From: Dehalococcoidia bacterium
GTDB taxonomy: Bacteria; Chloroflexota; Dehalococcoidia; SM23-28-2; RBG-16-64-32
DNA: 64,000 bases
Direction of reading: 5' to 3'
Assembly: GCA_963665775.2 (NCBI GenBank)
Contig: CAXXTF010000002.1
Span: 480,001-544,000 of the forward strand
The notes beneath the pieces were generated by a model that worked only from the letters and a program-made list of their open reading frames with translations, did not search any database and was not told the origin of the DNA. The position numbers and the translations under genes were made by a program. This document shows, piece by piece, positions 1 to 64,000 of the stretch (the stretch's first letter is position 1; the number at the start of each line of letters is the position of its first letter).

Positions 1-1
1 C

Positions 2-427
2 GGTGTCGCCTATAGGGATTATTTTGCGAGCGATGAGCTGATCTTCCCCGCTCCATCTGGCGAGGGGCCACTGGAACTAAAGGCCTCAGTCTATGCCGTC
101 CGTGTAGACGATGAGCTCACCGCATACCCCATCGCCCTTCTACAGGAACGCGGACTCCTGCACGATACGATCGGCTCTCTGGAGGTCGTGGTTTTAGCCA
201 CGACGGATGGGAATGGCGGCCGGGCGTACGAAAGCGGCGGCTGGACATTCAGTGTCGTCGACTTGGAGGCCGGCACTCTCCAGAGCGAGGATGGCACACG
301 ATGGCAGGTAACGGAGAGCAGTTTGATCGCCGATGATGGGAGGACGATGGCGCGGCTCCCAGGACACAACAGCTTCTGGTTCGCCGTTACCAACCATACA
401 TCTGACAGCCGCCTATATACCGAATAA
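2..427 (+). CDS. DUF3179-domain protein, C-terminal part (5' end outside window)
   Basis: Frame is open from base 2 (GVAYRDYFASDELIFP...AYPIALL...HDTIG) to TAA at 425-427. It ends with the LPGHNSFWFA motif typical of DUF3179 and resembles the paralogue at 20186. Confidence 0.75.
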   Translation, partial: GVAYRDYFASDELIFPAPSGEGPLELKASVYAVRVDDELTAYPIALLQERGLLHDTIGSLEVVVLATTDGNGGRAYESGGWTFSVVDLEAGTLQSEDGTRWQVTESSLIADDGRTMARLPGHNSFWFAVTNHTSDSRLYTE

Positions 428-432
428 GCGCG

Positions 433-528
433 TATCTCCTTTTACAACACCTCGTCGGCAGGAAGCCGGATGGCGTAGCCCACAGTTCGCTCTTCCAGGT
501 AATCGTAGACTCCCGGCCTTAGCGCCAT
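433..528 (-). mobile_element. IS1380-family transposase remnant
   Basis: Minus strand reads MALRPGVYDYLEERTVGYAIRLPADEVL*KEI. This resembles the IS1380 segment (P-E-I-Y-E-Y-L-E...G-Y-A-I-R-L-P-A-N-E-V-L-Q-x-E-I) with one internal stop. Confidence 0.6.
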
Positions 529-665
529 CGTTTGCTATGTCTGCATCGTGACGCACCCTGACAGCAGTGCGGAATCAGGATTAACAACCCAACCAAAGAA
601 GACTAGGATTCCGCTATGTCGCCCCTGGCTAGATAAGGGACCCGCTGAGCGTCGCCAAGCACGAG

Positions 666-1166
666 TTGGGCCAGGTCATGGATCATAATTCTGACCCCAA
701 TAGCGACTTCCCTGCCGATAGCTTCTTCGACGTCTTATTTGTCATCGACATCGACGCGTTTGGGGGAACGTTCGAGCACGTCACCCAGGAGCCCCTCAGC
801 TTCCACGGCGAGATCAGCGGGATTCCACCTTTCGGTGCGGTACATTCTCCCTGGGACGGCGGCGAATATCAGGTGGCGGGCACGGGCACTGGGTCAGCTA
901 GCGCCGCTTTGCAGGACGAGGACTCAACCTGCGATCCCGGAGATCCAATCGCGATCCCCATCCTGGATGTCAGAGACCTTAGCGTTGTCGGCTATATCTG
1001 CGATGCGACACTCGTGATGCCGTCGGTGAACTCCATCAGTGTCCTCAAAGAAGCGGAAGGTGGCCAGCCGCTGTCCGGCTGGAAGATATCCCTCTTCGCA
1101 GGCGCGGGCTGCGATGCCGTTGGCCGCTGTCTTTGGGATAGCGCTCGTCGGTCTAGGTGGAGTTAG
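666..1166 (+). pseudogene. Fragment of a secreted beta-rich protein (FPADSFFDV motif plus start of a prealbumin/SpaA-like module)
   Basis: Contains FPADSFFDVLFVID and SISVLKEAEGGQPLSGWKISLF, but has no signal peptide and ends in an unrelated tail. Confidence 0.45.
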
Positions 1167-1305
1167 GGGTGGGAGCAGGTGGTTGCGGAGAGGTTTAGCA
1201 CCCAGAGTAATCCGTAACCGATCGTCGAGGCTCTGGTCGCTGAACGAACCGTCCACCAACTGCGGAATCAAGTTCCGTGATTGGAGAAGATCGGCGATTG
1301 ATATC

Positions 1306-2298
1306 TCACATGGGTTGCCCCTGAGCCTCTGCCGATGCATAGGCTCTGAGGACGAAGGCGAGATCGCCAGTGGCCTCCGCCGATGCGGTTTGAACTGGCA
1401 GTCCGCACGAGATCAAGTCCAGGAATGCATCGAGCATAGTCCCGAAGCCGCTCTCGTCGCCTTCCAGGCTTATCGTGCGTTCACCTCGAATGGATCGAAC
1501 GGTTAATTCACGTTCGTAGAAGTTGAAGTAAGTAGGCCCCTTTGTACCGATTGCCAGAAACGACTGGTGCCCCGGATCTCCCTGAACCGCCCAGGAATAG
1601 GTCAGTGTCCCGATAGTGCCGTTGGCGAACGACGCCCATAGGGAGATCGCCTCCTCCCCTTCCATCTCAGGGAATATTTTGGGCGCCATTACAGCGGATA
1701 TCCGCAGCGGGTCGCCACAGAGCATACGCATCACGCTGACCTCGTGAATTCCTCCGTCGATTAGGGCTCCCCCACCCATCATGTTTCGGCTAAGCCGCCA
1801 GCCCCTGGATCTCTGATATTTGGTGGCCTGGAGGTGCACGGATTGCAGTGACCCGATCGTCCCTTGAGATATGAGGTCTACGCATGCCCTCACGGCTGGC
1901 ATGTACCGAAAGTTCTCCGCCACCATCAAGTGGATGCCAGCCTTGAGGGCGGTGTCTGTCATCGCGTCCGCGTCTTCGATCGTGGTAGCGATGGGTTTCT
2001 CCATGAGGACATGCTTCTTGTGCGTGGCAGCAAGTTCCAGGTTCGGTCGATGGAGAGAATGGGGGGTGCAGAACAAAATAGCATCCACTCGGGGGTCCTT
2101 TGCGGCCGCCTCGTAGCTGCCGAATGCCCCCTCAGCACCGTATCGGTTAGCGTAACGTACAGCCTTGGCTTGGCTTCTGCTGGCAAAATAAAGTCTGATG
2201 CGCGCATCTCGCCTACGGGCCACCTCAGCGTGAGCCTTGGCAATACTGCCACAGCCAGCGATGCACAGACCAATTCTTGACTCAGCCGCGACCATCAA
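1306..2298 (-). CDS. Gfo/Idh/MocA family oxidoreductase
   Basis: Rossmann motif IAGCGSIA, TPHSLH, HVLMEKP, AENFRY, GGGALIDGGIH. Confidence 0.93.
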   Translation of the reverse strand: MMVAAESRIGLCIAGCGSIAKAHAEVARRRDARIRLYFASRSQAKAVRYANRYGAEGAFGSYEAAAKDPRVDAILFCTPHSLHRPNLELAATHKKHVLMEKPIATTIEDADAMTDTALKAGIHLMVAENFRYMPAVRACVDLISQGTIGSLQSVHLQATKYQRSRGWRLSRNMMGGGALIDGGIHEVSVMRMLCGDPLRISAVMAPKIFPEMEGEEAISLWASFANGTIGTLTYSWAVQGDPGHQSFLAIGTKGPTYFNFYERELTVRSIRGERTISLEGDESGFGTMLDAFLDLISCGLPVQTASAEATGDLAFVLRAYASAEAQGQPM

Positions 2299-2431
2299 GA
2301 GCGTTCGCCTTTGCCACCGGCAGCAACCGTCATAGCTTTCTCAAGAATTCCTCTATAGTCGATTTCGCAGCCGAATCGTCTTCGAGACGGACCGCGACGA
2401 AAATACTGCCTCATCGTCTCACGACTAGACC

Positions 2432-2565
2432 TTAGAGGTTGTTGAGGCAGGTGAACCTGTCGCCGTCGTTGTCGTCGCTGTTCGTCCCATCTGGTCAGAT
2501 GGTGTTTCGCCATGGACGCCGGCCAGGTTGGCGCCGCTCAGGTTGGCGTCGGTCAGGAATGCATC
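2432..2565 (-). pseudogene. Pentapeptide-repeat protein C-terminal remnant
   Basis: Reads DAFLTDANLSGANLAGV-(frameshift)-WRNTI*PDGTNSDDNDGDRFTCLNNL*. These are A(D/N)LxG pentapeptide repeats plus the W-x-N-T-x-C-P-D-G-T cap, with C replaced by a stop. Confidence 0.7.
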
Positions 2566-2571
2566 GCTTCT

Positions 2572-2646
2572 TGGTGCCGGGGGGCAGAATTGAACTGCCG
2601 ACACCGCGGTTTTCAGCCGCGTGCTCTACCACTGAGCTACCCCGGC
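2572..2646 (-). tRNA. tRNA-Phe (GAA), CCA encoded
   Basis: GCCGGGGTAGCTCAGTGGTAGAGCACGCGGCTGAAAACCGCGGTGTCGGCAGTTCAATTCTGCCCCCCGGCACCA folds as a cloverleaf with anticodon GAA. Confidence 0.97.
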
Positions 2647-2656
2647 ACCATCAGCC

Positions 2657-2686
2657 ATTCTAGGTATCGCCCCATCGGGCAGTCAA
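2657..2686 (-). promoter_or_regulatory. Sigma70-type promoter of tRNA-Phe
   Basis: TTGACT-N18-TAGAAT, 10 nt upstream of the mature tRNA 5' end. Confidence 0.6.
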
Positions 2687-2689
2687 GGA

Positions 2690-3577
2690 CTAGGCGGCGA
2701 TGCTGCGCTCCCGCAGGATGCGCTCGGTTACAGCGCCGATATCGGCGGGAGAGTTTACGATTTGGGCACCAGCATCCGCCAGGGCGTCCTTCTTCGCCTG
2801 GGCGGTGCCGGCCGCGCCAGCGATGATGGCGCCGGCGTGACCCATGCGGCGGCCCGCAGGCGCAGTAGCGCCGGCGATGAAGGCGATGACGGGCTTGGTC
2901 ATCTCAGTGCGCATGTAGTCGGCGGCCTGCTGTTCCGCCATGCCGCCGATCTCCCCGATGAAGACTACTGCCGCGGTATCGGGGTCCTCGTTGAACAGGC
3001 GGAGAATCTCGACGGGAGAGGTGCCGACGACCGGATCGCCGCCAGCGCCCACGCAGGTGCTCTGGCCGATGCCCCGCACGGTGAGCTGGGCGACGGCCTC
3101 GTACACCAGGGTGCCGGAGCGAGAGACGACGCCGACCTTCCCGGGCGAGAAGACATCGCCCGGCATGATGCCGACGCGGGCCTGGCTTGGGGTGATGACG
3201 CCGGGACAGTTGGGCCCTATGAGGGTGATGTCTGAGCCCTGGAGGAAGCGCCGGATCCGAATCATGTCCAGGGTGGGGACACCCTCGGTGATGCAGATGA
3301 TGACGGGAATCTCGGCATGGGCGGCCTCCAGGATGGCGTCGGCAGCGCCAGGCGCGGGGACGAAGATGAGGGAGCAGTTGGCGTCGGTCCGGCCGGCCGC
3401 CTCGGCCACGGTGTTGAAGACGGGGACGCCCACGGCGGTCTCGCCGCCACGACCGGGGGTGACGCCGGCGACGACGCTGGTGCCGTATTCGATGCAGCGT
3501 TGGGTCTGGAAGGAGCCCTCGCGACCGGTGACCCCCTGCACCAGGAGGCGAGTGTGCGAACCGACGAGGATGCTCAT
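2690..3577 (-). CDS. sucD: Succinate--CoA ligase alpha subunit
   Basis: MSILV...[31 protein letters not shown] (phospho-His). Confidence 0.97.
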
Positions 3578-3620
3578 AGCGCTTTGGACCTCCGAAGCTG
3601 GCTTATGCGAGGAGTCGGGA

Positions 3621-4214
3621 CTAACCGCGGCCTATCATACGACGCCGCAGCAAGGTAGCGGAAGCGGCGAGCAGGACAGCGGCGCCAAGGCCGGACGCGA
3701 GGCCGATGACCAGCCACGGGGTGTCCGCGCCCGACTGGGATGGCCCGCCCTCGGGCGGAACGCCGGGCCCGGTGATCGCTTGCACCTCGTCAAGGCGCTC
3801 CTGGCCGTGCTCCGGGGTCGATCCGTCGAGCGAAACGTTGTCGGAGCAGATGGTGCTCTCGAAGGGGCTATCGCTGCCCGTGAGGAAGAGGAGGTACGTA
3901 TCGCCCAGGTCACCCTCGTCCAGGAAGCCGCAACTGGCGCCGGAGGGCGGATCGTCCACCACGATCTCGGCCGGGCCCGTGCCCTTCAAGTAGCTCGTGA
4001 CTGACACGCGGGCGTCGAGATCGTTGGGGCCGTCCCCTGTATCTTCGTCATCGATGAGCTGAATGACGGTGCCGATGGCGATGACGTCGGCGCCGTCAAC
4101 GTACCCCTGCGTGGTCAACGGAGCGCAAGAGCAGGCGTGGGCAGAGGGGACGCTCGCCGATAGGAACGCGGCGACCGCCACGAGAGTAGCGAGTGATGCC
4201 AGCAGGCGCGTCAT
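3621..4214 (-). CDS. Secreted TIMP-like (CxC N-terminus) protein with C-terminal membrane anchor
   Basis: Signal peptide ending AHA followed by CSC, then ADVIAIGTV...LKG...ASCG...YLLFL...IC, then a C-terminal TM helix and RRR. Start is ATG 4214 or GTG 4223. Confidence 0.75.
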
Positions 4215-4234
4215 GTATATCACCGTCCTAGGTT

Positions 4235-4262
4235 AAGACGGGTGAGCGGTGGAAAAAGTTCC
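4235..4262 (-). promoter_or_regulatory. ECF-sigma-type promoter
   Basis: GGAAC-N17-CGTCTT upstream of the TIMP-like gene. Confidence 0.6.
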
Positions 4263-4323
4263 CTCTAACCGCGGCCTACGATACGACGCCGCAGGAGGGT
4301 AGCGGAAGCGGCGAGAAGGGCGG

Positions 4324-5517
4324 TCAGCGGCCCGGCTCGCTGACGAGACGCTGAAACTCCGGCCCCAGCGCGGGGTCTGACCGGAGGTTCTCAAAGTCCT
4401 CTTCATCTCGGGCCATCTGCCGGCATTCTGGCTCCCGCGAGATTGCGTCCCTCAGCTGCTCTAGGGACTCCTCAAGCCGACCCATGAGAGATAGTGTGCG
4501 AGCCCGCTTATACACCTGCCTTGGGTCGTCAGGGAGGAGTTCCACGGCGCGGTTGTGGTCGGCCAGTGCTTCCCCGTAGCGCTTCAGGCGAGCGAGCGTG
4601 GTGCCGCGGTTACCGAGGGTAGTAGCATGATCGGGGCGGAGTTCGAGGGAGCGGTTGAATTCGGCCAGGGCCTCGTCGTAGCGCTGCCGGGAGTTGAGGG
4701 TGACGCCGCGGTTGTTGATGATGGTGGGGTCATCGGGCCAGAGTTCGAGGGCGCGGTTGTAGTCGGCCAGGGCCTCGTCGTAGCGCTGCAGGTGGCGCAG
4801 GGTGGCGCCGCGGTTGTTGAGGGTGCGGGGGTCGTCGGGGCTGAGTTCGAGGGCGCGGTTGTGGTCGGCCAGCGCCTCCTCGTAGCGCCTCAATTGTTGC
4901 AGGCTGTTACCGCGGTTGTTGAGGACGGTGGGGTCATCGGACCTGAGTTCGAGGGCGCGGTTGTGGTCGGCCAGGGCCTCATCGTGGCGCTTCAGGTCGT
5001 CCAGGGTGACGCCGCGGTTGTTGAGGGTGTAGGGGTGGTCGGGACGGAGTTCGAGGGAGCGGTTGTACTCCTGCAGCGCCTTCTCGTAGTCACCTACTGT
5101 GTAGAACGTGTTCCCCTGCAGAAAGTGGGCCTCGGCGGTCTCCGGGGGATCCAATCGGGCTACCACAGAGGCGGCGGCTCCCAGTACTTCGCGCTCAGCC
5201 TGTGGGAGACTCGCCTCCCCGGCAGTGATAGCTCCTTTCGGGGTCATCCTCTGAACAAGGGACTTGGATAAGAGTAGCTCACGGCGGGCACGATGGAATG
5301 AGCGGAGTTCATCCCGTACACGCTTGATCTCGGCCCCGATGCGCGCTTTCTCTTCATCGGACTCAGCGTCGTTCAGCTCATCCTGGAGCACTGAGAGCTC
5401 GTCACGGTAAGTCTTCTCGATCTCGGTGCGGTCCTCCTGGCCCCATCGCCTCCAGGCGGTGAGTATTGAGCCTGCCCCCTTGGCGGCGTCCTTAACGAAT
5501 GCCCAAACGTCCACCAC
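4324..5517 (-). CDS. Tetratricopeptide repeat protein with N-terminal helical domain
   Basis: About seven 34-aa TPRs (NNRG..L..L.RY.EALAD.NRALEL.PD) and a C-terminal ARDEEDFENLR cap. DNA period of 102 bp at 4639, 4741, 4843, 4945, 5047. Confidence 0.92.
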   Translation of the reverse strand: MVDVWAFVKDAAKGAGSILTAWRRWGQEDRTEIEKTYRDELSVLQDELNDAESDEEKARIGAEIKRVRDELRSFHRARRELLLSKSLVQRMTPKGAITAGEASLPQAEREVLGAAASVVARLDPPETAEAHFLQGNTFYTVGDYEKALQEYNRSLELRPDHPYTLNNRGVTLDDLKRHDEALADHNRALELRSDDPTVLNNRGNSLQQLRRYEEALADHNRALELSPDDPRTLNNRGATLRHLQRYDEALADYNRALELWPDDPTIINNRGVTLNSRQRYDEALAEFNRSLELRPDHATTLGNRGTTLARLKRYGEALADHNRAVELLPDDPRQVYKRARTLSLMGRLEESLEQLRDAISREPECRQMARDEEDFENLRSDPALGPEFQRLVSEPGR

Positions 5518-5523
5518 GTAATC

Positions 5524-6696
5524 TTACTTCCCTTCGCCTCGTGCCGCCTCCACGGCCTTCTGCGCGGCCTCTCCCAGGTCGGCGGCGCGGATGAGAGGCA
5601 GATCGGACGCGCCCAGGATCTGTTCGCCCTCCTCCAGGTTGGTGCCGGCCAGACGGACGACCACGGGGATGCGGATGGCCATCTGCTGGTAAGCGTCGAC
5701 GATGCCCTGGGCGATGATGTCGACGCGGGCCATGCCGCCGAAGATGTTGATCAGGATGGCGCGCACGTCCGGGTCTTCGGTGAGAATACGGAAGGAGTTG
5801 ACCACGCGGGAGACGTCGTTGACGGTGCCGATGTCCAGGAAGTTGGCGGGCTCGCCGCCGGCCAGCTTGATGGCGTCCATGGTGGACATGGCCAGTCCGG
5901 CGCCGTTAACGACGCAGCCGATGTCGCCGGTGAGCTTGACATAATTACTGACTCCGAGCGCCTGGGCCTGGGCCTCAAGCGGGTCCTCTTCGTCGGGGTC
6001 GCGCAGGGCGGCGACCTGTTCGTGCCGATAGAGGCTGTTGTCGTCGATGCTGAGCTTGGCATCCGCGGCCAGGAGCCGGCCGTCGGCGGTGACGACCAGC
6101 GGGTTGATCTCGGCCAGGGAGCAGTCGTTGTCCGTGAAGGCCCGGTAGAGGCCGGCGATGAGGGCGGCGGCCGGGCGCATGAGATCACCGCCAAGGCCGA
6201 TGGCCAGGGCTAGCTGGCGGCCCTGAAAGGGCTGGAAGCCGATCGTGGGGTCGACGGCGCTGCGGTGGATACGTTCGGGCGTGCTGCTCGCGACCTCCTC
6301 GATGTCGACGCCGCCGGCCTCGGAGGCGATGACGACAGGGAGGCCGATGGCGTTGTCGATGACGATACCCAGGTAGAGCTCGCGCTCCACCTGAAGCTGC
6401 TCCTCCACCAGGACGCTCTTGACGAGACGGCCCTCCGGCCCGGTTTGGTGGGTGACGAGCTGCATGCCGATGATCTGACGGGCGGCCTCGCGGGCGCCGT
6501 CGGCGTCGGCCGCCAGCTTGATGCCGCCGCCCTTGCCGCGGCCGCCGGCGTGGATTTGGGCCTTCACAGCCACCGGCGTTGCCAGCTCGCCGGCGATGGT
6601 GGCGGCCTCGGCGGGGTCGGTAGTGACGCGGCCACGAGGGACAGGGACACCGTAACGGGCGAGGAGCTCTTTGGCCTGGTATTCGTGAATTTTCAT
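5524..6696 (-). CDS. sucC: Succinate--CoA ligase beta subunit
   Basis: [43 protein letters not shown]. Confidence 0.97.
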
Positions 6697-6729
6697 GGCT
6701 ATGTGACGACCTCCGCTATGTCATTCGTG

Positions 6730-7227
6730 TCATTGGATGGTGTAGAACTCGGTCTGGGAGGGCTCCTGGCTGCTGCATAGGATGATAACGGGCTTTCCTT
6801 GGATGATGGCGATCATGCAGGTGATGTCTTGGCCGGTGAGGGGTGGGATGGGTGCGTAGGTTCCGCGGCCGGGGCAGCGGGCTAAGGCGGTTCTGGGGTC
6901 GAACTGGCAGTCCTCCCAGTTGACGGTCTGGCCCTCGTACTGAGTGAGATCGGCGGGGGCCACGGCTGAGATAGGGCTGGAGGCGGGGGTAAGGGACCCG
7001 GAGGTAGGCGAGGCTGTAGGCGTAGGGCTCACCGTGCCGGACGGCGTCGTCTGAGGGGAGACCGTCGGAGATGGCGTTGCCGTCGTGGGGGTCTCGCTGG
7101 GCTGCACGGTGGGGCTTTCCTCGCCGGTTGGGCTGACGCTCGCTGCCGGGCCTCCGCTGCCGTTGCAGGCTAGAGTGAGGAGGGCCAGGGAGAGCAGGGA
7201 AACGACGGCAAGGAGATGTCTGGACAT
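6730..7227 (-). CDS. Lipoprotein with Ser/Thr/Pro linker and four-Cys C-terminal domain
   Basis: Start reassigned to ATG 7227 (MSRHLL...LTLAC lipobox), followed by a PT-rich linker. Confidence 0.75.
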   Translation of the reverse strand: MSRHLLAVVSLLSLALLTLACNGSGGPAASVSPTGEESPTVQPSETPTTATPSPTVSPQTTPSGTVSPTPTASPTSGSLTPASSPISAVAPADLTQYEGQTVNWEDCQFDPRTALARCPGRGTYAPIPPLTGQDITCMIAIIQGKPVIILCSSQEPSQTEFYTIQ

Positions 7228-7732
7228 GAGACCGCGATCAGTGTAGCTGCGAGTGGTAAATCTGTCTAGGCTGGTAGCGGCGAGCTGGCAAAGGGGGTGG
7301 GATTCGCCCAGACGGGCGGGCGTCTGCCCGAATCCACGAGGGCCGCCGGGACCATAGCGGCTTTCTAGTTCGCTGCGCCCGGTCCGCCACTGTCTGTCAA
7401 AGCTCCTCACCGTATCTGAGGGCGACCCTTCGGGTCCGTCTCGATACACCCGAGGTTGCTGTCCACCTTGCTGTCAGGGCACTTTCCCTCACTGGGTCCG
7501 AAGTGTCCTCAGTTGCGCTCATGACCTGAGAGGGGTAGGAGGGCTTGCTACGAGATTGCCCAAAATTTTCGGGTATATGCTGGCGGGCGCTATCTTGCAC
7601 ACTGCGGCGGGTGTGTGCAGATTCAGGCTGCGCGCCGTTGATTTTGTGGAGGACACCCGCTACGGTTAAATCATCGCCCCTAACGAATGCGCGACGCAGC
7701 TGTCTGAGCACAGCAACGGAAAGGAGTTCAGT

Positions 7733-8368
7733 ATGGCGAGCCAACACGGAGATGAGACTAACAACCACCACGTCGTGGGAATCTCCGGTAGTCTCCGAAA
7801 GGCCTCCGCCAACAGTGGTCTCTTACGAGCCGCAGAACAAGTTGTTCCTCAGGGCATGGATATAGCCGTCTTTTATCCTCGCGACATTCCGTTTTACAAC
7901 GGGGATGTAGAGGCTAAAGGAGATCCCGGTCCTGTCATTGCCCTCAAGGAAGCCATCCGCGCCGCTGACGCGGTTCTATTCGCCACGCCCGAGTACAACT
8001 ATGGCACTTCAGGTGTGTTGAAGAACGTCGTTGACTGGGCCTCCCGTGACGGAACGGAAGGATCGCTGATGGGCAAGCCCGTTACTATCATAGGAGCCGG
8101 CGGTAGGGCCGGCACGGCTCGGGCTCAAATGCAGCTTCGGGAGACGCTCGCCGAGACTGGTGCGGTGGTCATGGTTAAGCCCGGGGTGCTGGTCACGGCG
8201 TATAGGCCTGCGAAGTTCGATTCAGAGGGTAATCTGATAGACGAGGAAACGAGGCAGATGCTTCAGCGCCATTTGGAAGAGTTCGCCAAATGGATAGATC
8301 GCTTGCGTGTTCGTCCGGAGCTCGTCCGGTTCTTCTGCGAAATGGACGTTCAGCCCACCCAGGCCTAG
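7733..8368 (+). CDS. NADPH-dependent FMN reductase
   Basis: GISGSLRKAS.N and TPEYNYG.SGVLKN..DWAS motifs; SD AAGGAG upstream. Confidence 0.93.
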   Translation: MASQHGDETNNHHVVGISGSLRKASANSGLLRAAEQVVPQGMDIAVFYPRDIPFYNGDVEAKGDPGPVIALKEAIRAADAVLFATPEYNYGTSGVLKNVVDWASRDGTEGSLMGKPVTIIGAGGRAGTARAQMQLRETLAETGAVVMVKPGVLVTAYRPAKFDSEGNLIDEETRQMLQRHLEEFAKWIDRLRVRPELVRFFCEMDVQPTQA

Positions 8369-8413
8369 TGCAGGCGCTTGGCGCCTGCCTTTCCTGCCAG
8401 CGGACTGGTGTGC

Positions 8414-8938
8414 TCAGGGAGTTAGCAACTCGCCTAAGAAAGTCTGGTGATACTGCTTCGCTAGTTCGCGGATCGCATCGAAGTCGCCCGTCTCACTCAT
8501 TATCTTCGCGAATCTCTTGAAGTATTCCTCAATCTGTAAGCCGGGATACAAGATAAACTGCACCCGGCCAATTGAAGAGCCAACGACCAGGAAACCGTGA
8601 GGTGTCCCCGGAGGCACCACGGCGATGGCGTTTGCTTCGGCCTCGAACGTCTCCTCGCCGATACGAACCTTGTGGGACCCTTCAAGGAATCGGAACATCT
8701 CCCACTGCTTATCGTGGATATGGGTGGGTGGGCCTAGCCCTGGCTCATTGACCTCCTCGAAGACAGCAAACTGACCGTCCGAGTCTTGGGACCGAATCTT
8801 GATCACTATCTCTGTGCCGGGTACTCCGATTCTTTCGCCTTCCGCCTCAGGCACGATGATGGCTCTTGTCACAGCCGGATCCCTTCTAGTAATCCGTGTA
8901 CTGGAGCGATTATCATTATCGTCTCGTTGGTGAAACAA
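8414..8938 (-). CDS. Cupin-domain protein
   Basis: GPPTHIH...E.F..LEG...VPPGTPHGF cupin motifs. True start may be downstream (VTRAII). Confidence 0.85.
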   Translation of the reverse strand: MFHQRDDNDNRSSTRITRRDPAVTRAIIVPEAEGERIGVPGTEIVIKIRSQDSDGQFAVFEEVNEPGLGPPTHIHDKQWEMFRFLEGSHKVRIGEETFEAEANAIAVVPPGTPHGFLVVGSSIGRVQFILYPGLQIEEYFKRFAKIMSETGDFDAIRELAKQYHQTFLGELLTP

Positions 8939-9088
8939 TCAAGGACTGTGGCCGTATACGGATCAAGCGCATCTAACCCACCAGGGCTGCATCTATTGCG
9001 GTAACCCTCGCTAGACAGGCCACGCTTCGCGGTCTGGTGACCACCTGAACGGAGAGAGCTGGGGATTCTACGGGGCGGAGCCCCCTGA

Positions 9089-9165
9089 TGGTCGGGGCGG
9101 CCGGATTCGAACCGGCGACCTCCTGAACCCCATTCAGGTGCGCTACCGGACTACGCTACGCCCCG
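9089..9165 (-). tRNA. tRNA-Pro (GGG), CCA encoded
   Basis: CGGGGCGTAGCGTAGTCCGGTAGCGCACCTGAATGGGGTTCAGGAGGTCGCCGGTTCGAATCCGGCCGCCCCGACCA. Promoter TTGCTA-N17-TAGCAT lies 8 nt upstream. Confidence 0.97.
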
Positions 9166-9262
9166 ACCACGCCATGCTAACATGACCACCCTACCCTAGC
9201 AAGGCAACCGCCAACCCTTTCAACCGGTGGGTCAGTTCAGGACGGACGAACAGAGTCAGGGG

Positions 9263-10093
9263 CTAGAGGTAGGCTTGGGAGAGTGTGACGATGAGGAGCC
9301 CCAAGGCAGCGATCCCAGCGAACTCCCCGGCCGTGCGGATACTTGGTCGATACGCCAAATGATTGTGCATTAGCCCGGTCAGCAGGTAGAAGGCCAGCAG
9401 CAGGGAGACCGCCGCGGCACCGCCCTCCAAGGGGAGAAAGTGCACCGCCCAGGCGCCCTCCGACAGAAGGATTGCGATGGCTGCCGCATACAGCAGCGTG
9501 TATGAGGTATCCATCGCCTCCTCCCGCAGAAATTCGATCGCTAATAGAAGGCTGACAGTTCCAGTGGCGAAGGTGGCTGTCACCAGGCCAAGGTCGAAGT
9601 CGTAGATAATGGCGAAGAATAGGAAGGCCGTAATGTAAGTCGCCACGTTCAGAATCAGTCGCGCAGACTGATAGCGAGGCGATTCGCGGTCGACCGAAGC
9701 GTACTCGGCGTGAAGGATCGCCCAGAATGGGATGCCGGCCAGGAAACCGGTGGCCAGGGTCCAGAAGCCCTCCGCCACCTCCTCCAGAAACAGTCCTACA
9801 GCCAGCGTGAACAGCACCGGCACGATCATGAACAATGCCGTGTCATCCAGCCGCTGGGAGCGCCCTTGTGGGTGGGAGCGGATGATCCCCCTGGTGCCCA
9901 GAGCGCTCAGACCGGAGAGGAGGAGGAGAAGCCAGTGCTGAGTAGGCTCGATCGCTAGGATGGTGGTAAGCCCTATGGCGAACAGGACCGCCATCACGTG
10001 GACGGTGTCGACATGACCCACGAGGGCGTTCAGCGCCGTTGGCACCCGCTCATCGACTCGCTCAGTCGGCCGCATGGGCGTTAATTTCTTCAC
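9263..10093 (-). CDS. Polytopic membrane protein (DUF5656-like)
   Basis: About nine hydrophobic helices. IRSHP, E.AWA..F.P and LL.FY...G motifs resemble the Chloroflexota family found next to mfd. Confidence 0.7.
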   Translation of the reverse strand: MKKLTPMRPTERVDERVPTALNALVGHVDTVHVMAVLFAIGLTTILAIEPTQHWLLLLLSGLSALGTRGIIRSHPQGRSQRLDDTALFMIVPVLFTLAVGLFLEEVAEGFWTLATGFLAGIPFWAILHAEYASVDRESPRYQSARLILNVATYITAFLFFAIIYDFDLGLVTATFATGTVSLLLAIEFLREEAMDTSYTLLYAAAIAILLSEGAWAVHFLPLEGGAAAVSLLLAFYLLTGLMHNHLAYRPSIRTAGEFAGIAALGLLIVTLSQAYL

Positions 10094-10126
10094 GGTGGCG
10101 TATGCTAATTGCTCAGATTCTGGGTG

Positions 10127-13100
10127 TCAAACCTTGAGGCTTTCCGAGCCATGGGCCCCATCTACCTTCGGATGCGCCTCTCCTACCTTGCTGGCTGCCG
10201 CCAGCTGCTCCAGCGCCCAGCGCAGCCGCTGCCGCCAGCCGTCGCCCATCTCCACCCTCAGCAGCGTCCGACCCACCTGCACCCCCCTGGGCGCCTGAGG
10301 CTCGATGGCCTCTTGGGGTAGTAGTAGCCCTTCCCTCAGCCGGACGATGGCCTCTCTATCCTCCGCCAATATCGACCGTACACCGGCCTGGGCAGCCAGC
10401 GTACGCAGAGATATGACGTACAGGAGGTTGCGAGCGGCTGGCGGCGGTTCCCCAAAGCGATCCACCATCTCCTGGCCGATAGTGCTCACCGCCTGGGGGC
10501 CGGCCGCCGCGCTCAGCCGCTGGTACAGCGCGAGACGAAGGTTGAGGTCCGGCACGTAGGAAGGCGGCAGGTGAGCGGATAGGGGTAGCTCGATGGTCAC
10601 CTCCGGTACCTCAGGGATCTCTGTTGCGGGCTCGTCCGCCGTCGTGGCCCGCAACCTCTCCACCGCCTCCGCCAGGAGCCGACAGTACAGATCGAATCCC
10701 ACGGTTGCCATGAAGCCGCTCTGCTCGCTTCCCAGGAGGCTGCCGGCGCCACGGATCTCCAGATCCCGCAGGGCGATCTGGAACCCGGCCCCCAACTCCG
10801 TCGCCTCGAAGATCGTCTGTAGTCGTTGCCGCGCTGTCGGGGTGAGCCGCGCCTTGCGATCGTATAGCAGGTAGGCGTAGGCCCTATGGGCGCCCCGGCC
10901 GACGCGTCCCCTCAGCTGATACATCTGCCCCAGCCCCAGCTTGTCGGCCTGGTTGATGATGATCGTATTGACGTTAGGTATATCCAGCCCCGACTCGATG
11001 ATGGTGGTGCAGACCAATACGTCCGTGCGGCCCCGGACAAACTCGTCCATCGCCCGCTCCAGCTCTCGCTCATCCATCTGGCCGTGGCCGATGCCTACCG
11101 TGGCCTCCGGCACGATCTCCCGCACCTTCTCCGCGATAGAGTGGATGTTGCGCACCCGGTTATGCACGAAGTATATTTGCCCGCCGCGCTCCAACTCCCG
11201 CACGATCGCTTCCCTCACCAGCCGCTCGTCGAACTCGCTGACGTAGGTCTTGATGGGGAGGCGTTCCTCCGGTGGCGTCTCCATGACGGACATATCGCGG
11301 ATGCCGCCCAGCGCCATGTACAGGGTGCGCGGTATCGGTGTGGCGGAGAGGGTGAGCACGTCCACCTCGCGCCGCATCTGCTTCAGCCGCTCTTTGTGAG
11401 AAACGCCGAACCGCTGCTCCTCGTCGATAATCACCAGCCCCAGCTCCTTGAAGGATATGTCCTTCTGTAGCAGCCGGTGGGTGCCGATAACGATGTCGAG
11501 GGCACCCGAAGCCAGCTCCCCGATAACCTGGCGCTGCTCGCTCTCTGTGCGGAAGCGCGACAGCACCTCCACGCTAACGGGGAACGCCGCCAGCCGCTCG
11601 CGAAAGGTCTGGTAGTGCTGCTGGGCCAGGACAGTGGTCGGCACCAGGATCGCTACCTGCCGGCCCTCCATAACGGCCTTGAAGGCGGCGCGGATCGCCA
11701 CCTCCGTCTTGCCGTATCCGACGTCGCCGCAGACCAGCCGGTCCATCGGCCGCGATGCCTCCATCTCTTCCTTCACCTTGGCGATGGCGGCCGTCTGGTC
11801 TGCGGTCTCCAGGTAGGGGAAAGAGGCCTCCAGCTCCGCCTGCCACGGCGTGTCCGGCGGGTATCCGTGACCCGCGATCACCTCTCGGGCGGAGTATAGG
11901 GCCAGCAGATCTACGGCCAGGGCCTGGACCGCCCCCCGGACGCGTTGCTTGGCTCGCTGCCAGTCGCTGTTGCCCAGGCGGGTCAGGTGAGGCTCCCGGC
12001 CGGGCCGGCCCAGGTAGCGGCTTACCCTGTCCACCTGGTCCGCGGGCAGGAACAGCTTGTCGCCCTCCGCGTAGCGCAGATCCAGGTACTCCCGCTCGTG
12101 GCCATCTATGGTCATCCGCACCAACCCGGCGAAGCGGGCGATGCCGTGGTCGATGTGCACCACGTAGTCGTCGTTGGCGATCTCGGCCAGGAACGCCTCC
12201 CGGTTCACCGCCTTGCGGGGCGGTGTCCGTCGCTGCTTGGCGAAGCCGAACACCTCCGAGTCGGTGATCAGCGTCATCTCCAGCCCGTCCTCGCTGAGTC
12301 GCCAGCCGCCCGAAAGCGAGCCCTGGACCAGGGTAAGCCTCGGTGGCTCCGAGCTTACATCCGATACAACCGATACGGGGGCCCCCTCGTCTGTTAGGAG
12401 CTCCGCCAGCCGCTGCGCCTGCTGGGAGACGATGACCGTGCGCGAGCCTGCCCTGTCCCGGCGCAACACTTCGGTTACCAGACGCCGCAGCTGGCCGGCG
12501 TAGGCCTCTGCCGCCGCGAAGGGTAGGCGAACGGCGTTTGGCTCCTCCCCGGTGGCCCAGCGCGAGAGCCGCAGCAGGCGAGGCATCTCCTCCAGCGCCT
12601 GACGAAGCCGCGGCCACGGTTCCAGAGGGGATGGCAGACCCCCTGGGATCTCCCCGCGCGCTTCCATCTCCAGACGGGTGGCGTCCGTCTGCCCCTGTGC
12701 CTCCTCTATGGCCGCCGCGATCTCCGTCTCCTCGTCCACGAGCGCCAGCGCGCCAGGCGGCAAGTGCTCCAGTAACGTCCCGTCCGCCAGGAAAGGAGCG
12801 TAGAAGCTATCGCCGCTGAAGCCGACTCCCTCTCTCAGGTACGAGAGCTCTTCCTCGAAGCGCTGTCGTACCCCCCGCGAGCATGCCGAGAGGTCCAGGC
12901 TGGATAGCACGCCTCCGCCGGCGCCGGGGCTCAGCACCGCTTCCCGGGCGGGCCCCAGCGTCACCTCGTCGACAGTACGCACCGAGCGCTGGGTCGCCGG
13001 GTCGAACAGGCGCAGGCTCTCCACCTCGCGCCCCACTAGCTCGATGCGCAGCGGTAGCTGTGACGCGGGCGGGAAGACGTCGATGATGCCACCACGACGG

Positions 13101-13645
13101 CTGGCCTGGCCGGCCTCCTGCACCAGGGGCTCCATCACATAACCGGCGGCGGAAAGCCTGGCCAGGAAAGCATCCATCTCCAACCGTTGACCCGCCTTTA
13201 GCCTCTGGGTGGCGTTCTGGGCCCCGCCGACCGAGAGCGTCCTCTGGGCCAGCGCCAGCGCCGAGGCGACGATCACCCGGGCCCCCGTCTTCGCCATCGC
13301 CACCGCCTGCAGACGATCCCGCACCGCGTCCGAGTCGGGCGCGAGCCGCTCATAGGGGAGATCGTCCCGCTCTGGGAACAGGAGTATCCGCTCCTGGTCT
13401 CCCAGCCATGTCGCCAGCTCCTCGGCCAGAGCCTCGGCGCCTTGTGGCCGGGGGGTAATCACGATAACCGGCGACTGCTGGTCGTGGACCAGGGCGGCCA
13501 CGGTAGCGGCCTTCGTAGGATCGTTCACGCCTACGGTGAGGCGGACGTTCGCTCCGCCGATGCGCTCTCGCAGACGAGCGAACGACGGCGCCTGCGATAT
13601 GACGGACAATAGCCCCGATAGGTTCACTGCTTCTCGGTCAGACAT
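10127..13645 (-). CDS. mfd: Transcription-repair coupling factor
   Basis: CarD-like RID (YVVHIDHGIARF), DRLVCGDVGYGKTEVA, DEEQRFGV, SATPIPRTL, QLRGRVGR, TRCF C-terminus. Start is ATG 13645 or GTG 13627. Confidence 0.98.
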   Translation of the reverse strand: MSDREAVNLSGLLSVISQAPSFARLRERIGGANVRLTVGVNDPTKAATVAALVHDQQSPVIVITPRPQGAEALAEELATWLGDQERILLFPERDDLPYERLAPDSDAVRDRLQAVAMAKTGARVIVASALALAQRTLSVGGAQNATQRLKAGQRLEMDAFLARLSAAGYVMEPLVQEAGQASRRGGIIDVFPPASQLPLRIELVGREVESLRLFDPATQRSVRTVDEVTLGPAREAVLSPGAGGGVLSSLDLSACSRGVRQRFEEELSYLREGVGFSGDSFYAPFLADGTLLEHLPPGALALVDEETEIAAAIEEAQGQTDATRLEMEARGEIPGGLPSPLEPWPRLRQALEEMPRLLRLSRWATGEEPNAVRLPFAAAEAYAGQLRRLVTEVLRRDRAGSRTVIVSQQAQRLAELLTDEGAPVSVVSDVSSEPPRLTLVQGSLSGGWRLSEDGLEMTLITDSEVFGFAKQRRTPPRKAVNREAFLAEIANDDYVVHIDHGIARFAGLVRMTIDGHEREYLDLRYAEGDKLFLPADQVDRVSRYLGRPGREPHLTRLGNSDWQRAKQRVRGAVQALAVDLLALYSAREVIAGHGYPPDTPWQAELEASFPYLETADQTAAIAKVKEEMEASRPMDRLVCGDVGYGKTEVAIRAAFKAVMEGRQVAILVPTTVLAQQHYQTFRERLAAFPVSVEVLSRFRTESEQRQVIGELASGALDIVIGTHRLLQKDISFKELGLVIIDEEQRFGVSHKERLKQMRREVDVLTLSATPIPRTLYMALGGIRDMSVMETPPEERLPIKTYVSEFDERLVREAIVRELERGGQIYFVHNRVRNIHSIAEKVREIVPEATVGIGHGQMDERELERAMDEFVRGRTDVLVCTTIIESGLDIPNVNTIIINQADKLGLGQMYQLRGRVGRGAHRAYAYLLYDRKARLTPTARQRLQTIFEATELGAGFQIALRDLEIRGAGSLLGSEQSGFMATVGFDLYCRLLAEAVERLRATTADEPATEIPEVPEVTIELPLSAHLPPSYVPDLNLRLALYQRLSAAAGPQAVSTIGQEMVDRFGEPPPAARNLLYVISLRTLAAQAGVRSILAEDREAIVRLREGLLLPQEAIEPQAPRGVQVGRTLLRVEMGDGWRQRLRWALEQLAAASKVGEAHPKVDGAHGSESLKV

Positions 13646-13723
13646 CCTCGTCCCTAACGCCTCCAAGGGCCCCGCTCCCAAGGGGGCCCACGGACGATAT
13701 TCTATCACGGCCTAGGGGTTGCT

Positions 13724-14314
13724 CTAGCGATTGTACAGGTTCATCGCCGCCTCCAGCCCCTCGCTCGTAAGAACCCCTACGGCCTCGGCTGCCGCAGTCA
13801 CGGCATCCTGCAACGCCTCCAGCTCCTGCTGCGGCGGGTCGCTCAGCACCCAGGCCGCTACGTCGTCGGGGTCCCATACGGGTTGGTCGTCCACAACCGG
13901 GCGGCCGATACCGATGCGGAGGCGGGGGAAATCTGTGCTGCCTATAGTCCCGATGATGGAGCGGAGGCCGTTGTGGCCGCCGTGGCCTCCCCTGGCCCGC
14001 AGCCGCAGCTTGCCCGGCGGCATGTCCAGGTCATCGCAGATCACCAGCAGCCGCTCGGGGCTGAGGGACGCCTGCTTGAGGACGGCCGAAACGGCATGGC
14101 CACTGCGGTTGACATAAGTGCGAGGCTTGGCCAGGACCAGCGACCGAGTGGTGCCGCTGCCTTCACCCAACGTCGCCAGACGCCGCGCCTTTAGCGGGAT
14201 GCTGTGGAGACGGGCCAGACGGTTGACGCACCAGTAGCCGACGTTGTGTCGGTTGTGCGAGTAAGAGCGGCCTGGGTTGCCCAGACCTACGATGAGCCAC
14301 CGGTCAGCGGGCAT
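13724..14314 (-). CDS. pth: Peptidyl-tRNA hydrolase
   Basis: LIVGLGNPG..Y..NRHNVG, KP.TYVN.SG, GGHNGLRSI, RLRIGIGRP. Confidence 0.97.
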   Translation of the reverse strand: MPADRWLIVGLGNPGRSYSHNRHNVGYWCVNRLARLHSIPLKARRLATLGEGSGTTRSLVLAKPRTYVNRSGHAVSAVLKQASLSPERLLVICDDLDMPPGKLRLRARGGHGGHNGLRSIIGTIGSTDFPRLRIGIGRPVVDDQPVWDPDDVAAWVLSDPPQQELEALQDAVTAAAEAVGVLTSEGLEAAMNLYNR

Positions 14315-14456
14315 GCCGCCATTTTAGCTCATCTCCTGGATCTCTTGCTGGAGCCGCTCTTGATGACTGGCTTAGGAGGAGGGAGGGAGCGGGCGCTGGC
14401 CCGAAAAGCGCGATCGAGGATGCGGGCTAGCTCGCGTAGAGTCTCCTGCGCGTCCT

Positions 14457-15980
14457 CTACGTTGGGCGAACCCCTTCCTCCAGGCGGGACATGATCGGAT
14501 TCAGGAGCGAACCGATGCGGGCCTCCACCAGGAAGCGACGCAGGTAGCCCACTAGCTCGTCGTCCAGGACCTCCGGCAGCGAGGCCAACTGCGCGGCTTG
14601 GATCACCTTCAGGAACCGCTCCACCCGGGCGTCGCCGCTCCTCTCCAGCACCTGACGTATGGTTACCGAAGAGAGCCGCGTCATCTGGCGTTCGATGGCC
14701 CGCTCAATCTGCTGAAGGATCTCTGCGGTCCGCTTTGCGGGTGGTTCCTGGTCCAGACGCAAGCGGCAGGCCGGGCAGACGGCCGCGTCGCTCAGTCCCT
14801 CATCGACACCCACGATGATCCAGCACTTGGGAGGGTCATCCAGGAGTTCCTGGTAGGCGCTCATCGTTCTCTCGTCGACCGCTGGTCCCAACTCCGTCAG
14901 GGTGTTGAGCCTGGTCAGCGCCTCCACCTGACTTTTCGCCTCCAGGAGCTGGCCACGCAGGCGGTCCAGCTCCGTCCAGTAGCTTCTGTGATGGCGTTCG
15001 TACCGGCTGCGGTAGCTCTTGTGAAAATGATCCAGCGCCGCTCGGGCAGTGTCCAGACCATGCGGTTCCGCGACGAGGCTCGCGAACTGGAGCTGCTCCA
15101 TGACGATCGCCTTGTCCAGGGCGAGATCATGGTCTGTCGGTGGAACCGCCGCCTCCCTGACGAAGGCGCGCATCGCCAGCACCTCCAGGGCATCGGGGAG
15201 CCGCTCCTCCAGCGCTCGCGCCAGGTAAGCGTCCTCCGCCAGGGAGGTCACCTTGGGACAGAGTTCGTGGGCCAGGGCTAGGAATGGCCCGCCCTCCTTG
15301 GCAACGGCCAGTCGAGAGAGGCGGTCCAGGGCAGCGGCCGGCTCCGGTTCCGCCTCTCGCCGGGCTTTACGTAGAGCCGCCTGGGCGTTGTTGATGATCC
15401 GGCCGAGCGCGCTCATCAGCTCTCCGTAGGAGCCCCGGCGAGGGGCAATGGGAGCCGTTAGAGCCACGGCTAGAGCGGTCAGATAGCCGGCGGTGGCCTG
15501 GCAAGTCAGGAGGTCCCGGGCCAGCAGCTCCAGGTGGGGCTTGCCGCTCTTGAAGACGAGCTCAGGCGTGATTGTCAGTTCCGTTGCCGCGTACAGCTTA
15601 CCCCCACGCAGGAGCTTAGCCTCCGCGGCCGTCAACGACCGCCGCGGCGCTTGCGTACGGTGTTCATAGGTGACGGCTGCTTCCCGCACGGCTGATTGCT
15701 CCCATACCGTCGGTGCAGGAGCGCAGATAACGGTTCCCGGCGGCACCTGGGGCGATCCCTCCGGCGGCTCGCTCAGGATGACGATGCAAAAGTCACCGCC
15801 ACGGCGCTCGATGTCAGCCGCTGTGGCGTCGTCCCAGCGCGTCGCTCTCAAGACGTCGCCCTCGCGCCGGTCGCCAAAGGCGTCGAGGAGAGAGATGTGC
15901 TGGGGGTCCCCCCTGGCGCCAGTGGTCTGTGGGCTGGAGACCTCAGCCTCTTGGTTTGAGCCCGGTTGCGAATGATACAT
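14457..15980 (-). CDS. Hypothetical helical protein with CxxC; probably extends to 14329 through a frameshift
   Basis: Long ORF with coding-like codon usage, VREAAVTY motif and C...CPACRLRL. A helical continuation exists in the -1 frame. Confidence 0.75.
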   Translation of the reverse strand: MYHSQPGSNQEAEVSSPQTTGARGDPQHISLLDAFGDRREGDVLRATRWDDATAADIERRGGDFCIVILSEPPEGSPQVPPGTVICAPAPTVWEQSAVREAAVTYEHRTQAPRRSLTAAEAKLLRGGKLYAATELTITPELVFKSGKPHLELLARDLLTCQATAGYLTALAVALTAPIAPRRGSYGELMSALGRIINNAQAALRKARREAEPEPAAALDRLSRLAVAKEGGPFLALAHELCPKVTSLAEDAYLARALEERLPDALEVLAMRAFVREAAVPPTDHDLALDKAIVMEQLQFASLVAEPHGLDTARAALDHFHKSYRSRYERHHRSYWTELDRLRGQLLEAKSQVEALTRLNTLTELGPAVDERTMSAYQELLDDPPKCWIIVGVDEGLSDAAVCPACRLRLDQEPPAKRTAEILQQIERAIERQMTRLSSVTIRQVLERSGDARVERFLKVIQAAQLASLPEVLDDELVGYLRRFLVEARIGSLLNPIMSRLEEGVRPT

Positions 15981-16090
15981 ATCGCAGCAATTCCCGCGGG
16001 TTTACGATCCTTACGGCGTATGGCCCTTCTGTAGATATATATCGCGGCAAAGCTAAAAACGTTAAAAATCTGGTGTCAACTCGGTTCTGG

Positions 16091-16783
16091 CTAGCGCACC
16101 ACGATCCGAGCGTCCACCGTAATGGCCCCGTCCTCATAGGCGAACACCGGATTCAGGTCCAGCTCCTCGATCTCCGGATGGGCCTCCGCGAGGTCTGATA
16201 GCTGTAGAAGCAGCCTCTCCAGCGCGCCCAGATCCGCCCGCTCCTGGCCGCGGTAGCCCTCAAGCACCGGGAACCCCTTGATCTCGTGGATCATCTGGCG
16301 GGCGTCTCGCGGCTCAAGGGGCACGATCCGGAACGAGACATCTTTCAGCACCTCCACAAGGATACCCCCTAGCCCGAACATGAGCACCGGCCCGAACTGC
16401 GGGTCCAGGCTCATCCCTACGATAACCTCGATGCCCGGACGCGCCATCGGTTGCACCGACACCCCAACGATCGGCGCTTGGGGCTGCCGCCGCTTGACCG
16501 CGGCGATGATCTCTTCGAAAGCGCTCTGAACATCCTCGTCGGAATGCAGGCCCAGTCTCACGCCGCCTACATCCGACTTATGGGTCACAGCCGGGGAGAC
16601 GATCTTCAGGGCCACGGGGTATCCAACCTCGGCGGCGGCTCGGGTCGCATCCGCGGTTGTGCGAGCCAAGCTGGCCTTGATCGTAGGGATGCCGGCCTCT
16701 TCCAGCAGCTGCTTGGACTCCACCTCCGTGAGGAGAGTGCGCCCCTGGCTCCTGGCCTTATCGATAACCTCAGCGATAGACAT
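16091..16783 (-). CDS. Acetate--CoA ligase (ADP-forming) family, ATP-grasp beta subunit
   Basis: LLTEVESKQLL, GYPVALKIVSP..THKSDVGGV, DPQFGPVLMFGLGG, ELDLNPV; SD GGAGG before ATG 16783. Confidence 0.93.
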   Translation of the reverse strand: MSIAEVIDKARSQGRTLLTEVESKQLLEEAGIPTIKASLARTTADATRAAAEVGYPVALKIVSPAVTHKSDVGGVRLGLHSDEDVQSAFEEIIAAVKRRQPQAPIVGVSVQPMARPGIEVIVGMSLDPQFGPVLMFGLGGILVEVLKDVSFRIVPLEPRDARQMIHEIKGFPVLEGYRGQERADLGALERLLLQLSDLAEAHPEIEELDLNPVFAYEDGAITVDARIVVR

Positions 16784-16869
16784 ACCCCCTCCGGCCATCA
16801 AGCGTGCCCACGAAGAGGCCCCCTGCCAGAGGCGTCACCAATAGGTGGCGCGGCAGTTCGGATGCGTTT

Positions 16870-17076
16870 TTACGGTTTGCTGCGCTGCCCGTTCGACGTC
16901 CTTCGCACCGGGGAGAGCGTCTGGCGCTGGTTATAGTTGAAGAACTCCCGGCTAGCTCCGCACAACCGGCAAGTGCCCCTACTGGTCTCCCCGGCTGGAC
17001 TCTCGATGAGCCAGTGATGCGCGCAGGGATCGTCTTCGGATGGGCCCACGTTGATGATCGCCTGGTCACCTACCAT
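16870..17076 (-). CDS. Small zinc-finger-like protein
   Basis: C-x-HHWLIE...SRG.CRLCG..REF.N pattern; SD GGAGG. Confidence 0.75.
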   Translation of the reverse strand: MVGDQAIINVGPSEDDPCAHHWLIESPAGETSRGTCRLCGASREFFNYNQRQTLSPVRRTSNGQRSKP

Positions 17077-17449
17077 TGACGGCCTCCCCTGTCACGCCGG
17101 GCCGAAGCCCCAGTCGTCAGCTCTTGGAAGCCGAATCCGCGCGAGCGATCGGCGTGGGTGCGGTAGTGGCGGGTGCGGTAACGATGGAGACCGTAGACGT
17201 ACAACCTACTCACCGGGGGGGCCTCCTCTCGATTCTCCCCGAACCCATCGGGGGAGACCTTACCGCTTGCACACCTGCCTCCAGACTCCGGTGTAGGGAC
17301 GGTGGGAGGCAGACCTTCCCCACTATACACTTTCTGTGGCCACCTGGGTAGCGCCTTCCCATACAGGAGAAGAGACGGATCAAGAGCGATCTGCGGCGGC
17401 GGCGGGTGGTGTTGGTGGCCGGGCGCTTGATCGAAGTAGTGCTTGGCTG

Positions 17450-17477
17450 GTAACTTTTCCACAATGAGTGGCGTTTT
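17450..17477 (+). promoter_or_regulatory. ECF-sigma-type (autoregulatory) promoter
   Basis: GTAAC-N17-CGTTTT upstream of the ECF sigma gene. Confidence 0.6.
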
Positions 17478-17558
17478 ACCCAGTGACGGGGAAAGTAGGG
17501 TATTATACGGGGGCAACCACCTAGCCGCAGCAAGGGGGCTAAATGGGAGGATTGCCCC

Positions 17559-18140
17559 GTGAGGCCTGACGGAGGCGCTCACGCGGAGCGCTCGCTGGTA
17601 GATTCCGCCCGAGAGGGTGACGAAGCGGCGCTCTCCGAACTCTACAATCTCTACTTCCCCCGGATATATCGTTACATCCTTGCCCGCACGGGCAACACAT
17701 ACGACGCCGAGGACCTGGCGGAAGAGGTATTTATGCGCATGCTGGCTGCCATTGAGCGGTTCGAGTGGCGAGACGCTCCTTTCTCCGCTTGGCTGTTCCG
17801 GATCGCGCACAACGCCGTGATCAGCCAGCGGCGACGGGATGGCGCCCGCGGCCCATCGGCGCCGTTATCGGAGAGCTTACCCATGAACTCGCTGGGACCA
17901 GAGGAGTTGGTGGAGAAGCGAATGGCTCTTAACGAGATCATGCGGGCGGCCGAGACGCTGCCGGATGCTCAGCGCCAGGTAATCTCGCTGCGTTTCGCGG
18001 CCGGGCTTTCGGTAGCGGAGACAGCACGGGTTATGAATAAGGGCGAGGGGAACGTAAAGGTAATACAGCACAAGGCGATCGTCAAACTGAGGGAGATGAT
18101 GGGGCAGAGGCCCAGGGTTCATGAAACCAAGAAGTCTTGA
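17559..18140 (+). CDS. ECF RNA polymerase sigma factor
   Basis: Region 2 ([20 protein letters not shown]) and region 4 ([21 protein letters not shown]); SD GGGAGG. Confidence 0.95.
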
Positions 18141-19137
18141 ACAGATTCTTGAAGAGTGTCTGTCGGCCTATCTCGAAGGGCGGCGAGGCATCAATGAGAG
18201 TCTCGCTCTCTATCCCGGCTTGGCCGAGGAGCTGGAACCGCTCCTCAGCACGGCGGTCGAGATAGCCGCCCGCGTTGACTATGGGGAGCCCCCGGCGGCG
18301 TTCCAAGAGCAACTACGAGAGCGGTTCCTGATCGCCGCGGCGACGCGCCGTCGGGAGCGGATGCGGGAGCGGAAACCGGTCGCGGCTCAATCGGGATGGG
18401 GCTGGCGGTTCAGGAGCACCTGGTCCCTGGCTGCCGGGGCCACTATAGCGGTCATCGTGGCACTGACGCTGGGCGGCATGGCCTTGCTCCGCGATGGTGA
18501 TGACGGGCCGGGTGGCGTGATCGTAGAGCTGGTGCCTACACCTTCGCCTGCAGCCGAACCAACGGCTGCCCCTTTCGCCGTGGCGGACATCACCTCTCAG
18601 CTGGAGAAGGCGCGAAGTGACCTGGCGGCGCTGCAGGCAGTGTTGGATCGAGGAGACCCTATCGAATCGGGAGAGATCGGCGCCCTGAAGGACAGCACAC
18701 AGGAGATAGTCGATCAGCTGGCCGGCGCCCCCTCGGTCCTAGAGGCGGCCTTGGGCGAAGATGACAAGGAGGCGCTAGCCTCCGTTATCAGTGACGAGTA
18801 CAAGCTGCTATCGTCGCTCGACGAAGCTGAGCTCTCGGAGGGAGAGCTCGCTGATGTGGAGGAGGCGCTGGCGCTCACCGAGGAGCTAGCCAGGAAGCTA
18901 GGCGTGCCTCTCCTAACGCCGACGCCGGAACCGACGCCTACGCCCACGCCAACCGCGACGCCCGAGCCTACACCTACACCTACCCCGACACCCGAACCGA
19001 CTTCAGAGGTTACGCCCACACCGGAGCCGGAGCCGACGCCCTCACCTACGCCGGCGCCGACCACGGAGCCCGAGGTCACACCATCGAACGCCGCGCCAGG
19101 GGCTGTACTGTTTGACACAGTCGGCGAGCAGTCATAG
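18121..19137 (+). CDS. Putative anti-sigma factor (cytoplasmic helical N-terminus, one TM, extracellular helical domain, PT tail)
   Basis: Overlaps the sigma stop. N-terminus LEECL...G...ESLA.YP..AEEL.PLL is typical of Chloroflexota sigma-linked proteins. Confidence 0.8.
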
Positions 19138-19152
19138 GTTTGACTGCCCGAT

Positions 19153-19941
19153 ATGGCTGAATTAACCCTGTCGGAAGCCGCAGCACGATTCGCAGCTAGC
19201 TTGAGGGATGACGCTCCCGCCTCCACGGCGGTCGTAGTGAACCGGTTCGTGCGATGGTATGGCCCCGACCTCCCGTTAAGCCAACTGCGCGGTCATCAGG
19301 TTTCCCTCTACGCGGATGTCCTGGGCGCAGCCGCTACCGAGGCGAACCGTCGCGCGGACCAGGTAAAGTCCTTCTTGGCCTATCTCAAGAAGGAGGAGCT
19401 GCTAGCAGCAAACCTGGCGCCGCACCTGCGGTTGCGCAAGGCCGGCAAGGCCAAGAAGGGGACAGAGGGCCCATCTCAGGCGACGGTGAAGCTGACCCGT
19501 GAGGGGGAAAGGGCGCTACAAGCCGAGCTGGAGATGCTGGTCGAGCAGCGAGTCGCGGTCCGTCACGATATTCGACTCGCGATGGCGGACAAGGATTTCC
19601 GAGAGAACTCTCCGCTCGATGCTGCCAAGGAGAGGCAGGGCCACATTGAGGCGCGAATCCGGGATCTGGAGGGGACGCTGAGAGGTGCGGCGGTGGTAGA
19701 TGAGGCGGGCCAGGACGGCCGTATACGGGTAGGGAGCACGGTAGTGGTGAAGAACCTGAAAACCGAAACTGTGACGCGCTATACGATTGTGGGGCCGAAG
19801 GAGACGAACGCCGCCGACGGCAAGATATCAAGCGAGTCTCCGGTTGGTAAAGCCCTGTTGGAGCGTGGTGCCGGGGACGAGGTGCAGGTTTCGGCTCCGG
19901 CAGGGGCGTTGCGTATTCGGGTGGAGGAGGTCGAGGGCTAA
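19153..19941 (+). CDS. greA: Transcription elongation factor GreA with ~105-aa N-terminal extension
   Basis: LTREG...L..EL..L, A.A..DFRENS..DAAKE.Q, YTIVGP.E..AADGKIS.ESPVGKALL. Confidence 0.92.
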   Translation: MAELTLSEAAARFAASLRDDAPASTAVVVNRFVRWYGPDLPLSQLRGHQVSLYADVLGAAATEANRRADQVKSFLAYLKKEELLAANLAPHLRLRKAGKAKKGTEGPSQATVKLTREGERALQAELEMLVEQRVAVRHDIRLAMADKDFRENSPLDAAKERQGHIEARIRDLEGTLRGAAVVDEAGQDGRIRVGSTVVVKNLKTETVTRYTIVGPKETNAADGKISSESPVGKALLERGAGDEVQVSAPAGALRIRVEEVEG

Positions 19942-19962
19942 AGCTCCGTCGGCAGTGAGGAT

Positions 19963-19994
19963 AGAGTCTGCCCAGGGGGCAGGCTCTTTTGTTT
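19963..19994 (+). terminator. Intrinsic terminator after greA
   Basis: AGAGTCTGCC-loop-GGCAGGCTCT followed by TTTGTTT. Confidence 0.75.
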
Positions 19995-20083
19995 CCTACC
20001 GCTGAGGGCGAGGGGAGGGAGTCGTCGGTGAGGGCGGCTTCGTGAAGAGAATCCGGCGCTGTTGCCTGGGCGTATCCTCTATA

Positions 20084-20104
20084 GCAACGATGTTCGATCG
20101 TTGC
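20084..20104. promoter_or_regulatory. Perfect 8-bp inverted repeat, operator candidate
   Basis: GCAACGAT-N5-ATCGTTGC just downstream of a TATCCT -10-like box, upstream of the DUF3179 gene. Confidence 0.45.
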
Positions 20105-20185
20105 AGTTTCGGGGGCTGCGGTGGAGCACGATAGGACGGGCGGAGTGGCTGGCAGCCCATCCGCAGCCCCCTTCCTCCTCATGGC

Positions 20186-21421
20186 GTGAAAGTGTTGCTG
20201 ATGGATGCATCGAGAATGGTGCGGAGGCTAGTCTTCCTGGCGCCGGTGGCAGCGCTGGTGACAGCAGCCTGTCTGGGAGCTGGGGCGGGTGACGGCGACT
20301 CCGCCACTCCTCCTACGGACGAGGCTGGGAGTACGGAGAAGCCGACAGTGGTGGGCATACCGCCTGTGGTGGGCTGGGCCACGGACTGGACGAAGAGCAG
20401 CATCGATCTGAGGGAGCTGATCCTGGGCCTCCGTGCTCCAGACCCGCGAGATCTCATCTCGCCTCTGGACGCACCTACCTTTGAAACGGTAGAAGAGGCG
20501 TCCCAGTGGCTGGCGGATCGGGAGCCGGTGCTGCGGCTGGAGTTGGCTGGTGAGGTGCGGGCCTATCCCCTGCAGATCCTGACCAGGCACGAGATCGCGA
20601 ACGACCAGGTGGGAGATATCCCCATAGCCGTCACCTATTGCCCTCTGTGCAACAGCGCCTTGGTGTTCGAGCGCACGGTGGACGGGCGGGTGCTGCGGTT
20701 CGGCGTGTCCGGGTTGTTACGCAAGAGTGACCTGGTGATGTGGGACCGACAGACGGAGTCGCTGTGGCAGCAGATCACCGGCGAAGCGATCGTGGGCGAG
20801 CTGACCGGCACGCAACTTGAGTTCGTGCCGTCGTCGATCATCCGTTGGTCGGAGTTCAAGGAAAGCTTCCCTGATGGGCAAGTGCTCTCACGGAACACGG
20901 GCTTCCCACTCGCTTATTACAACCCCTACGTCGGCTACGACCAGGGCCGGATGGGCGCCTTCTTGTTCGACGGCGAGATCGACGAGCGCTTTCCGGCGTT
21001 CGAGCGGGTTGTGGGCCTGAGGGTAGGGGACACGACGAAGGCGTACCCCTTCAGCACTATCTCCGGGGAGCGCGCGGTCAACGACGACGTGGCCGGACAG
21101 CCCGTCCTGGTGTTATGGGGGGCCGAGGACACGGCCTCCGCTCTCGATAGCAGCGATATCGCCGAGGGCCGGTCAGTGGGGGTCGGGGTGGCCTACCTGC
21201 GGACGATGGAAGGCCAGCTGCTTACCTTCAAGGCTAACGGAGGCGACACCTTCGTGGACCTGGAGACGGGTACCACCTGGGACCTGCTGGGTAGGGCGAT
21301 AGCAGGGCCCCTGGAGGGGAAGCAACTGACAGCAGCGGTCCACACCAACGAGTTGTGGTTCGCCTGGGCTGCATTCAACCCGAACTCACCCGTGTACGGA
21401 GACGAGACGGCCAACACCTAG
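20186..21421 (+). CDS. DUF3179-domain lipoprotein
   Basis: Lipobox VTAAC, RAYPLQILTRHEIAND, TYCPLCNSA, FGVSGLL..SDLVMWDRQTESLWQQITG, WFAWAAF.P. Confidence 0.92.
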   Translation: MKVLLMDASRMVRRLVFLAPVAALVTAACLGAGAGDGDSATPPTDEAGSTEKPTVVGIPPVVGWATDWTKSSIDLRELILGLRAPDPRDLISPLDAPTFETVEEASQWLADREPVLRLELAGEVRAYPLQILTRHEIANDQVGDIPIAVTYCPLCNSALVFERTVDGRVLRFGVSGLLRKSDLVMWDRQTESLWQQITGEAIVGELTGTQLEFVPSSIIRWSEFKESFPDGQVLSRNTGFPLAYYNPYVGYDQGRMGAFLFDGEIDERFPAFERVVGLRVGDTTKAYPFSTISGERAVNDDVAGQPVLVLWGAEDTASALDSSDIAEGRSVGVGVAYLRTMEGQLLTFKANGGDTFVDLETGTTWDLLGRAIAGPLEGKQLTAAVHTNELWFAWAAFNPNSPVYGDETANT

Positions 21422-21677
21422 CCGGGCCGGAGGATCTTCGGCAGCAGGCTCCTCGCGGCCGCTGGGTACCAAGGGCTTGATCCTTGGCGAGTTGATCCAG
21501 GTAGCAACGTCGTTGCAGTAGGGCCGCACAAGGATGCTGCCGCCGACCACGATCACGGCTATCCGCGTAAGGGAATCCGCGTCCGCGATGACGGCGGATA
21601 CGACGACGCCAACGCTGATGGCAGCCGTAAGAGGCTAGAGGCTGGGTCGTTGAAACGATTGTGTCGTATTCTCAGAC

Positions 21678-22190
21678 CTACTCGACGATGACGGTGCCGG
21701 TCATCTCGGTGGGGTGAAAGTCACATCGGAAATCGAAGGTGCCAGGCTCCTCAGGTGCGGTCCAAGTGAGGACGGCGCTGTCACCGGGACTGAGGGCGGC
21801 GGGGTCTGAGCACGGTTCGTCGCCGCCGACTTCGCACAATGTGGCGTCGAATGTATTGTCGGTGCCTGCAATGTGCATGTTGTGCAGGGACTGGCCGTTG
21901 TTCGTGAGGTTAAAGGTTAGTTGCTGGCCGGGGCTGACGGTGAACTCGTCGGCCTCGAAGAAGTTGTCGCCCTGCTACACATCGAAAGTGGCGGGCCCAG
22001 CCGGTGTCGGCGTAGCGGTGGCGGCCGGTGTGGGTGTCTCGGTGGGCGTTGGCGTCGCCGTGCTGGTCGGTGTCCCGCCGTCTCCGTTATCGTCGCCGCC
22101 ACAGGCGGCGGCCACGAGCGCGAGGGCGAGGATAACGATGGCGGGGATGAGGAAGCTCCTCAGCCTACGGTCGGCTATTGGTTTGGGCAC
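21678..22190 (-). pseudogene. Cupredoxin (type-1 copper) lipoprotein interrupted by one in-frame TAG at 21975-21977
   Basis: Lipobox VAAAC and PT linker, then ATFDV*QGDNFF...NNGQSLHNM...FRCDFHPTEMTGTV, all in one frame. Confidence 0.8.
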
Positions 22191-22230
22191 GCGGTCATAC
22201 CTCCCTTAGGGCGATGGTGCTGGCACATCA

Positions 22231-23145
22231 TCACAGGAGAGTATCCACCATGACCGCCACGAAGAGCAAGGCCAAGTAATAGAGGGAATACTTGAAGAGG
22301 CGGAGGGCGTGGTGGTTCGATGGCTCGCGCCAGAGCCTGTAGGCGAGGAAGACGAACGGACCACCCAGCGCGAGCGAGGCTCCCAGGTAGAGGTATCCGA
22401 TCGCCGAGCTGGTCACCAGTAGCGTGGAGACCACGACCAGGAGAATGGCGTAGACGAGGATATGGACGGTTGTTTCGTGGACCCCGCGGGTGAGCGGAAG
22501 CATAGGCACGCCCGCTCGCTCGTAGTCCGATGAGTAGACCAGGGCCAGGGCCCAGAAGTGAGGCGGCGTCCAGATGAGGATGATGCCGAACAGGATGAAG
22601 GCGGGCAGATCGAGGGAGCCGGTGACGGCCGCCCAACCCACGAGAGGAGGCATGGCGCCGGCAGCACCCCCGATCACGATGTTCTGGGCTGTGGTGCGTT
22701 TGAGCCAGACCGTATAGATGATGATATAGAAGGTGTTGGCTCCCAGCGCCAGCAGGGCGGCCAGGGTGTTGACGAAGGCCTCCAGCGTAAGGACACCGGC
22801 GGCGCCCACAAGGAGGCCGAAAAGGAGGGCGTGCTCGGCCTCCAGGCGGCCCGCGGGCAGCGGTCGGCTGCGGGTGCGGTTCATCAGCCTATCGATGTCC
22901 CTGTCCAGGTAGCAGTTAATGGTGTTGGCCCCGCCGGCCGTGAGAGCGCCACCAACGAGGGTGATGGCGATGAGCCATAAAGACGGGATTCCCGCCGCCG
23001 CCAACACCATGGCAGGCACCGTCGTGACAAGCAGGAGGACGATGATACGCGGTTTGGTGAGCCGCAGGTAGGCGACGACGACCTCCCGCCACAAGCGGAG
23101 TCGAGGTCGGGGGATGAGGCCAGCTACCTGCGGTCCGACGGCCAT
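22231..23145 (-). CDS. ctaB: Protoheme IX farnesyltransferase (heme O synthase)
   Basis: LTKPRII.LL, N...DRDID..M.RT..RPLP.G, QNIVIGGAAGA.PPLVGWAA, WTPPHFWALA. Confidence 0.96.
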   Translation of the reverse strand: MAVGPQVAGLIPRPRLRLWREVVVAYLRLTKPRIIVLLLVTTVPAMVLAAAGIPSLWLIAITLVGGALTAGGANTINCYLDRDIDRLMNRTRSRPLPAGRLEAEHALLFGLLVGAAGVLTLEAFVNTLAALLALGANTFYIIIYTVWLKRTTAQNIVIGGAAGAMPPLVGWAAVTGSLDLPAFILFGIILIWTPPHFWALALVYSSDYERAGVPMLPLTRGVHETTVHILVYAILLVVVSTLLVTSSAIGYLYLGASLALGGPFVFLAYRLWREPSNHHALRLFKYSLYYLALLFVAVMVDTLL

Positions 23146-23146
23146 A

Positions 23147-24088
23147 TTAGGATTCCTTCACCAGTACCGGTACGGGTGCGGTTTGGGTGACGTGGTAAGG
23201 CGCGACCCCGTAGTAAGCGGAGGCCGTCAGGATCACCAGGGAGGCCCAGATAGCGGCGGCGATCCCCAGGTGAGCGGCAGCCAGGGCCGGTTCGAGGCGG
23301 GACCAGACGTTGGCCGCGCCCACCATGACCTGCAGCGCGTACAGAGCGGGCGTCAAGGCGGCGGCGACCGTAAGGAGGCCGAAGCCCCTCTCATATCGCC
23401 AGGCCTGAACCGCCAGGGCGAGGACGAGAAAGCCCACGAACGCGGCTGCCAGGCGGTGAAGGAGATGGATGTTGGCCAGCCGCCCCCCCTCTGGCAAAAG
23501 GCTGCCGTTGAACAGGGGCCAATCAGAGAAGGCCAGCCCGGCGCCGGCGCCGGTCACGTAGGAGCCGGACAGGATGAGGGCGAAACTCCCCGCAGCGGCC
23601 ACCAGGGCCAGCGCTGGGAACCGGCTGGAGGTGGCCCTGGGTCTGGCACCCTCGTCCAGGAAGAATGTGGCGACGGTTGTGATCAGCAGCGTGGCCAGGA
23701 GGGCCAGGGCCAAAGCCAGGTGAGCGGTAACGATTTCGGCGGGGAGCTCCAGGTTGACGGTGACGCCTCCCAGCAGGACCTGAGCGATGAGCAGGACGAG
23801 GGCCAGGCCGGCGGGGACGAGAACCGTCATCTGCGTCCGGTATGAGCGCCAGGCACCGATGGTGGAGGCGAGGATCAGAAAGCCCACAATCGTGGCGACC
23901 ATGCGGTGCGAGTATTCGATGAGTACCTCGCGCTCCAGGGGTGGGATCACCTGCCCGTGGCAGAGAGGCCAGTCGGGACAGCCCAGCCCTGACTCGGTGA
24001 TGCGAACGACTCCGCCCAGTATGATGAGGGCGAAGGTGGCGATGGACGTAACTATGAGGAGCTTCTGATAGCCGTTGGTACGAATCAT
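23147..24088 (-). CDS. ctaA: Heme A synthase (COX15/CtaA)
   Basis: GGVVR.TESGLGCPDWPLC.G, EYSHR and conserved His residues; start reassigned to ATG 24088. Confidence 0.93.
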   Translation of the reverse strand: MIRTNGYQKLLIVTSIATFALIILGGVVRITESGLGCPDWPLCHGQVIPPLEREVLIEYSHRMVATIVGFLILASTIGAWRSYRTQMTVLVPAGLALVLLIAQVLLGGVTVNLELPAEIVTAHLALALALLATLLITTVATFFLDEGARPRATSSRFPALALVAAAGSFALILSGSYVTGAGAGLAFSDWPLFNGSLLPEGGRLANIHLLHRLAAAFVGFLVLALAVQAWRYERGFGLLTVAAALTPALYALQVMVGAANVWSRLEPALAAAHLGIAAAIWASLVILTASAYYGVAPYHVTQTAPVPVLVKES

Positions 24089-24434
24089 CCGGCTCCGTTC
24101 CCCTGGAGCGCTTTGGGCAGGCTGGTTGGAGCGCGCCGGGCGCGGACGGCGACGCCTAGGCGACGCATCTGGGCACCTTCTCGCTGGAACCAGAGACGGA
24201 GCATGGAGCCTGAGTTCCTTTCCTGGCGCGACCAACGACCGTTGTGTATGGGACTCCTTCGCTCCAATTATCATAATCGAGGAATTCATGTCAAGGAACA
24301 CAGTAGAGATGAAATCGGGTCAGGACACGGGTAATCGCCGCCCTGGTGTCCTCGTCTATAATGGCGGCGAGATTGACCGGGTAGGGTGTCCGTGGTAGCC
24401 TAAAGTGTAGACGCCACACTAAGTCATTATCACG

Positions 24435-26171
24435 ATGCATAAGCTGAGAGTCGGTCTGGCCCAGATCAACACCACGGTTGGGGACCTGGAAGGGAACGTC
24501 CAGAAGGTCCTGGCGTACCTGGATCGCGCCCGCGAGCTGGCGGTGGACGTGGTCTCCTTCCCGGAGCTGACGGTGACCGGCTATCCGTCGGAGGACCTTC
24601 TGCTGCGACCCAGCTTCGTGCGGGATAACCTGGCTGCCCTGCAGTCGGTGGTCCGTGGCTGTAGCGGGATCACGGCTGTCCTGGGGTTCGTCGACCTCGA
24701 CGATGGCGACATCTATAACGCGGCGGCGGTCATCCACGACGGCAGGCTGGCCGGGGTGTACCACAAGCAATACCTCCCGAACTACGGGGTGTTCGACGAG
24801 TTCCGCTACTTTCGCTCCGGCACCGAAAACCCGGTGTACACAGTGGCCGGGGTCGGTGTTGGGATCAACGTCTGCGAGGACATCTGGTACCCCGGGGACC
24901 CTACGCGGGCTCAGGCGTTCGGGGGGGCGCAGGTGATCATCAACATCAACGGCTCGCCGTATCACGCAGGGAAGCGCCGCTTCCGCCAGCAGATGCTGGC
25001 GACGCGGGCCAGCGACTACGGCATATTCGTCTGCTACACGAACCAGGTGGGCGGCCAGGACGAGCTCGTGTTCGATGGCGGGTCGATGGTGCTGAACGCC
25101 GCTGGGGAGGTAGTGGCGCGGGCGGCGATGTTCGAGGAGGAGCTGCTGGTATGCGATCTGGACGTGGAGGAGGCGCTGAGGAGGCATCTCCACGACCCGC
25201 GCCAGCGGCGGGAGCGAACCGCCTACGCGGCGGCGCAAGAGGCGCCGCGCTCGCTCCTGAGCGAGGCCCCGTTCGTCACCGATAAGGCCTCGTTGGCACC
25301 GCGCCTGGCGCCCGCCCCAGAGGAAGAAGCGGAGGTCTACGCTGCCCTGGTGACGGGCACCGGGGACTATCTCCGAAAGACCGGCTTCGATAAGGCCGTT
25401 ATCGCTCTCTCCGGCGGTATCGATTCCAGCCTGGTGGCCACAGTGGCCGTGGACACTTTGGGCAAACAGAACGTCACCGGCGTAGCCATGCCCTCTCGCT
25501 ACTCCTCCGAGGGGAGCATCAAGGACGCCAGGGAGCTGTCTGACAACCTGGGAATCGAGTTCATGATCATCCCGATCGAACCGGCCCACGCGGCCTATCT
25601 GGAGATGCTGGAGGGACCCTTCGCCGGCGGCGAGTCGGGGGCTGCCGAGGAGAACATCCAGTCGCGCGTCCGGGGCAACATCATCATGGCCCTCTCCAAC
25701 CGATTCGGCTGGCTGGTGCTGACCACGGGGAACAAGAGCGAGATGGCCACCGGATACGCCACCCTGTACGGCGACATGGCCGGCGGGTTCGCCGTGATCA
25801 AGGACGTGCCGAAGACGTTGGTCTACCGGCTGTCGCGCTATCGGAACACGTCAGGGGAGCGACCCGTGATTCCGGCGAGCGTGCTTACCAAGCCGCCATC
25901 GGCGGAGCTGAAGCCGGATCAGCTCGATCAGGATACGCTACCACCGTACGAGCTGCTGGACCCGATCCTGGAGGCGTATGTGGAGGAAGACCGGAGTGTC
26001 GCGGAGATCGTGGCCCTGGGGTACGATTACGCCACCGTAGTGCGGGTGATCCAGATGGTGAACCGAAACGAGTACAAGCGGCGGCAGGCGCCGCCGGGGG
26101 TGAAGATCACGCCGCGGGCCTTCGGGCGGGACCGGCGGATCCCCATCGCCAACCGGTATCAGGGGTTCTAG
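24435..26171 (+). CDS. nadE: Glutamine-dependent NAD+ synthetase
   Basis: Nitrilase domain (FPEL, K..LPNYGVFDE, CEDIW) plus SGGIDS, ENIQSR.RG, TTGNKSE, PSAEL. Confidence 0.97.
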   Translation: MHKLRVGLAQINTTVGDLEGNVQKVLAYLDRARELAVDVVSFPELTVTGYPSEDLLLRPSFVRDNLAALQSVVRGCSGITAVLGFVDLDDGDIYNAAAVIHDGRLAGVYHKQYLPNYGVFDEFRYFRSGTENPVYTVAGVGVGINVCEDIWYPGDPTRAQAFGGAQVIININGSPYHAGKRRFRQQMLATRASDYGIFVCYTNQVGGQDELVFDGGSMVLNAAGEVVARAAMFEEELLVCDLDVEEALRRHLHDPRQRRERTAYAAAQEAPRSLLSEAPFVTDKASLAPRLAPAPEEEAEVYAALVTGTGDYLRKTGFDKAVIALSGGIDSSLVATVAVDTLGKQNVTGVAMPSRYSSEGSIKDARELSDNLGIEFMIIPIEPAHAAYLEMLEGPFAGGESGAAEENIQSRVRGNIIMALSNRFGWLVLTTGNKSEMATGYATLYGDMAGGFAVIKDVPKTLVYRLSRYRNTSGERPVIPASVLTKPPSAELKPDQLDQDTLPPYELLDPILEAYVEEDRSVAEIVALGYDYATVVRVIQMVNRNEYKRRQAPPGVKITPRAFGRDRRIPIANRYQGF

Positions 26172-26800
26172 TGGACGGAGCGAGCCGCAATATCGCTGCC
26201 GTCTTCTTCGACTTCGGCGGCGTCATCGACTCCCTAAACCAGGAGGAGATGAGCCAGCTGGAGGGGCGATACGGGTTGCCGGAGGGCGGGTTTCCGCAAG
26301 CGATGTACGAAATCCCAGAGTGGCGAGCGCTGGAGGTGGGAAAGGGCAGTGAGGAGGCCTGGCTGGAGGCCGCGGGACGCAAGCTGGACGAGCTGGCGGG
26401 TCGGCCCATCCCAGGCATCCGTGAGGAGTGGTCGCGGATTTCGCGCCGGCTGGACGCCCCAGTTGTGGATCTGGCGGAGCGACTGCGGCGACGCTATCGG
26501 GTGGGCCTGATCTCCAACGCTGCCTTGGACTTGGAGGATATCCTGCGCGATGATCTCCAGATCGACCACCTGTTCGAGGTGGTCGTCAACTCGGCGCGGG
26601 TGGGGATAGCTAAGCCGGACCCGCGCATCTTCCGCCTGGCCGCCGAGCGGGTGGGGCTGGAGCCAGCGGCTTGCCTGCACATCGACGACTTCTGGCCGAA
26701 CGTCCATGGCGCCCGGGAGGCGGGCTTCCAGGCCATCCACTATGATGGCGACTGCGCGGTGCTGGAGCGGGAGCTGCGGTCGCTGGGTGTGGAGTGGTAG
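26171..26800 (+). CDS. HAD-family phosphatase
   Basis: FFDFGGV, ISN, S..VG.AKPDPRIF, IDD...NV.GA. Confidence 0.92.
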   Translation: MDGASRNIAAVFFDFGGVIDSLNQEEMSQLEGRYGLPEGGFPQAMYEIPEWRALEVGKGSEEAWLEAAGRKLDELAGRPIPGIREEWSRISRRLDAPVVDLAERLRRRYRVGLISNAALDLEDILRDDLQIDHLFEVVVNSARVGIAKPDPRIFRLAAERVGLEPAACLHIDDFWPNVHGAREAGFQAIHYDGDCAVLERELRSLGVEW

Positions 26801-26872
26801 GAAAGCCCGAGGGCCGCGTTCAGCGGGAAAACGGGAATCTCTAAATAGTGTTGGCTAGGCCGCTCGTCTGTG

Positions 26873-26902
26873 TTGACAGGCTGCTCTGCCGTCTGGTAGG
26901 CT
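26873..26902 (+). promoter_or_regulatory. Sigma70-type promoter of the A-type Fe-S carrier gene
   Basis: TTGACA-N18-TAGGCT with extended TG. Confidence 0.55.
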
Positions 26903-26940
26903 GAAGATGCTGTATATAGGCTGAAGATGCTGTATATAGG
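26897..26940. repeat. Perfect 20-bp tandem duplication
   Basis: TAGGCTGAAGATGCTGTATA twice, plus TAGG. Confidence 0.95.
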
Positions 26941-26969
26941 AAGTATAAACTAGAGAAAGAGGTGGAAGC

Positions 26970-27329
26970 ATGGTTAGCATCACTGATAAGGCTGCCGCCA
27001 AAGCAAAGGGTATGTTTGAGGAGAAGGGGATTAGTGGGGGCGCCCTTCGCGTGTTCGTGGTAGGCGGCGGCTGCTCCGGCTACTCCTACGGGATGGCGAT
27101 CGCCAAGGAGTTCGAGGAAGACGATCTGGTGTTCGAGGACGCCGGCGTGAAGCTCGTCCTCGATCCCGAGAGCGCCCCCCTGTTAGATGGCGCCGAAATC
27201 GACTACGTTGAGGACCTCATGAAGTCCGGCTTCACCATCAACAACCCCAACGCTGTCTCCTCCTGCGCCTGTGGCACCAGCTTCCAGACGGCTGAGGGTG
27301 GCGGTCAGGCAGCGGCCTGCTCCCACTAG
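26970..27329 (+). CDS. A-type Fe-S cluster carrier (IscA/SufA/ErpA)
   Basis: LRVFV.GGGCSG.SY and NPNA..SCACG.SF. Confidence 0.95.
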   Translation: MVSITDKAAAKAKGMFEEKGISGGALRVFVVGGGCSGYSYGMAIAKEFEEDDLVFEDAGVKLVLDPESAPLLDGAEIDYVEDLMKSGFTINNPNAVSSCACGTSFQTAEGGGQAAACSH

Positions 27330-27349
27330 ACTCCGTATAGGGACACATG

Positions 27350-27379
27350 AGGGCCCGATGCCAAGCGTCGGGCCCTTTA
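27350..27379 (+). terminator. Intrinsic terminator
   Basis: AGGGCCCGATGC-CAA-GCGTCGGGCCCT-TT. Confidence 0.7.
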
Positions 27380-27467
27380 ACGTTGGGGGCTGAACCGGAC
27401 TCGATATCGGCTGGCCAGCGTTCGATGGGCCGGCCACGAGGGTAACCACTCGCAGGGCGGAGGAGCC

Positions 27468-27917
27468 ATGGCTTACTGGATCGTCGTTTGCTCGGAGGAG
27501 AACATGCGGATCGCCGAGGCGCGGGGTTTCGACATCTTCGGCTTCAAAAGCACCCGCTCGCGGCAGGCCGCCCAGATCAAACCCGGCGATAAGCTGATCT
27601 TCTATCTGACCGGCATCATGAAGTTCGGCGGCCTGGCCACCGTCACCTCGGACTCCTTCGAGGATCACAGGCCCCTATTCAAGAGCAAGAAGCCAAGCGA
27701 GGACTACCCCTTCCGGGTGCGGACGCAGGCCGACGTGATCCTGGAGGTTGAGCAGTACCTGGATGTCAGGGAGATCGCGCCGCAGTTGCAGTATCCGAAG
27801 AAATGGCCGCCGGAGCACTGGCGGCTCGCCTTCCAGGGGAACCTGCATCAGATTCCGGAAGAGGATTACGAGCTGATCGTCTCGCTGACGCGACAGGCGG
27901 TGGCGGTCAGGACGTAG
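27468..27917 (+). CDS. EVE-domain (PUA-like) protein
   Basis: MAYWI, IKPGDKLIFY, YPFRV, W...FQG..HQI.EEDY. Confidence 0.85.
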   Translation: MAYWIVVCSEENMRIAEARGFDIFGFKSTRSRQAAQIKPGDKLIFYLTGIMKFGGLATVTSDSFEDHRPLFKSKKPSEDYPFRVRTQADVILEVEQYLDVREIAPQLQYPKKWPPEHWRLAFQGNLHQIPEEDYELIVSLTRQAVAVRT

Positions 27918-28024
27918 GAGATGCTTCAGCCCCTTTCTCGGCCTTATTCGTGACAGACTGGCCCCCCGGCCATCGCAACCTCCCGATTGCCAGGCAGTCC
28001 ACTATCCGATAAGCTGAACCCACC

Positions 28025-28969
28025 ATGAGCGACGGCCAATCCTATCCTATCGCCGCGCCACCTATCCCCGAGATCGCCGCCGAACCCACCACCTTTCGCG
28101 ATAAGCTGGCGGCAGGGCGCTTCGTGGTCTCCGTGGAGGTGGACCCGCCCCATGGCCTCAGTGCTCGGAGCGCTCTCCAGGGGGCATCCCTCTTGAAGGG
28201 TGTGGGTGTGGACGCAATCAACGTGGGGGACAGCCCTACGGCCAAGGTGCGCATGTCTCCCCTGGCCATGTCGGTGCTCCTCCAGCGAGAGCTGGGGGTG
28301 GAGATCGTCATGCACTATACGACGCGGGACCGGAACGCCATGGCGATACACTCGGATATGGTGGGCGCCCACATCCTGGGCATCCGCAGCGTCCTCTGTC
28401 TGCGGGGCGACCCGCCCTCCGTGGGCGGCTATACCGATGTGGTCGGCGTCTGGGACGTGAGCGCGGTGGGGCTGATGCGCTTCCTCAAGCTTCTGAACGA
28501 CGGGGTGGACTTCACCGGCAAGTCCATCGGCCGGCAGGCGTCCTTTTTTGTCGGTGCCGCCGCTAACCCCAACGCGAATCCGCTGGAGCCGGAGCTGCGG
28601 TTGATGCGACGCAAGGTGGAGGCCGGAGCCCACTTCTTCATGACCCAGAATCTGTTCGACGAGAAGATCTTGGAGAACTTCCTGGAGAAATCCGCCCGCT
28701 TCGGGCGGCCGATCATCGTGGGCCTCCTTCCCCTGAGCAACACTCGCCACGCCGAGTTCCTGCATCGAGAAGTGCCGGGCATGTACCTGCCGGATTCCGT
28801 TCGCGACCGGATGCGTCGCGCCGGCGAGGAGGGTGGTCCCAGGGAGGGCCAGGCGATGGCCCGAGACTTCATCGCCCTCTGCCGCGAGAAGGCCGCAGGC
28901 GTCTATCTGGTCCCCGCATTCGGACGGTATGATCTCATCGCCGAGCTGGTCTCGGAAGCGAAGTCCTAA
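28025..28969 (+). CDS. Methylenetetrahydrofolate reductase, YitJ-C-terminal type, stand-alone
   Basis: FVVSVEVDPP, INVGDSP.AKVRMS, HYTTRDRN, L.LRGDP, KVEAGA.FFMTQ, EVPGM. Confidence 0.88.
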   Translation: MSDGQSYPIAAPPIPEIAAEPTTFRDKLAAGRFVVSVEVDPPHGLSARSALQGASLLKGVGVDAINVGDSPTAKVRMSPLAMSVLLQRELGVEIVMHYTTRDRNAMAIHSDMVGAHILGIRSVLCLRGDPPSVGGYTDVVGVWDVSAVGLMRFLKLLNDGVDFTGKSIGRQASFFVGAAANPNANPLEPELRLMRRKVEAGAHFFMTQNLFDEKILENFLEKSARFGRPIIVGLLPLSNTRHAEFLHREVPGMYLPDSVRDRMRRAGEEGGPREGQAMARDFIALCREKAAGVYLVPAFGRYDLIAELVSEAKS

Positions 28970-28977
28970 CGCGGTAA

Positions 28978-29005
28978 GGCTATAGCTCCCGGTAAAGCTA
29001 TAGCC
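28978..29005. repeat. Perfect 10-bp inverted repeat (terminator or operator)
   Basis: GGCTATAGCT-N8-AGCTATAGCC; each arm contains the palindrome GCTATAGC. Confidence 0.6.
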
Positions 29006-29058
29006 CTAGGAAGGCGCCCACGAGCCGTCCCCCTGCGGGCCACGAGAAGGGAAGCCCT

Positions 29059-29586
29059 ATGACCGAGTATGAGCAAGAGATCAAGCAGGTCATGGACGAG
29101 ATGCCGTATGGCCTGTACATCCTCGGTTCGAGGATGGACGGCGAAGTCAACGGCATGTTGGCCGACTGGGTGATGCAGGTCTCCATGAGTCCGCGGCTAC
29201 TGTCCGTCTCGTTCGAGAACGACGCTCGCACCCTTCAGAACGTCCGGGAGAGCGGCATCTTCACTGTGAACATGCTTTCGCAGGATCGCGATGGCATGGA
29301 CTTGGCCGCAAAGTTCGTGCAGCCTTATTACGGTGACAAAGTGAAGGGCCGCAAGGCAGCCGCTTCTGAGGAGATCCATCGCAAGCTGGCAGAGGTTCCC
29401 CATACGAAGAGCGAGCGCGGCTGCCCGATCCTGGAAGCGGCAATGGCCTGGCTGGAGTGCGAGGCAGAGCAGTTCCTGCCGGTTGGGGATCACACCCTGG
29501 TCATCGCCAGAGTAGTGGATGGGCGAGTCGTCCGTGCGGAGGAGCCCCTGACCTCCCTCTTCACGGGCTACACCTACAGCGGCTAA
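29059..29586 (+). CDS. Flavin reductase family protein
   Basis: PYGLYI, NGM.A.WV.QVS..P, G.PIL..A.AWLEC, GDHTL. Confidence 0.92.
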   Translation: MTEYEQEIKQVMDEMPYGLYILGSRMDGEVNGMLADWVMQVSMSPRLLSVSFENDARTLQNVRESGIFTVNMLSQDRDGMDLAAKFVQPYYGDKVKGRKAAASEEIHRKLAEVPHTKSERGCPILEAAMAWLECEAEQFLPVGDHTLVIARVVDGRVVRAEEPLTSLFTGYTYSG

Positions 29587-29601
29587 CCGCGCCGGAGCTG
29601 T

Positions 29602-30111
29602 CTAGCCCTCCTCTCCCTCTAACCTCGCGGCCTCGGCCATCCGCTCCTTGAGCTGGCGCACCTGCCACAGGTGCTCGAGGTCGTGCTGGGCTAGCTCCCG
29701 CGCGATCTGCCTCAGGGTCAGCGGTCCGCGATAGGGATGCTCCGCTGCTCGCATCCACTCCTCGTCCATCAGCCCCCACAGAAGGGAGATCGTCTCACGG
29801 CGGCGGCGGCGGAACTCTGTCAGGAGAAGCGACAGGTTCGCGGCCCGGTAGTCGCGTTCCAGAGGCAGCACGTCGACGTCCCAGATCGGCAAGGGGCCCG
29901 GCGCGCCCGAGTCGATGGCGGTCATCTGGGCCAGCGCCAACTCCTCAGCATTTCGGAGGTGGGCCGCCGTATCGCGCAGGCACCACTCGTCGGCGGCTGG
30001 CCGCCACGAGAGCTGGCCTCCCGCCAGTCCGCGGAACTCGGCGAGCAGCGATCCGCTCGTCTCCCGCAGCGCCTTCAAAACCCAGCCTTGGGCGGCTCTC
30101 TCCTCCAGCAC
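29602..30111 (-). CDS. DinB-family protein
   Basis: RPA.DEW...AAHL..AE and HPYRG....HDLEHL.Q; probably leaderless from GTG 30111. Confidence 0.85.
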   Translation of the reverse strand: MLEERAAQGWVLKALRETSGSLLAEFRGLAGGQLSWRPAADEWCLRDTAAHLRNAEELALAQMTAIDSGAPGPLPIWDVDVLPLERDYRAANLSLLLTEFRRRRRETISLLWGLMDEEWMRAAEHPYRGPLTLRQIARELAQHDLEHLWQVRQLKERMAEAARLEGEEG

Positions 30112-30440
30112 ATCGCTATTGTAACGGGTCAGCCTCCCAGCCGAGGGCGGCTGTCCGTCTACCGTCATCATTCATCATAAAGGGGGGCGACGCCGTCTTA
30201 TCGTGGGTGGGGGCTTCTCGAGGGGAGGAATTCTCTTCGATTTGCGGCCGTCGCCCCCCTTTTGCTGCAGGCCGCTGGGCCCGCCTAGCCATGCATTCTA
30301 CCACGTGACAGCACCTATGTTCCAGCCGCTGACGGGGGTTTTCGCGTAAAATCTTTGGCGATGGCCGTTTCCCTTGCCGCAGACACAAGAGCGGGTTCTC
30401 CGATGGGGATTCCGAGGGCGTGATTCCGCCCCGGCCGCCC

Positions 30441-30674
30441 ATGCGTAGGATCTTGCTACTGCCCTTAACGGCTTTTCTGGTGGCCTTTGCTATTCAGGTG
30501 ACTCTCAAGCTGGTCGGCGTACCCTCGACCAGTGCGCTGCGCGTCCTGGCCACACCGGCGATCGCGGGTGCCGTCGTTTACCTAGGGCTGCGGCCGTATC
30601 CAACAGCCGGGCGTCTGCGTCTGGCAGCGATGGTCCTTATCGGCCTCCTCCTGGTCGCTATTATTACGGCCTAG
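30441..30674 (+). CDS. Small membrane protein (about 3 TM)
   Basis: Hydrophobic ORF starting MRRILLL. Confidence 0.55.
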   Translation: MRRILLLPLTAFLVAFAIQVTLKLVGVPSTSALRVLATPAIAGAVVYLGLRPYPTAGRLRLAAMVLIGLLLVAIITA

Positions 30675-31075
30675 CTTCCTTTGCCGCGGGCTACTGCTTG
30701 TGCTATAAGGGTGGTCACAGGTTGCCGGCGGACTGGCTCGACCTAGCGATTGGGAGGGGGAGATGTCGATCAAGGTAGGGCTCGACATCTCCCCACGCCG
30801 ATCACGGTGGCTCCGACGATAGTGGCTCCGAAAATGGAGGCTACGCTGGAGGGGATGGCGGAAGTGAGGGTGGCAAGGCCATAAGCTCGCGGAAGCGGGC
30901 CGCCGCACGGAACCGGCCGCCGGTCTGGGACGGTGGCTAGGAAGGGCTACATACGGTATCATATCTACGAGCTAGGGAGATCAACTGAACGCCGTGGCCG
31001 TCGGAGCCTTCCACCACCGTATCGGCGGCGCTCTTCAGGGGCTCCCTGACAGGGTTCCGCTTATTCGTCTAGGAG

Positions 31076-32020
31076 ATGCTCTCAATCATGGATGAAGCTG
31101 GCGTCTGCCTGCAGATGTTCCTCTCATGGCTATCCGAATCTCGGGGCCAACGCCTCAACGTGGACGAGCGCGAGGAGATCTCCCCAGGCGGCCTCAGCGC
31201 CCTCGCCTCCGACGGCACGTTCCGGCTGGCGCTGGAGGTCCGATCCCTCCTCGGCGCCACCGAGGATTACGTCTGGTTGAGCCATCGCGACCAGCTCGCG
31301 CAGGAGATGTCCGTCGCCAACCCAGGTACCACCTTAGCCCTCTGGCTTCCTCTCGGCGCCGACCTACCACGCGAGGCTGCCGAGGCCGCAGATCTCCTTG
31401 AGCGGGTCCGGCAGACCGCCGTCAGCCTCGAGGCCGCGGAGCGCTCCTTCGTGCCGCTGCCCATCACCCTGGTTCTCCGCAAGGCGAGCGACGAAGGCGG
31501 AATCGTGGAAGTCAAAGGTGGTCTCAACCCCTACTGGGCACAGTTTACCGACCAGGTTCGCGGCCTCGGCACCTTCGTCCTCGATTCCACTCGCCTGCAC
31601 CGGCTTCCCGAGTCCGAGGAGCACCGGGAGCAGCTTCTGGATACGATCCGCGAGCGGCTCAAGGAGCTTGAGAGCGTACGGCAATCGGTGGAGATCGAGA
31701 CGATAGACACTTGGACGATTCAGCGATTCGATGGAGCGGACGGCCTCGCCATCATGGGCCTCCCGCCTCGGGAGGTCCCGGACGTAGGGCTCGCTGTCCG
31801 CCGCAACTTCCGGCGCATCCTGGCGGAGGCCGGACCTCGACTGCGCCAGCGAGAGGCGGACCTGCGGGCCATCGTGGTCTTGGGTCACTACCCCCGTCTG
31901 GAGCAGGAAGGCGCAACGACCGCGCTCCGTGGTTATGACCCCGCCCTGTACGCCGGCCTGGACTTCGTGGGCCTGGCCGCCGACGGTATCCTCAAGCCCC
32001 TCATCCAGCCGCTTGCCTGA
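31076..32020 (+). CDS. Hypothetical protein
   Basis: 314-aa ORF with host-like codon usage; no family recognised. Confidence 0.75.
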   Translation: MLSIMDEAGVCLQMFLSWLSESRGQRLNVDEREEISPGGLSALASDGTFRLALEVRSLLGATEDYVWLSHRDQLAQEMSVANPGTTLALWLPLGADLPREAAEAADLLERVRQTAVSLEAAERSFVPLPITLVLRKASDEGGIVEVKGGLNPYWAQFTDQVRGLGTFVLDSTRLHRLPESEEHREQLLDTIRERLKELESVRQSVEIETIDTWTIQRFDGADGLAIMGLPPREVPDVGLAVRRNFRRILAEAGPRLRQREADLRAIVVLGHYPRLEQEGATTALRGYDPALYAGLDFVGLAADGILKPLIQPLA

Positions 32021-32270
32021 GCCCTCGGTCTGACCTGGGCTGTCCGCTACCAGATAACGCCGATGTCGGCGCGGTCAGCCAAACCACGGCTCCCCCCCGC
32101 GTTGAAGCCCGCGATCCAGCGGCCAACTACTCCCCGCTGGCTGCTCATTCTACCTTTGTAGTACGCTCGCCGGGGGAGCGTGGCGTCATCTGGGCAGCCC
32201 TTTTCAGTCAATCGGGCATCCGGTATCATAAGCGCAAGTCTCGTCGCTCCCAGAAGAGGAGAGTTCTGTC

Positions 32271-32783
32271 ATGGCCCTAGCTGTTGGCTCGTCCGCTCCA
32301 GCCTTCACGCTGACTGGAGTCGAGGGTGAGGTCTATTCTCTGAGCCGATCGTTGTCTGCCGGTCCGGTCCTTCTGGTCTTCTTCAAGTCAGGCTGCGGCG
32401 CCTGTGACTTGGCCTTCCCCTACATCAACCGTCTGGCAGCCGCCTATGACGACGGCTGGCAACTGTGGGCGATAGCTCAGGAGCCACCCGAGCGGGCGCG
32501 CCAGTACGCTGAGCGGCAGGATATGAAGTACCCCGTGCTGCTGGACACTCAGGATTACGAGGTGTCCAAGCGTTACGATCCGCCGGCCACGCCGACCTTC
32601 TTCCTCATCGATCCTGACGGCCGAGTTGCCTACACAAACCATGGATTCAGTAAGGATGACCTGAACGAGATGTCGGGCCTCGTCGCCGCGCGGCTTGGCG
32701 TCGAGGCGAAAGAGGTGGCCCCGGCCGATGATGGCCGGCCGGCCTTCCGCCCCGGCTGACGCCCTCGTCATAACAGGGGCTAG
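32271..32783 (+). CDS. TlpA/peroxiredoxin-like thioredoxin-fold protein, probable selenoprotein (UGA 32757-32759)
   Basis: LAVG..APAFTL, FFKSGCGAC, PTFFLID.DG. C-terminus PAFRPG-UGA-RPRHNRG* is followed by a SECIS-like hairpin. Confidence 0.8.
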
Positions 32784-32792
32784 TTCAGCTCC
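32776..32792 (+). promoter_or_regulatory. Candidate bacterial SECIS hairpin
   Basis: GGGGCT-AGTTC-AGCTCC starts 16 nt after the UGA, with G at loop position 2. Confidence 0.55.
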
Positions 32793-32960
32793 CGCTCCTT
32801 GTGGCCTTTGCCAAGCCGTGGTATATTTGGTCGAGAACCTCTGCGATCCGCAGGCGCTGGGCCTCTGATCGTAGACCGGGTTAAAGTTCCGAGTCAGCCC
32901 GCCAGCGACACCAGCTCGATGACCGGACCTTAACCGAAGATCTGAAAGGAGATCATCGAG

Positions 32961-33293
32961 TTGGCTTACGAGGATCGCACACTTACCTGCGTCCAATGCG
33001 GTACGGAGTTTACGTTCACCGCCGACGATCAGCAGTTCCACGCCAGCCGTGGCTATCAGGACCCCAAGCGCTGTCCTGACTGCCGCCAGAGTCGGCGCAG
33101 CGAGCGCGGTGGCGGCTACGGCGGCGGCGGCGGCAGCGGCAGCGGCAGCGGCAGCTACGACCGCACCATGTACGACGCGGTCTGCGCCAACTGTGGGACA
33201 CAGACCCAGGTTCCTTTCCTGCCCCGACAGGACCGGCCCGTCTACTGCAGCGACTGCTTCTCCAAGATGAGGCCCACTCGCCCCAGCTGGTAG
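32961..33293 (+). CDS. Zinc-ribbon / CxxC-x17-CxxC domain protein
   Basis: LTCVQCG.EF.FT..DQ.F...G...PKRCPDCR, a Gly/Ser linker, then CANCG....VPF.P...RPVYCSDCF; SD AAAGGAG, TTG start. Confidence 0.92.
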   Translation: MAYEDRTLTCVQCGTEFTFTADDQQFHASRGYQDPKRCPDCRQSRRSERGGGYGGGGGSGSGSGSYDRTMYDAVCANCGTQTQVPFLPRQDRPVYCSDCFSKMRPTRPSW

Positions 33294-33370
33294 ACCCCTG
33301 ACAGTAACGTCACCGGGTAATCTTTCCACGCCTGTTCCTAATTCCGTACTCACGGAAGGGGGGTTGCCTA

Positions 33371-33640
33371 ATGCTCACTGTCACCGACGAAGCTGCCAAC
33401 GCTCTCTCTGAGGCGGTCGCCTCTTGCCAGGAGGGATCCCCGCAGACGCTGCGTATCGCCCTCGTCGATGGAAAGTACGAGCTGAGTCTGAACGAGGCTG
33501 GCAAAGGGGAGCAGGTGATCGAGCACAATGGCCAGGCCTTGCTGGTCATGGACGCCGAGGTGTCCGTGGCCCTCTCGGATGCGCTCTTGAGCACCGAGGA
33601 GACGGAGGACGGTACCCGCCTGACCCTGACCAAGGGTTGA
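33371..33640 (+). CDS. Cys-motif-less HesB/A-type-carrier-like small protein
   Basis: MLTVTDEA...L...LRI...L.L....G.QVIEH.G..LL.D; lacks the CxC motif. Confidence 0.7.
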   Translation: MLTVTDEAANALSEAVASCQEGSPQTLRIALVDGKYELSLNEAGKGEQVIEHNGQALLVMDAEVSVALSDALLSTEETEDGTRLTLTKG

Positions 33641-33699
33641 TCCTCGCGCCCGGGCCCTTCCTGGCGTGGCGCGCACTCAGCCGCTATCATGGGCCTGCC

Positions 33700-34965
33700 A
33701 TGAGTCAGCCGCAGCGGACCGACGGCCCCCTCTCCGACATAACAATCTTGGACCTGACCTGGGTCCTAGCCGGGCCTTTCGCCTCCATGATCCTCCGCGA
33801 CCTAGGGGCCCGGGTCATCAAGATTGAGCGTCCTCCCTATGGCGACGTAGCCCGCACTACTGGTCCCTATCTCCACGAGGAGAGCGCCTACTTCTTCTCC
33901 ATCAATCGCGGCAAGGAGAGCCTTTGCCTGGACCTGAAGCATCCCCGTGGCAAGGAGACGTTCCTCCGCCTGTCCGAGAAGGCGGACGTGCTGATGGAGA
34001 ACTTCACCCCGGGTACCATGGACGCCCTCGGCCTCGGCTACCGGGCGCTAAGCGACCGGAATCCCCGCCTGGTCTACGCCGCCACCTCTGGCTTTGGGCA
34101 GACGGGGCCAGACCGGCATCGGCCTGCCCTGGACATCATCGTTCAGGGGATGGGTGGCGTCATGAGCATCACCGGCGAGGTCGAAGGCGATCCTGTCCGA
34201 CCGGGCGTCTCTCTGGGCGATATCACGGCCGGCCTCTACACCGCCATCGGTGTTCTGACTGCCCTGCATGAGCGGCAGGACAGCGGCAAAGGACAGATGG
34301 TCGATATAAGTATGCTGGACTGTCAGATCGCTATTCTTGAGAACGCCTTCATACGCTATTTCGCCACCGGCGAAACGCCCCGGCCACTGGGGACCCGACA
34401 TCCGCTGGCCACGCCGTTTCAGGCCTTCCCCACCAGGGACGGCTGGATCGTTCTGGCCCTCTCCTGGGGCGTCGAGAACCAGTGGGAGCTCTTCTGCGTA
34501 TCGATCGGCCGCCACGACCTGATCGACGACCCGCGCTTCCTGACACCCGGCCTGCGTACCCGTCACCACGATATCCTGGAGCCGCTGCTCAACGAGGCGC
34601 TGCGTCGGAGGAGCACCGAGGAGTGGTTGCGGGAGTTCGATGCCATCGGCCTGCCGTGCGGCCGCTTGAACGACATCCCCCAGGCTGCCGAGCACCCTCA
34701 GGTAGCGGCCCGCAAGATGCTTGTGGACGTAACGCATCCGGATGGCTTCAGCCTCAGGGTGCCGGACACCCCGGTCAAACTAAGCCGCACCCCAGGCCGG
34801 ATTCAGGGTCCTCCCCCCACTATCGGTGGCGACACGGATCGGGTTCTGGCCTCGCTATTGGGAATGTCGGACAGCGAGATCGCCGAATTGCGGGCAGCGG
34901 AGATCGTCTTCGGGCCGCTCCCCAGCCCGGTGCGGCAGATTCTGGAGTACGAGAACCAGGTCTGA
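33700..34965 (+). CDS. Family III CoA transferase (CaiB/BaiF)
   Basis: GPL..I.ILDLT.VLAGP, LGARVIKIE, NRGKES..LDLK, ENF.PG, SGFGQTGP; start ATG 33700. Confidence 0.95.
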   Translation: MSQPQRTDGPLSDITILDLTWVLAGPFASMILRDLGARVIKIERPPYGDVARTTGPYLHEESAYFFSINRGKESLCLDLKHPRGKETFLRLSEKADVLMENFTPGTMDALGLGYRALSDRNPRLVYAATSGFGQTGPDRHRPALDIIVQGMGGVMSITGEVEGDPVRPGVSLGDITAGLYTAIGVLTALHERQDSGKGQMVDISMLDCQIAILENAFIRYFATGETPRPLGTRHPLATPFQAFPTRDGWIVLALSWGVENQWELFCVSIGRHDLIDDPRFLTPGLRTRHHDILEPLLNEALRRRSTEEWLREFDAIGLPCGRLNDIPQAAEHPQVAARKMLVDVTHPDGFSLRVPDTPVKLSRTPGRIQGPPPTIGGDTDRVLASLLGMSDSEIAELRAAEIVFGPLPSPVRQILEYENQV

Positions 34966-35043
34966 GGCTCCGCCTTAGGCCGCCAGCAGGATCGCCAGCG
35001 AGGTATGGGAGCCACCTCCCTGGCCGCGAGAATGTAGCGAGAG

Positions 35044-36231
35044 ATGCGTGCCTTTCTTCTGCCCGCCGTTGCCCTCGGTCTGATCCTGGTGGCCTGCGCC
35101 GGAAGCGCCATCGCGCCTGGGCTTACGGCGACGCCCGAGACATCGCCGCCATCCTTGCCAACGCTGTCGCCTACCGCCACCGCTGTCCCCACCCCCACCC
35201 CCACCCCCACCCTCACCCCCGCACCTACCCCGGCCTTCCTCGCACCGGATGAGGTACCGCTCCTCACCCTGGCGGATATCTTCGACAGTGGCGACAGGCG
35301 CGACATTCCAGACCTCCGCCTCGACCCCTCGCGTATCCGCACCCTCATCGCCACTGGTGATGTCATTCCCGCCCGTCACACGGACATCGCCATCCGCCGG
35401 CAGGGAGACGACTTTCTCTACCCTGTAGAGGCCACTAAGGAGATCACCTTAAGCGCCGACCTCACTATCGTCAACCTGGAGGCGCCCCTGATCAGCGGCT
35501 GTCCCTACCACGACTCAGGGTTCACCTTCTGCGGCCGTCCCGGCTTCACGGCCGCGCTTCAGGCCGCAGGAGTGGATGTGGTCACCCTGGAGAACAACCA
35601 CATCACCAACTACGGCCCCCAGGGCGTCGTTGAGACGATCGGCTACCTGGACGCCGCCGGAATCGCTTTCGCCGATCGTGACACTCCGGCCATAGCCGAG
35701 GTGCGGGGGCTCAAGTTCGGGTTCCTCGCCTTTAACGGCGTCGGCGAGGCCATAGACCGGGAGCTCCTGGTAGGCCAGATCGAGGCTCTGCGGCCTCAGG
35801 TGGATATCCTCTCCGTAGCTTTCCATTGGGGCGCCGAGTACGTCGCCCGGCCCGAGATAGCTCCCGGCATCGCTAACGATGATCCGGTTGAGATCGCCCA
35901 CCTGGCCGTCGAAGCCGGCGCCGATCTCGTCATCGGGAACCACCCCCACTGGGTTCAGGCCGTAGAGCTGTACGAGGGGAAGTTCATCGCCTACGCCCAC
36001 GGCAACTTCATCTTCGATCAGATGTGGAGCTATAAGACGCGGGTAGGGGTTATCGGTCGCTACACGTTCTACGACGACGTGCTGGTAAGGGTCGACTTCA
36101 TCCCGGTCCTGATCGAGGATTCCGCCCAGCCGGTTCCCATGGAGGGAGCGGAGGCCCAGGCGGTGCTGGACGGGATGCGTGCCGCCAGCGAGGAGCTGTT
36201 GGGCAAGCTCGAATCGGCGAGCCCTCCGTGA
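35044..36231 (+). CDS. CapA-family metallophosphoesterase lipoprotein
   Basis: Lipobox LVAC, TGD, NLE, NNH, HWG.EY, GNHPHW.Q, GNFIFDQ. Confidence 0.92.
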   Translation: MRAFLLPAVALGLILVACAGSAIAPGLTATPETSPPSLPTLSPTATAVPTPTPTPTLTPAPTPAFLAPDEVPLLTLADIFDSGDRRDIPDLRLDPSRIRTLIATGDVIPARHTDIAIRRQGDDFLYPVEATKEITLSADLTIVNLEAPLISGCPYHDSGFTFCGRPGFTAALQAAGVDVVTLENNHITNYGPQGVVETIGYLDAAGIAFADRDTPAIAEVRGLKFGFLAFNGVGEAIDRELLVGQIEALRPQVDILSVAFHWGAEYVARPEIAPGIANDDPVEIAHLAVEAGADLVIGNHPHWVQAVELYEGKFIAYAHGNFIFDQMWSYKTRVGVIGRYTFYDDVLVRVDFIPVLIEDSAQPVPMEGAEAQAVLDGMRAASEELLGKLESASPP

Positions 36232-36249
36232 GCGCCGGTCCGGCAGCGG

Positions 36250-37473
36250 TCAGGGCGACCCCCTGGCATCCGCCTCAGCCCGCGGCGCTCCGCCGCCTCG
36301 GCGGCGCTCGGACATCGCCCACAGGGTCAGGGTGAGGGCCACCGTTACGGCCAGGAAGGCGGATAGCGCCAAGAACGCGGCCGAGGTGTCCCACCGGTCG
36401 ACGAAGGCGCCGGCGATGACGCCGCCTACTGAGCCCAAGCCGAACATGGCGAAGAATGAGAAGCCGTAGCTGCGTCCCACCGCGCCCTCCGGTGCGTAGT
36501 CGGCGATGAGGCCGGTGAACACCGGCTGGTTGGCGAAGTAGAAGAAGACGAAGACCGAGGCCAGGATCACCAGCGGCGCCCCGCTCAGTAACGCGGTCAG
36601 GATCAAGGCCGGCAGGGTCAACAGCCCGATGATCGGCGCCAGCCGCTCCAGCCTCACCCGCTGCGACAGTGCGCCCCCGACGAGCTGCCCCACCGCGCCC
36701 ATGAGCAGGGCCAGGGTGACGAAAGCGCCACCCAGATCCTCGTTCACGAACGCTTCCAGGTGTCTGGGCAGGAAGGTGATGGCCCCCCGGTACACTATGC
36801 CGCTGAGGACGAAGGCGGCGTAGACCAGCAGGAGCGGCGGCACAAGACCGCGCCCCCCTCGTCTTTGGTCGCTCGGTTTGGGTTCCGGCGCGCTCTCGGT
36901 CAGCGGCACCTCCGCGTCGCCGCTGATGGGCAGCCGCGTAGTCGCCATCACCAGCGCCAGCACACCGGCCAGCACCGCCACGAAGAAGAAGGCGGCTCGC
37001 CAGTCGATCAATACGGCCAGGCCTATGGCGATTGCCGGCGCCAGCGCCTGTCCGACATTACCGGCCACGCCGTGAAACCCTAGAGCCAACCCCCGCTGGC
37101 GGACGCCTTGAGCCATCAAGGAGAGACCAGCCGGGTGATACAGGCCGACGGCAAGCCCCAGTCCGGCCAGCGCCGCCGCCAGGAACCACACGTTGGGGGC
37201 GATCCCCACCAACACCGCCATCACGGCCGCGCCGCTGAACGCGTACACCAGCACTCGGCGCGAGCCCAGCCGGTCCGTCAGGAACCCGGCGGGGATCGCC
37301 GTGCTGCCGAAGGCCCAGCCGAACACTGTCGCCAGCAAGCCTGAGATGACGGCCCGGATACCGAAGTCGTCCTCGATGCGGGTCAGCAGCACTGGGTAGG
37401 TCAGCTCCATCACGTGCACCACCGCGTGGGCCGCGGCCGTATAGGCTATGAGTCTTCGCTCTGCTGGGTTCAT
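36250..37473 (-). CDS. MFS transporter
   Basis: About 12 TMs, G.LTDRLGSRR, YHP.G, G.HG..GNVG. Confidence 0.92.
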   Translation of the reverse strand: MNPAERRLIAYTAAAHAVVHVMELTYPVLLTRIEDDFGIRAVISGLLATVFGWAFGSTAIPAGFLTDRLGSRRVLVYAFSGAAVMAVLVGIAPNVWFLAAALAGLGLAVGLYHPAGLSLMAQGVRQRGLALGFHGVAGNVGQALAPAIAIGLAVLIDWRAAFFFVAVLAGVLALVMATTRLPISGDAEVPLTESAPEPKPSDQRRGGRGLVPPLLLVYAAFVLSGIVYRGAITFLPRHLEAFVNEDLGGAFVTLALLMGAVGQLVGGALSQRVRLERLAPIIGLLTLPALILTALLSGAPLVILASVFVFFYFANQPVFTGLIADYAPEGAVGRSYGFSFFAMFGLGSVGGVIAGAFVDRWDTSAAFLALSAFLAVTVALTLTLWAMSERRRGGGAPRAEADARGSP

Positions 37474-37656
37474 GGGCTACCGTCGATTATAAGACGCCGC
37501 TATCGCCGTTCGCCATACTCAGAGCAGGTTCGGGGCTGTCGCAAGATTCTGGGAGATTCCGCAAGAACGGTGCCTGGGCGGTAAATCCAGGGCGCTCCCT
37601 CTGACGTAGCGTATATGATCGATATCCTTTAGCTGCCAGCCTCAAGGAGGTCCGTC

Positions 37657-38292
37657 ATGCGCTTCAGCTTGCCTATTCTGGTTCTGGTCACCGCATTGCT
37701 GGTGTCCGCCTTCGCCGTGGGCGGCGGCAGTGACACCGTATCCGCCCAGGAGCACGAGGTCGTCCTCACGTTCGAGGCGGTCGGCGATTCCGGCATCTCC
37801 GGTACCGCCACCCTGACCGCCGCCGGCGACGACGTCCAGGTGGTCCTCGCGGTCACCGGCCTCGCAGACGACAAGACGTACCTTTCCGCTGCTTATAACA
37901 GCTCCTCGGTCGTCTGCTTCGGCGGGCTCCTTGGCGGGGGCTTCTCGGCTACCTTCGCGGCAGCCGACGGCGGCATCACCTACACTGTGGCGGGCACCGC
38001 CCTCTCCGACATATTCTCCGTGTCCGTCCGTGACGTAACAGAAACCGGCTCCCCGCCGGGCACTGTCGTAGCCTGTGCCGAGCAGACCGTCGCTACTCCG
38101 ACGCCTGCCGCTACGGCCGCTCCGACGCCTGCCGCTACGGCCACTCCCGGCGATGTGCCCCCCACGGGTGGCCCGCCCACAGCGCTCGGCGATGGTACGT
38201 CGGCCTGGTGGCAGTACCTCCTCATCGCCGGTGGCGCCCTCGCCCTCCTCGGCGGTGGCACCCTGGCCGTCAGGGGACGGCGAGTACAGTAG
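37657..38292 (+). CDS. Secreted protein with LPxTG-like (VPPTG) sorting signal
   Basis: Signal peptide, SGISGTATL...GL...VVAC core, PAAT linker, VPPTGG, TM helix, RGRR; SD AAGGAGG. Confidence 0.8.
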   Translation: MRFSLPILVLVTALLVSAFAVGGGSDTVSAQEHEVVLTFEAVGDSGISGTATLTAAGDDVQVVLAVTGLADDKTYLSAAYNSSSVVCFGGLLGGGFSATFAAADGGITYTVAGTALSDIFSVSVRDVTETGSPPGTVVACAEQTVATPTPAATAAPTPAATATPGDVPPTGGPPTALGDGTSAWWQYLLIAGGALALLGGGTLAVRGRRVQ

Positions 38293-38297
38293 CCTTT

Positions 38298-38330
38298 AGG
38301 GAGGGGATGGCTTTGAAGCTGTCCCCTCCC
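38298..38330 (+). terminator. GC-rich hairpin after the sorted-protein gene
   Basis: GGGAGGGGATGGC-TTTGAA-GCTGTCCCCTCCC; no U-tract. Confidence 0.55.
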
Positions 38331-38571
38331 GACGTTCCAACCTAGTCGGTTATCGCCGCCGGAGCAGACCGATAGACCGGCAGCGAAGGCATTCAGGCCC
38401 CAGCCGGGGCCGTGCCGCTAAACCGCATCGATCTATTGCGATCCGGCGCGCTGCCCTCTTCCCTCCTGCTGCCACCATGCTCTAGAATGGCCTCGTGGCA
38501 GCCACGACGAGTTCAGCCGCCTGTCCAAGGCCATCAACGCACCCGGTTCAGCCTTACCTCTCCCTGCACCG

Positions 38572-39861
38572 ATGATCGAACGTTATACCCGCCCCCAAAT
38601 GGGCGGCGTCTGGTCCGAGGAGAACAAGCTGGATCGCTGGCTCCAGGTAGAGATCGCCGTCTGCGAGGCCTGGACCGCCCGCGGCGTCATCCCCCGGGAG
38701 GCGATGGAGGGCATTCGCGGCGCCCGCTACGACCGTGACGACATCGCCCGCTATCTGCCGGAGATGCATCACGATATGACCGTCTTCCTCCGCTCCCTCG
38801 CCGACTCTCTCGGCCCCGAGTCCCGCTTCGTTCACCTGGGCCTCACCTCCCAGGACGTTATAGACACAGCCCTCGCCCTCCAGCTCGTGGAGGCCACCGA
38901 GCTGCTGGAGCAGGACATCCGCGCCCTCATGGACGCCGTCCGCGAAAAGGCGTTGGAGTACAAGGAGACCATCTGCATCGGCCGCACCCACGGTGTCCAG
39001 GCCGAGCCCACCTCCTTCGGCCTCAAGCTGGCCGGCTGGTGGGACGAACTGCGTCGCCAGACGCACCGCCTTACCCAGGCCAAGGAGACGGTCTCGGTAG
39101 GCAAGATCAGCGGCACCGTGGGTACTCACGCCACTGTCCCACCCGATATCGAGGATGAGGTCTGCGGTCGCCTGGGCCTCACGGTGGAGCCGATCTCTAC
39201 CCAGATAGTCCACCGCGACCGCCACGCCCATTACGTCTCGACGCTGGCCCTCATCGCCGCCAGCCTGGAGAAGTTCGCCACCGAGGTCCGCCACCTCCAG
39301 CGCACCGAGGTTCTGGAGGCGGAGGAGCCCTTCGCCGAGGGGCAGACCGGTTCCTCCGCTATGCCCCACAAGCGCAACCCGGAGAAGTGCGAGCGCATCT
39401 GCGGCCTGGCCCGTCTCTTCCGCGGTTACAGCGTCACCGCCCTGGAGGATGTCGCCCTCTGGCACGAGCGGGACATCTCCCACTCGTCGGCGGAGCGGAT
39501 CATCCTGCCGGACGCCTGCATCCTCCTGGACTACATGCTGGACATGTTCGCGGGCATCATCCGGGGCCTTCGGGTCTACCCGGAGAACATGAGGCGCAAC
39601 CTGGAGCTCACCCAGGGCGTCATCTTCTCCCAGCGCGTACTCCTGGCCCTCATCGATAAGGGTATGAGCAGGCAGGAGGCGTATAAGCTCGTGCAGGACG
39701 GCGCCATGCGCGCCTGGCAGGGGCGCACACCCTTCCTGGACCTCCTGCTCGACGACTCCCAGGTGACGGCCCGCCTCTCCCGCGACGAGCTGGCATCCCT
39801 TTTCGACTACGGTTTCTACCTGAAGCACGTGGACGAGAGCTTCCGGAGGGTGGGGCTGTAG
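38572..39861 (+). CDS. purB: Adenylosuccinate lyase
   Basis: MIERY, HLGLTSQD, GRTHGV.AEP, GSSAMPHKRNP, HERDISHSSAER. Confidence 0.98.
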   Translation: MIERYTRPQMGGVWSEENKLDRWLQVEIAVCEAWTARGVIPREAMEGIRGARYDRDDIARYLPEMHHDMTVFLRSLADSLGPESRFVHLGLTSQDVIDTALALQLVEATELLEQDIRALMDAVREKALEYKETICIGRTHGVQAEPTSFGLKLAGWWDELRRQTHRLTQAKETVSVGKISGTVGTHATVPPDIEDEVCGRLGLTVEPISTQIVHRDRHAHYVSTLALIAASLEKFATEVRHLQRTEVLEAEEPFAEGQTGSSAMPHKRNPEKCERICGLARLFRGYSVTALEDVALWHERDISHSSAERIILPDACILLDYMLDMFAGIIRGLRVYPENMRRNLELTQGVIFSQRVLLALIDKGMSRQEAYKLVQDGAMRAWQGRTPFLDLLLDDSQVTARLSRDELASLFDYGFYLKHVDESFRRVGL

Positions 39862-39881
39862 CTGCTACCAAGGAGCAAACC

Positions 39882-40109
39882 ATGTCAATCGCAAAATGTG
39901 AAGGGTGCGGTCACCCACAGGGGAGTAAGCGGAATTATGTGCAAGCCGTTAGGCCCATCGGCTATCCGGATTCTGCGGCCTTATGCAACTCAAGTGGCTG
40001 CTTCAAGCCAGCCATGATATGGCTGGACGAGGCCGAAGAACGGGAATATAGCGCCGGAGAGCGCATCTTTATGCCTATCACAGGCGCAATCAAGATCCGT
40101 GTACTATGA
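39882..40109 (+). CDS. Small four-Cys hypothetical protein
   Basis: SD AAGGAG; CEGC...PIGYP..A.LC...GC..P..IWL; stop overlaps the purC ATG (ATGA). Confidence 0.75.
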
Positions 40110-41005
40110 CCTCCCCCATCCTGACCGAGACCACCCTCGACCTGCCCCTCCTTGCCCGCGGCAAGGTGCGCGACATCTACGACCTGGGGGACAAGCTCCT
40201 CATCGTCGCCACCGACCGCATCTCCGCCTTCGACGTCATCCTGCCCAACGGCATCCCAGACAAGGGCCGCGTCCTCACCCAGCTCTCCGCCTTCTGGTTC
40301 GAGCTTACCGGCGAGGTCGTCCCCAACCACTTCCTCCGCCTGGTGGACGGCACCCACGTCGAGGGCGTGCCGCTGGAGCTCCCGCCTGAGTTCATCGGCC
40401 GCGCCATGCTCGTCCGCAAAGCCAAACGGATCGACGTCGAGTGTGTGGTGCGTGGCTACCTCGCCGGCACCGGCTGGAGCGAGTATCAGGAGAAGGGATC
40501 GATCTGCGGCGTGAAGTTGACGCCGGGCTTCGTGGAGAGTCAGGAGCTGTTCGAGCCGATCTTTACGCCTACCAGCAAGGCCGAATCCGGCCACGACCTA
40601 CCCCTCACCTTCGAGGCGGTCGTGGCGCAGGTGGGCGAGCAGGCGGCCAACGTCGCCGCCCTGCGCAGCCTCGCCGTTTACCGTTTCGGCCGCGAATTCG
40701 CCCGCGAGCGGGGCATCATCATCGCCGATACCAAGTTCGAGTTCGGCTGGCTGGACGACGAGGTCACCCTCATCGACGAGTGCCTCACGCCAGACTCCAG
40801 CCGCTTCTGGCCCGCCGATCTGTACCGGCAGGGTGGCCCCCAGCCCAGCTTCGACAAGCAGTTCGTGCGCGACTACCTGACGGAGATCGGCTGGAATCGC
40901 GAGCCGCCGGCGCCGGAGCTTCCTGCCGATATCGTGGAGAACACCGCCGAGAAGTACCGCGAGGCGTTCCGGCGCCTTAGCGGGCGTGAGCTTGTCCGGC
41001 CGTAG
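40106..41005 (+). CDS. purC: SAICAR synthetase
   Basis: [51 protein letters not shown]. Confidence 0.98.
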
Positions 41006-41044
41006 GGGCGTGCGGCGGTCTGGCGCGCGGGTCAGCGACAGGGC

Positions 41045-41464
41045 ATGGATGGGGTGAGCACCCTGCGCGCGACCGACCCTCAGGCCCTCGCCCAGGCTGT
41101 CCGCGAGTTCAACGCCTGGCGCTTCTACGATTGCCACGAGACCCTGGAGGATGTCTGGCGCGAGCAAGCTCGGGATATCGCTGACTTTTATCAGGGGCTA
41201 ATCAAGGTCGCCGCCGGCTTTCACCACCTGCTCAGGGGGAACCACAAGGGGGCCGTCAGCCTCTTCTCCGGCGGCATCGACCTCCTGCAACCGTTTCGGC
41301 CGGCATGCCTCGGCGTCGATATCGGGCGTCTAGTCGATGACGCGCGCCTCTGCTTCGATCTCATGCTTGAGCTCGGCCCCGAGCGCCTCTCTCAGTTCGA
41401 TCGCGCGCTCATCCCCCATATCCACTTCGACGCTGAGATGACGATGAAGGAGCCGCTGCTATGA
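41045..41464 (+). CDS. DUF309 family protein
   Basis: FN...FY.CHE.LE.VW, FYQGLI..A...HH...GN.KGA. Confidence 0.9.
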   Translation: MDGVSTLRATDPQALAQAVREFNAWRFYDCHETLEDVWREQARDIADFYQGLIKVAAGFHHLLRGNHKGAVSLFSGGIDLLQPFRPACLGVDIGRLVDDARLCFDLMLELGPERLSQFDRALIPHIHFDAEMTMKEPLL

Positions 41465-41901
41465 CTCCCCAGCCGGTCCTCAAGGTGAAGCGGCTGCATC
41501 CTGGGGCCCGCCTGCCACAGCGGGCCACCCCCGGCTCTACCGGCTACGACCTGTACGCCTGCCTTGAGGGGCAGGAGCTGGAGATCGGTCAGACGCCCGT
41601 ACGGGTGCCCACCGGCATCGCCATCGAGGCGCCGCCGGGGCTGGACATTCAGGTGCGTCCACGCTCGGGCCTCTCGGCGCACGGGGTCATAGTCACCTTC
41701 GGCACCATCGACAGCGACTACCGGGGCGAGCTGCTGGTCAATATGTACGTCCTGCCTCACCGCGACCACCACATCGTTCGTCACGGAGACCGCGTCGCCC
41801 AGCTTGTCGTCACTATGTTGGCCAATGTCCGGGTAGAGGAGGCGACCGAGCTGAGCGCCTCGATGCGAGACACCGGCGGCCACGGCTCGACGGGCAGCTA
41901 G
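41461..41901 (+). CDS. dut: dUTP diphosphatase
   Basis: GYDL, RPRSGLS, GTIDSDYRGE, GDRVAQL, R..GG.GSTG. Confidence 0.96.
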   Translation: MTPQPVLKVKRLHPGARLPQRATPGSTGYDLYACLEGQELEIGQTPVRVPTGIAIEAPPGLDIQVRPRSGLSAHGVIVTFGTIDSDYRGELLVNMYVLPHRDHHIVRHGDRVAQLVVTMLANVRVEEATELSASMRDTGGHGSTGS

Positions 41902-41911
41902 CCCACCCGGA

Positions 41912-43540
41912 TCAGGCGCTATTCGGACCGGGAAGGGAGAGCGGAGATAGACGTCGCAGGGCAGCGATCACGCCGCGCGCCTGCGCCGCCAGGGGCCGCC
42001 TCGTGTCCACCACGACGTGTCGCTCCGGAGGCACCTCGGATGGGCGCTGGAAGGTCCGCTTCTGGGCCGCGTATGTCTCCCAGCGGGCGTCTGACGGGTC
42101 GCCGCCCTCTCGCAATCGACGGGCCAGCCGTCGCCGCACCGCGGAGTCGCTGACCTCGAGCTCCAGGCAGACGAACTGAGCGCCCAGCTCCCCAGCCAGC
42201 CGCCGGGCCGAGCGACGATATTGCCGTCGAATGAAGGAGGCGTCGAGGATGACCGAGCGGCCCTCGGCCAGGGCCTGACGGGCGCTCTCCAGGATCGCCG
42301 CGTAGGTGCGATCCGTGAACTCCGGCGAGTAGATGCCGCCGCGGAACGGCTCGAAGCGGTGCTCGGACTCTTCCAGGCCGGCCAGGGCTTTACGCACCCT
42401 ATCCGAAGAGATTACCTCGAAGCCTGCCATTTCGCTAAGCTGGCGGGCCAGGGTAGACTTGCCGCTGGCTGTGGCGCCGCAGGTGATGATGAGCAACGGC
42501 GGCGGGAGCGAGGCCGTGTAGCCGCAGGCCAGCTCGAAATAGCGTCGGGTGGCCTCACGCGCCGCCCGCCGCTCGGAGGCCGCGACCCCCGGCTGGCTCA
42601 GGCGGAAGCCCTCCACCTTGCCGCGCACGCAGGCGCGATAGCACTTGTAGAAGTCGATAACGTCGCGCAGCCCATCATCGCCGGAAACCTCGACATACCG
42701 GTCGACGAAGGCCTGGGCCAGATCCGGGCGGCCTCGGTAGTCCAGGTCCATCGCCAGGAAGCCCACGTCTCCCGCCACGTCCGTGTAGCGAAACCGACGG
42801 TTGAACTCGATGCAATCGAAGAGGCAGAGGCCGTCCACGAAGCAGATGGCGTCGGAGCGCAGGTCGCCGTGGCAGTCACGGATGCGAAGCTGATCGACGC
42901 GACCCTTGAGGAGAGCGCGGCCTCGCGCGAAGAAGGCCTCGCCGTAGGCGCGCAGGATGCGGTCCTGCTCCTCCCTAATCGTCTGGCCGATGTCGGCAGC
43001 CCACTGGCGGAGGTTCTCGCCCCAGGCATAGCGGATGGCCCACTCCCCGTACCGGGCGATGCGAGGGTTGCTTTCCGCATCCCGGTGGAAGGCGGCCAGA
43101 CGGTCGGCGACCCGCTGCACCATCGCTGTGGTGACTCTCCCTTGGGCCAGCAAGTGGTCCATCATCCGTTCAGCGGGGAGGCGGCGCATGTGCACGGCGT
43201 ACTCGACGACCCGGCCCGGTCCGTCAATCGAGACAGCGTCGCCGCCCCTTCGGCTGGACTCAGGGCGGGTTCGCCGGATGCGGCTAACGCCCAGGTACGT
43301 ATCGGGGCAGAGGCGGGAGTTGAGGATGATCTCCTGCCGGCAGTAGTAGCGGCGCTTGGCCAGAGTGGAGAAATCGAGAAAGCCGAAGTCGAGAGGCTTC
43401 TTAATCTTGTAGACGTGGTCGCCGGCCAGGAGGACGTAGGAGATGTGGGTCTGTAGCAGCTGCACACGCTCGACAGGGTGGGGGTAAGCGGAGGGGCGGA
43501 GAAGGGCGCGGATGAGAGGCGGTAGCTCAGCTTTCGGCAT
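41912..43540 (-). CDS. Bifunctional aminoglycoside-phosphotransferase-like / AAA_33 kinase protein
   Basis: QTHISYV, KIKKP.DFGFLDFS, RDCHGDL, DCIEFN, P-loop GATASGKST, SSD.VRK. Confidence 0.93.
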   Translation of the reverse strand: MPKAELPPLIRALLRPSAYPHPVERVQLLQTHISYVLLAGDHVYKIKKPLDFGFLDFSTLAKRRYYCRQEIILNSRLCPDTYLGVSRIRRTRPESSRRGGDAVSIDGPGRVVEYAVHMRRLPAERMMDHLLAQGRVTTAMVQRVADRLAAFHRDAESNPRIARYGEWAIRYAWGENLRQWAADIGQTIREEQDRILRAYGEAFFARGRALLKGRVDQLRIRDCHGDLRSDAICFVDGLCLFDCIEFNRRFRYTDVAGDVGFLAMDLDYRGRPDLAQAFVDRYVEVSGDDGLRDVIDFYKCYRACVRGKVEGFRLSQPGVAASERRAAREATRRYFELACGYTASLPPPLLIITCGATASGKSTLARQLSEMAGFEVISSDRVRKALAGLEESEHRFEPFRGGIYSPEFTDRTYAAILESARQALAEGRSVILDASFIRRQYRRSARRLAGELGAQFVCLELEVSDSAVRRRLARRLREGGDPSDARWETYAAQKRTFQRPSEVPPERHVVVDTRRPLAAQARGVIAALRRLSPLSLPGPNSA

Positions 43541-43643
43541 GCCGGGGACAGTATATCAATGGGAGGGTTGAGGGCCTAGAAGTGGGGCCGGCCGGCGCCG
43601 CCGCCTTGTTTCCGAGCCTGAGCCGTGCAAAAATACATTCGGT

Positions 43644-44960
43644 ATGCAAGGTAGGCCAGCTTCTCAGATGCCCGAAGGGGCAGCCTTCCGCCGCCACTCG
43701 GCGGAGGCGGACGCCCGAGCGGGGGCGCGTCCCTATGCCGAGTACCAGGCCATCGACTTCAACTTACAGCCGTTTACGGTGGCCTGGGAGGTCACCCGCG
43801 CCTGCGCCCTGAAGTGCGTACACTGCCGGGCGGAGGCGATCCCCCGACGCGACCCCCTGGAGCTGACCACGGAGGAAGGCTTCCGGCTCATCGACGAGCT
43901 GAAGGAGATCGGCGGGCCCATTCTCGTCATCACCGGCGGCGACCCGATGATGCGGCGGGACGTGTACGACCTGATCTCGTACGGCGCCAAGGAGAAGGGG
44001 ATGCGGGTAGCCCTGTCGCCCAGCGCGACGGCGCTCGTCACTCGGAAGGCGCTGGCCAAGGCGAAGGAGTGTGGCCTGCTGCGAACCCATATCTCCGTGG
44101 ACGGGTCGAACGCGGCCATCCACGATGCGTTCCGGCAGAGTCCGGGGTCGTTCCGGCGGACGGTGGAGATCCTCGACACCCTGTCCGAGCTGGGGATGTC
44201 GATTCAGATCGGGACGACGGTGAGCCGCTTCAGCCTGCACGATCTGCCGGCGATCCAGGAGATGATATCGAAGTACAACGTGGTGATGTGGAACCTGTTC
44301 TTCCTGGTGCCGACCGGCCGCGGCACGGCCGAGGACATGATCAGCCCGGAGGAGCATGAGCAGGTGTTCCACTGGATGTACGACATCGCCAAGACGGCGT
44401 CCTTCGACGTGCGCTCTACAGCGGCGATGCACTACCGGCGGCTGGTTATCCAGCGGCGCCGTGCGGAGCAGGCTGCGGAAGCGCAAGGCGGTGGCGATGA
44501 CGGTGAGACAACGAAGCGGGAGGGCCCGGCGGGTCACCTCACGGGGGCGGGCTACAGCTTTCAGGATGGGCTGGGGCAGAGCGCCATGAAAGGGGTCAAC
44601 GACGGCAGCGGTTTCGCCTTCGTGGATCATCTGGGCAACGTCTGTCCTTCCGGCTTCCTCGGTCTCCCGGCGGGGAACCTGCGGGACCGATCGTTCACCG
44701 AGATCTACCGCGATTCGCCGCTGTTTCGGCAACTGCGGGACAGCTCCCTGCTCAAAGGCAAGTGCGGAGTGTGTGACTTCCGGGAGGTGTGCGGCGGCTC
44801 GCGGGCGCGGGCCTTCGCGGTGACCGGAGACTACATGGAAAGTGAGCCATACTGCCTGTACGTGTCGCCGGAGGCCAAAGAGAAGGGTCTAACCGCGCCG
44901 CCACCGGTGCCGCGGCAGCGGCCGGACTCGGACTACATACCGGTCGCAGCCCAAGGATAG
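43644..44960 (+). CDS. Radical SAM/SPASM protein, AhbD-like (TIGR04053-type)
   Basis: WEVTRACALKCVHCRA, TGGDP, FFLVPTGRG, GVNDG.GF.FV, GKCG.C.F..VCGGSRARA; adjacent to ahbAB. Confidence 0.88.
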   Translation: MQGRPASQMPEGAAFRRHSAEADARAGARPYAEYQAIDFNLQPFTVAWEVTRACALKCVHCRAEAIPRRDPLELTTEEGFRLIDELKEIGGPILVITGGDPMMRRDVYDLISYGAKEKGMRVALSPSATALVTRKALAKAKECGLLRTHISVDGSNAAIHDAFRQSPGSFRRTVEILDTLSELGMSIQIGTTVSRFSLHDLPAIQEMISKYNVVMWNLFFLVPTGRGTAEDMISPEEHEQVFHWMYDIAKTASFDVRSTAAMHYRRLVIQRRRAEQAAEAQGGGDDGETTKREGPAGHLTGAGYSFQDGLGQSAMKGVNDGSGFAFVDHLGNVCPSGFLGLPAGNLRDRSFTEIYRDSPLFRQLRDSSLLKGKCGVCDFREVCGGSRARAFAVTGDYMESEPYCLYVSPEAKEKGLTAPPPVPRQRPDSDYIPVAAQG

Positions 44961-44967
44961 CTGCCCC

Positions 44968-45426
44968 ATGGCTATCGCTCTCGACCGCACTGATAAGCAT
45001 CTCATCAACCGGCTGCAGAGAGGGTTTCCGCTGTCGTCGCGGCCCTACCGGGAGGTCGCGGACGTGCTCGGCGTAGAGGAGCGGGAGGTTATCGATCGGC
45101 TGCGGCGACTTCTGGATGAGGGGGCCCTGACCCGTCTGGGAGCGATCGTGAGCGCGGCTGACGTAGGTGGCCAGCGAACTCTGGCCGCCGTGGCAGCCCC
45201 GCCCGAGCGGCTGGAGAGCGTCATTGAGGCGATCAACCGACACCCCGACGTCTCGCACAACTATGAGCGCACCCATCCTTATAACGTCTGGTTCGTGATC
45301 TCCTCGGAGGACGCGGAGGCCATCGAGCGCGTCATCGCAGAGGTCGAGCGAGACACGGGACTGACCGTGATCAACCTGCCTTCTCTGGAGGAGTACCGGG
45401 TGGAGTTCTACTACGAGTTGACATGA
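44968..45426 (+). CDS. ahbA: Siroheme decarboxylase subunit alpha
   Basis: LD..D..LI..LQ.GFPL..RPY, TLAA, VSHNYER.H.YNVWF. Confidence 0.88.
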   Translation: MAIALDRTDKHLINRLQRGFPLSSRPYREVADVLGVEEREVIDRLRRLLDEGALTRLGAIVSAADVGGQRTLAAVAAPPERLESVIEAINRHPDVSHNYERTHPYNVWFVISSEDAEAIERVIAEVERDTGLTVINLPSLEEYRVEFYYELT

Positions 45427-45962
45427 CCGAAGCGCGAGAGAGGATACGGGACACCAGACAGGGACTCTCCGACGAGGAGCGATCCCTCCTGCTCATCGTG
45501 CAGGACGGGATACCGCTCGTACCGGAGCCATACGCCGAGATTGCGGCTCGCCTGGGTCGCAGCGAGGGGCAGGTGCTCGCCACCCTGCACTCGCTCCTGG
45601 AGCGAGGGGTGATAAAAAGGCTGGCGGCTGTGCCTAACCACTACGCCCTGGGTGTGACGGCCAACGGAATGTCCGTCTGGGATGTGCCGGATGATACGGT
45701 GAGCGAGATGGGCCAGCGGCTGGCGGAGAGGTCGGAGGTGACCCACTGCTATCGCCGTCCCCGGCAGCCGGGCTGGCCGTATAACCTGTTTGGCATGGTC
45801 CATGGAACCTCGCGGGAAGAGGTGCTCTCCAAGATCGACAGCATTTCGCAGGAGATGGGGTTGGAAGGGTTCCCACACGACGTTCTGTTCAGCACTCGCC
45901 TCCTCAAAAAGCAAGGCATGCGGGTACGCGAGAGGGCGAAGTCGGCAGCCGTTGAAGAGTAG
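45423..45962 (+). CDS. ahbB: Siroheme decarboxylase subunit beta
   Basis: Q..IPL..EPY, NHY.LG..ANGM.VW, VTHCY.R.....WPYNLF.MVH, LFS...LKK. Confidence 0.9.
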   Translation: MTEARERIRDTRQGLSDEERSLLLIVQDGIPLVPEPYAEIAARLGRSEGQVLATLHSLLERGVIKRLAAVPNHYALGVTANGMSVWDVPDDTVSEMGQRLAERSEVTHCYRRPRQPGWPYNLFGMVHGTSREEVLSKIDSISQEMGLEGFPHDVLFSTRLLKKQGMRVRERAKSAAVEE

Positions 45963-46024
45963 TCCTGCCCCGCTGGAGGCGGTAGAGGCTGCGATACCCC
46001 TCTGCTAGACTAGATAGCGTAACG

Positions 46025-46432
46025 ATGGCACCGCGGCAATTTACCCTGGAAGAGGCCGAAAGCCTGCTGCAAAATCTGACTGACCTGATTCTGCGTATCC
46101 AAGAGCGGAAGCAGGAACATGAGCGCTTCCACATGAAGGGGTTGGAGCTGGAGCAGAAGATGGCTGGCAATGGCCACGTGGGGGAAGGGCCCCTGAAGGA
46201 GGCGCGGCAGGGAATGGCGAATGCGGTCGCCCAGGTGAATGCTCTGGTCCAGGAGGTGGAGGCGCTGGGCTGTGAACTGAAGGACATCGACCAGGGGCTG
46301 GTGGATTTCCGAAGCGTGATGGGGGAGGAAGAGGTCTACCTCTGTTGGAAGCTGGGAGAGCCGGGCATTGGCTGGTGGCACAGCCTGGAGACGGGCTTCG
46401 CCGCACGGCAGCCCCTCTCGGAGCGAAGATGA
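46025..46432 (+). CDS. DUF2203 family protein
   Basis: FT.EEA..LL, G..LKD...GLVDF, VYLCWK.GE..I.WWH....GFA.RQPL. Confidence 0.9.
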   Translation: MAPRQFTLEEAESLLQNLTDLILRIQERKQEHERFHMKGLELEQKMAGNGHVGEGPLKEARQGMANAVAQVNALVQEVEALGCELKDIDQGLVDFRSVMGEEEVYLCWKLGEPGIGWWHSLETGFAARQPLSERR

Positions 46433-46911
46433 CAGAAGAAGCGTCCAGCACAGCAACCGAAATGGAAGAGATCCTTCGGCGCCTCGATCAGGCCAAGCAG
46501 GAGCTACTCGATGCCCTAGAGGGCTGCGATCCGGAGCGGTTCGCTTGGGAAAACACCGACGGCGACTCCCTCAAACGAATCCTGGAGCGGACGGCTGACG
46601 ATATAAGCTTTCACTATGGACGGCTGATAGCACGGACGTTGTCGCAACCGCCGCCGCCATGTTCTCAGAAGGCGGACTTCGCGTCGCTGCGGGAGGCCAC
46701 CGTGTCCCTGCAGGTAGTACAGCGGCGCCTCTCCATCCTCCTGCACGACCTCTCCTCCGCCGATCTGGCCCGCAAGGCGACCGATGCTGAGCTCGGCGAC
46801 TACACCTTGCAGCAGGCGCTGGAGATGGCCGTGGCCCACTACAGGATGCGGGCCCCGCAGGTGCAGCGCATCGCAACCGACGCAGCTGAGGTGGCCAAGG
46901 GCAGACGGTGA
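46429..46911 (+). CDS. DinB-like helical protein
   Basis: ATGA overlap with DUF2203; four-helix pattern ending L.DL...DL....YTL...L....HY; degenerate metal ligands. Confidence 0.7.
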   Translation: MTEEASSTATEMEEILRRLDQAKQELLDALEGCDPERFAWENTDGDSLKRILERTADDISFHYGRLIARTLSQPPPPCSQKADFASLREATVSLQVVQRRLSILLHDLSSADLARKATDAELGDYTLQQALEMAVAHYRMRAPQVQRIATDAAEVAKGRR

Positions 46912-46939
46912 CCTCACGAGCGAGCCCCGCCGTCCGGCG

Positions 46940-47680
46940 ATGAACAGCGGCAAGCCGCCGGTGCGCATCGCCCACGCCTACGGCAACGATCGCGAGGAGC
47001 TGCGGCGGGCGCTGGCCGCTCCCATCGACATCATCGAGGCGGACATCTGGCTTCAGCCTGACAACGTCTGGATCCGGCATGAGCGCCGGCTGGGCCCGAT
47101 ACCCCTCCTGGCGGATAGACGGATGCCGGGCCATTTCGCTGGCGGCCTGGCCCTGCCGATCTGGCCAAGCTATTACGTTCGGCCCGATCTCAACCCGTTG
47201 AGCCTGGACGAGCTGCTGGACACGGCGATCGGCAAGCGCCGGCTCCTCCTCGACGCCAAGGGAGGGGACAGTGCGGCCAAGAATGATACCCTTCTCGCCA
47301 GGCTGGGCGAGCGGCTGTCCCAGCCCGGCGTCCGGGAGAACGTTGCGCTCTGTGGACAGAACTGGACCCTGCTGAGCCGCCTGCGAGAGCTGGCGCCGAA
47401 GCTGGAGGTTCGCTTCACCATCCAAACGCCACGGCAGTGGGAGACGTTCCGCGGCGCGCTCAGCGGCGCTTATGGGGTGCGGCAAGTATGTATGGAGCGT
47501 CTGCTGATGGGTGAGAATAGGATGAGCATCCTCGAAGAGGAAGGGATAGACGTCTACTGCTGGACGGTGGACGATTCAGCGGAGGCGACGCGGCTCTTGG
47601 CGGCAGGGGTAGACGGAATCATCAGCAACAACCTGGGGCTCCTGTCATCCCTCGAGCGCTCCCCCGCTGTCGACGGCTAG
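46940..47680 (+). CDS. Glycerophosphodiester phosphodiesterase family protein
   Basis: IAH.YGN, IEADI, RH, LLDAK, WTVD, GVDGIISN. Confidence 0.85.
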   Translation: MNSGKPPVRIAHAYGNDREELRRALAAPIDIIEADIWLQPDNVWIRHERRLGPIPLLADRRMPGHFAGGLALPIWPSYYVRPDLNPLSLDELLDTAIGKRRLLLDAKGGDSAAKNDTLLARLGERLSQPGVRENVALCGQNWTLLSRLRELAPKLEVRFTIQTPRQWETFRGALSGAYGVRQVCMERLLMGENRMSILEEEGIDVYCWTVDDSAEATRLLAAGVDGIISNNLGLLSSLERSPAVDG

Positions 47681-48795
47681 GTGCGAACGCGATGGGGGAT
47701 GAGGTGTACGGCCGTGGCCTTGAACGAGGCCACCACTCGGCTGCCAGGAGCCAGGGCGAGGTCGTCCAGGGACTGCTTGGTGATAAGGGCTACCATGCTG
47801 AAACCGGCGTCCAGCTGTACACGGGCGTGCGGGCCGGTGGAGAGGATACGGCTCACCACCGCCGGGAGATGGTTGCGGGCGCTGGTGGGGCTGGGGTGAT
47901 CCGAGGCTGGGCTGAGGATCACATCCTCGGGTCGCAGGCACACCAGGACATCGGCGCCGGGCTCGTGGGCCGCGACGGCCTCTACTAGCTGACCGGCCAC
48001 GTCCACCACGGCCAGCCCTCCCGCCAGGGACAGTACCCGCCCTGGCGCGATCGTCTCGATGCCGACGAAGGCGGCTACCTCCTCGTCCACAGGCATGGCG
48101 AAGACATCCTGAGGCGTGCCCACCTGCCGGACTCGACCGCCGATGAGGACGGCCAGGCGATCGCCCAGGCGAAGAGCCTCGGCGCGGTCATGGGTAACGA
48201 AGACAGTGGCGGTGTTGGTGAGGGCCAGCGCCCTCTCCAGATCGTCGACCAGGGCATCGCGGCTGGGAGCATCCAGGGCGGCGAACGGTTCATCCAGCAG
48301 GAGGGCCTCTGGCTCGAGGGCCAGGGCGCGAGCCAGGCTGACCCGCTGAGCCTCGCCGCCGGAAAGGGTCCGGCCGGAGCGGCGGGCCAGGCCGGCGATG
48401 CCGAAGCGCTCCAGCCACAGTGCGGCACGTCGCTCCCGTTCGGCATGGGGGACACCGCGCAGGGAGAGACCGGAGCGCACGTTCGCCTCCACGCTGGTGT
48501 CCAGCAGGAGGGGCTCCTGAAAGACCACCGCCATGCGGCGTCGATATGCCAGCAGTCCACCCCTGATGGGCTGACCATCGAAGAGGGTCTGGCCACGGGT
48601 TGGCGCTTCCAGGAGGGCCATCGTATGAATGAGGGTGCTCTTGCCGGCGCCGTTCGGGCCCACCACCGCCAGGAGCTTGCCGGGGAAGACATCGAGGGAT
48701 GAGACCGTCAGGATCGGCGATCCTCCTCGCTCCACCACCACGTCACGCAGGCCGAGCTTAGCCTGAGCCTGCCCTGAGCCTGTCCAATGGCTCAC
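47677..48795 (-). CDS. tupC: Tungstate/molybdate ABC transporter ATPase with TOBE domain
   Basis: GPNGAGKST, LSGGEAQR, LLLDEP, C-terminal TSARN/TOBE (FKATAVH). Confidence 0.88.
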   Translation of the reverse strand: MSHWTGSGQAQAKLGLRDVVVERGGSPILTVSSLDVFPGKLLAVVGPNGAGKSTLIHTMALLEAPTRGQTLFDGQPIRGGLLAYRRRMAVVFQEPLLLDTSVEANVRSGLSLRGVPHAERERRAALWLERFGIAGLARRSGRTLSGGEAQRVSLARALALEPEALLLDEPFAALDAPSRDALVDDLERALALTNTATVFVTHDRAEALRLGDRLAVLIGGRVRQVGTPQDVFAMPVDEEVAAFVGIETIAPGRVLSLAGGLAVVDVAGQLVEAVAAHEPGADVLVCLRPEDVILSPASDHPSPTSARNHLPAVVSRILSTGPHARVQLDAGFSMVALITKQSLDDLALAPGSRVVASFKATAVHLIPHRVRT

Positions 48796-49490
48796 GACAC
48801 CTGTCTCCTCTGCTGAACGATGGTGAGGAGCAGAATGACCGCGAAGATGAGGGCCAGGAGGATGAAGGAGAGGGCCATTGCGCCCTCAAAATCCCCCTGG
48901 CTGACCTTGAGGACGGTGCCCGAGGTGAGGGTACGGGTGGAGCCCTTAATGTTCCCACCCACCATGATAGTGGCACCAACCTCGGAGATGGCAGCACCGA
49001 AGCCCGCCATGACAGCGGCAAGAAGGCCCAGCCGGGCCTCTCGGAACAGGAGCCAGGCGGCCTGCCAGCGGGAGGCGCCGAGGGCGAGGACCTGGAGCCG
49101 CAGCTTGGGGTGGATGCCCTGGAGGGCGGCGGCGCTGATGGCGGTGACAACCGGAGTGGCGATCAACGCCTGCGCGATGATGATGGCTGTGGGGGTGTAG
49201 AGAAGGTGCAACTGACCCAGGGGGCCCGTTCGCCAGAGCATCACGGCAACCACCAGCCCCACCACGACCGGCGGTAACGCCATGCCGGAGTTGAGGAAGC
49301 TTAGCGCTAACGTGCGACCGGGCGGCGCCCGAAAGGCGAGGAAGGAGGCGATGCTGAGGCCGATGGCGAGGGCGATGCCGGTGGCTACAGCCGAGACGGT
49401 GAGCGAGAGAAACGCGATCTCGTACACCTCACCGTTGCCGGTGAAGATGAGGCGGAAGGCCTCACGGATGCCATCCCAGATCAACTCCAT
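48792..49490 (-). CDS. tupB: Tungstate ABC transporter permease
   Basis: LPPVVVGL, GPLG, FG.AISEVGA...VGGNI...TR. Confidence 0.92.
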   Translation of the reverse strand: MELIWDGIREAFRLIFTGNGEVYEIAFLSLTVSAVATGIALAIGLSIASFLAFRAPPGRTLALSFLNSGMALPPVVVGLVVAVMLWRTGPLGQLHLLYTPTAIIIAQALIATPVVTAISAAALQGIHPKLRLQVLALGASRWQAAWLLFREARLGLLAAVMAGFGAAISEVGATIMVGGNIKGSTRTLTSGTVLKVSQGDFEGAMALSFILLALIFAVILLLTIVQQRRQVS

Positions 49491-49499
49491 GGCTGCCTC

Positions 49500-50378
49500 C
49501 TATCGGCTGAGAGCGCCGGAGCCCGCGATAGCGCGGGTCCTTGCATCGGCGCTCGCCGAGGTGAACAGGCTCTCGCCGTACTCCTCACGGCCGAACTCCT
49601 GGATTATCAGCTGTCCCTGAGGCGAGGTCACGAAATCGGCGAAGGCCAGGGCCGCCTCCACGTTCAGATCGGGGTGGTTCTCCGGGTTAACGCGCATGAC
49701 GGAGTAGCGATTTCTTACCATCTCACCCTCGAAAACGTGAGGCACCAGATCCGTTCTCTCCCCGAAAACGGCGAAGGTAGCGCTGTCCACCAGGGTGTAG
49801 GCACCCTTGTCGCTGGCGATGAGCAGGTTCAGGCCCTGGCCGGTGGCCGATTCCTGGTACCAGCGCTGGCCTCGGGGGTCGATGCCTGTCTCATGCCAGA
49901 TAGCCAGCTCCCTGGCATGAGTGCCGGAGCCATCGCCGCGGCTGACGAAGGCATAGCTGCCTTCCGCGATGCGCCCGAAGGCCTCGGACAGGGTACGGGC
50001 GTTTTCGACCCCGGCGCGGTCGTCCGGCGGCCCGGCAATGATGAAGAGGTTCTCCATGAGAGGACGCCGGTCGATGCCGTGGCCCTCGGTTAGGAACTCC
50101 TCCTCGGCGTCGGGGGAGTGGGTGATGAGCAGATCGATCTCGCCCTGGCGGGCCAACTCCAGCACCTGACCGGAGCCCGCCACCAGGGGCGCCACCCCGG
50201 AAACGTCGTAGCCGCTCTCCTTCTTGAAAGCGCTCACCAGTTCGTCCAGCAGCCCGGTGTCCTGGAGGCTGGTGGTCGCGCCCAGGATCAGCTCATTGCC
50301 GCCGCCGCAGCCGGCTAGCGAGAGTGACAGGAGGACAAAGGCCCCAAGGGCGAGAATCCGTCTTTGGCCTTTCGGCAT
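49500..50378 (-). CDS. tupA: TupA-family binding lipoprotein (variant ATTS motif)
   Basis: Lipobox LAGC, GATTSLQDTGLL, GSGQ, SRGDGSGTH.RE. Confidence 0.88.
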   Translation of the reverse strand: MPKGQRRILALGAFVLLSLSLAGCGGGNELILGATTSLQDTGLLDELVSAFKKESGYDVSGVAPLVAGSGQVLELARQGEIDLLITHSPDAEEEFLTEGHGIDRRPLMENLFIIAGPPDDRAGVENARTLSEAFGRIAEGSYAFVSRGDGSGTHARELAIWHETGIDPRGQRWYQESATGQGLNLLIASDKGAYTLVDSATFAVFGERTDLVPHVFEGEMVRNRYSVMRVNPENHPDLNVEAALAFADFVTSPQGQLIIQEFGREEYGESLFTSASADARTRAIAGSGALSR

Positions 50379-50379
50379 T

Positions 50380-50559
50380 GGCTAGGGCTGCCCCTCCATC
50401 CCAGGGTCCGTTCGATGCAATGAGTTGAGGACGAATAGAGCCTCTCCGTTCGGCTCGTCCCTTCTAGATGATAAGTGGATGTTTGGAATTGGGCAAAGGC
50501 GCCGCGCCGGGTGGCACATCCCGCCTCCCGTCTGTGGGCTAGGGCTGCGCCTCCATCCC
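50380..50559. repeat. 23-bp direct repeat (50380-50402 and 50537-50559) flanking a 134-bp spacer
   Basis: GGCTAGGGCTGC(C/G)CCTCCATCCC, 22/23 identical; one copy is the 3' end of the upstream tupA. Confidence 0.85.
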
Positions 50560-51414
50560 GGAGGCCGGCTCCACCTCCGCGTCGGGGACGAACAGCGGCC
50601 GTCCGTGCTCCTCGATCCCGAAGGTGCGAATCAGCTCCTGGACCGGCGCCGACGTGATGAAGGCGGCGAAGGCGCGGGCGCCCGCTCCGTTGATGCGGGA
50701 GCTCTTCTCAGGATTCACAACGATCACGTGGTAGACGTTGAATAGATCCGCGTCGCCCTCCGTGAGGATGTCGAGGCTCAGGTTATCCAGCTGGGCCAGG
50801 TAAGTGCCGCGGTCGGTCAGCGTGTAGCCGCGCTTCTCGTTGGCCACGCGCAACGTGGCGCCCATGCCCTGACCCGTCTCCTGGTACCAGGAACCGGAGG
50901 GGGCGATGCCGGCCTCCTTCCATAGCTTCAGCTCCCTGGTGTGCGTGCCGGACTGGTCGCCGCGGCTGATAAACGACGATCCGGACTGGGCAATGAAGGA
51001 CAGGGCCTCAGCGGCCTCGCTTCCGCCGCTGAGGCCGGCGGGGTTGTCGGCCGGGCCGACGATGACGAAATCGTTGTACATCACGCGGCTGCGCTCCACG
51101 CCGTGCCCGGCGGCCATGAACGCCACTTCGGCCTCCTGGGAGTGGACCAGGACGACATCGGCCTCCCCCTCCTCAGCCAGCCGCAGGGCCTGGCCGGAGC
51201 CGACAGCGAGGGTCTTGACCCGGTAGCCGCTCTCCTCCTCAAAGGCGGGAATGAGGAGGTCCAACAGACCGCTGTCCTGGGTGCTGGTAGTCGTGGCCAG
51301 GATGAGCTGATCGGAGCTGCCGCAGGCGGCGCTAAAGAGCAGAATAGCTATCGCTACGAGGGGCAGGCCCCAAACGCGTCGGCCTGTCCGAGACAGATAA
51401 GTGAGCAAATCCAT
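50539..51414 (-). CDS. tupA: TupA tungstate-binding lipoprotein (canonical TTTS)
   Basis: Lipobox SAAC, ATTTSTQDSGLL, AVGSGQAL, MYNDFVIVGP, SRGDQSGTH, GQGMG, DRGT. Confidence 0.92.
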   Translation of the reverse strand: MDLLTYLSRTGRRVWGLPLVAIAILLFSAACGSSDQLILATTTSTQDSGLLDLLIPAFEEESGYRVKTLAVGSGQALRLAEEGEADVVLVHSQEAEVAFMAAGHGVERSRVMYNDFVIVGPADNPAGLSGGSEAAEALSFIAQSGSSFISRGDQSGTHTRELKLWKEAGIAPSGSWYQETGQGMGATLRVANEKRGYTLTDRGTYLAQLDNLSLDILTEGDADLFNVYHVIVVNPEKSSRINGAGARAFAAFITSAPVQELIRTFGIEEHGRPLFVPDAEVEPASGMEAQP

Positions 51415-51425
51415 GCCCCTTCTAG

Positions 51426-51450
51426 GCGTTCGGCGTGAATTGCATAACGC
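51426..51450. promoter_or_regulatory. ModE-type operator (degenerate) upstream of tupA
   Basis: GCGTTCGGC-N7-GCATAACGC. Confidence 0.55.
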
Positions 51451-51495
51451 TGGTACGATCAACCCTTTACGTTATCGCCTCAAGCGTTTGGACCC

Positions 51496-51900
51496 TTACC
51501 GGGGCCAGTCGCCGAATTCGGCCTGAAAGCGCTGACTGACGAGCTCGGAGACGCCGACGGTCAGTCGGCGGAACCGCTGCACGAGCTGCCGCGCCTCGAC
51601 GGTGAGGGTGCTGCGGCCGCCGCCCAGGCCGCCGCTCTGAGTCTCCAGGAGTCGGAGGCCCAGCTGCTCCTCGATCTCCTTGAGCTTGTACCAGGCTGTA
51701 CGATAGGGCACCTCCATCGTCTCCGCCGCCCGGGCCAGGGAGCCGGTCCGTTCGATCGTCTCCAGCAGATCGGCCCGCCAATCGGAGAGCATTACCTTGC
51801 CTTCGCGCTCAAGCCAGATCTTGGAGCGGGCCCTGACCGGCCCAGATCCATGCCTTCCCCTACCAGCCGCTTGTTGCCGAGGTGCGGTCCGTGCGTTCAT
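51496..51900 (-). CDS. ModE-like winged-helix regulator (DNA-binding domain only)
   Basis: KIWLE, LLE.I..TGSL..AA..M.V.YR.AW..L, GG.GGG.S.LT. Confidence 0.9.
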   Translation of the reverse strand: MNARTAPRQQAAGRGRHGSGPVRARSKIWLEREGKVMLSDWRADLLETIERTGSLARAAETMEVPYRTAWYKLKEIEEQLGLRLLETQSGGLGGGRSTLTVEARQLVQRFRRLTVGVSELVSQRFQAEFGDWPR

Positions 51901-51965
51901 TGCTCACACACCTTTTCTGTTCCCACCCTAGCCGTGGGGAGGCCGGCAGAGGCCACTATCGATCG

Positions 51966-51987
51966 GTTATGCAAACTGTAGCATAAC
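51966..51987. promoter_or_regulatory. ModE-type operator upstream of the regulator
   Basis: Perfect GTTATGC-N8-GCATAAC, resembling ModE-box half-sites. Confidence 0.7.
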
Positions 51988-52166
51988 GCTATAGCGGGCA
52001 CAACGAGCGGGGTGGTTCGGCAGTGGGCGGGCGCCAACCATACTTCCTCCACCGCTTCGCTAGTGTAGAGATTCGGGGACCGCCCAAGCAGGGAGCTCCT
52101 GCCAATCGCTACCTAGCCAGTTCCAGCCAGTAGATGATCGCCCCTTCCTGCTGATAGGATAGGTAC

Positions 52167-53321
52167 GTGCGGTGCGAGTTAGACTCCAGCACGGAGAACG
52201 AAGCTCTAAAGGAGACGATAGTCGCCCGAATCTTGTCCGAGGGCGCTATCTCCTTCCGGCAGTTCATGGCCCTCGCCCTCTATCATCCGTACCTGGGCTA
52301 CTACTCAGCATGGCGAGGAAAGATGGGGCGGGAGGGCGATTACCTGACGAGTCCAGAGGTGAGCCCGATCTTCGGGATGCTGATGGGACGGCAGATAGAG
52401 GAGATGTGGGAGTCGCAGGGTCGGCCGCCGACCTGCCAGGTGGCGGAGGTGGGAGCGGGCACCGGCGCCCTCTGCCGCGATCTGTTGCGCTGGGCGCGGC
52501 GGGCAGCACCAGCTTTCTTCCGGGCCGTCGATTACATTATCGTGGAGACGATCGGCGCTCTGGCCGAGCGACAGCGGATGAGCGTGGAGGCCGATCGAGA
52601 GATCGCGCAGCACGTGCGCTGGACGGAAGCGCTGCCCTCGGCGATCGAGGGCTGCATCCTCAGCAACGAGCTGCTGGACAGCATGCCCGTATACCGCGTA
52701 GCCGTCGAGCAGGCCACACTGCGGGAGGTGTTCGTTGGCTGGGACGGTAAACGGTTCGTCGAGGAGCTAGGGCCACCATCGTCGATGGAGGTCGAGCTCT
52801 ACTTTCAGCGGCTGGGGCTGCTCCCGGGCGAAGGGTGTCGCGCCGAGGTGAACACGGAGGCCCTGGCCTGGGTCAGGCAGGCGGCGGACGCCCTCCGCCG
52901 GGGATTCATCCTCACCCTGGACTACGGCTACGAGGCGTCGGAGCTATTCGCGCCCTGGCGACGCGACGGAACGCTGGCCTGCTTCTACCGCCACAGCTTC
53001 AGCACCGATCCGTACGCTCGGCTGGGGCGCCAGGATATGACCAGCCACGTGGACTTCACCAGTGTACGACGGGTAGGGGAAGACGCTGGCCTCACGACGC
53101 TGGGCATAGCGTCTCAGGCAGAGTTCCTGAGCAACCTGGGGATCGCCGACGTCCTGTCGGGCCCAAAGGAGGGCGAGATAAGCCTGGAGGAGTACTACGC
53201 CCGGCGGCGGGCGACGACGGAGCTATTGGACCCGGCGGCCCTGGGCCGGATTCGGGTTCTCGTTCAGGGGAAGGGGAGCGAAGGACACTCGCTGACCGGC
53301 CTGGGAAGGAATAGCGGATGA
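52167..53321 (+). CDS. SAM-dependent methyltransferase, MidA/NDUFAF7 (DUF185) family
   Basis: FM..ALYHP..GYY, GD..TSPE, EVGAGTG, SNELLD, DYG, QD.TSHVDF. Confidence 0.93.
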   Translation: MRCELDSSTENEALKETIVARILSEGAISFRQFMALALYHPYLGYYSAWRGKMGREGDYLTSPEVSPIFGMLMGRQIEEMWESQGRPPTCQVAEVGAGTGALCRDLLRWARRAAPAFFRAVDYIIVETIGALAERQRMSVEADREIAQHVRWTEALPSAIEGCILSNELLDSMPVYRVAVEQATLREVFVGWDGKRFVEELGPPSSMEVELYFQRLGLLPGEGCRAEVNTEALAWVRQAADALRRGFILTLDYGYEASELFAPWRRDGTLACFYRHSFSTDPYARLGRQDMTSHVDFTSVRRVGEDAGLTTLGIASQAEFLSNLGIADVLSGPKEGEISLEEYYARRRATTELLDPAALGRIRVLVQGKGSEGHSLTGLGRNSG

Positions 53322-53779
53322 CGCTTGAGGCGGGAGACGCGGCCCCAGACTTCAGCCTCCCCAGCACGGGCGGAGAGCTGAGGCTGCGCGAGCTTGCGGC
53401 CGACAAGAAGGTGGTGTTGGCCTTCTACACGGAGGCGAACACCCCTTTCTGTTCCAGCGAGGTAGCGGTTCTCAAGGAGGACTATGAGCTGGTTCAAGAG
53501 TTGGGGGCGGAGGTGGTAGCCATCAGCGCTGACGGGCTGGAGGCGCAACGTGATTTCGCCCAGCGGCTGGGCGACCTGCCATTCCCCTTGGCCAGCGATG
53601 AGCAGCTGGAGGCGTCCCGGGCGTACGGGGTGGTGGACGACACGGGGAAACGGTCGCGGCGGGCGATCTTCGTCATCGATCAGGGAGGCGCGATCGCGCA
53701 CGTCTTGCCCTGGTTCCAGCCGGGTAATCCCTCACAGTACGAAAGCATCTTCCGCGCTTTGGGGTTCGAGGCGGAATGA
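53318..53779 (+). CDS. Peroxiredoxin (BCP/AhpE type)
   Basis: G..APDFSL, FY....TPFC..E, FPLASD, RAIFVID. Confidence 0.9.
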   Translation: MTLEAGDAAPDFSLPSTGGELRLRELAADKKVVLAFYTEANTPFCSSEVAVLKEDYELVQELGAEVVAISADGLEAQRDFAQRLGDLPFPLASDEQLEASRAYGVVDDTGKRSRRAIFVIDQGGAIAHVLPWFQPGNPSQYESIFRALGFEAE

Positions 53780-54147
53780 ACGAGTACACCGAGCTGGTAC
53801 GGGACCACTTCCAGAACCCGCGCAACGCGGGCGATATGCCGGACGCCGATGCCGTAGGCTATGAGACGAACCCGGTTTGCGGCGACACGATGCGCCTGAC
53901 GCTGAGAATAGCCGGCCAGCGGATCGTGGAGGCTCGCTTTCAGACCTCCGGCTGCCCGGCGGCCATCGCCACCAGCAGCGTGTGCACGGAGATGATCGCC
54001 GGCCTCAATCTGACCGAGGCGGAGCGGCTGCGCAAAGAGGACTTCGCTCAGGCGCTGGGAGGTCTGCCACCCGGCAAGCTGCACTGCTCCGTCCTGGCGG
54101 CGGACGCCCTGCAGGCGGCCATCGCGGACTACCGCAGCCGTAGCTAG
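53776..54147 (+). CDS. IscU/NifU-type Fe-S scaffold
   Basis: HFQNPRN.G, NPVCGD, GC.AAIA, LP..K.HCS.LA. Confidence 0.93.
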   Translation: MNEYTELVRDHFQNPRNAGDMPDADAVGYETNPVCGDTMRLTLRIAGQRIVEARFQTSGCPAAIATSSVCTEMIAGLNLTEAERLRKEDFAQALGGLPPGKLHCSVLAADALQAAIADYRSRS

Positions 54148-54235
54148 AGAGGCAGCCGGTTCGGTTGTCGTTCTGGCGGGGGAGACGATAGAATGAGTGC
54201 GCACCGTCTGGTGGCTGGCCGGAAGGAGGGCCCCA

Positions 54236-55135
54236 GTGCGAACTGTCCAGTATTTCGCTCCTGAGAGCATGCAGGAGGCGGTAGACTTACTCCAGCAGCA
54301 GGGCGCCGGCACCCGTCCATTGGCGGGCGGGACCGACCTCGTGGTACAGATGAAGGAAGGGAGCACCAGGTTCCCTCTCCTCTCCTCCCTGGTGAGCCTG
54401 CGTCGCATACAGGAGCTCAGGGGTGTCGAGTTCAGTGAGGCGGATGGGCTCCGCATCGGGGCGGGCACGACCATGGCTGAGCTGGCCGAATCGGCTACCC
54501 TGCGCGCCCGCTTTCCCGCCATTGTCGAAGGGGCGGGTGTCGTGGGCTCCATCCAGACAATGAACATGGCGACCGTGGGCGGCAATCTGTGCAACGCCGC
54601 TCCCTCCGCTGACACCGCGCCAGCGCTCTTGGTCTACGAGGCCGACGCCATCATCGTAGGCCCCTCGGGCCAGCGCTGGCTGCCCCTGGAAAAAGTCTTC
54701 TTCGCGCCGGGAAAGACGGCGCTCTCTCCCTATGAGCTGCTGTTTGAGCTGCGGGCGCTGGCGCCGCCTGCCGGCACTGGCAGCTCTTACCTGCGGCACA
54801 CCCCTCGGAAGAGAATGGATATCGCCGTGGTGGGGGTAGCGGCGCTGCTCACCCTGGGCACCGGCAACCTCATTCAGACGGCTCGTATCGCCCTGGGCGC
54901 GGTGGCGCCGATGCCGATACGGGCGCCGCAGGCGGAGGCGCTTCTCCAGGGGAACATGGCCACCGAGGGGCTGTTTCGGCGGGCCGCCGCCGCCGCCGCC
55001 GAGGAGGCGCAGCCGATATCGGACATCCGGGGGTCGGCGGATTTCCGCCGTCACCTGGTGCGGGTGATGACGGAGCGCTGCCTTCAGGTAGCGGCGAGAC
55101 GGGCGAGGGCCAGGGATATCCTCTGGAGCGATTAG
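54236..55135 (+). CDS. Xanthine dehydrogenase family FAD subunit (CoxM-like)
   Basis: LAGGTDL, AT.GGNLCNAAPSAD, PISDIRGS..FR; SD AGGAGG before GTG 54236. Confidence 0.93.
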   Translation: MRTVQYFAPESMQEAVDLLQQQGAGTRPLAGGTDLVVQMKEGSTRFPLLSSLVSLRRIQELRGVEFSEADGLRIGAGTTMAELAESATLRARFPAIVEGAGVVGSIQTMNMATVGGNLCNAAPSADTAPALLVYEADAIIVGPSGQRWLPLEKVFFAPGKTALSPYELLFELRALAPPAGTGSSYLRHTPRKRMDIAVVGVAALLTLGTGNLIQTARIALGAVAPMPIRAPQAEALLQGNMATEGLFRRAAAAAAEEAQPISDIRGSADFRRHLVRVMTERCLQVAARRARARDILWSD

Positions 55136-55188
55136 CGAGGTAGCGGCGGCAAGGATCGTCCCGATATCCCGCTTCGGACGGAGTTACG

Positions 55189-55659
55189 ATGGCGAAACAG
55201 CTCATTAGCCTACAGGTGAACGGCGACACCTACGAGGTGGCAGTAGAGCCCCACTGGACTCTCCTGGAGACGGTGCGCGATGAGCTGCGCCTCACGGGAA
55301 GCAAGGAGGGGTGCGGCACCGGTGACTGTGGGGCCTGCACCATGATGGTGGGCGGACGTCTCATCACCTCATGCTTAATGCTGGCGCCCGAGGCCGAGGG
55401 GAGCGCCGTGCTGACGATCGAGGGGCTATCCCGGGACGGCGATCTGCACCCGATTCAGCAGGCCTTCATCGATAGCGGCGGTGTACAGTGCGGCTTCTGC
55501 ACGCCGGGCATGATCATGGCGGCCAAGGCGCTGCTCGACCGCAACCCTTCGCCGACCCTGGCGCAGGTGCGCGAGGGGTTGGAGGGGAACCTCTGCCGCT
55601 GTACCGGCTATACCAAGATATATGAGGCGGTGCTGGCCGCTGCCCAGAGAACGAGCTAG
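55189..55659 (+). CDS. Xanthine dehydrogenase family 2Fe-2S subunit (CoxS-like)
   Basis: GSKEGC..GDCGACT, QCGFCTPG, GNLCRCTGY. Confidence 0.96.
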   Translation: MAKQLISLQVNGDTYEVAVEPHWTLLETVRDELRLTGSKEGCGTGDCGACTMMVGGRLITSCLMLAPEAEGSAVLTIEGLSRDGDLHPIQQAFIDSGGVQCGFCTPGMIMAAKALLDRNPSPTLAQVREGLEGNLCRCTGYTKIYEAVLAAAQRTS

Positions 55660-55671
55660 GGGGAGTCCATC

Positions 55672-57963
55672 ATGGAACAAGAGACGGTAACGCGCCAGGG
55701 ATACCGGACGGTGGGTAAACCGGTACCCCGCATCGATGGCGTCGGCAAGGTAACCGGACGAACGCTCTATACAGATGACATGGTGCTGCCGCGAATGCTC
55801 CACGCCAAGGTACTGGGGAGCCTACACGCCCACGCTCGCATCAGCTCTATCGACGCAACGGCGGCGCGCAACCACCCGGGCGTGGAGGCGGTCGTCACGG
55901 CTGCGGAGCTGCCTCCTCACAAGAAGGACCCCTCGAACCGACGCCAGGTCATCTTCGCCGAAGGGGAGGTGCTGTTCTGCGGGCAGCCGGTGGCCGCCGT
56001 CTTGGCCGGCGATCCGCACGTGGCGGAGGAGGCGCTGGCGCTCATCAGCGTCGAATACGAGGAGCTGCCGGCAGTGCTGGACCCCCTCGCGGCGATGAAG
56101 GAGGACTCGCCGCTGGTGCGGTCACCCCTAGGCGAGGTCGACCGGTCGGAGGAGCGAGGCCACGTCACGGTGAACGTGGAGCAGGAGGAAGCGAAGGGGA
56201 AGGCCTCGAACACATCCGGCCAGATCTCGTTCACGCGGGGCGACGTGGAGGCCGGTTTCGGCGAGGCCGATCGCGTCGTGGAGGGGAGCTGGCGCTCAGC
56301 CATGGTACACCAGAGCTACATCGAGCTGCACTCTACTATCGCCGACTACGATGTCGCTGGGGAGCTGTCCGTCTGGACCAGCACCCAAGGGCCGTTCCAG
56401 ATCCGGGACGCTCTCTGCCAGGCCCTTGACCTTCCCCAAACGAAGGTGCGGGTGACGCCGATGGAGGTGGGCGGCGGCTTCGGAGGCAAGATCTACCTGA
56501 CGGAGCTGATGGTGGCGGCCCTGGCCATGATCGTGCGGCGGCCGGTGAAATACATCATGAGCCGCAAGGAGGACCTGCAGGCGGCCACCCCGTCGCCGCA
56601 GGTCGTCGTGCAGCTGAAGGCGGGGATGAAAGGTGATGGAACACTGACCGCCATCCAGGCCCGGCTCATCTACGATTGCGGCGCCTTTCCCGGGGCCCCG
56701 ATGCTCCCCGGCTGCCTGCTCCTGGGGGGTTACTACAGGTGCGCTAACCTGGGTATCCAGGGGTATGAGGTGATGACGAACAAGGTGAGCGTGGGGGCCC
56801 TGCGGGCGCCCGGCACCTACAACGCCACCTTCGCCATCGAGAGCGCCATCGAGATGCTGGCCGCAGAGCTGGGCCTCGATCCCCTCGAGGCGCGCCTCAA
56901 GAACGTCGTCGAAGAGGGGGACCCGCTGCCCAGCGGTCAGCCCTATCCCAGGATCGGTGCCCGGCAGTGCCTGGAGGCGATCGGCGATAGCGCTATCTGG
57001 AAAGAGCGCTCGGAGAGCAGGAAACGGCCCCACACGGGCGTCGGCCTCGCTCTGGGCGGTTGGCTGGGCGGCCTCCAGCCGTCGACCGCTACCGTGCAGC
57101 TCAACGGGGACGGCACGATCAGCGTGATCGTGGGGGCGGCGGACATCACGGGAACGAACACCTCCTTCGCCCAGATAGCGGCAGAGGAGCTGAACGTACC
57201 CCTGTCGATGGTTAACGCCGCCACTGGCGATACCAAGACGGCACCGTACGCGGGCATCAGCGCCGGCAGCAAGACGACCTTCATCGTGGGTCGTGCCGTC
57301 AAGGCCGCGGCGGAGCAGGCCCGAGAGCAGATTCTGGCGATCGCCGCAAACCCGCTGGAGGCAGCGCCGGAAGAGCTGGAGATGGCGGACGGTGTGGTGC
57401 GGGTGAAGGGGAACGAGGAGAAGAGCCTGACCTTCGCCCGTATCGGCACGATGAGCACGGCCTTCGCCGCCCGCTACGCCCCGGTCATGGGGACGGGGAC
57501 GGTGGCCGCCAGCAAGCAGGCGCCGGGATTCACGGTTCAGACCGCGGAGGTTGAGGTGGACCCGGAAACGGGGATCGTGACCGTCCTGCGATACGCCATA
57601 GCCCAGGACGTCGGTTTCGCCATCAATCCGCTGTCCGTCGCCGGTCAGATGCAGGGCGGGGCCAGTCAGGGGTTGGGCGTCGCTCTCTCCGAGGAGATGC
57701 AGTACGACGAGAAGGGGCGCCTGCTGAATCCGAACCTGCTTGACTACCGGCTGCCCACAACACAGGACCTGCCGCCTATCGAGGCGATCATCGTGGAGGT
57801 GCCTTCGGAGGACGGGCCCTACGGCGCGCGCATCGTCGGCGAGCCGTCCATCGTGGCTGGCCCGGCGGCTGTCGCCAACGCGGTGGCCGACGCCATCGGC
57901 ACCAGGGTGCACGAGGTGCCCATCACGCCGGAGCGGGTGCTGCGGGCCCTCGGAAAGTGGTAG
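55672..57963 (+). CDS. Xanthine dehydrogenase family molybdopterin-binding subunit
   Basis: KVTG...Y.DD, HAHARI, GGGFGGK, active-site loop GALRAPG, Q..GG, GP.GA..VGE. Confidence 0.95.
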   Translation: MEQETVTRQGYRTVGKPVPRIDGVGKVTGRTLYTDDMVLPRMLHAKVLGSLHAHARISSIDATAARNHPGVEAVVTAAELPPHKKDPSNRRQVIFAEGEVLFCGQPVAAVLAGDPHVAEEALALISVEYEELPAVLDPLAAMKEDSPLVRSPLGEVDRSEERGHVTVNVEQEEAKGKASNTSGQISFTRGDVEAGFGEADRVVEGSWRSAMVHQSYIELHSTIADYDVAGELSVWTSTQGPFQIRDALCQALDLPQTKVRVTPMEVGGGFGGKIYLTELMVAALAMIVRRPVKYIMSRKEDLQAATPSPQVVVQLKAGMKGDGTLTAIQARLIYDCGAFPGAPMLPGCLLLGGYYRCANLGIQGYEVMTNKVSVGALRAPGTYNATFAIESAIEMLAAELGLDPLEARLKNVVEEGDPLPSGQPYPRIGARQCLEAIGDSAIWKERSESRKRPHTGVGLALGGWLGGLQPSTATVQLNGDGTISVIVGAADITGTNTSFAQIAAEELNVPLSMVNAATGDTKTAPYAGISAGSKTTFIVGRAVKAAAEQAREQILAIAANPLEAAPEELEMADGVVRVKGNEEKSLTFARIGTMSTAFAARYAPVMGTGTVAASKQAPGFTVQTAEVEVDPETGIVTVLRYAIAQDVGFAINPLSVAGQMQGGASQGLGVALSEEMQYDEKGRLLNPNLLDYRLPTTQDLPPIEAIIVEVPSEDGPYGARIVGEPSIVAGPAAVANAVADAIGTRVHEVPITPERVLRALGKW

Positions 57964-57969
57964 GCAGCC

Positions 57970-58563
57970 ATGGCCGTGGCTGCTATCCTCCTGGCGGCTG
58001 GCGAGTCCTCTCGGATGGGGACGCCCAAGCCGCTGTTAGAATGGGGTGGCTGCACCCTCATCGAGTACCAGATAGCACAGCTTAAGGGTTCGCCTGTGGA
58101 CAGGGTCGTGGTGGTGTTGGGCAGCCGCGCCGATGAGGTGCAGCCCGTGGTCCGAAGGGCAGGTGCCCGGGCAGTGATCAACGAGCTCTACACGGAAGGC
58201 CGCGCCTCTTCGGTGCGGCTGGGAGCCGCAGCCCTTGGAGAGGCGACGGAAACGGTGCTGCTGCTAAACGTCGACCAGCCGCGGCCGCATCGGGTAATCG
58301 AGCGGATCGTGACGGAGCATCAGCGCCGGGGGAGCCTGATCAGCGTGCCGATATTCCAGGGAAAACGGGGCCATCCGCCGGTGCTAAACGGGTCGCTATT
58401 GGGCGAGCTGCGGGAGGTGCGAGAGGCCACCCAAGGGCTTCGCGGTCTGTTGCGGCAGCACGAGGCGCAGATAAGCGAGGTCGCCTTCGAGTCAGACATC
58501 GTTCTGCTGGACGTGAACCGGCCCGACGAATACGAGAGGGCGAGGACCAGCTATTTTCGGTAG
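57970..58563 (+). CDS. MocA-like nucleotidyltransferase (MCD synthesis)
   Basis: LLAAG.SSRMG.PK.LL, VDQP, G.RGHP, DVN.P..Y; follows the XDH genes. Confidence 0.88.
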   Translation: MAVAAILLAAGESSRMGTPKPLLEWGGCTLIEYQIAQLKGSPVDRVVVVLGSRADEVQPVVRRAGARAVINELYTEGRASSVRLGAAALGEATETVLLLNVDQPRPHRVIERIVTEHQRRGSLISVPIFQGKRGHPPVLNGSLLGELREVREATQGLRGLLRQHEAQISEVAFESDIVLLDVNRPDEYERARTSYFR

Positions 58564-58571
58564 GTGGTCCT

Positions 58572-58857
58572 ATACGAGAAACCAGCGAGTACGAGATCCT
58601 TTCGCACGTGGCGATGCCAGAGTGCAGCATCCGCATCATCGGGATGAGAGAGACCGAGCGCGTGGCCGCGCACTACCACGAGAAGTGCACCCAGATCTAC
58701 ACGGTGCTGGAGCACACCTGCCGCCTTTGCCCCTACGAGACGGTACGCATCGAGCAGGGGACGGTACATAGCGTTCGCGCCGCGGGCGGCACGGCCCCGG
58801 TTCCTGAGCCTCTCGGTACCACTGTTGGAGCGCGAGGACCAGCACGTCGCCGAGTAG
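58572..58857 (+). pseudogene. Degraded cupin gene
   Basis: H.H...QIY.VLE...[gap]...GTVH, with a frameshift to RFLSLSVPL...*; the start codon position reads ATA. Confidence 0.6.
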
Positions 58858-58957
58858 GGTGGGCTAGGGCTTCCGAAGCATGGGGCAGACCCGTCCCCCC
58901 TCTCTCTGTAGACACTCGGCCCCCTGGACGGCAGAATAGGGAGAAGGATTTCACCCT

Positions 58958-59689
58958 ATGCTGGAATTGACGTTTTTGGGCTCCGGCAACGCCTTCACCC
59001 AGGACGATCGCTACTGGAGCTTCTTCCTGGCGGAGAAGCGGTACCTGTTCGACGCGCCGCCTACCATCTTGCCCCACCTAAAGCGGCTGCGGGTGCCCCT
59101 GGCTGGATTGGAGGTGATATTCATCAGTCACTTCCACGGCGACCACTTTATGGGATTGCCTTTCCTGTTCCTGGAGTACGCTCACCTCACGGAGCGCAGG
59201 ACCGACCTGTTCATCGTTGGGCCGCCGGGCGTCCAGGAGGCGATGGAAAAGTTCGCCAACCTCTGCTACCCGGGGATCACAGACGAGGTCGGCCACCGAC
59301 GACGCTATCTGGACTCGACTCCCGGTCGCGATCAGGTAGCGGGGCGCTTGACATTTCAGGCGGTCCCCATGAACCACGTTCGGAATCGACTGGAGTGCTT
59401 CGGCTATCGCGTCGATATTGGCGGCAAGCGAGTCGCTTACACCGGGGACACGATGTTCTGCGAGGAGATCTTCGAGCTCGCCCAGGGCGCAGACGTCCTG
59501 GTGCTGGACTGTACCTATAGTCAGGGGTCGGGTCCGGAGCACCTGGGCCTGGACGAGATCAAGACGATTCGTGAGCGAGTGCCGCCGGAGACCGCCATCA
59601 TCCTCACCCACCTGGACGGCGAGCCGGCTACCGGGAACCTGCCGAACGTCATAGTGGCCCAGGATATGGCCACCTACCGCTTCGCCTAG
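58958..59689 (+). CDS. MBL-fold metallo-hydrolase (RNase Z-like)
   Basis: FLGSG, SHFHGDH, YTGDT, H...THL. Confidence 0.9.
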   Translation: MLELTFLGSGNAFTQDDRYWSFFLAEKRYLFDAPPTILPHLKRLRVPLAGLEVIFISHFHGDHFMGLPFLFLEYAHLTERRTDLFIVGPPGVQEAMEKFANLCYPGITDEVGHRRRYLDSTPGRDQVAGRLTFQAVPMNHVRNRLECFGYRVDIGGKRVAYTGDTMFCEEIFELAQGADVLVLDCTYSQGSGPEHLGLDEIKTIRERVPPETAIILTHLDGEPATGNLPNVIVAQDMATYRFA

Positions 59690-59692
59690 ACC

Positions 59693-60676
59693 ATGACGAC
59701 TCTCGCTGTGCTGGGTGCTGGCAGTGCGGGTACGGCCCTGGCCCAGGTGGCGGCGGGGAACGGCCATTCGGTGCGCCTCTGGAGCGCTGAGACCGCCGTC
59801 CTCGAGGAGATACGAGCGCAGCGCACCAACAGCAGGTACTTGCCGGACGTCAGCCTACACGAAGGGATAGCGGTGTCCTGGGGGCTGGCCGAGGCGCTGG
59901 CCGGGGCGGAGATCGCGATCGTCAGCGTGCCCACCCATGCTGTACGCGCGGTTGTTCGGGAGGCGGCCCCCTATCTGACCGGTGGGCCCGTCGTGCACAA
60001 CGTGGCCAAGGGGCTGGAGGAGGACACGGACCTACGCATGAGTGAGGTGATGGGCCAGGAGCTGGGGGCCGGAGCCCGCATCGCCAGCATGGGCGGCCCG
60101 GCGATAGCGACCGAGTTCGCCAGGGAGGTGCCCACGGCTGTCATCGTGGCGTCCGCACCCCTAAACACGGCGGCCGCTGTTCAGCAGGCGTTCCAGAACG
60201 ATCACTTCAAGATGGAGACCAGCGACGATATGGTTGGCGTGGAGCTGGGGGCCACCTTTAAGAACGTGTACGCGATCGCCATGGGCATGTGTGATGGCCT
60301 CGGTTACGGCACGAACACCAAGGCGTTCGTTGCTACCCTGGCCATCCACGAGATGGAATCGCTGATCACGGCCCTGGGCGGGGAGCGCCTAACCGTCTAC
60401 GGGCTGGCCGGGCTGGGAGACCTGCTGACCACCGGTTACAGCCCCCACAGCCGCAACCGGACCCTGGGCGAGAAGCTGTGCACGGACCCGAACTGGCGGC
60501 AGTTCGTCCGGACCCACACGGTGGAGGGGGTAGCGGCCTGCCGGTCAGCGGGCAAGCTGGCCGGCCGAGCCGGGGTGCGAACCCCTCTCCTGGATGTGGT
60601 ACGGGAGACTCTGTCCGGAGATAAGCAACCCGGGGCAGCGTTGCGTCGATTCCTGCGGCAATTCGCCTACGAATAG
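59693..60676 (+). CDS. gpsA: NAD(P)H-dependent glycerol-3-phosphate dehydrogenase
   Basis: GAGS.GTALA, N.RYLP, KGLE, GVELG...KNV.AIA.G, GLAGLGDL..T, SRN. Confidence 0.96.
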   Translation: MTTLAVLGAGSAGTALAQVAAGNGHSVRLWSAETAVLEEIRAQRTNSRYLPDVSLHEGIAVSWGLAEALAGAEIAIVSVPTHAVRAVVREAAPYLTGGPVVHNVAKGLEEDTDLRMSEVMGQELGAGARIASMGGPAIATEFAREVPTAVIVASAPLNTAAAVQQAFQNDHFKMETSDDMVGVELGATFKNVYAIAMGMCDGLGYGTNTKAFVATLAIHEMESLITALGGERLTVYGLAGLGDLLTTGYSPHSRNRTLGEKLCTDPNWRQFVRTHTVEGVAACRSAGKLAGRAGVRTPLLDVVRETLSGDKQPGAALRRFLRQFAYE

Positions 60677-60735
60677 AGGGCCAAGAGACGGATATATCCG
60701 GGTTACAGCGGCTGCGATACGGTCGCGTCCCGTGG

Positions 60736-61212
60736 TTAAGGCTTGTCCCGACCGTGGGCGGTCAGCGCCTCCTCGAGGGTGTGCCAGGCCAGCGTCGCAC
60801 ACTTAACACGCACGGGGAATTTGCGCACGCCGGTGAGCGACTCCAGATCTCCCATCTCGGAAAGGTCCACCTCATCGGAACCCCGCATCATAGCGGTGAA
60901 GTCGTGGAAAACGCCCTCGACCTCGCCTAGAGTCTTACCCACGATGGCGTCGGTCATCATGGACGCGGAGGACTGGCTGATAGAGCAGCCGGAGCCGCTG
61001 AAGGCGATATCGGTGACGGTACCCCCCTCGATCTGCAGGGCGATAGTGATCTCGTCACCACAGAGGGGGTTCAACCCATCGCGGCAGATGGTTGGGGAGG
61101 CTAGGGAACCGCGGTGACGGGGACTCCGGTAGTGATCGAGGATCACCTCGCGGTAGAGATCGTCCAGTTCGGCTTCCTGCCGGGCGTAATCTTCTGGATT
61201 ATCGGTCGTCAT
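60736..61212 (-). CDS. sufU: SUF system NifU-type protein
   Basis: LYREVILDHY..PR, NPLCGD, GCSISQSSAS, FP.RVKCATLAW. Confidence 0.95.
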   Translation of the reverse strand: MTTDNPEDYARQEAELDDLYREVILDHYRSPRHRGSLASPTICRDGLNPLCGDEITIALQIEGGTVTDIAFSGSGCSISQSSASMMTDAIVGKTLGEVEGVFHDFTAMMRGSDEVDLSEMGDLESLTGVRKFPVRVKCATLAWHTLEEALTAHGRDKP

Positions 61213-62437
61213 TGCTGAAGATCTCACGGACGGACTCGAGCCCATCCAGGAGACGATCCACCTCTTCCGCTGTGCTATATACGTAGAAGCTGGCGCGGGC
61301 TGTGCCGGACACTCCTAGGCGCCGCATCAGAGGCTGCGTACAGTGGTGCCCGGCGCGGATGGCGATCCCCTGGCGATCCAGGATAGTGCCTATATCGTGA
61401 GCGTGGATGTCGGGATAGTTGAAGGAGACAACTCCGCCACGCTCATCGGCCTCCAGCGGCCCGTAGATGGTCACATCCTCCAACTGGCGGAGGCGGCGGA
61501 GGCAATACTGGCTGACTTCAACCTCATGGGCGCGGACGTTCTCCATACCCAGGGCGCTGAGGTAGTCGATGGCGGCGCCAAAGGCGATGACATCGGCGAT
61601 GTTGGGGGTGCCGGCCTCGAACTTCCAGGGGATATCGTTCCACGTCGCCTCTTCCAGGGTTACGCGGCTAATCATCTCGCCGCCGCCCAGGAAGGGCTCC
61701 ATCTCCTCCAGCAGCTCGCGGCGGGCATAGAGGACACCGACGCCGGTGGGGCCCAGCATCTTATGGCTGGAGAAGGCGAAGAAGTCGCAGTCCAGGGCCT
61801 GGACGTCTACCGGCATATGGGGGGCGCTCTGGGCGCCGTCCACCAGGAAGATCGTCCCGTTGCGGTGAGCCTCTCGGGCGAGCTCCTTGACCGGGTTAAT
61901 CGTGCCCATGGAGTTGGAAACATGGGCAACGGCGGCCAGCCTGGTGCGGCCGTTCATCAGGTTCTCCATGCCGTTCAGGTCCAGCCTCTGCTGATCAGTG
62001 ATACCGATGTAACGAACGGAGGCGTCCTTCTCGTCGGCCAGACGGCGCCAGGGGATGAGGTTGGAGTGATGTTCCATCTCGGTAAGGAGGATCTCGTCCC
62101 CAGAACCGATATTGGCGCGCCCCCAGGTGTAAGACACCAGGTTGATCGCCTCGGTGGTGTTACGGGTGAATACGATACATTCCGGTGAGGGCGCGTTGAT
62201 GAAGGTAGCGATCTTAGTCCGGGACTCCTCGTAGGCGGCGGTGGCCTCCTCGCCCAGGCAGTGGATAGCGCGGTGGATGTTAGCGTTATACCCCTCGTAG
62301 TAGCGCACGAGAGCATCGATAACCTGACGCGGCTTCTGGGAGGTAGCCGCGTTGTCCAGGTACACCAGGGGCTTGCCATATACCTTGCGGCTCAGTATGG
62401 GGAAGTCCCTGCGGATGGCTTCAACGTCGAGCATCAT
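61199..62437 (-). CDS. sufS: Cysteine desulfurase
   Basis: YLDNAATSQKP, EHHSN, DGAQ, SSHKM.GPTG, FEAGTP, RAGHHC. Confidence 0.97.
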   Translation of the reverse strand: MMLDVEAIRRDFPILSRKVYGKPLVYLDNAATSQKPRQVIDALVRYYEGYNANIHRAIHCLGEEATAAYEESRTKIATFINAPSPECIVFTRNTTEAINLVSYTWGRANIGSGDEILLTEMEHHSNLIPWRRLADEKDASVRYIGITDQQRLDLNGMENLMNGRTRLAAVAHVSNSMGTINPVKELAREAHRNGTIFLVDGAQSAPHMPVDVQALDCDFFAFSSHKMLGPTGVGVLYARRELLEEMEPFLGGGEMISRVTLEEATWNDIPWKFEAGTPNIADVIAFGAAIDYLSALGMENVRAHEVEVSQYCLRRLRQLEDVTIYGPLEADERGGVVSFNYPDIHAHDIGTILDRQGIAIRAGHHCTQPLMRRLGVSGTARASFYVYSTAEEVDRLLDGLESVREIFSNDDR

Positions 62438-62438
62438 C

Positions 62439-62750
62439 TTAGTCCAGGGCGACGAGGATATCATCGCCCTCTACCTTCACAGGGTAGCCGTTCACGCCCT
62501 TTACGGCCGGAAAGGCCATGACCTCGCCGTTACGCACGTCAAAGCGGGCGCCATGCCGCGGGCACTCGATAGCGAAGCCGTCGAGCTCCCCGTCGCCCAG
62601 ATCGCCTCCATCGTGGGTACAGATGTCGTCGACGGCGAACAGCTCACCATCCACATTGCATAGGGCTAGTCTACGACCATTAGCCTGAAAGACGCGGACG
62701 GTGCCCGGGGCGACATCACCGGCCTTGCCTACCTTTACGAACTCCGGCAT
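62439..62750 (-). CDS. Rieske-type ferredoxin
   Basis: CTH...CPRHG..FD. Confidence 0.94.
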   Translation of the reverse strand: MPEFVKVGKAGDVAPGTVRVFQANGRRLALCNVDGELFAVDDICTHDGGDLGDGELDGFAIECPRHGARFDVRNGEVMAFPAVKGVNGYPVKVEGDDILVALD

Positions 62751-62777
62751 GGTTTCATCTCTCCAATCGACTCAAAG

Positions 62778-64000
62778 TTAGTCCGCCGGGAGCTTGCTGT
62801 CGATAGAGGCTCGCAGCTGCTCCTGAACGCTGGACAGGGGTATCTTTGCCATGACCCCCTCGAAGAAGCCGTCCACCACCAGCTTTTCGGCCTGGGGGCG
62901 GTTGAGGCCGCGGCTCTGGAGGTAGAACAGCTGGTTCTCGTCGATTTGGCCGATAGCGGCGGCGTGAGAGCAGCGGCGTATATCTGAGGCCTCGATCTCC
63001 AGCGGGAGGATGGGGTGGGCCTTGGCGCCGTCGCTCAGGATAAGGTTGCGCACGGTCTGGCCGGCGTCCGTGCCGCGGCCGCTCTTGCGGACGTGGACCA
63101 TGCCGTAGTGGACGGACATCGCCCGATCCTTTATCGCTATTTTGAACAACAGGTCGCTGGTGCCGTTAGCGCCGCTATGCTCCTGCAGGGTCTGGTAATC
63201 GAAGTGCTGGTCGCCGTCCCCGAACACTACACCCAGAAGGTGGGCCGATGAGCCGTCGCCCTGGAGCATCGCATCGGTGTACTGCTTCGTCAGCCGGCCA
63301 CCGAGCCCCACGGCCAGGTAGTCCAGCCGGCTATCGTTGCCCAGATGGGTGCGGTGGGTGCCCAGCACGTAGACGTCGGTGCTCATCTGCTGGATGACTA
63401 CGTAGTGAAGGCGGGCGCTGGGTTGGAGATAGACCTCCACACCCGGGCAGAGAAGCGACGGCGAATCCAGGGAGGGCGAGCCGAAGTCCTCGATCAGCGT
63501 GACCTGCGCCCCGGGCTCGACGACCACGACGGTGTGAGGGAAAAGCGCCAGTGAAGAGCCGGACAGCCAGGTGGTGGCCCGCAGCGGAAGGCTGACCTCC
63601 ACCCCCTTCGGCACGTAGAGGAAGGCCCCACCGCTGAACAGGGCGGCGTTGAGGGCAGCGAACTTGCCCCGCGATGGCGGGAACGCTTCTCCCAGGAGGT
63701 GGGGCCGAACCAGCTCCTGGCGCTGACGTACCATCTCCTCCAGGGAACCGAACAGCACTCCCTCCTCGCGAGCGGCATCATCCAGGGAAGAGGACACGGC
63801 TTCCGAATCGTGCTGGATCAGGTGGCCGGCGTTCACCTCGCCGGAAGCCGGGGCCGGCAGCGCCGCCGGTATCTCCGTGGCCGGGCTGTAAGGGAGCAGC
63901 TCATCGAAGGGGATGCCGCTGATATCGGTGCGGCGCCAGTCCTCGTCCTGGAGGGTAGGCATCGGTGTGGCCAGGTAGCTCTGCCAGGCCGCCAGGCGAC
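62778..64000 (-). CDS. sufD: Fe-S assembly protein SufD (5' end outside window)
   Basis: EDWRRTD, FAALN.A, beta-helix, P.LEI....CSHAA.IG.ID..QLFYL.SRG. Confidence 0.95.
   Translation of the reverse strand, partial: RLAAWQSYLATPMPTLQDEDWRRTDISGIPFDELLPYSPATEIPAALPAPASGEVNAGHLIQHDSEAVSSSLDDAAREEGVLFGSLEEMVRQRQELVRPHLLGEAFPPSRGKFAALNAALFSGGAFLYVPKGVEVSLPLRATTWLSGSSLALFPHTVVVVEPGAQVTLIEDFGSPSLDSPSLLCPGVEVYLQPSARLHYVVIQQMSTDVYVLGTHRTHLGNDSRLDYLAVGLGGRLTKQYTDAMLQGDGSSAHLLGVVFGDGDQHFDYQTLQEHSGANGTSDLLFKIAIKDRAMSVHYGMVHVRKSGRGTDAGQTVRNLILSDGAKAHPILPLEIEASDIRRCSHAAAIGQIDENQLFYLQSRGLNRPQAEKLVVDGFFEGVMAKIPLSSVQEQLRASIDSKLPAD

Follow-up and report, generated by a model that had tools for sequence, protein, structure and literature searches.

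In the textbook view, Gre factors diffuse freely and find RNA polymerase by way of its secondary channel alone, and published Gre/Gfh1-polymerase structures locate the Gre N-terminus at the channel mouth. The canonical GreA, as known from E. coli (1grj), consists of two domains (PF03449 and PF01272), and its cleavage activity is described as being carried by two acidic residues of the tip, D41 and E44 (PMC7527559). Cleavage-deficient Gre paralogues are known as well, such as Gfh1 of Thermus (2eul/3aoh) and, as described in PMC5715097, TFS4 of archaea. In addition, extended GreA proteins exist in Chlamydia and spirochaetes, in which GreA forms the C-terminal end of a longer protein (NF004969, "transcript cleavage factor/unknown domain fusion protein", and NF011309). 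These extensions comprise 550-750 residues and have no known function.

The core-binding (N-terminal) domains of tyrosine recombinases, for example of a Haloarcula integrase (3nrw), lambda Int (1z1b/2oxo), XerD (1a0p) and Tn1549 Int (6en2), are attached to a catalytic domain. Isolated core-binding domains bind DNA weakly on their own. Tyrosine-recombinase DNA-binding modules have also been reused in gene regulation: MrpR (8a0a) and SroF (9rd5) are recombinase-like phage regulators that are, by their entry titles, bound to DNA. FliZ of E. coli is described as a core-binding-like domain without the catalytic half, which binds DNA with helix 2 as DNA-binding helix and acts on transcription as a stand-alone repressor on promoter DNA (PMC3367168). 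A fusion of GreA with a core-binding domain is apparently undescribed until now; our literature search found no published description of it.

We analysed a stretch of 64,000 nucleotides from a Dehalococcoidia bacterium, referred to here as the window. Positions 19153-19941 of its forward strand hold a single open reading frame that starts with ATG and encodes a long GreA of 262 amino acids (plus stop codon). From the translation, the Pfam GreA domains and the AlphaFold model of the full-length protein (pLDDT 87.6, pTM 0.49), three parts can be distinguished, all on the plus strand: an N-domain with a four-helix, integrase-type core-binding (SAM-like) fold (residues 1-96, 19153-19440), a linker (residues 97-111, 19441-19485) and GreA. 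The latter is composed of the N-terminal coiled coil (residues 112-181, 19486-19695; PF03449), whose helices 116-145 and 153-177 enclose the tip DKDFREN (residues 146-152, 19588-19608), and a globular domain at the C-terminus (residues 182-262, 19696-19938; PF01272).

The GreA part is intact. GreA_GreB_N (PF03449) matches residues 113-181 with 61.9 bits (cut-off 24.5) and the C-terminal domain GreA_GreB (PF01272) matches residues 187-261 with 81.7 bits (cut-off 26.9); residues 112-262 match E. coli GreA (1grj) end to end with an E value of 1.5e-17. In this alignment D148 corresponds to D41 and E151 to E44, and D146, D148, E151 and N152 are invariant in 55 sequences. The original prediction, whose quoted reading frame and translation agreed with ours on re-reading, had described an intact GreA with a retained acidic tip behind a Lys-rich linker, and all of this was borne out; the linker contains AGKAKKGTEG. 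Compared with the canonical protein, the long GreA shares both domains and both acidic tip residues but has 111 additional N-terminal residues, a folded domain plus linker. The cut-offs of the NCBIfam GreA equivalog NF001263 (138.2 vs. 145) and of TIGR01462 (126 vs. 139) were narrowly missed. It should be mentioned that the database name of the long protein is GreA despite these sub-threshold scores. The profiles of the extended chlamydial and spirochaetal proteins match the GreA part only (profile positions 556-702 of 718 for NF004969 and 760-888 of 906 for NF011309); their extensions are unrelated to the one described here, which is a single 96-residue domain with an identifiable fold. Judged by its sequence, the long GreA is tentatively predicted to serve this lineage of Chloroflexota as its catalytically competent Gre factor, a grading that applies jointly to the whole explanation including the DNA anchoring discussed below.

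What is the nature of the N-domain? Its AlphaFold model (pLDDT 87.2, pTM 0.78) has four helices (residues 6-16, 24-36, 47-57 and 62-80), and in alignments of the N-domain W35 is invariant and F32, G37, Y53, F74, L88 and H91 are nearly so. An integrase SAM-like fold had been claimed for the extension, with a search of an AlphaFold model by Foldseek against integrase domains as one way to check it. This search indeed returned the recombinase core-binding domain at the top of the list, in about the first 25 rows (best E value 6e-3, TM 0.77). In a VIA-align comparison with 48,161 chains, the top 23 matches were all tyrosine-recombinase core-binding domains (Z 12.3-7.0), and the next chain, at Z 6.8, was unrelated. 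The best matches were 3nrw (Z 12.3, rmsd 2.5, 95 residues aligned), DNA-bound lambda Int (1z1b, Z 11.8) and XerD (1a0p, Z 10.4). Together with 2oxo and 6en2 they have the same four-helix fold as the N-domain (Z 12.3-10.4, rmsd 2.1-2.5, 84-95 residues), and the helix-4 pattern R/K..V(R/K).F..Y is common to both; in contrast to the recombinases, the N-domain has GreA as partner and a shorter loop between helices 1 and 2. The regulators MrpR and SroF were matched at Z 7.1-7.4, with chains of recombinase size (317-320 residues). In the ESM Atlas the first match was "Integrase SAM-like N-terminal domain" with a score of 0.97, and the ten best matches all fell into one clan.

The integrase likeness could nevertheless be convergent, the extension then being an unrelated four-helix bundle whose fold says nothing about function. 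Such a reading could draw on the window's sequence itself: Pfam found no family for residues 1-106 even at E ≤ 10, NCBIfam found nothing but a faint XerC match (E 0.092) for the same residues, and the gathering scores of Phage_int_SAM_1/3/4/5 are not reached by the N-domain, weak matches being restricted to relatives. The structural matches have 6-21% sequence identity, the best Foldseek E value is modest, and the N-domain profile retrieved nothing relevant from the PDB sequences, the sole match being a designed helical repeat (E 8.3). Furthermore, helical bundles can reach VIA-align Z scores of up to about 13 through common helix arrangements, and helical models often do so by chance. Therefore, the fold call rests on many agreeing lines and on no single score. 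Against convergence, the 23 best VIA-align rows belong to one family and are followed by a gap in Z, the ESM matches stay within one clan, and weak Pfam matches recur among 45 family members: at E ≤ 1, ten match Phage_int_SAM_4 (best E 4.4e-4) and seven Phage_int_SAM_1 (best E 9e-4). Alignment of the N-domain family with 24 independently chosen Xer-type domains by hhalign gave a probability of 88.1% (E 3.1e-6, 84 columns). Genome-wide, the N-domain profile matches recombinase N-domains in other Chloroflexota with per-genome E values of 1e-9 to 1e-4, and 6 of 8 weak matches that were fetched carry Phage_integrase and Phage_int_SAM_1 at the matched place. A split fragment of the D. mccartyi protein was even called "Site-specific recombinase XerD" by an IMG pipeline. 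We thus consider convergence very improbable, and we assign the anatomy of the long GreA and the fold of its N-domain with high confidence; the predicted fold and its remote homology to integrases are upheld by AlphaFold, Foldseek, VIA-align, ESM, weak Pfam matches and hhalign alike. PF02899 had 7 matches over the own genome at E ≤ 1e-5, and none of the 6 listed with their places is at the long greA. Pfam detected no catalytic domain (PF00589) with the active-site Tyr in the long GreA, the remainder of which is GreA; therefore, the protein is not a recombinase.

The linker is disordered, basic and variable in sequence. Residues 98-107 have a pLDDT below 50 in the full-length model, and the stretch 93-111 has a median length of 19 and a median net charge of +5 in 55 relatives. 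Mean pairwise identity is 39.5% in the N-domain and 43% in the C-domain of GreA, but 12% in the linker. The low pLDDT of the linker together with the pTM of 0.49 of the whole model indicates that the N-domain has no fixed docking.

The conservation also bears on the start of translation. The upstream 111 codons could be non-functional and translation could begin at an internal Val/Leu (VKLTREG), so that only a GreA of about 150 amino acids is made, an outcome that the original prediction had named as speaking against it. Older entries do begin internally, and the N-domain is cut off in them (CAI82903.1 of strain CBDB1, 170 aa; Swiss-Prot Q3Z8E7 of strain 195, 156 aa); in the window, the codon of V112 is GTG and the ATG at 19153 has no clear Shine-Dalgarno sequence. 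However, the N-domain is conserved as a protein, unlike the linker, the frame is unbroken in every locus examined, and the current RefSeq models have 265-266 amino acids. Start-type codons are found at the V112 column in just 11 of 54 relatives and at the L114 column in 10 of 54. Table 1 of PMC7918482 lists an acetylated K17 on GreA of D. mccartyi CBDB1. Since this numbering fits the 170-aa entry, the residue would be in the linker and not in the N-domain; it maps one residue before the equivalent of V112 and, as far as that table goes, indicates that the CBDB1 protein extends upstream of the internal start. An exclusive use of the internal start is therefore disfavoured and, in our view, extremely improbable, but a minor internal isoform may be present beside the long form.

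Directly upstream of the long greA are genes for an ECF-type sigma factor (193 aa, 17559-18140, plus strand; Sigma70_r2, Sigma70_r4, Sigma70_ECF) and for a membrane protein of 338 amino acids with a Pro/Thr-rich C-terminus (18121-19137, plus strand). The latter matches no Pfam family and is a putative anti-sigma factor by its position. Its reading frame ends 15 nt before the ATG of greA. The only terminator-like hairpin found by a pattern scan of 17200-20300 is located 22 nt past the greA stop codon (19963-19987, plus strand; 11-bp stem followed by TTTGTTTCCT), and with its T-rich tail this intrinsic-terminator-like element extends to 19997. The long greA could thus stand at the end of an ECF sigma/anti-sigma operon and be induced by envelope stress, independent of what the N-domain binds; this we regard as possible, albeit unlikely. 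One metatranscriptome contig spans the junction (19017-19187), and of 40 other loci 12 have the sigma/anti-sigma pair directly upstream of the long greA, with the N-terminal 45-130 residues of the putative anti-sigma protein recurring beside the sigma gene. These 12 loci, however, belong only to the own family (f1) and two neighbouring families (f4, f6). The other 28 are devoid of the pair, and because neighbours elsewhere differ (DUF3786, FAD oxidoreductases, arginase, M50 peptidase, Thi4), ECF control cannot hold for the fusion in general. Contigs are no proof of one continuous transcript, and DNA may have been carried over; the RNA data comprise four metatranscriptome runs, all from one study, with 10 short contigs at a depth of 2-11, and the lack of cover at 19188-19451 and from 19633 onward carries no meaning. 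In addition, a sole catalytic Gre factor is unlikely to be expressed under stress only. Of the ECF linkage proposed earlier, the local arrangement stood, with its 15-nt gap and no terminator before 19963, but it did not hold as a general trait.

The fusion itself is widespread. Of 401 genomes sampled from the class, 337 have the N-domain, which also occurs in other Chloroflexota and is fused to GreA in 119 protein clusters. This recurrence shows that the extension is not a chance open frame, and the earlier suspicion of a lineage-wide trait was correct. Other architectures were sought among the best 150 of 527 representative matches, and ten candidates were checked by Pfam; judged at the protein level, no real second architecture was counted for the N-domain. 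P0140, P0150, P0188 and P0206 are fragments running into GreA_N and P0277 is a full fusion. In P0141 and P0164 the coiled coil begins but then gives way to low-complexity sequence, as if by a frameshift, and in P0144 an unrelated coiled coil follows. In P0221 (Memo) and P0268 (thioesterase) the gene call itself appears to be chimeric or to have run through.

Two Gre-type genes are found in the majority of genomes of the class. The own genome encodes, outside the window, a GreA paralogue of 155 amino acids that resembles E. coli GreA (E 1.3e-24) more than Gfh1 (E 1.2e-10) and has G and N at the positions of D41 and E44. In 15 genomes with both forms, the short paralogue keeps D41 in one case and E44 in none. 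Apparently, as in the organisms with Gfh1, one active and one probably inactive secondary-channel factor are present in one genome, the inactivity of the 155-aa paralogue being read from its sequence. In a tree of the GreA part, calculated without outgroup, 65 long forms are split by one branch (SH-aLRT 100) from 21 short Chloroflexota paralogues. In D. mccartyi-type genomes (G055, G079 and G133, whose proteins do not differ from D. mccartyi GreA), PF01272 matches nothing but the long GreA.

What could the N-domain bind? We tentatively favour DNA as ligand, on balance with some reserve. Basic positions are conserved in helix 2 (31, 34), in helix 4 (67, 72, 79, 80) and at 93, 95 and 96, and the Arg that is invariant in the Xer "vRSF" motif has R/K72 as its counterpart in the alignment. 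The GreA part would work as elsewhere in bacteria: the coiled coil would enter the secondary channel of RNA polymerase, and D148 and E151 would help the polymerase active site to cut backtracked RNA. The N-domain would be located outside the channel mouth on a flexible basic tether and act as an anchor, most likely on duplex DNA near the polymerase, with the conserved basic residues of helices 2 and 4 and the basic linker as contacts. Such anchoring would raise the local concentration or the residence time of GreA on elongation complexes and might help the long GreA against its competitor for the channel, the tip-less short paralogue. FliZ, as described in the source cited above and likened here by description only, also uses an integrase core-binding-like domain without the recombinase half in transcription; in contrast to this repressor, the N-domain is fused to a secondary-channel factor and its DNA binding is conjectural. 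The whole explanation, DNA anchoring included, is tentative.

The N-domain could also be a protein-protein module, and the ligand would then not be DNA. Close to the rim of the secondary channel, it would dock on a surface of the RNA polymerase of Chloroflexota or on a factor bound to this polymerase, and the affinity gained in this way would let the long GreA outcompete the tip-less paralogue. The N-domain has little excess of basic charge (its net charge ranges from -3 to +6 with a median of +1, and is 0 in the protein of the window), and where two Gre-type genes coexist, as is the case in most genomes of the class, their products would be rivals for a single channel, the short one usually without D41/E44. 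The top-conserved residues of the domain are aromatic or hydrophobic (F32, W35, Y53, F74); most of these are probably core, but a surface patch could be formed by W35-Y36-G37, where helix 2 ends. However, all relatives of the fold with a solved structure are DNA-binding domains, the helices that carry the conserved basic positions are those touching DNA in recombinases and FliZ, and the domain is kept in D. mccartyi-type genomes, where there is no short competitor. We regard protein docking as rather unlikely. Quite improbable is a third kind of ligand, be it RNA (nascent or backtracked), DNA in single-stranded or branched form where transcription and replication conflict, or a recombination or repair protein, by which transcript cleavage would be linked to DNA transactions. 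The linker and the C-terminal edge of the domain are basic, and recombinase core-binding domains act on distorted or branched DNA (lambda Int on a Holliday junction, 1z1g, is among the matches), but the neighbouring genes vary and no conserved one suggests repair or recombination.

Coming back to DNA as the preferred ligand, one may speculate, well aware that this is a distinctly unlikely extension, that Chloroflexota have a two-factor system at the secondary channel, made of a DNA-gripping catalytic Gre factor with an exapted recombinase domain and a tip-less antagonist paralogue. Under this scheme, polymerases that have stalled at certain DNA sites or structures (promoter-proximal pauses, roadblocks or replication conflicts, for instance) would be the targets of transcript cleavage, and the streamlined Dehalococcoides would keep the DNA-anchored factor only. 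On the practical side, the analysis flags the truncated reference entries Q3Z8E7 and CAI82903.1 and draws attention to the ordinary-looking short GreA of many Dehalococcoidia genomes, which probably cannot stimulate cleavage. The fusion is conserved class-wide and is the only Gre factor of Dehalococcoides mccartyi, an organism of bioremediation. If the explanation is true, a DNA-binding-type domain on a Gre factor would be a new delivery route for proofreading and anti-backtracking activity.

The long greA gene is a single open reading frame on the plus strand (19153-19941) that starts with ATG and encodes 262 amino acids: an N-terminal domain (N-domain, residues 1-96), a linker (97-111) and a GreA part (112-262). 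From the sequence alone, an intact GreA with its acidic tip had been claimed here, 15 nt behind the preceding ORF and without a terminator before 19963. All factual parts of this description were confirmed, and the sole terminator-like hairpin between 17200 and 20300 is at 19963-19987. GreA_GreB_N (residues 113-181) and the GreA/GreB C-terminal domain (residues 187-261) were matched in Pfam with scores far above cut-off. NCBIfam GreA models cover residues 109-261 end to end, with scores narrowly below their strict cut-offs (138.2 vs 145; 126 vs 139). Cleavage activity of E. coli GreA is carried by D41 and E44 (available text of PMC7527559); alignment to this protein (PDB 1grj) places D148 at D41 and E151 at E44. 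No Pfam model matched residues 1-106 of the window protein.

What, then, is the N-domain? The AlphaFold2 model computed from an alignment of 45 N-domains (A2) has a pLDDT of 87.2, a pTM of 0.78 and helices at residues 6-16, 24-36, 47-57 and 62-80. In a Foldseek search of the PDB, tyrosine recombinase N-terminal/core-binding domains filled roughly the top 25 rows, with 3nrw (E 6e-3, TM 0.77), Tn1549 Int, pi2 Int, lambda Int and XerD among the matches. VIA-align, which is independent of Foldseek, ranked only such domains at positions 1-23 among 48,161 representative chains, with Z scores of 12.3 (3nrw), 11.8 (DNA-bound lambda Int, 1z1b), 10.4 (XerD) and down to 7.0; the first unrelated chain had 6.8. 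Individual members of A2 gave weak Pfam matches at E <= 1 (Phage_int_SAM_4, 10/45; SAM_1, 7/45; Phage_int_M, 2/45; SAM_5, 1/45), and integrase SAM-like clusters rank first in the ESM Atlas features (0.97-0.94). The A2 profile also matched open reading frames (300-430 aa) of other Chloroflexota genomes (per-genome E 1e-9 to 1e-4). Six of the eight fetched have Phage_integrase together with Phage_int_SAM_1 exactly at the A2 match; one of the remaining two has the catalytic domain only and the other is a 354-aa GreA fusion. To avoid circularity, 24 Xer-type N-domains (A4) were collected via Pfam PF02899 from the window's genome and 20 relatives, and hhalign aligned A2 with A4 over 84 columns (probability 88.1%, E 3.1e-6). 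This is the HHpred-type comparison that had been proposed for the extension, and in agreement with Foldseek, VIA-align, Pfam and ESM Atlas it bears out the predicted integrase SAM-like domain. The N-domain of the window protein itself has no Pfam match and a PDB sequence-profile search with the N-domain profile returned nothing relevant; the homology is, at the level of sequence, remote. IMG auto-annotation names a D. mccartyi frameshift fragment 'Site-specific recombinase XerD': on one 6.5-kb IMG contig the D. mccartyi gene is broken into two proteins (P0135 and P0131), of which this N-terminal piece has 160 aa and the remainder 115 aa ('Transcription elongation factor').

The full-length model (pLDDT 87.6, pTM only 0.49) has a pLDDT below 50 at residues 98-107, and the protein is predicted to be two well-folded modules joined by a flexible string, with no fixed mutual contact. 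Compared pairwise, 55 full-length relatives have mean identities of 39.5% (N-domain), 12.0% (linker), 53.7% (coiled coil) and 43.2% (C-domain); the N-domain is thus under about the same constraint as the C-domain of GreA. The linker, judged from these relatives, is under constraint in length and charge only; residues 93-111 have a median length of 19 and a median net charge of +5.

The N-domain is widespread in the class. Residues 1-108 matched 119 protein clusters in a word-indexed search, nearly all 255-276 aa long with both GreA domains, and the names given were GreA of Dehalococcoidia or Chloroflexi. In the window's class it is present in 337/401 sampled genomes, a tally that takes in one unpublished genome (G244), and in 197/223 genera; the class survey did not find it in genomes of families f11 (0/25) or f30 (0/11). 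In a phylum-wide sample the A2 profile matched 129/401 genomes. Fifty-one of these matches, as counted from the table and including the unpublished genomes G604 and G706, have E < 1e-12 and lie outside the class, and all ten loci fetched from them encode the N-domain followed by GreA. The suspected lineage-wide trait is therefore found throughout most of the class and in other Chloroflexota. When 185,579 species genomes were scanned by pattern, 565 relatives were confirmed. The 80 best have titles of Dehalococcoidia or Chloroflexota, apart from two short contigs of 4.0 and 2.7 kb (L109 and L114) filed as Acidobacteriota and Promethearchaeota MAGs. Each has a long GreA of 49% identity, and their filing is most likely mis-binning. 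In 1.84 billion representatives searched exhaustively with HMMER, 527 matches reached E <= 1e-3, and 331 of them E <= 1e-10.

Variants were also seen. A 354-aa ORF (locus L066, G022:C7) has an acidic stretch of about 95 residues before the N-domain and is a longer fusion variant, which similar open frames of 340-360 aa in a few other class genomes resemble. Two loci outside the class (L205 in G613, L210 in G529) have the canonical-looking tip KDGDLRENAAYD where others have DKDFREN; these fusions are a divergent sub-lineage, with a long tree branch (1.65).

Older D. mccartyi entries have internal starts (CBDB1, CAI82903.1, 170 aa; strain 195, Swiss-Prot Q3Z8E7, 156 aa), and truncated GreA entries were noted for the D. 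mccartyi-type loci L173-L175 (proteins P0125 and P0133); the current RefSeq models have 265-266 aa. A start-type codon is found at the V112 column in 11/54 sequences and at L114 in 10/54, with GTC, GTT, ATC, CTG and similar codons elsewhere. The CBDB1 acetylome reports acetyl-K17 on GreA cbdbA743 (available text of PMC7918482). K17 of the 170-aa entry is the residue immediately before the V112 equivalent, from which we infer that CBDB1 GreA begins further upstream. The N-domain is invisible to proteomics searched against the old truncated D. mccartyi models.

Upstream of the long greA is a gene for an ECF-type sigma factor (Sigma70_r2, r4 and ECF models matched) and one for a putative anti-sigma partner, a 338-aa membrane protein without Pfam family (18121-19137, plus strand). 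The partner ends in a Pro/Thr/Glu repeat of about 70 residues, and its conservation in relatives is limited to the first 45-130 residues. The ECF pair of the original prediction holds for the window and for 12/40 other loci, all in family f1 and the neighbouring f4 and f6, but not elsewhere, where unrelated genes precede the long greA (DUF3786, FAD oxidoreductases, arginase, M50 peptidase, Thi4). Sigma, partner and greA are partly covered by metatranscriptome contigs of a single study; one contig (19017-19187) bridges the partner/greA junction and another covers 19452-19632, which is compatible with co-transcription. Downstream of the terminator is a 411-aa DUF3179 protein (20186-21421, plus strand, Pfam E 1.2e-97); no match to it was found in the 40 other loci, whose flanks extend only about 1 kb past greA. 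Two adjacent short minus-strand ORFs within 21678-22190 perhaps belong to a single gene that is split or mis-started: 21975-22190 encodes a signal/lipoprotein-like piece with a Thr/Pro-rich stretch, and 21678-21878 (66 aa) has a C...H...M spacing that we take to resemble a blue-copper (cupredoxin) site.

Gre/Gfh1-polymerase structures show the coiled coil inside the secondary channel, with the C-domain on its rim. The long GreA would bind RNA polymerase in the same way, which would leave its N-terminus and the extra domain outside, near the channel mouth. There the N-domain would serve as an anchor whose ligand is most likely duplex DNA. Conserved basic residues are in helix 2 (R31, R34), in helix 4 (positions 67, 72, 79 and 80) and at 93, 95 and 96, which adjoin the +5 linker. 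In integrases DNA is bound by helix 2, and the same holds for FliZ, a transcription regulator with a core-binding-like domain and no recombinase half (available text of PMC3367168); the long GreA likewise lacks a recombinase half. The near-neutral N-domain (median net charge +1) keeps alive the main rival, docking on the polymerase itself. The fusion, which databases simply name GreA, was not described in the literature searched (GreA extensions, Chloroflexi, SAM-like/recombinase domains), a coverage outside which most subscription journals lie.

The genome of the window has two PF01272 matches. The second is a 155-aa GreA-like paralogue without N-domain, encoded outside the window (L001:1255-1722, G000:C2 about 1,155,948-1,156,415, plus strand), with G at D41 and N at E44 in the alignment to 1grj. 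PF01272 matches are present in 147/151 near-complete class genomes; counted from the table, about 104 have two, 34 one, nine three or more and four none. Twenty further short paralogues were fetched, giving 21 short forms with that of the window's genome. In the 15 that occur beside an N-domain, window genome included, D41 is kept once and E44 never, the latter position being N in nine, D in four and I or A in two. Five genomes without an N-domain match have six short copies, of which four have D at both positions, one G/E and one G/N. The 155-aa paralogue, with its G and N, is possibly a cleavage-deficient secondary-channel regulator. A quick IQ-TREE of the GreA part without outgroup separated 65 long from 21 short forms by one branch (SH-aLRT 100), which is consistent with the fusion having arisen once. 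In three genomes (G055, G079 and G133) the sole PF01272 match is the long form, and their proteins are identical to NCBI GreA entries of Dehalococcoides mccartyi (265-266 aa); the protein of locus L176 is the GreA of Dehalogenimonas sp. WBC-2 (270 aa). Because most short paralogues found beside the long form have lost D41 and E44 and some genomes have the long form alone, the long form is likely the working cleavage factor of the lineage; in the smallest genomes no other is present.
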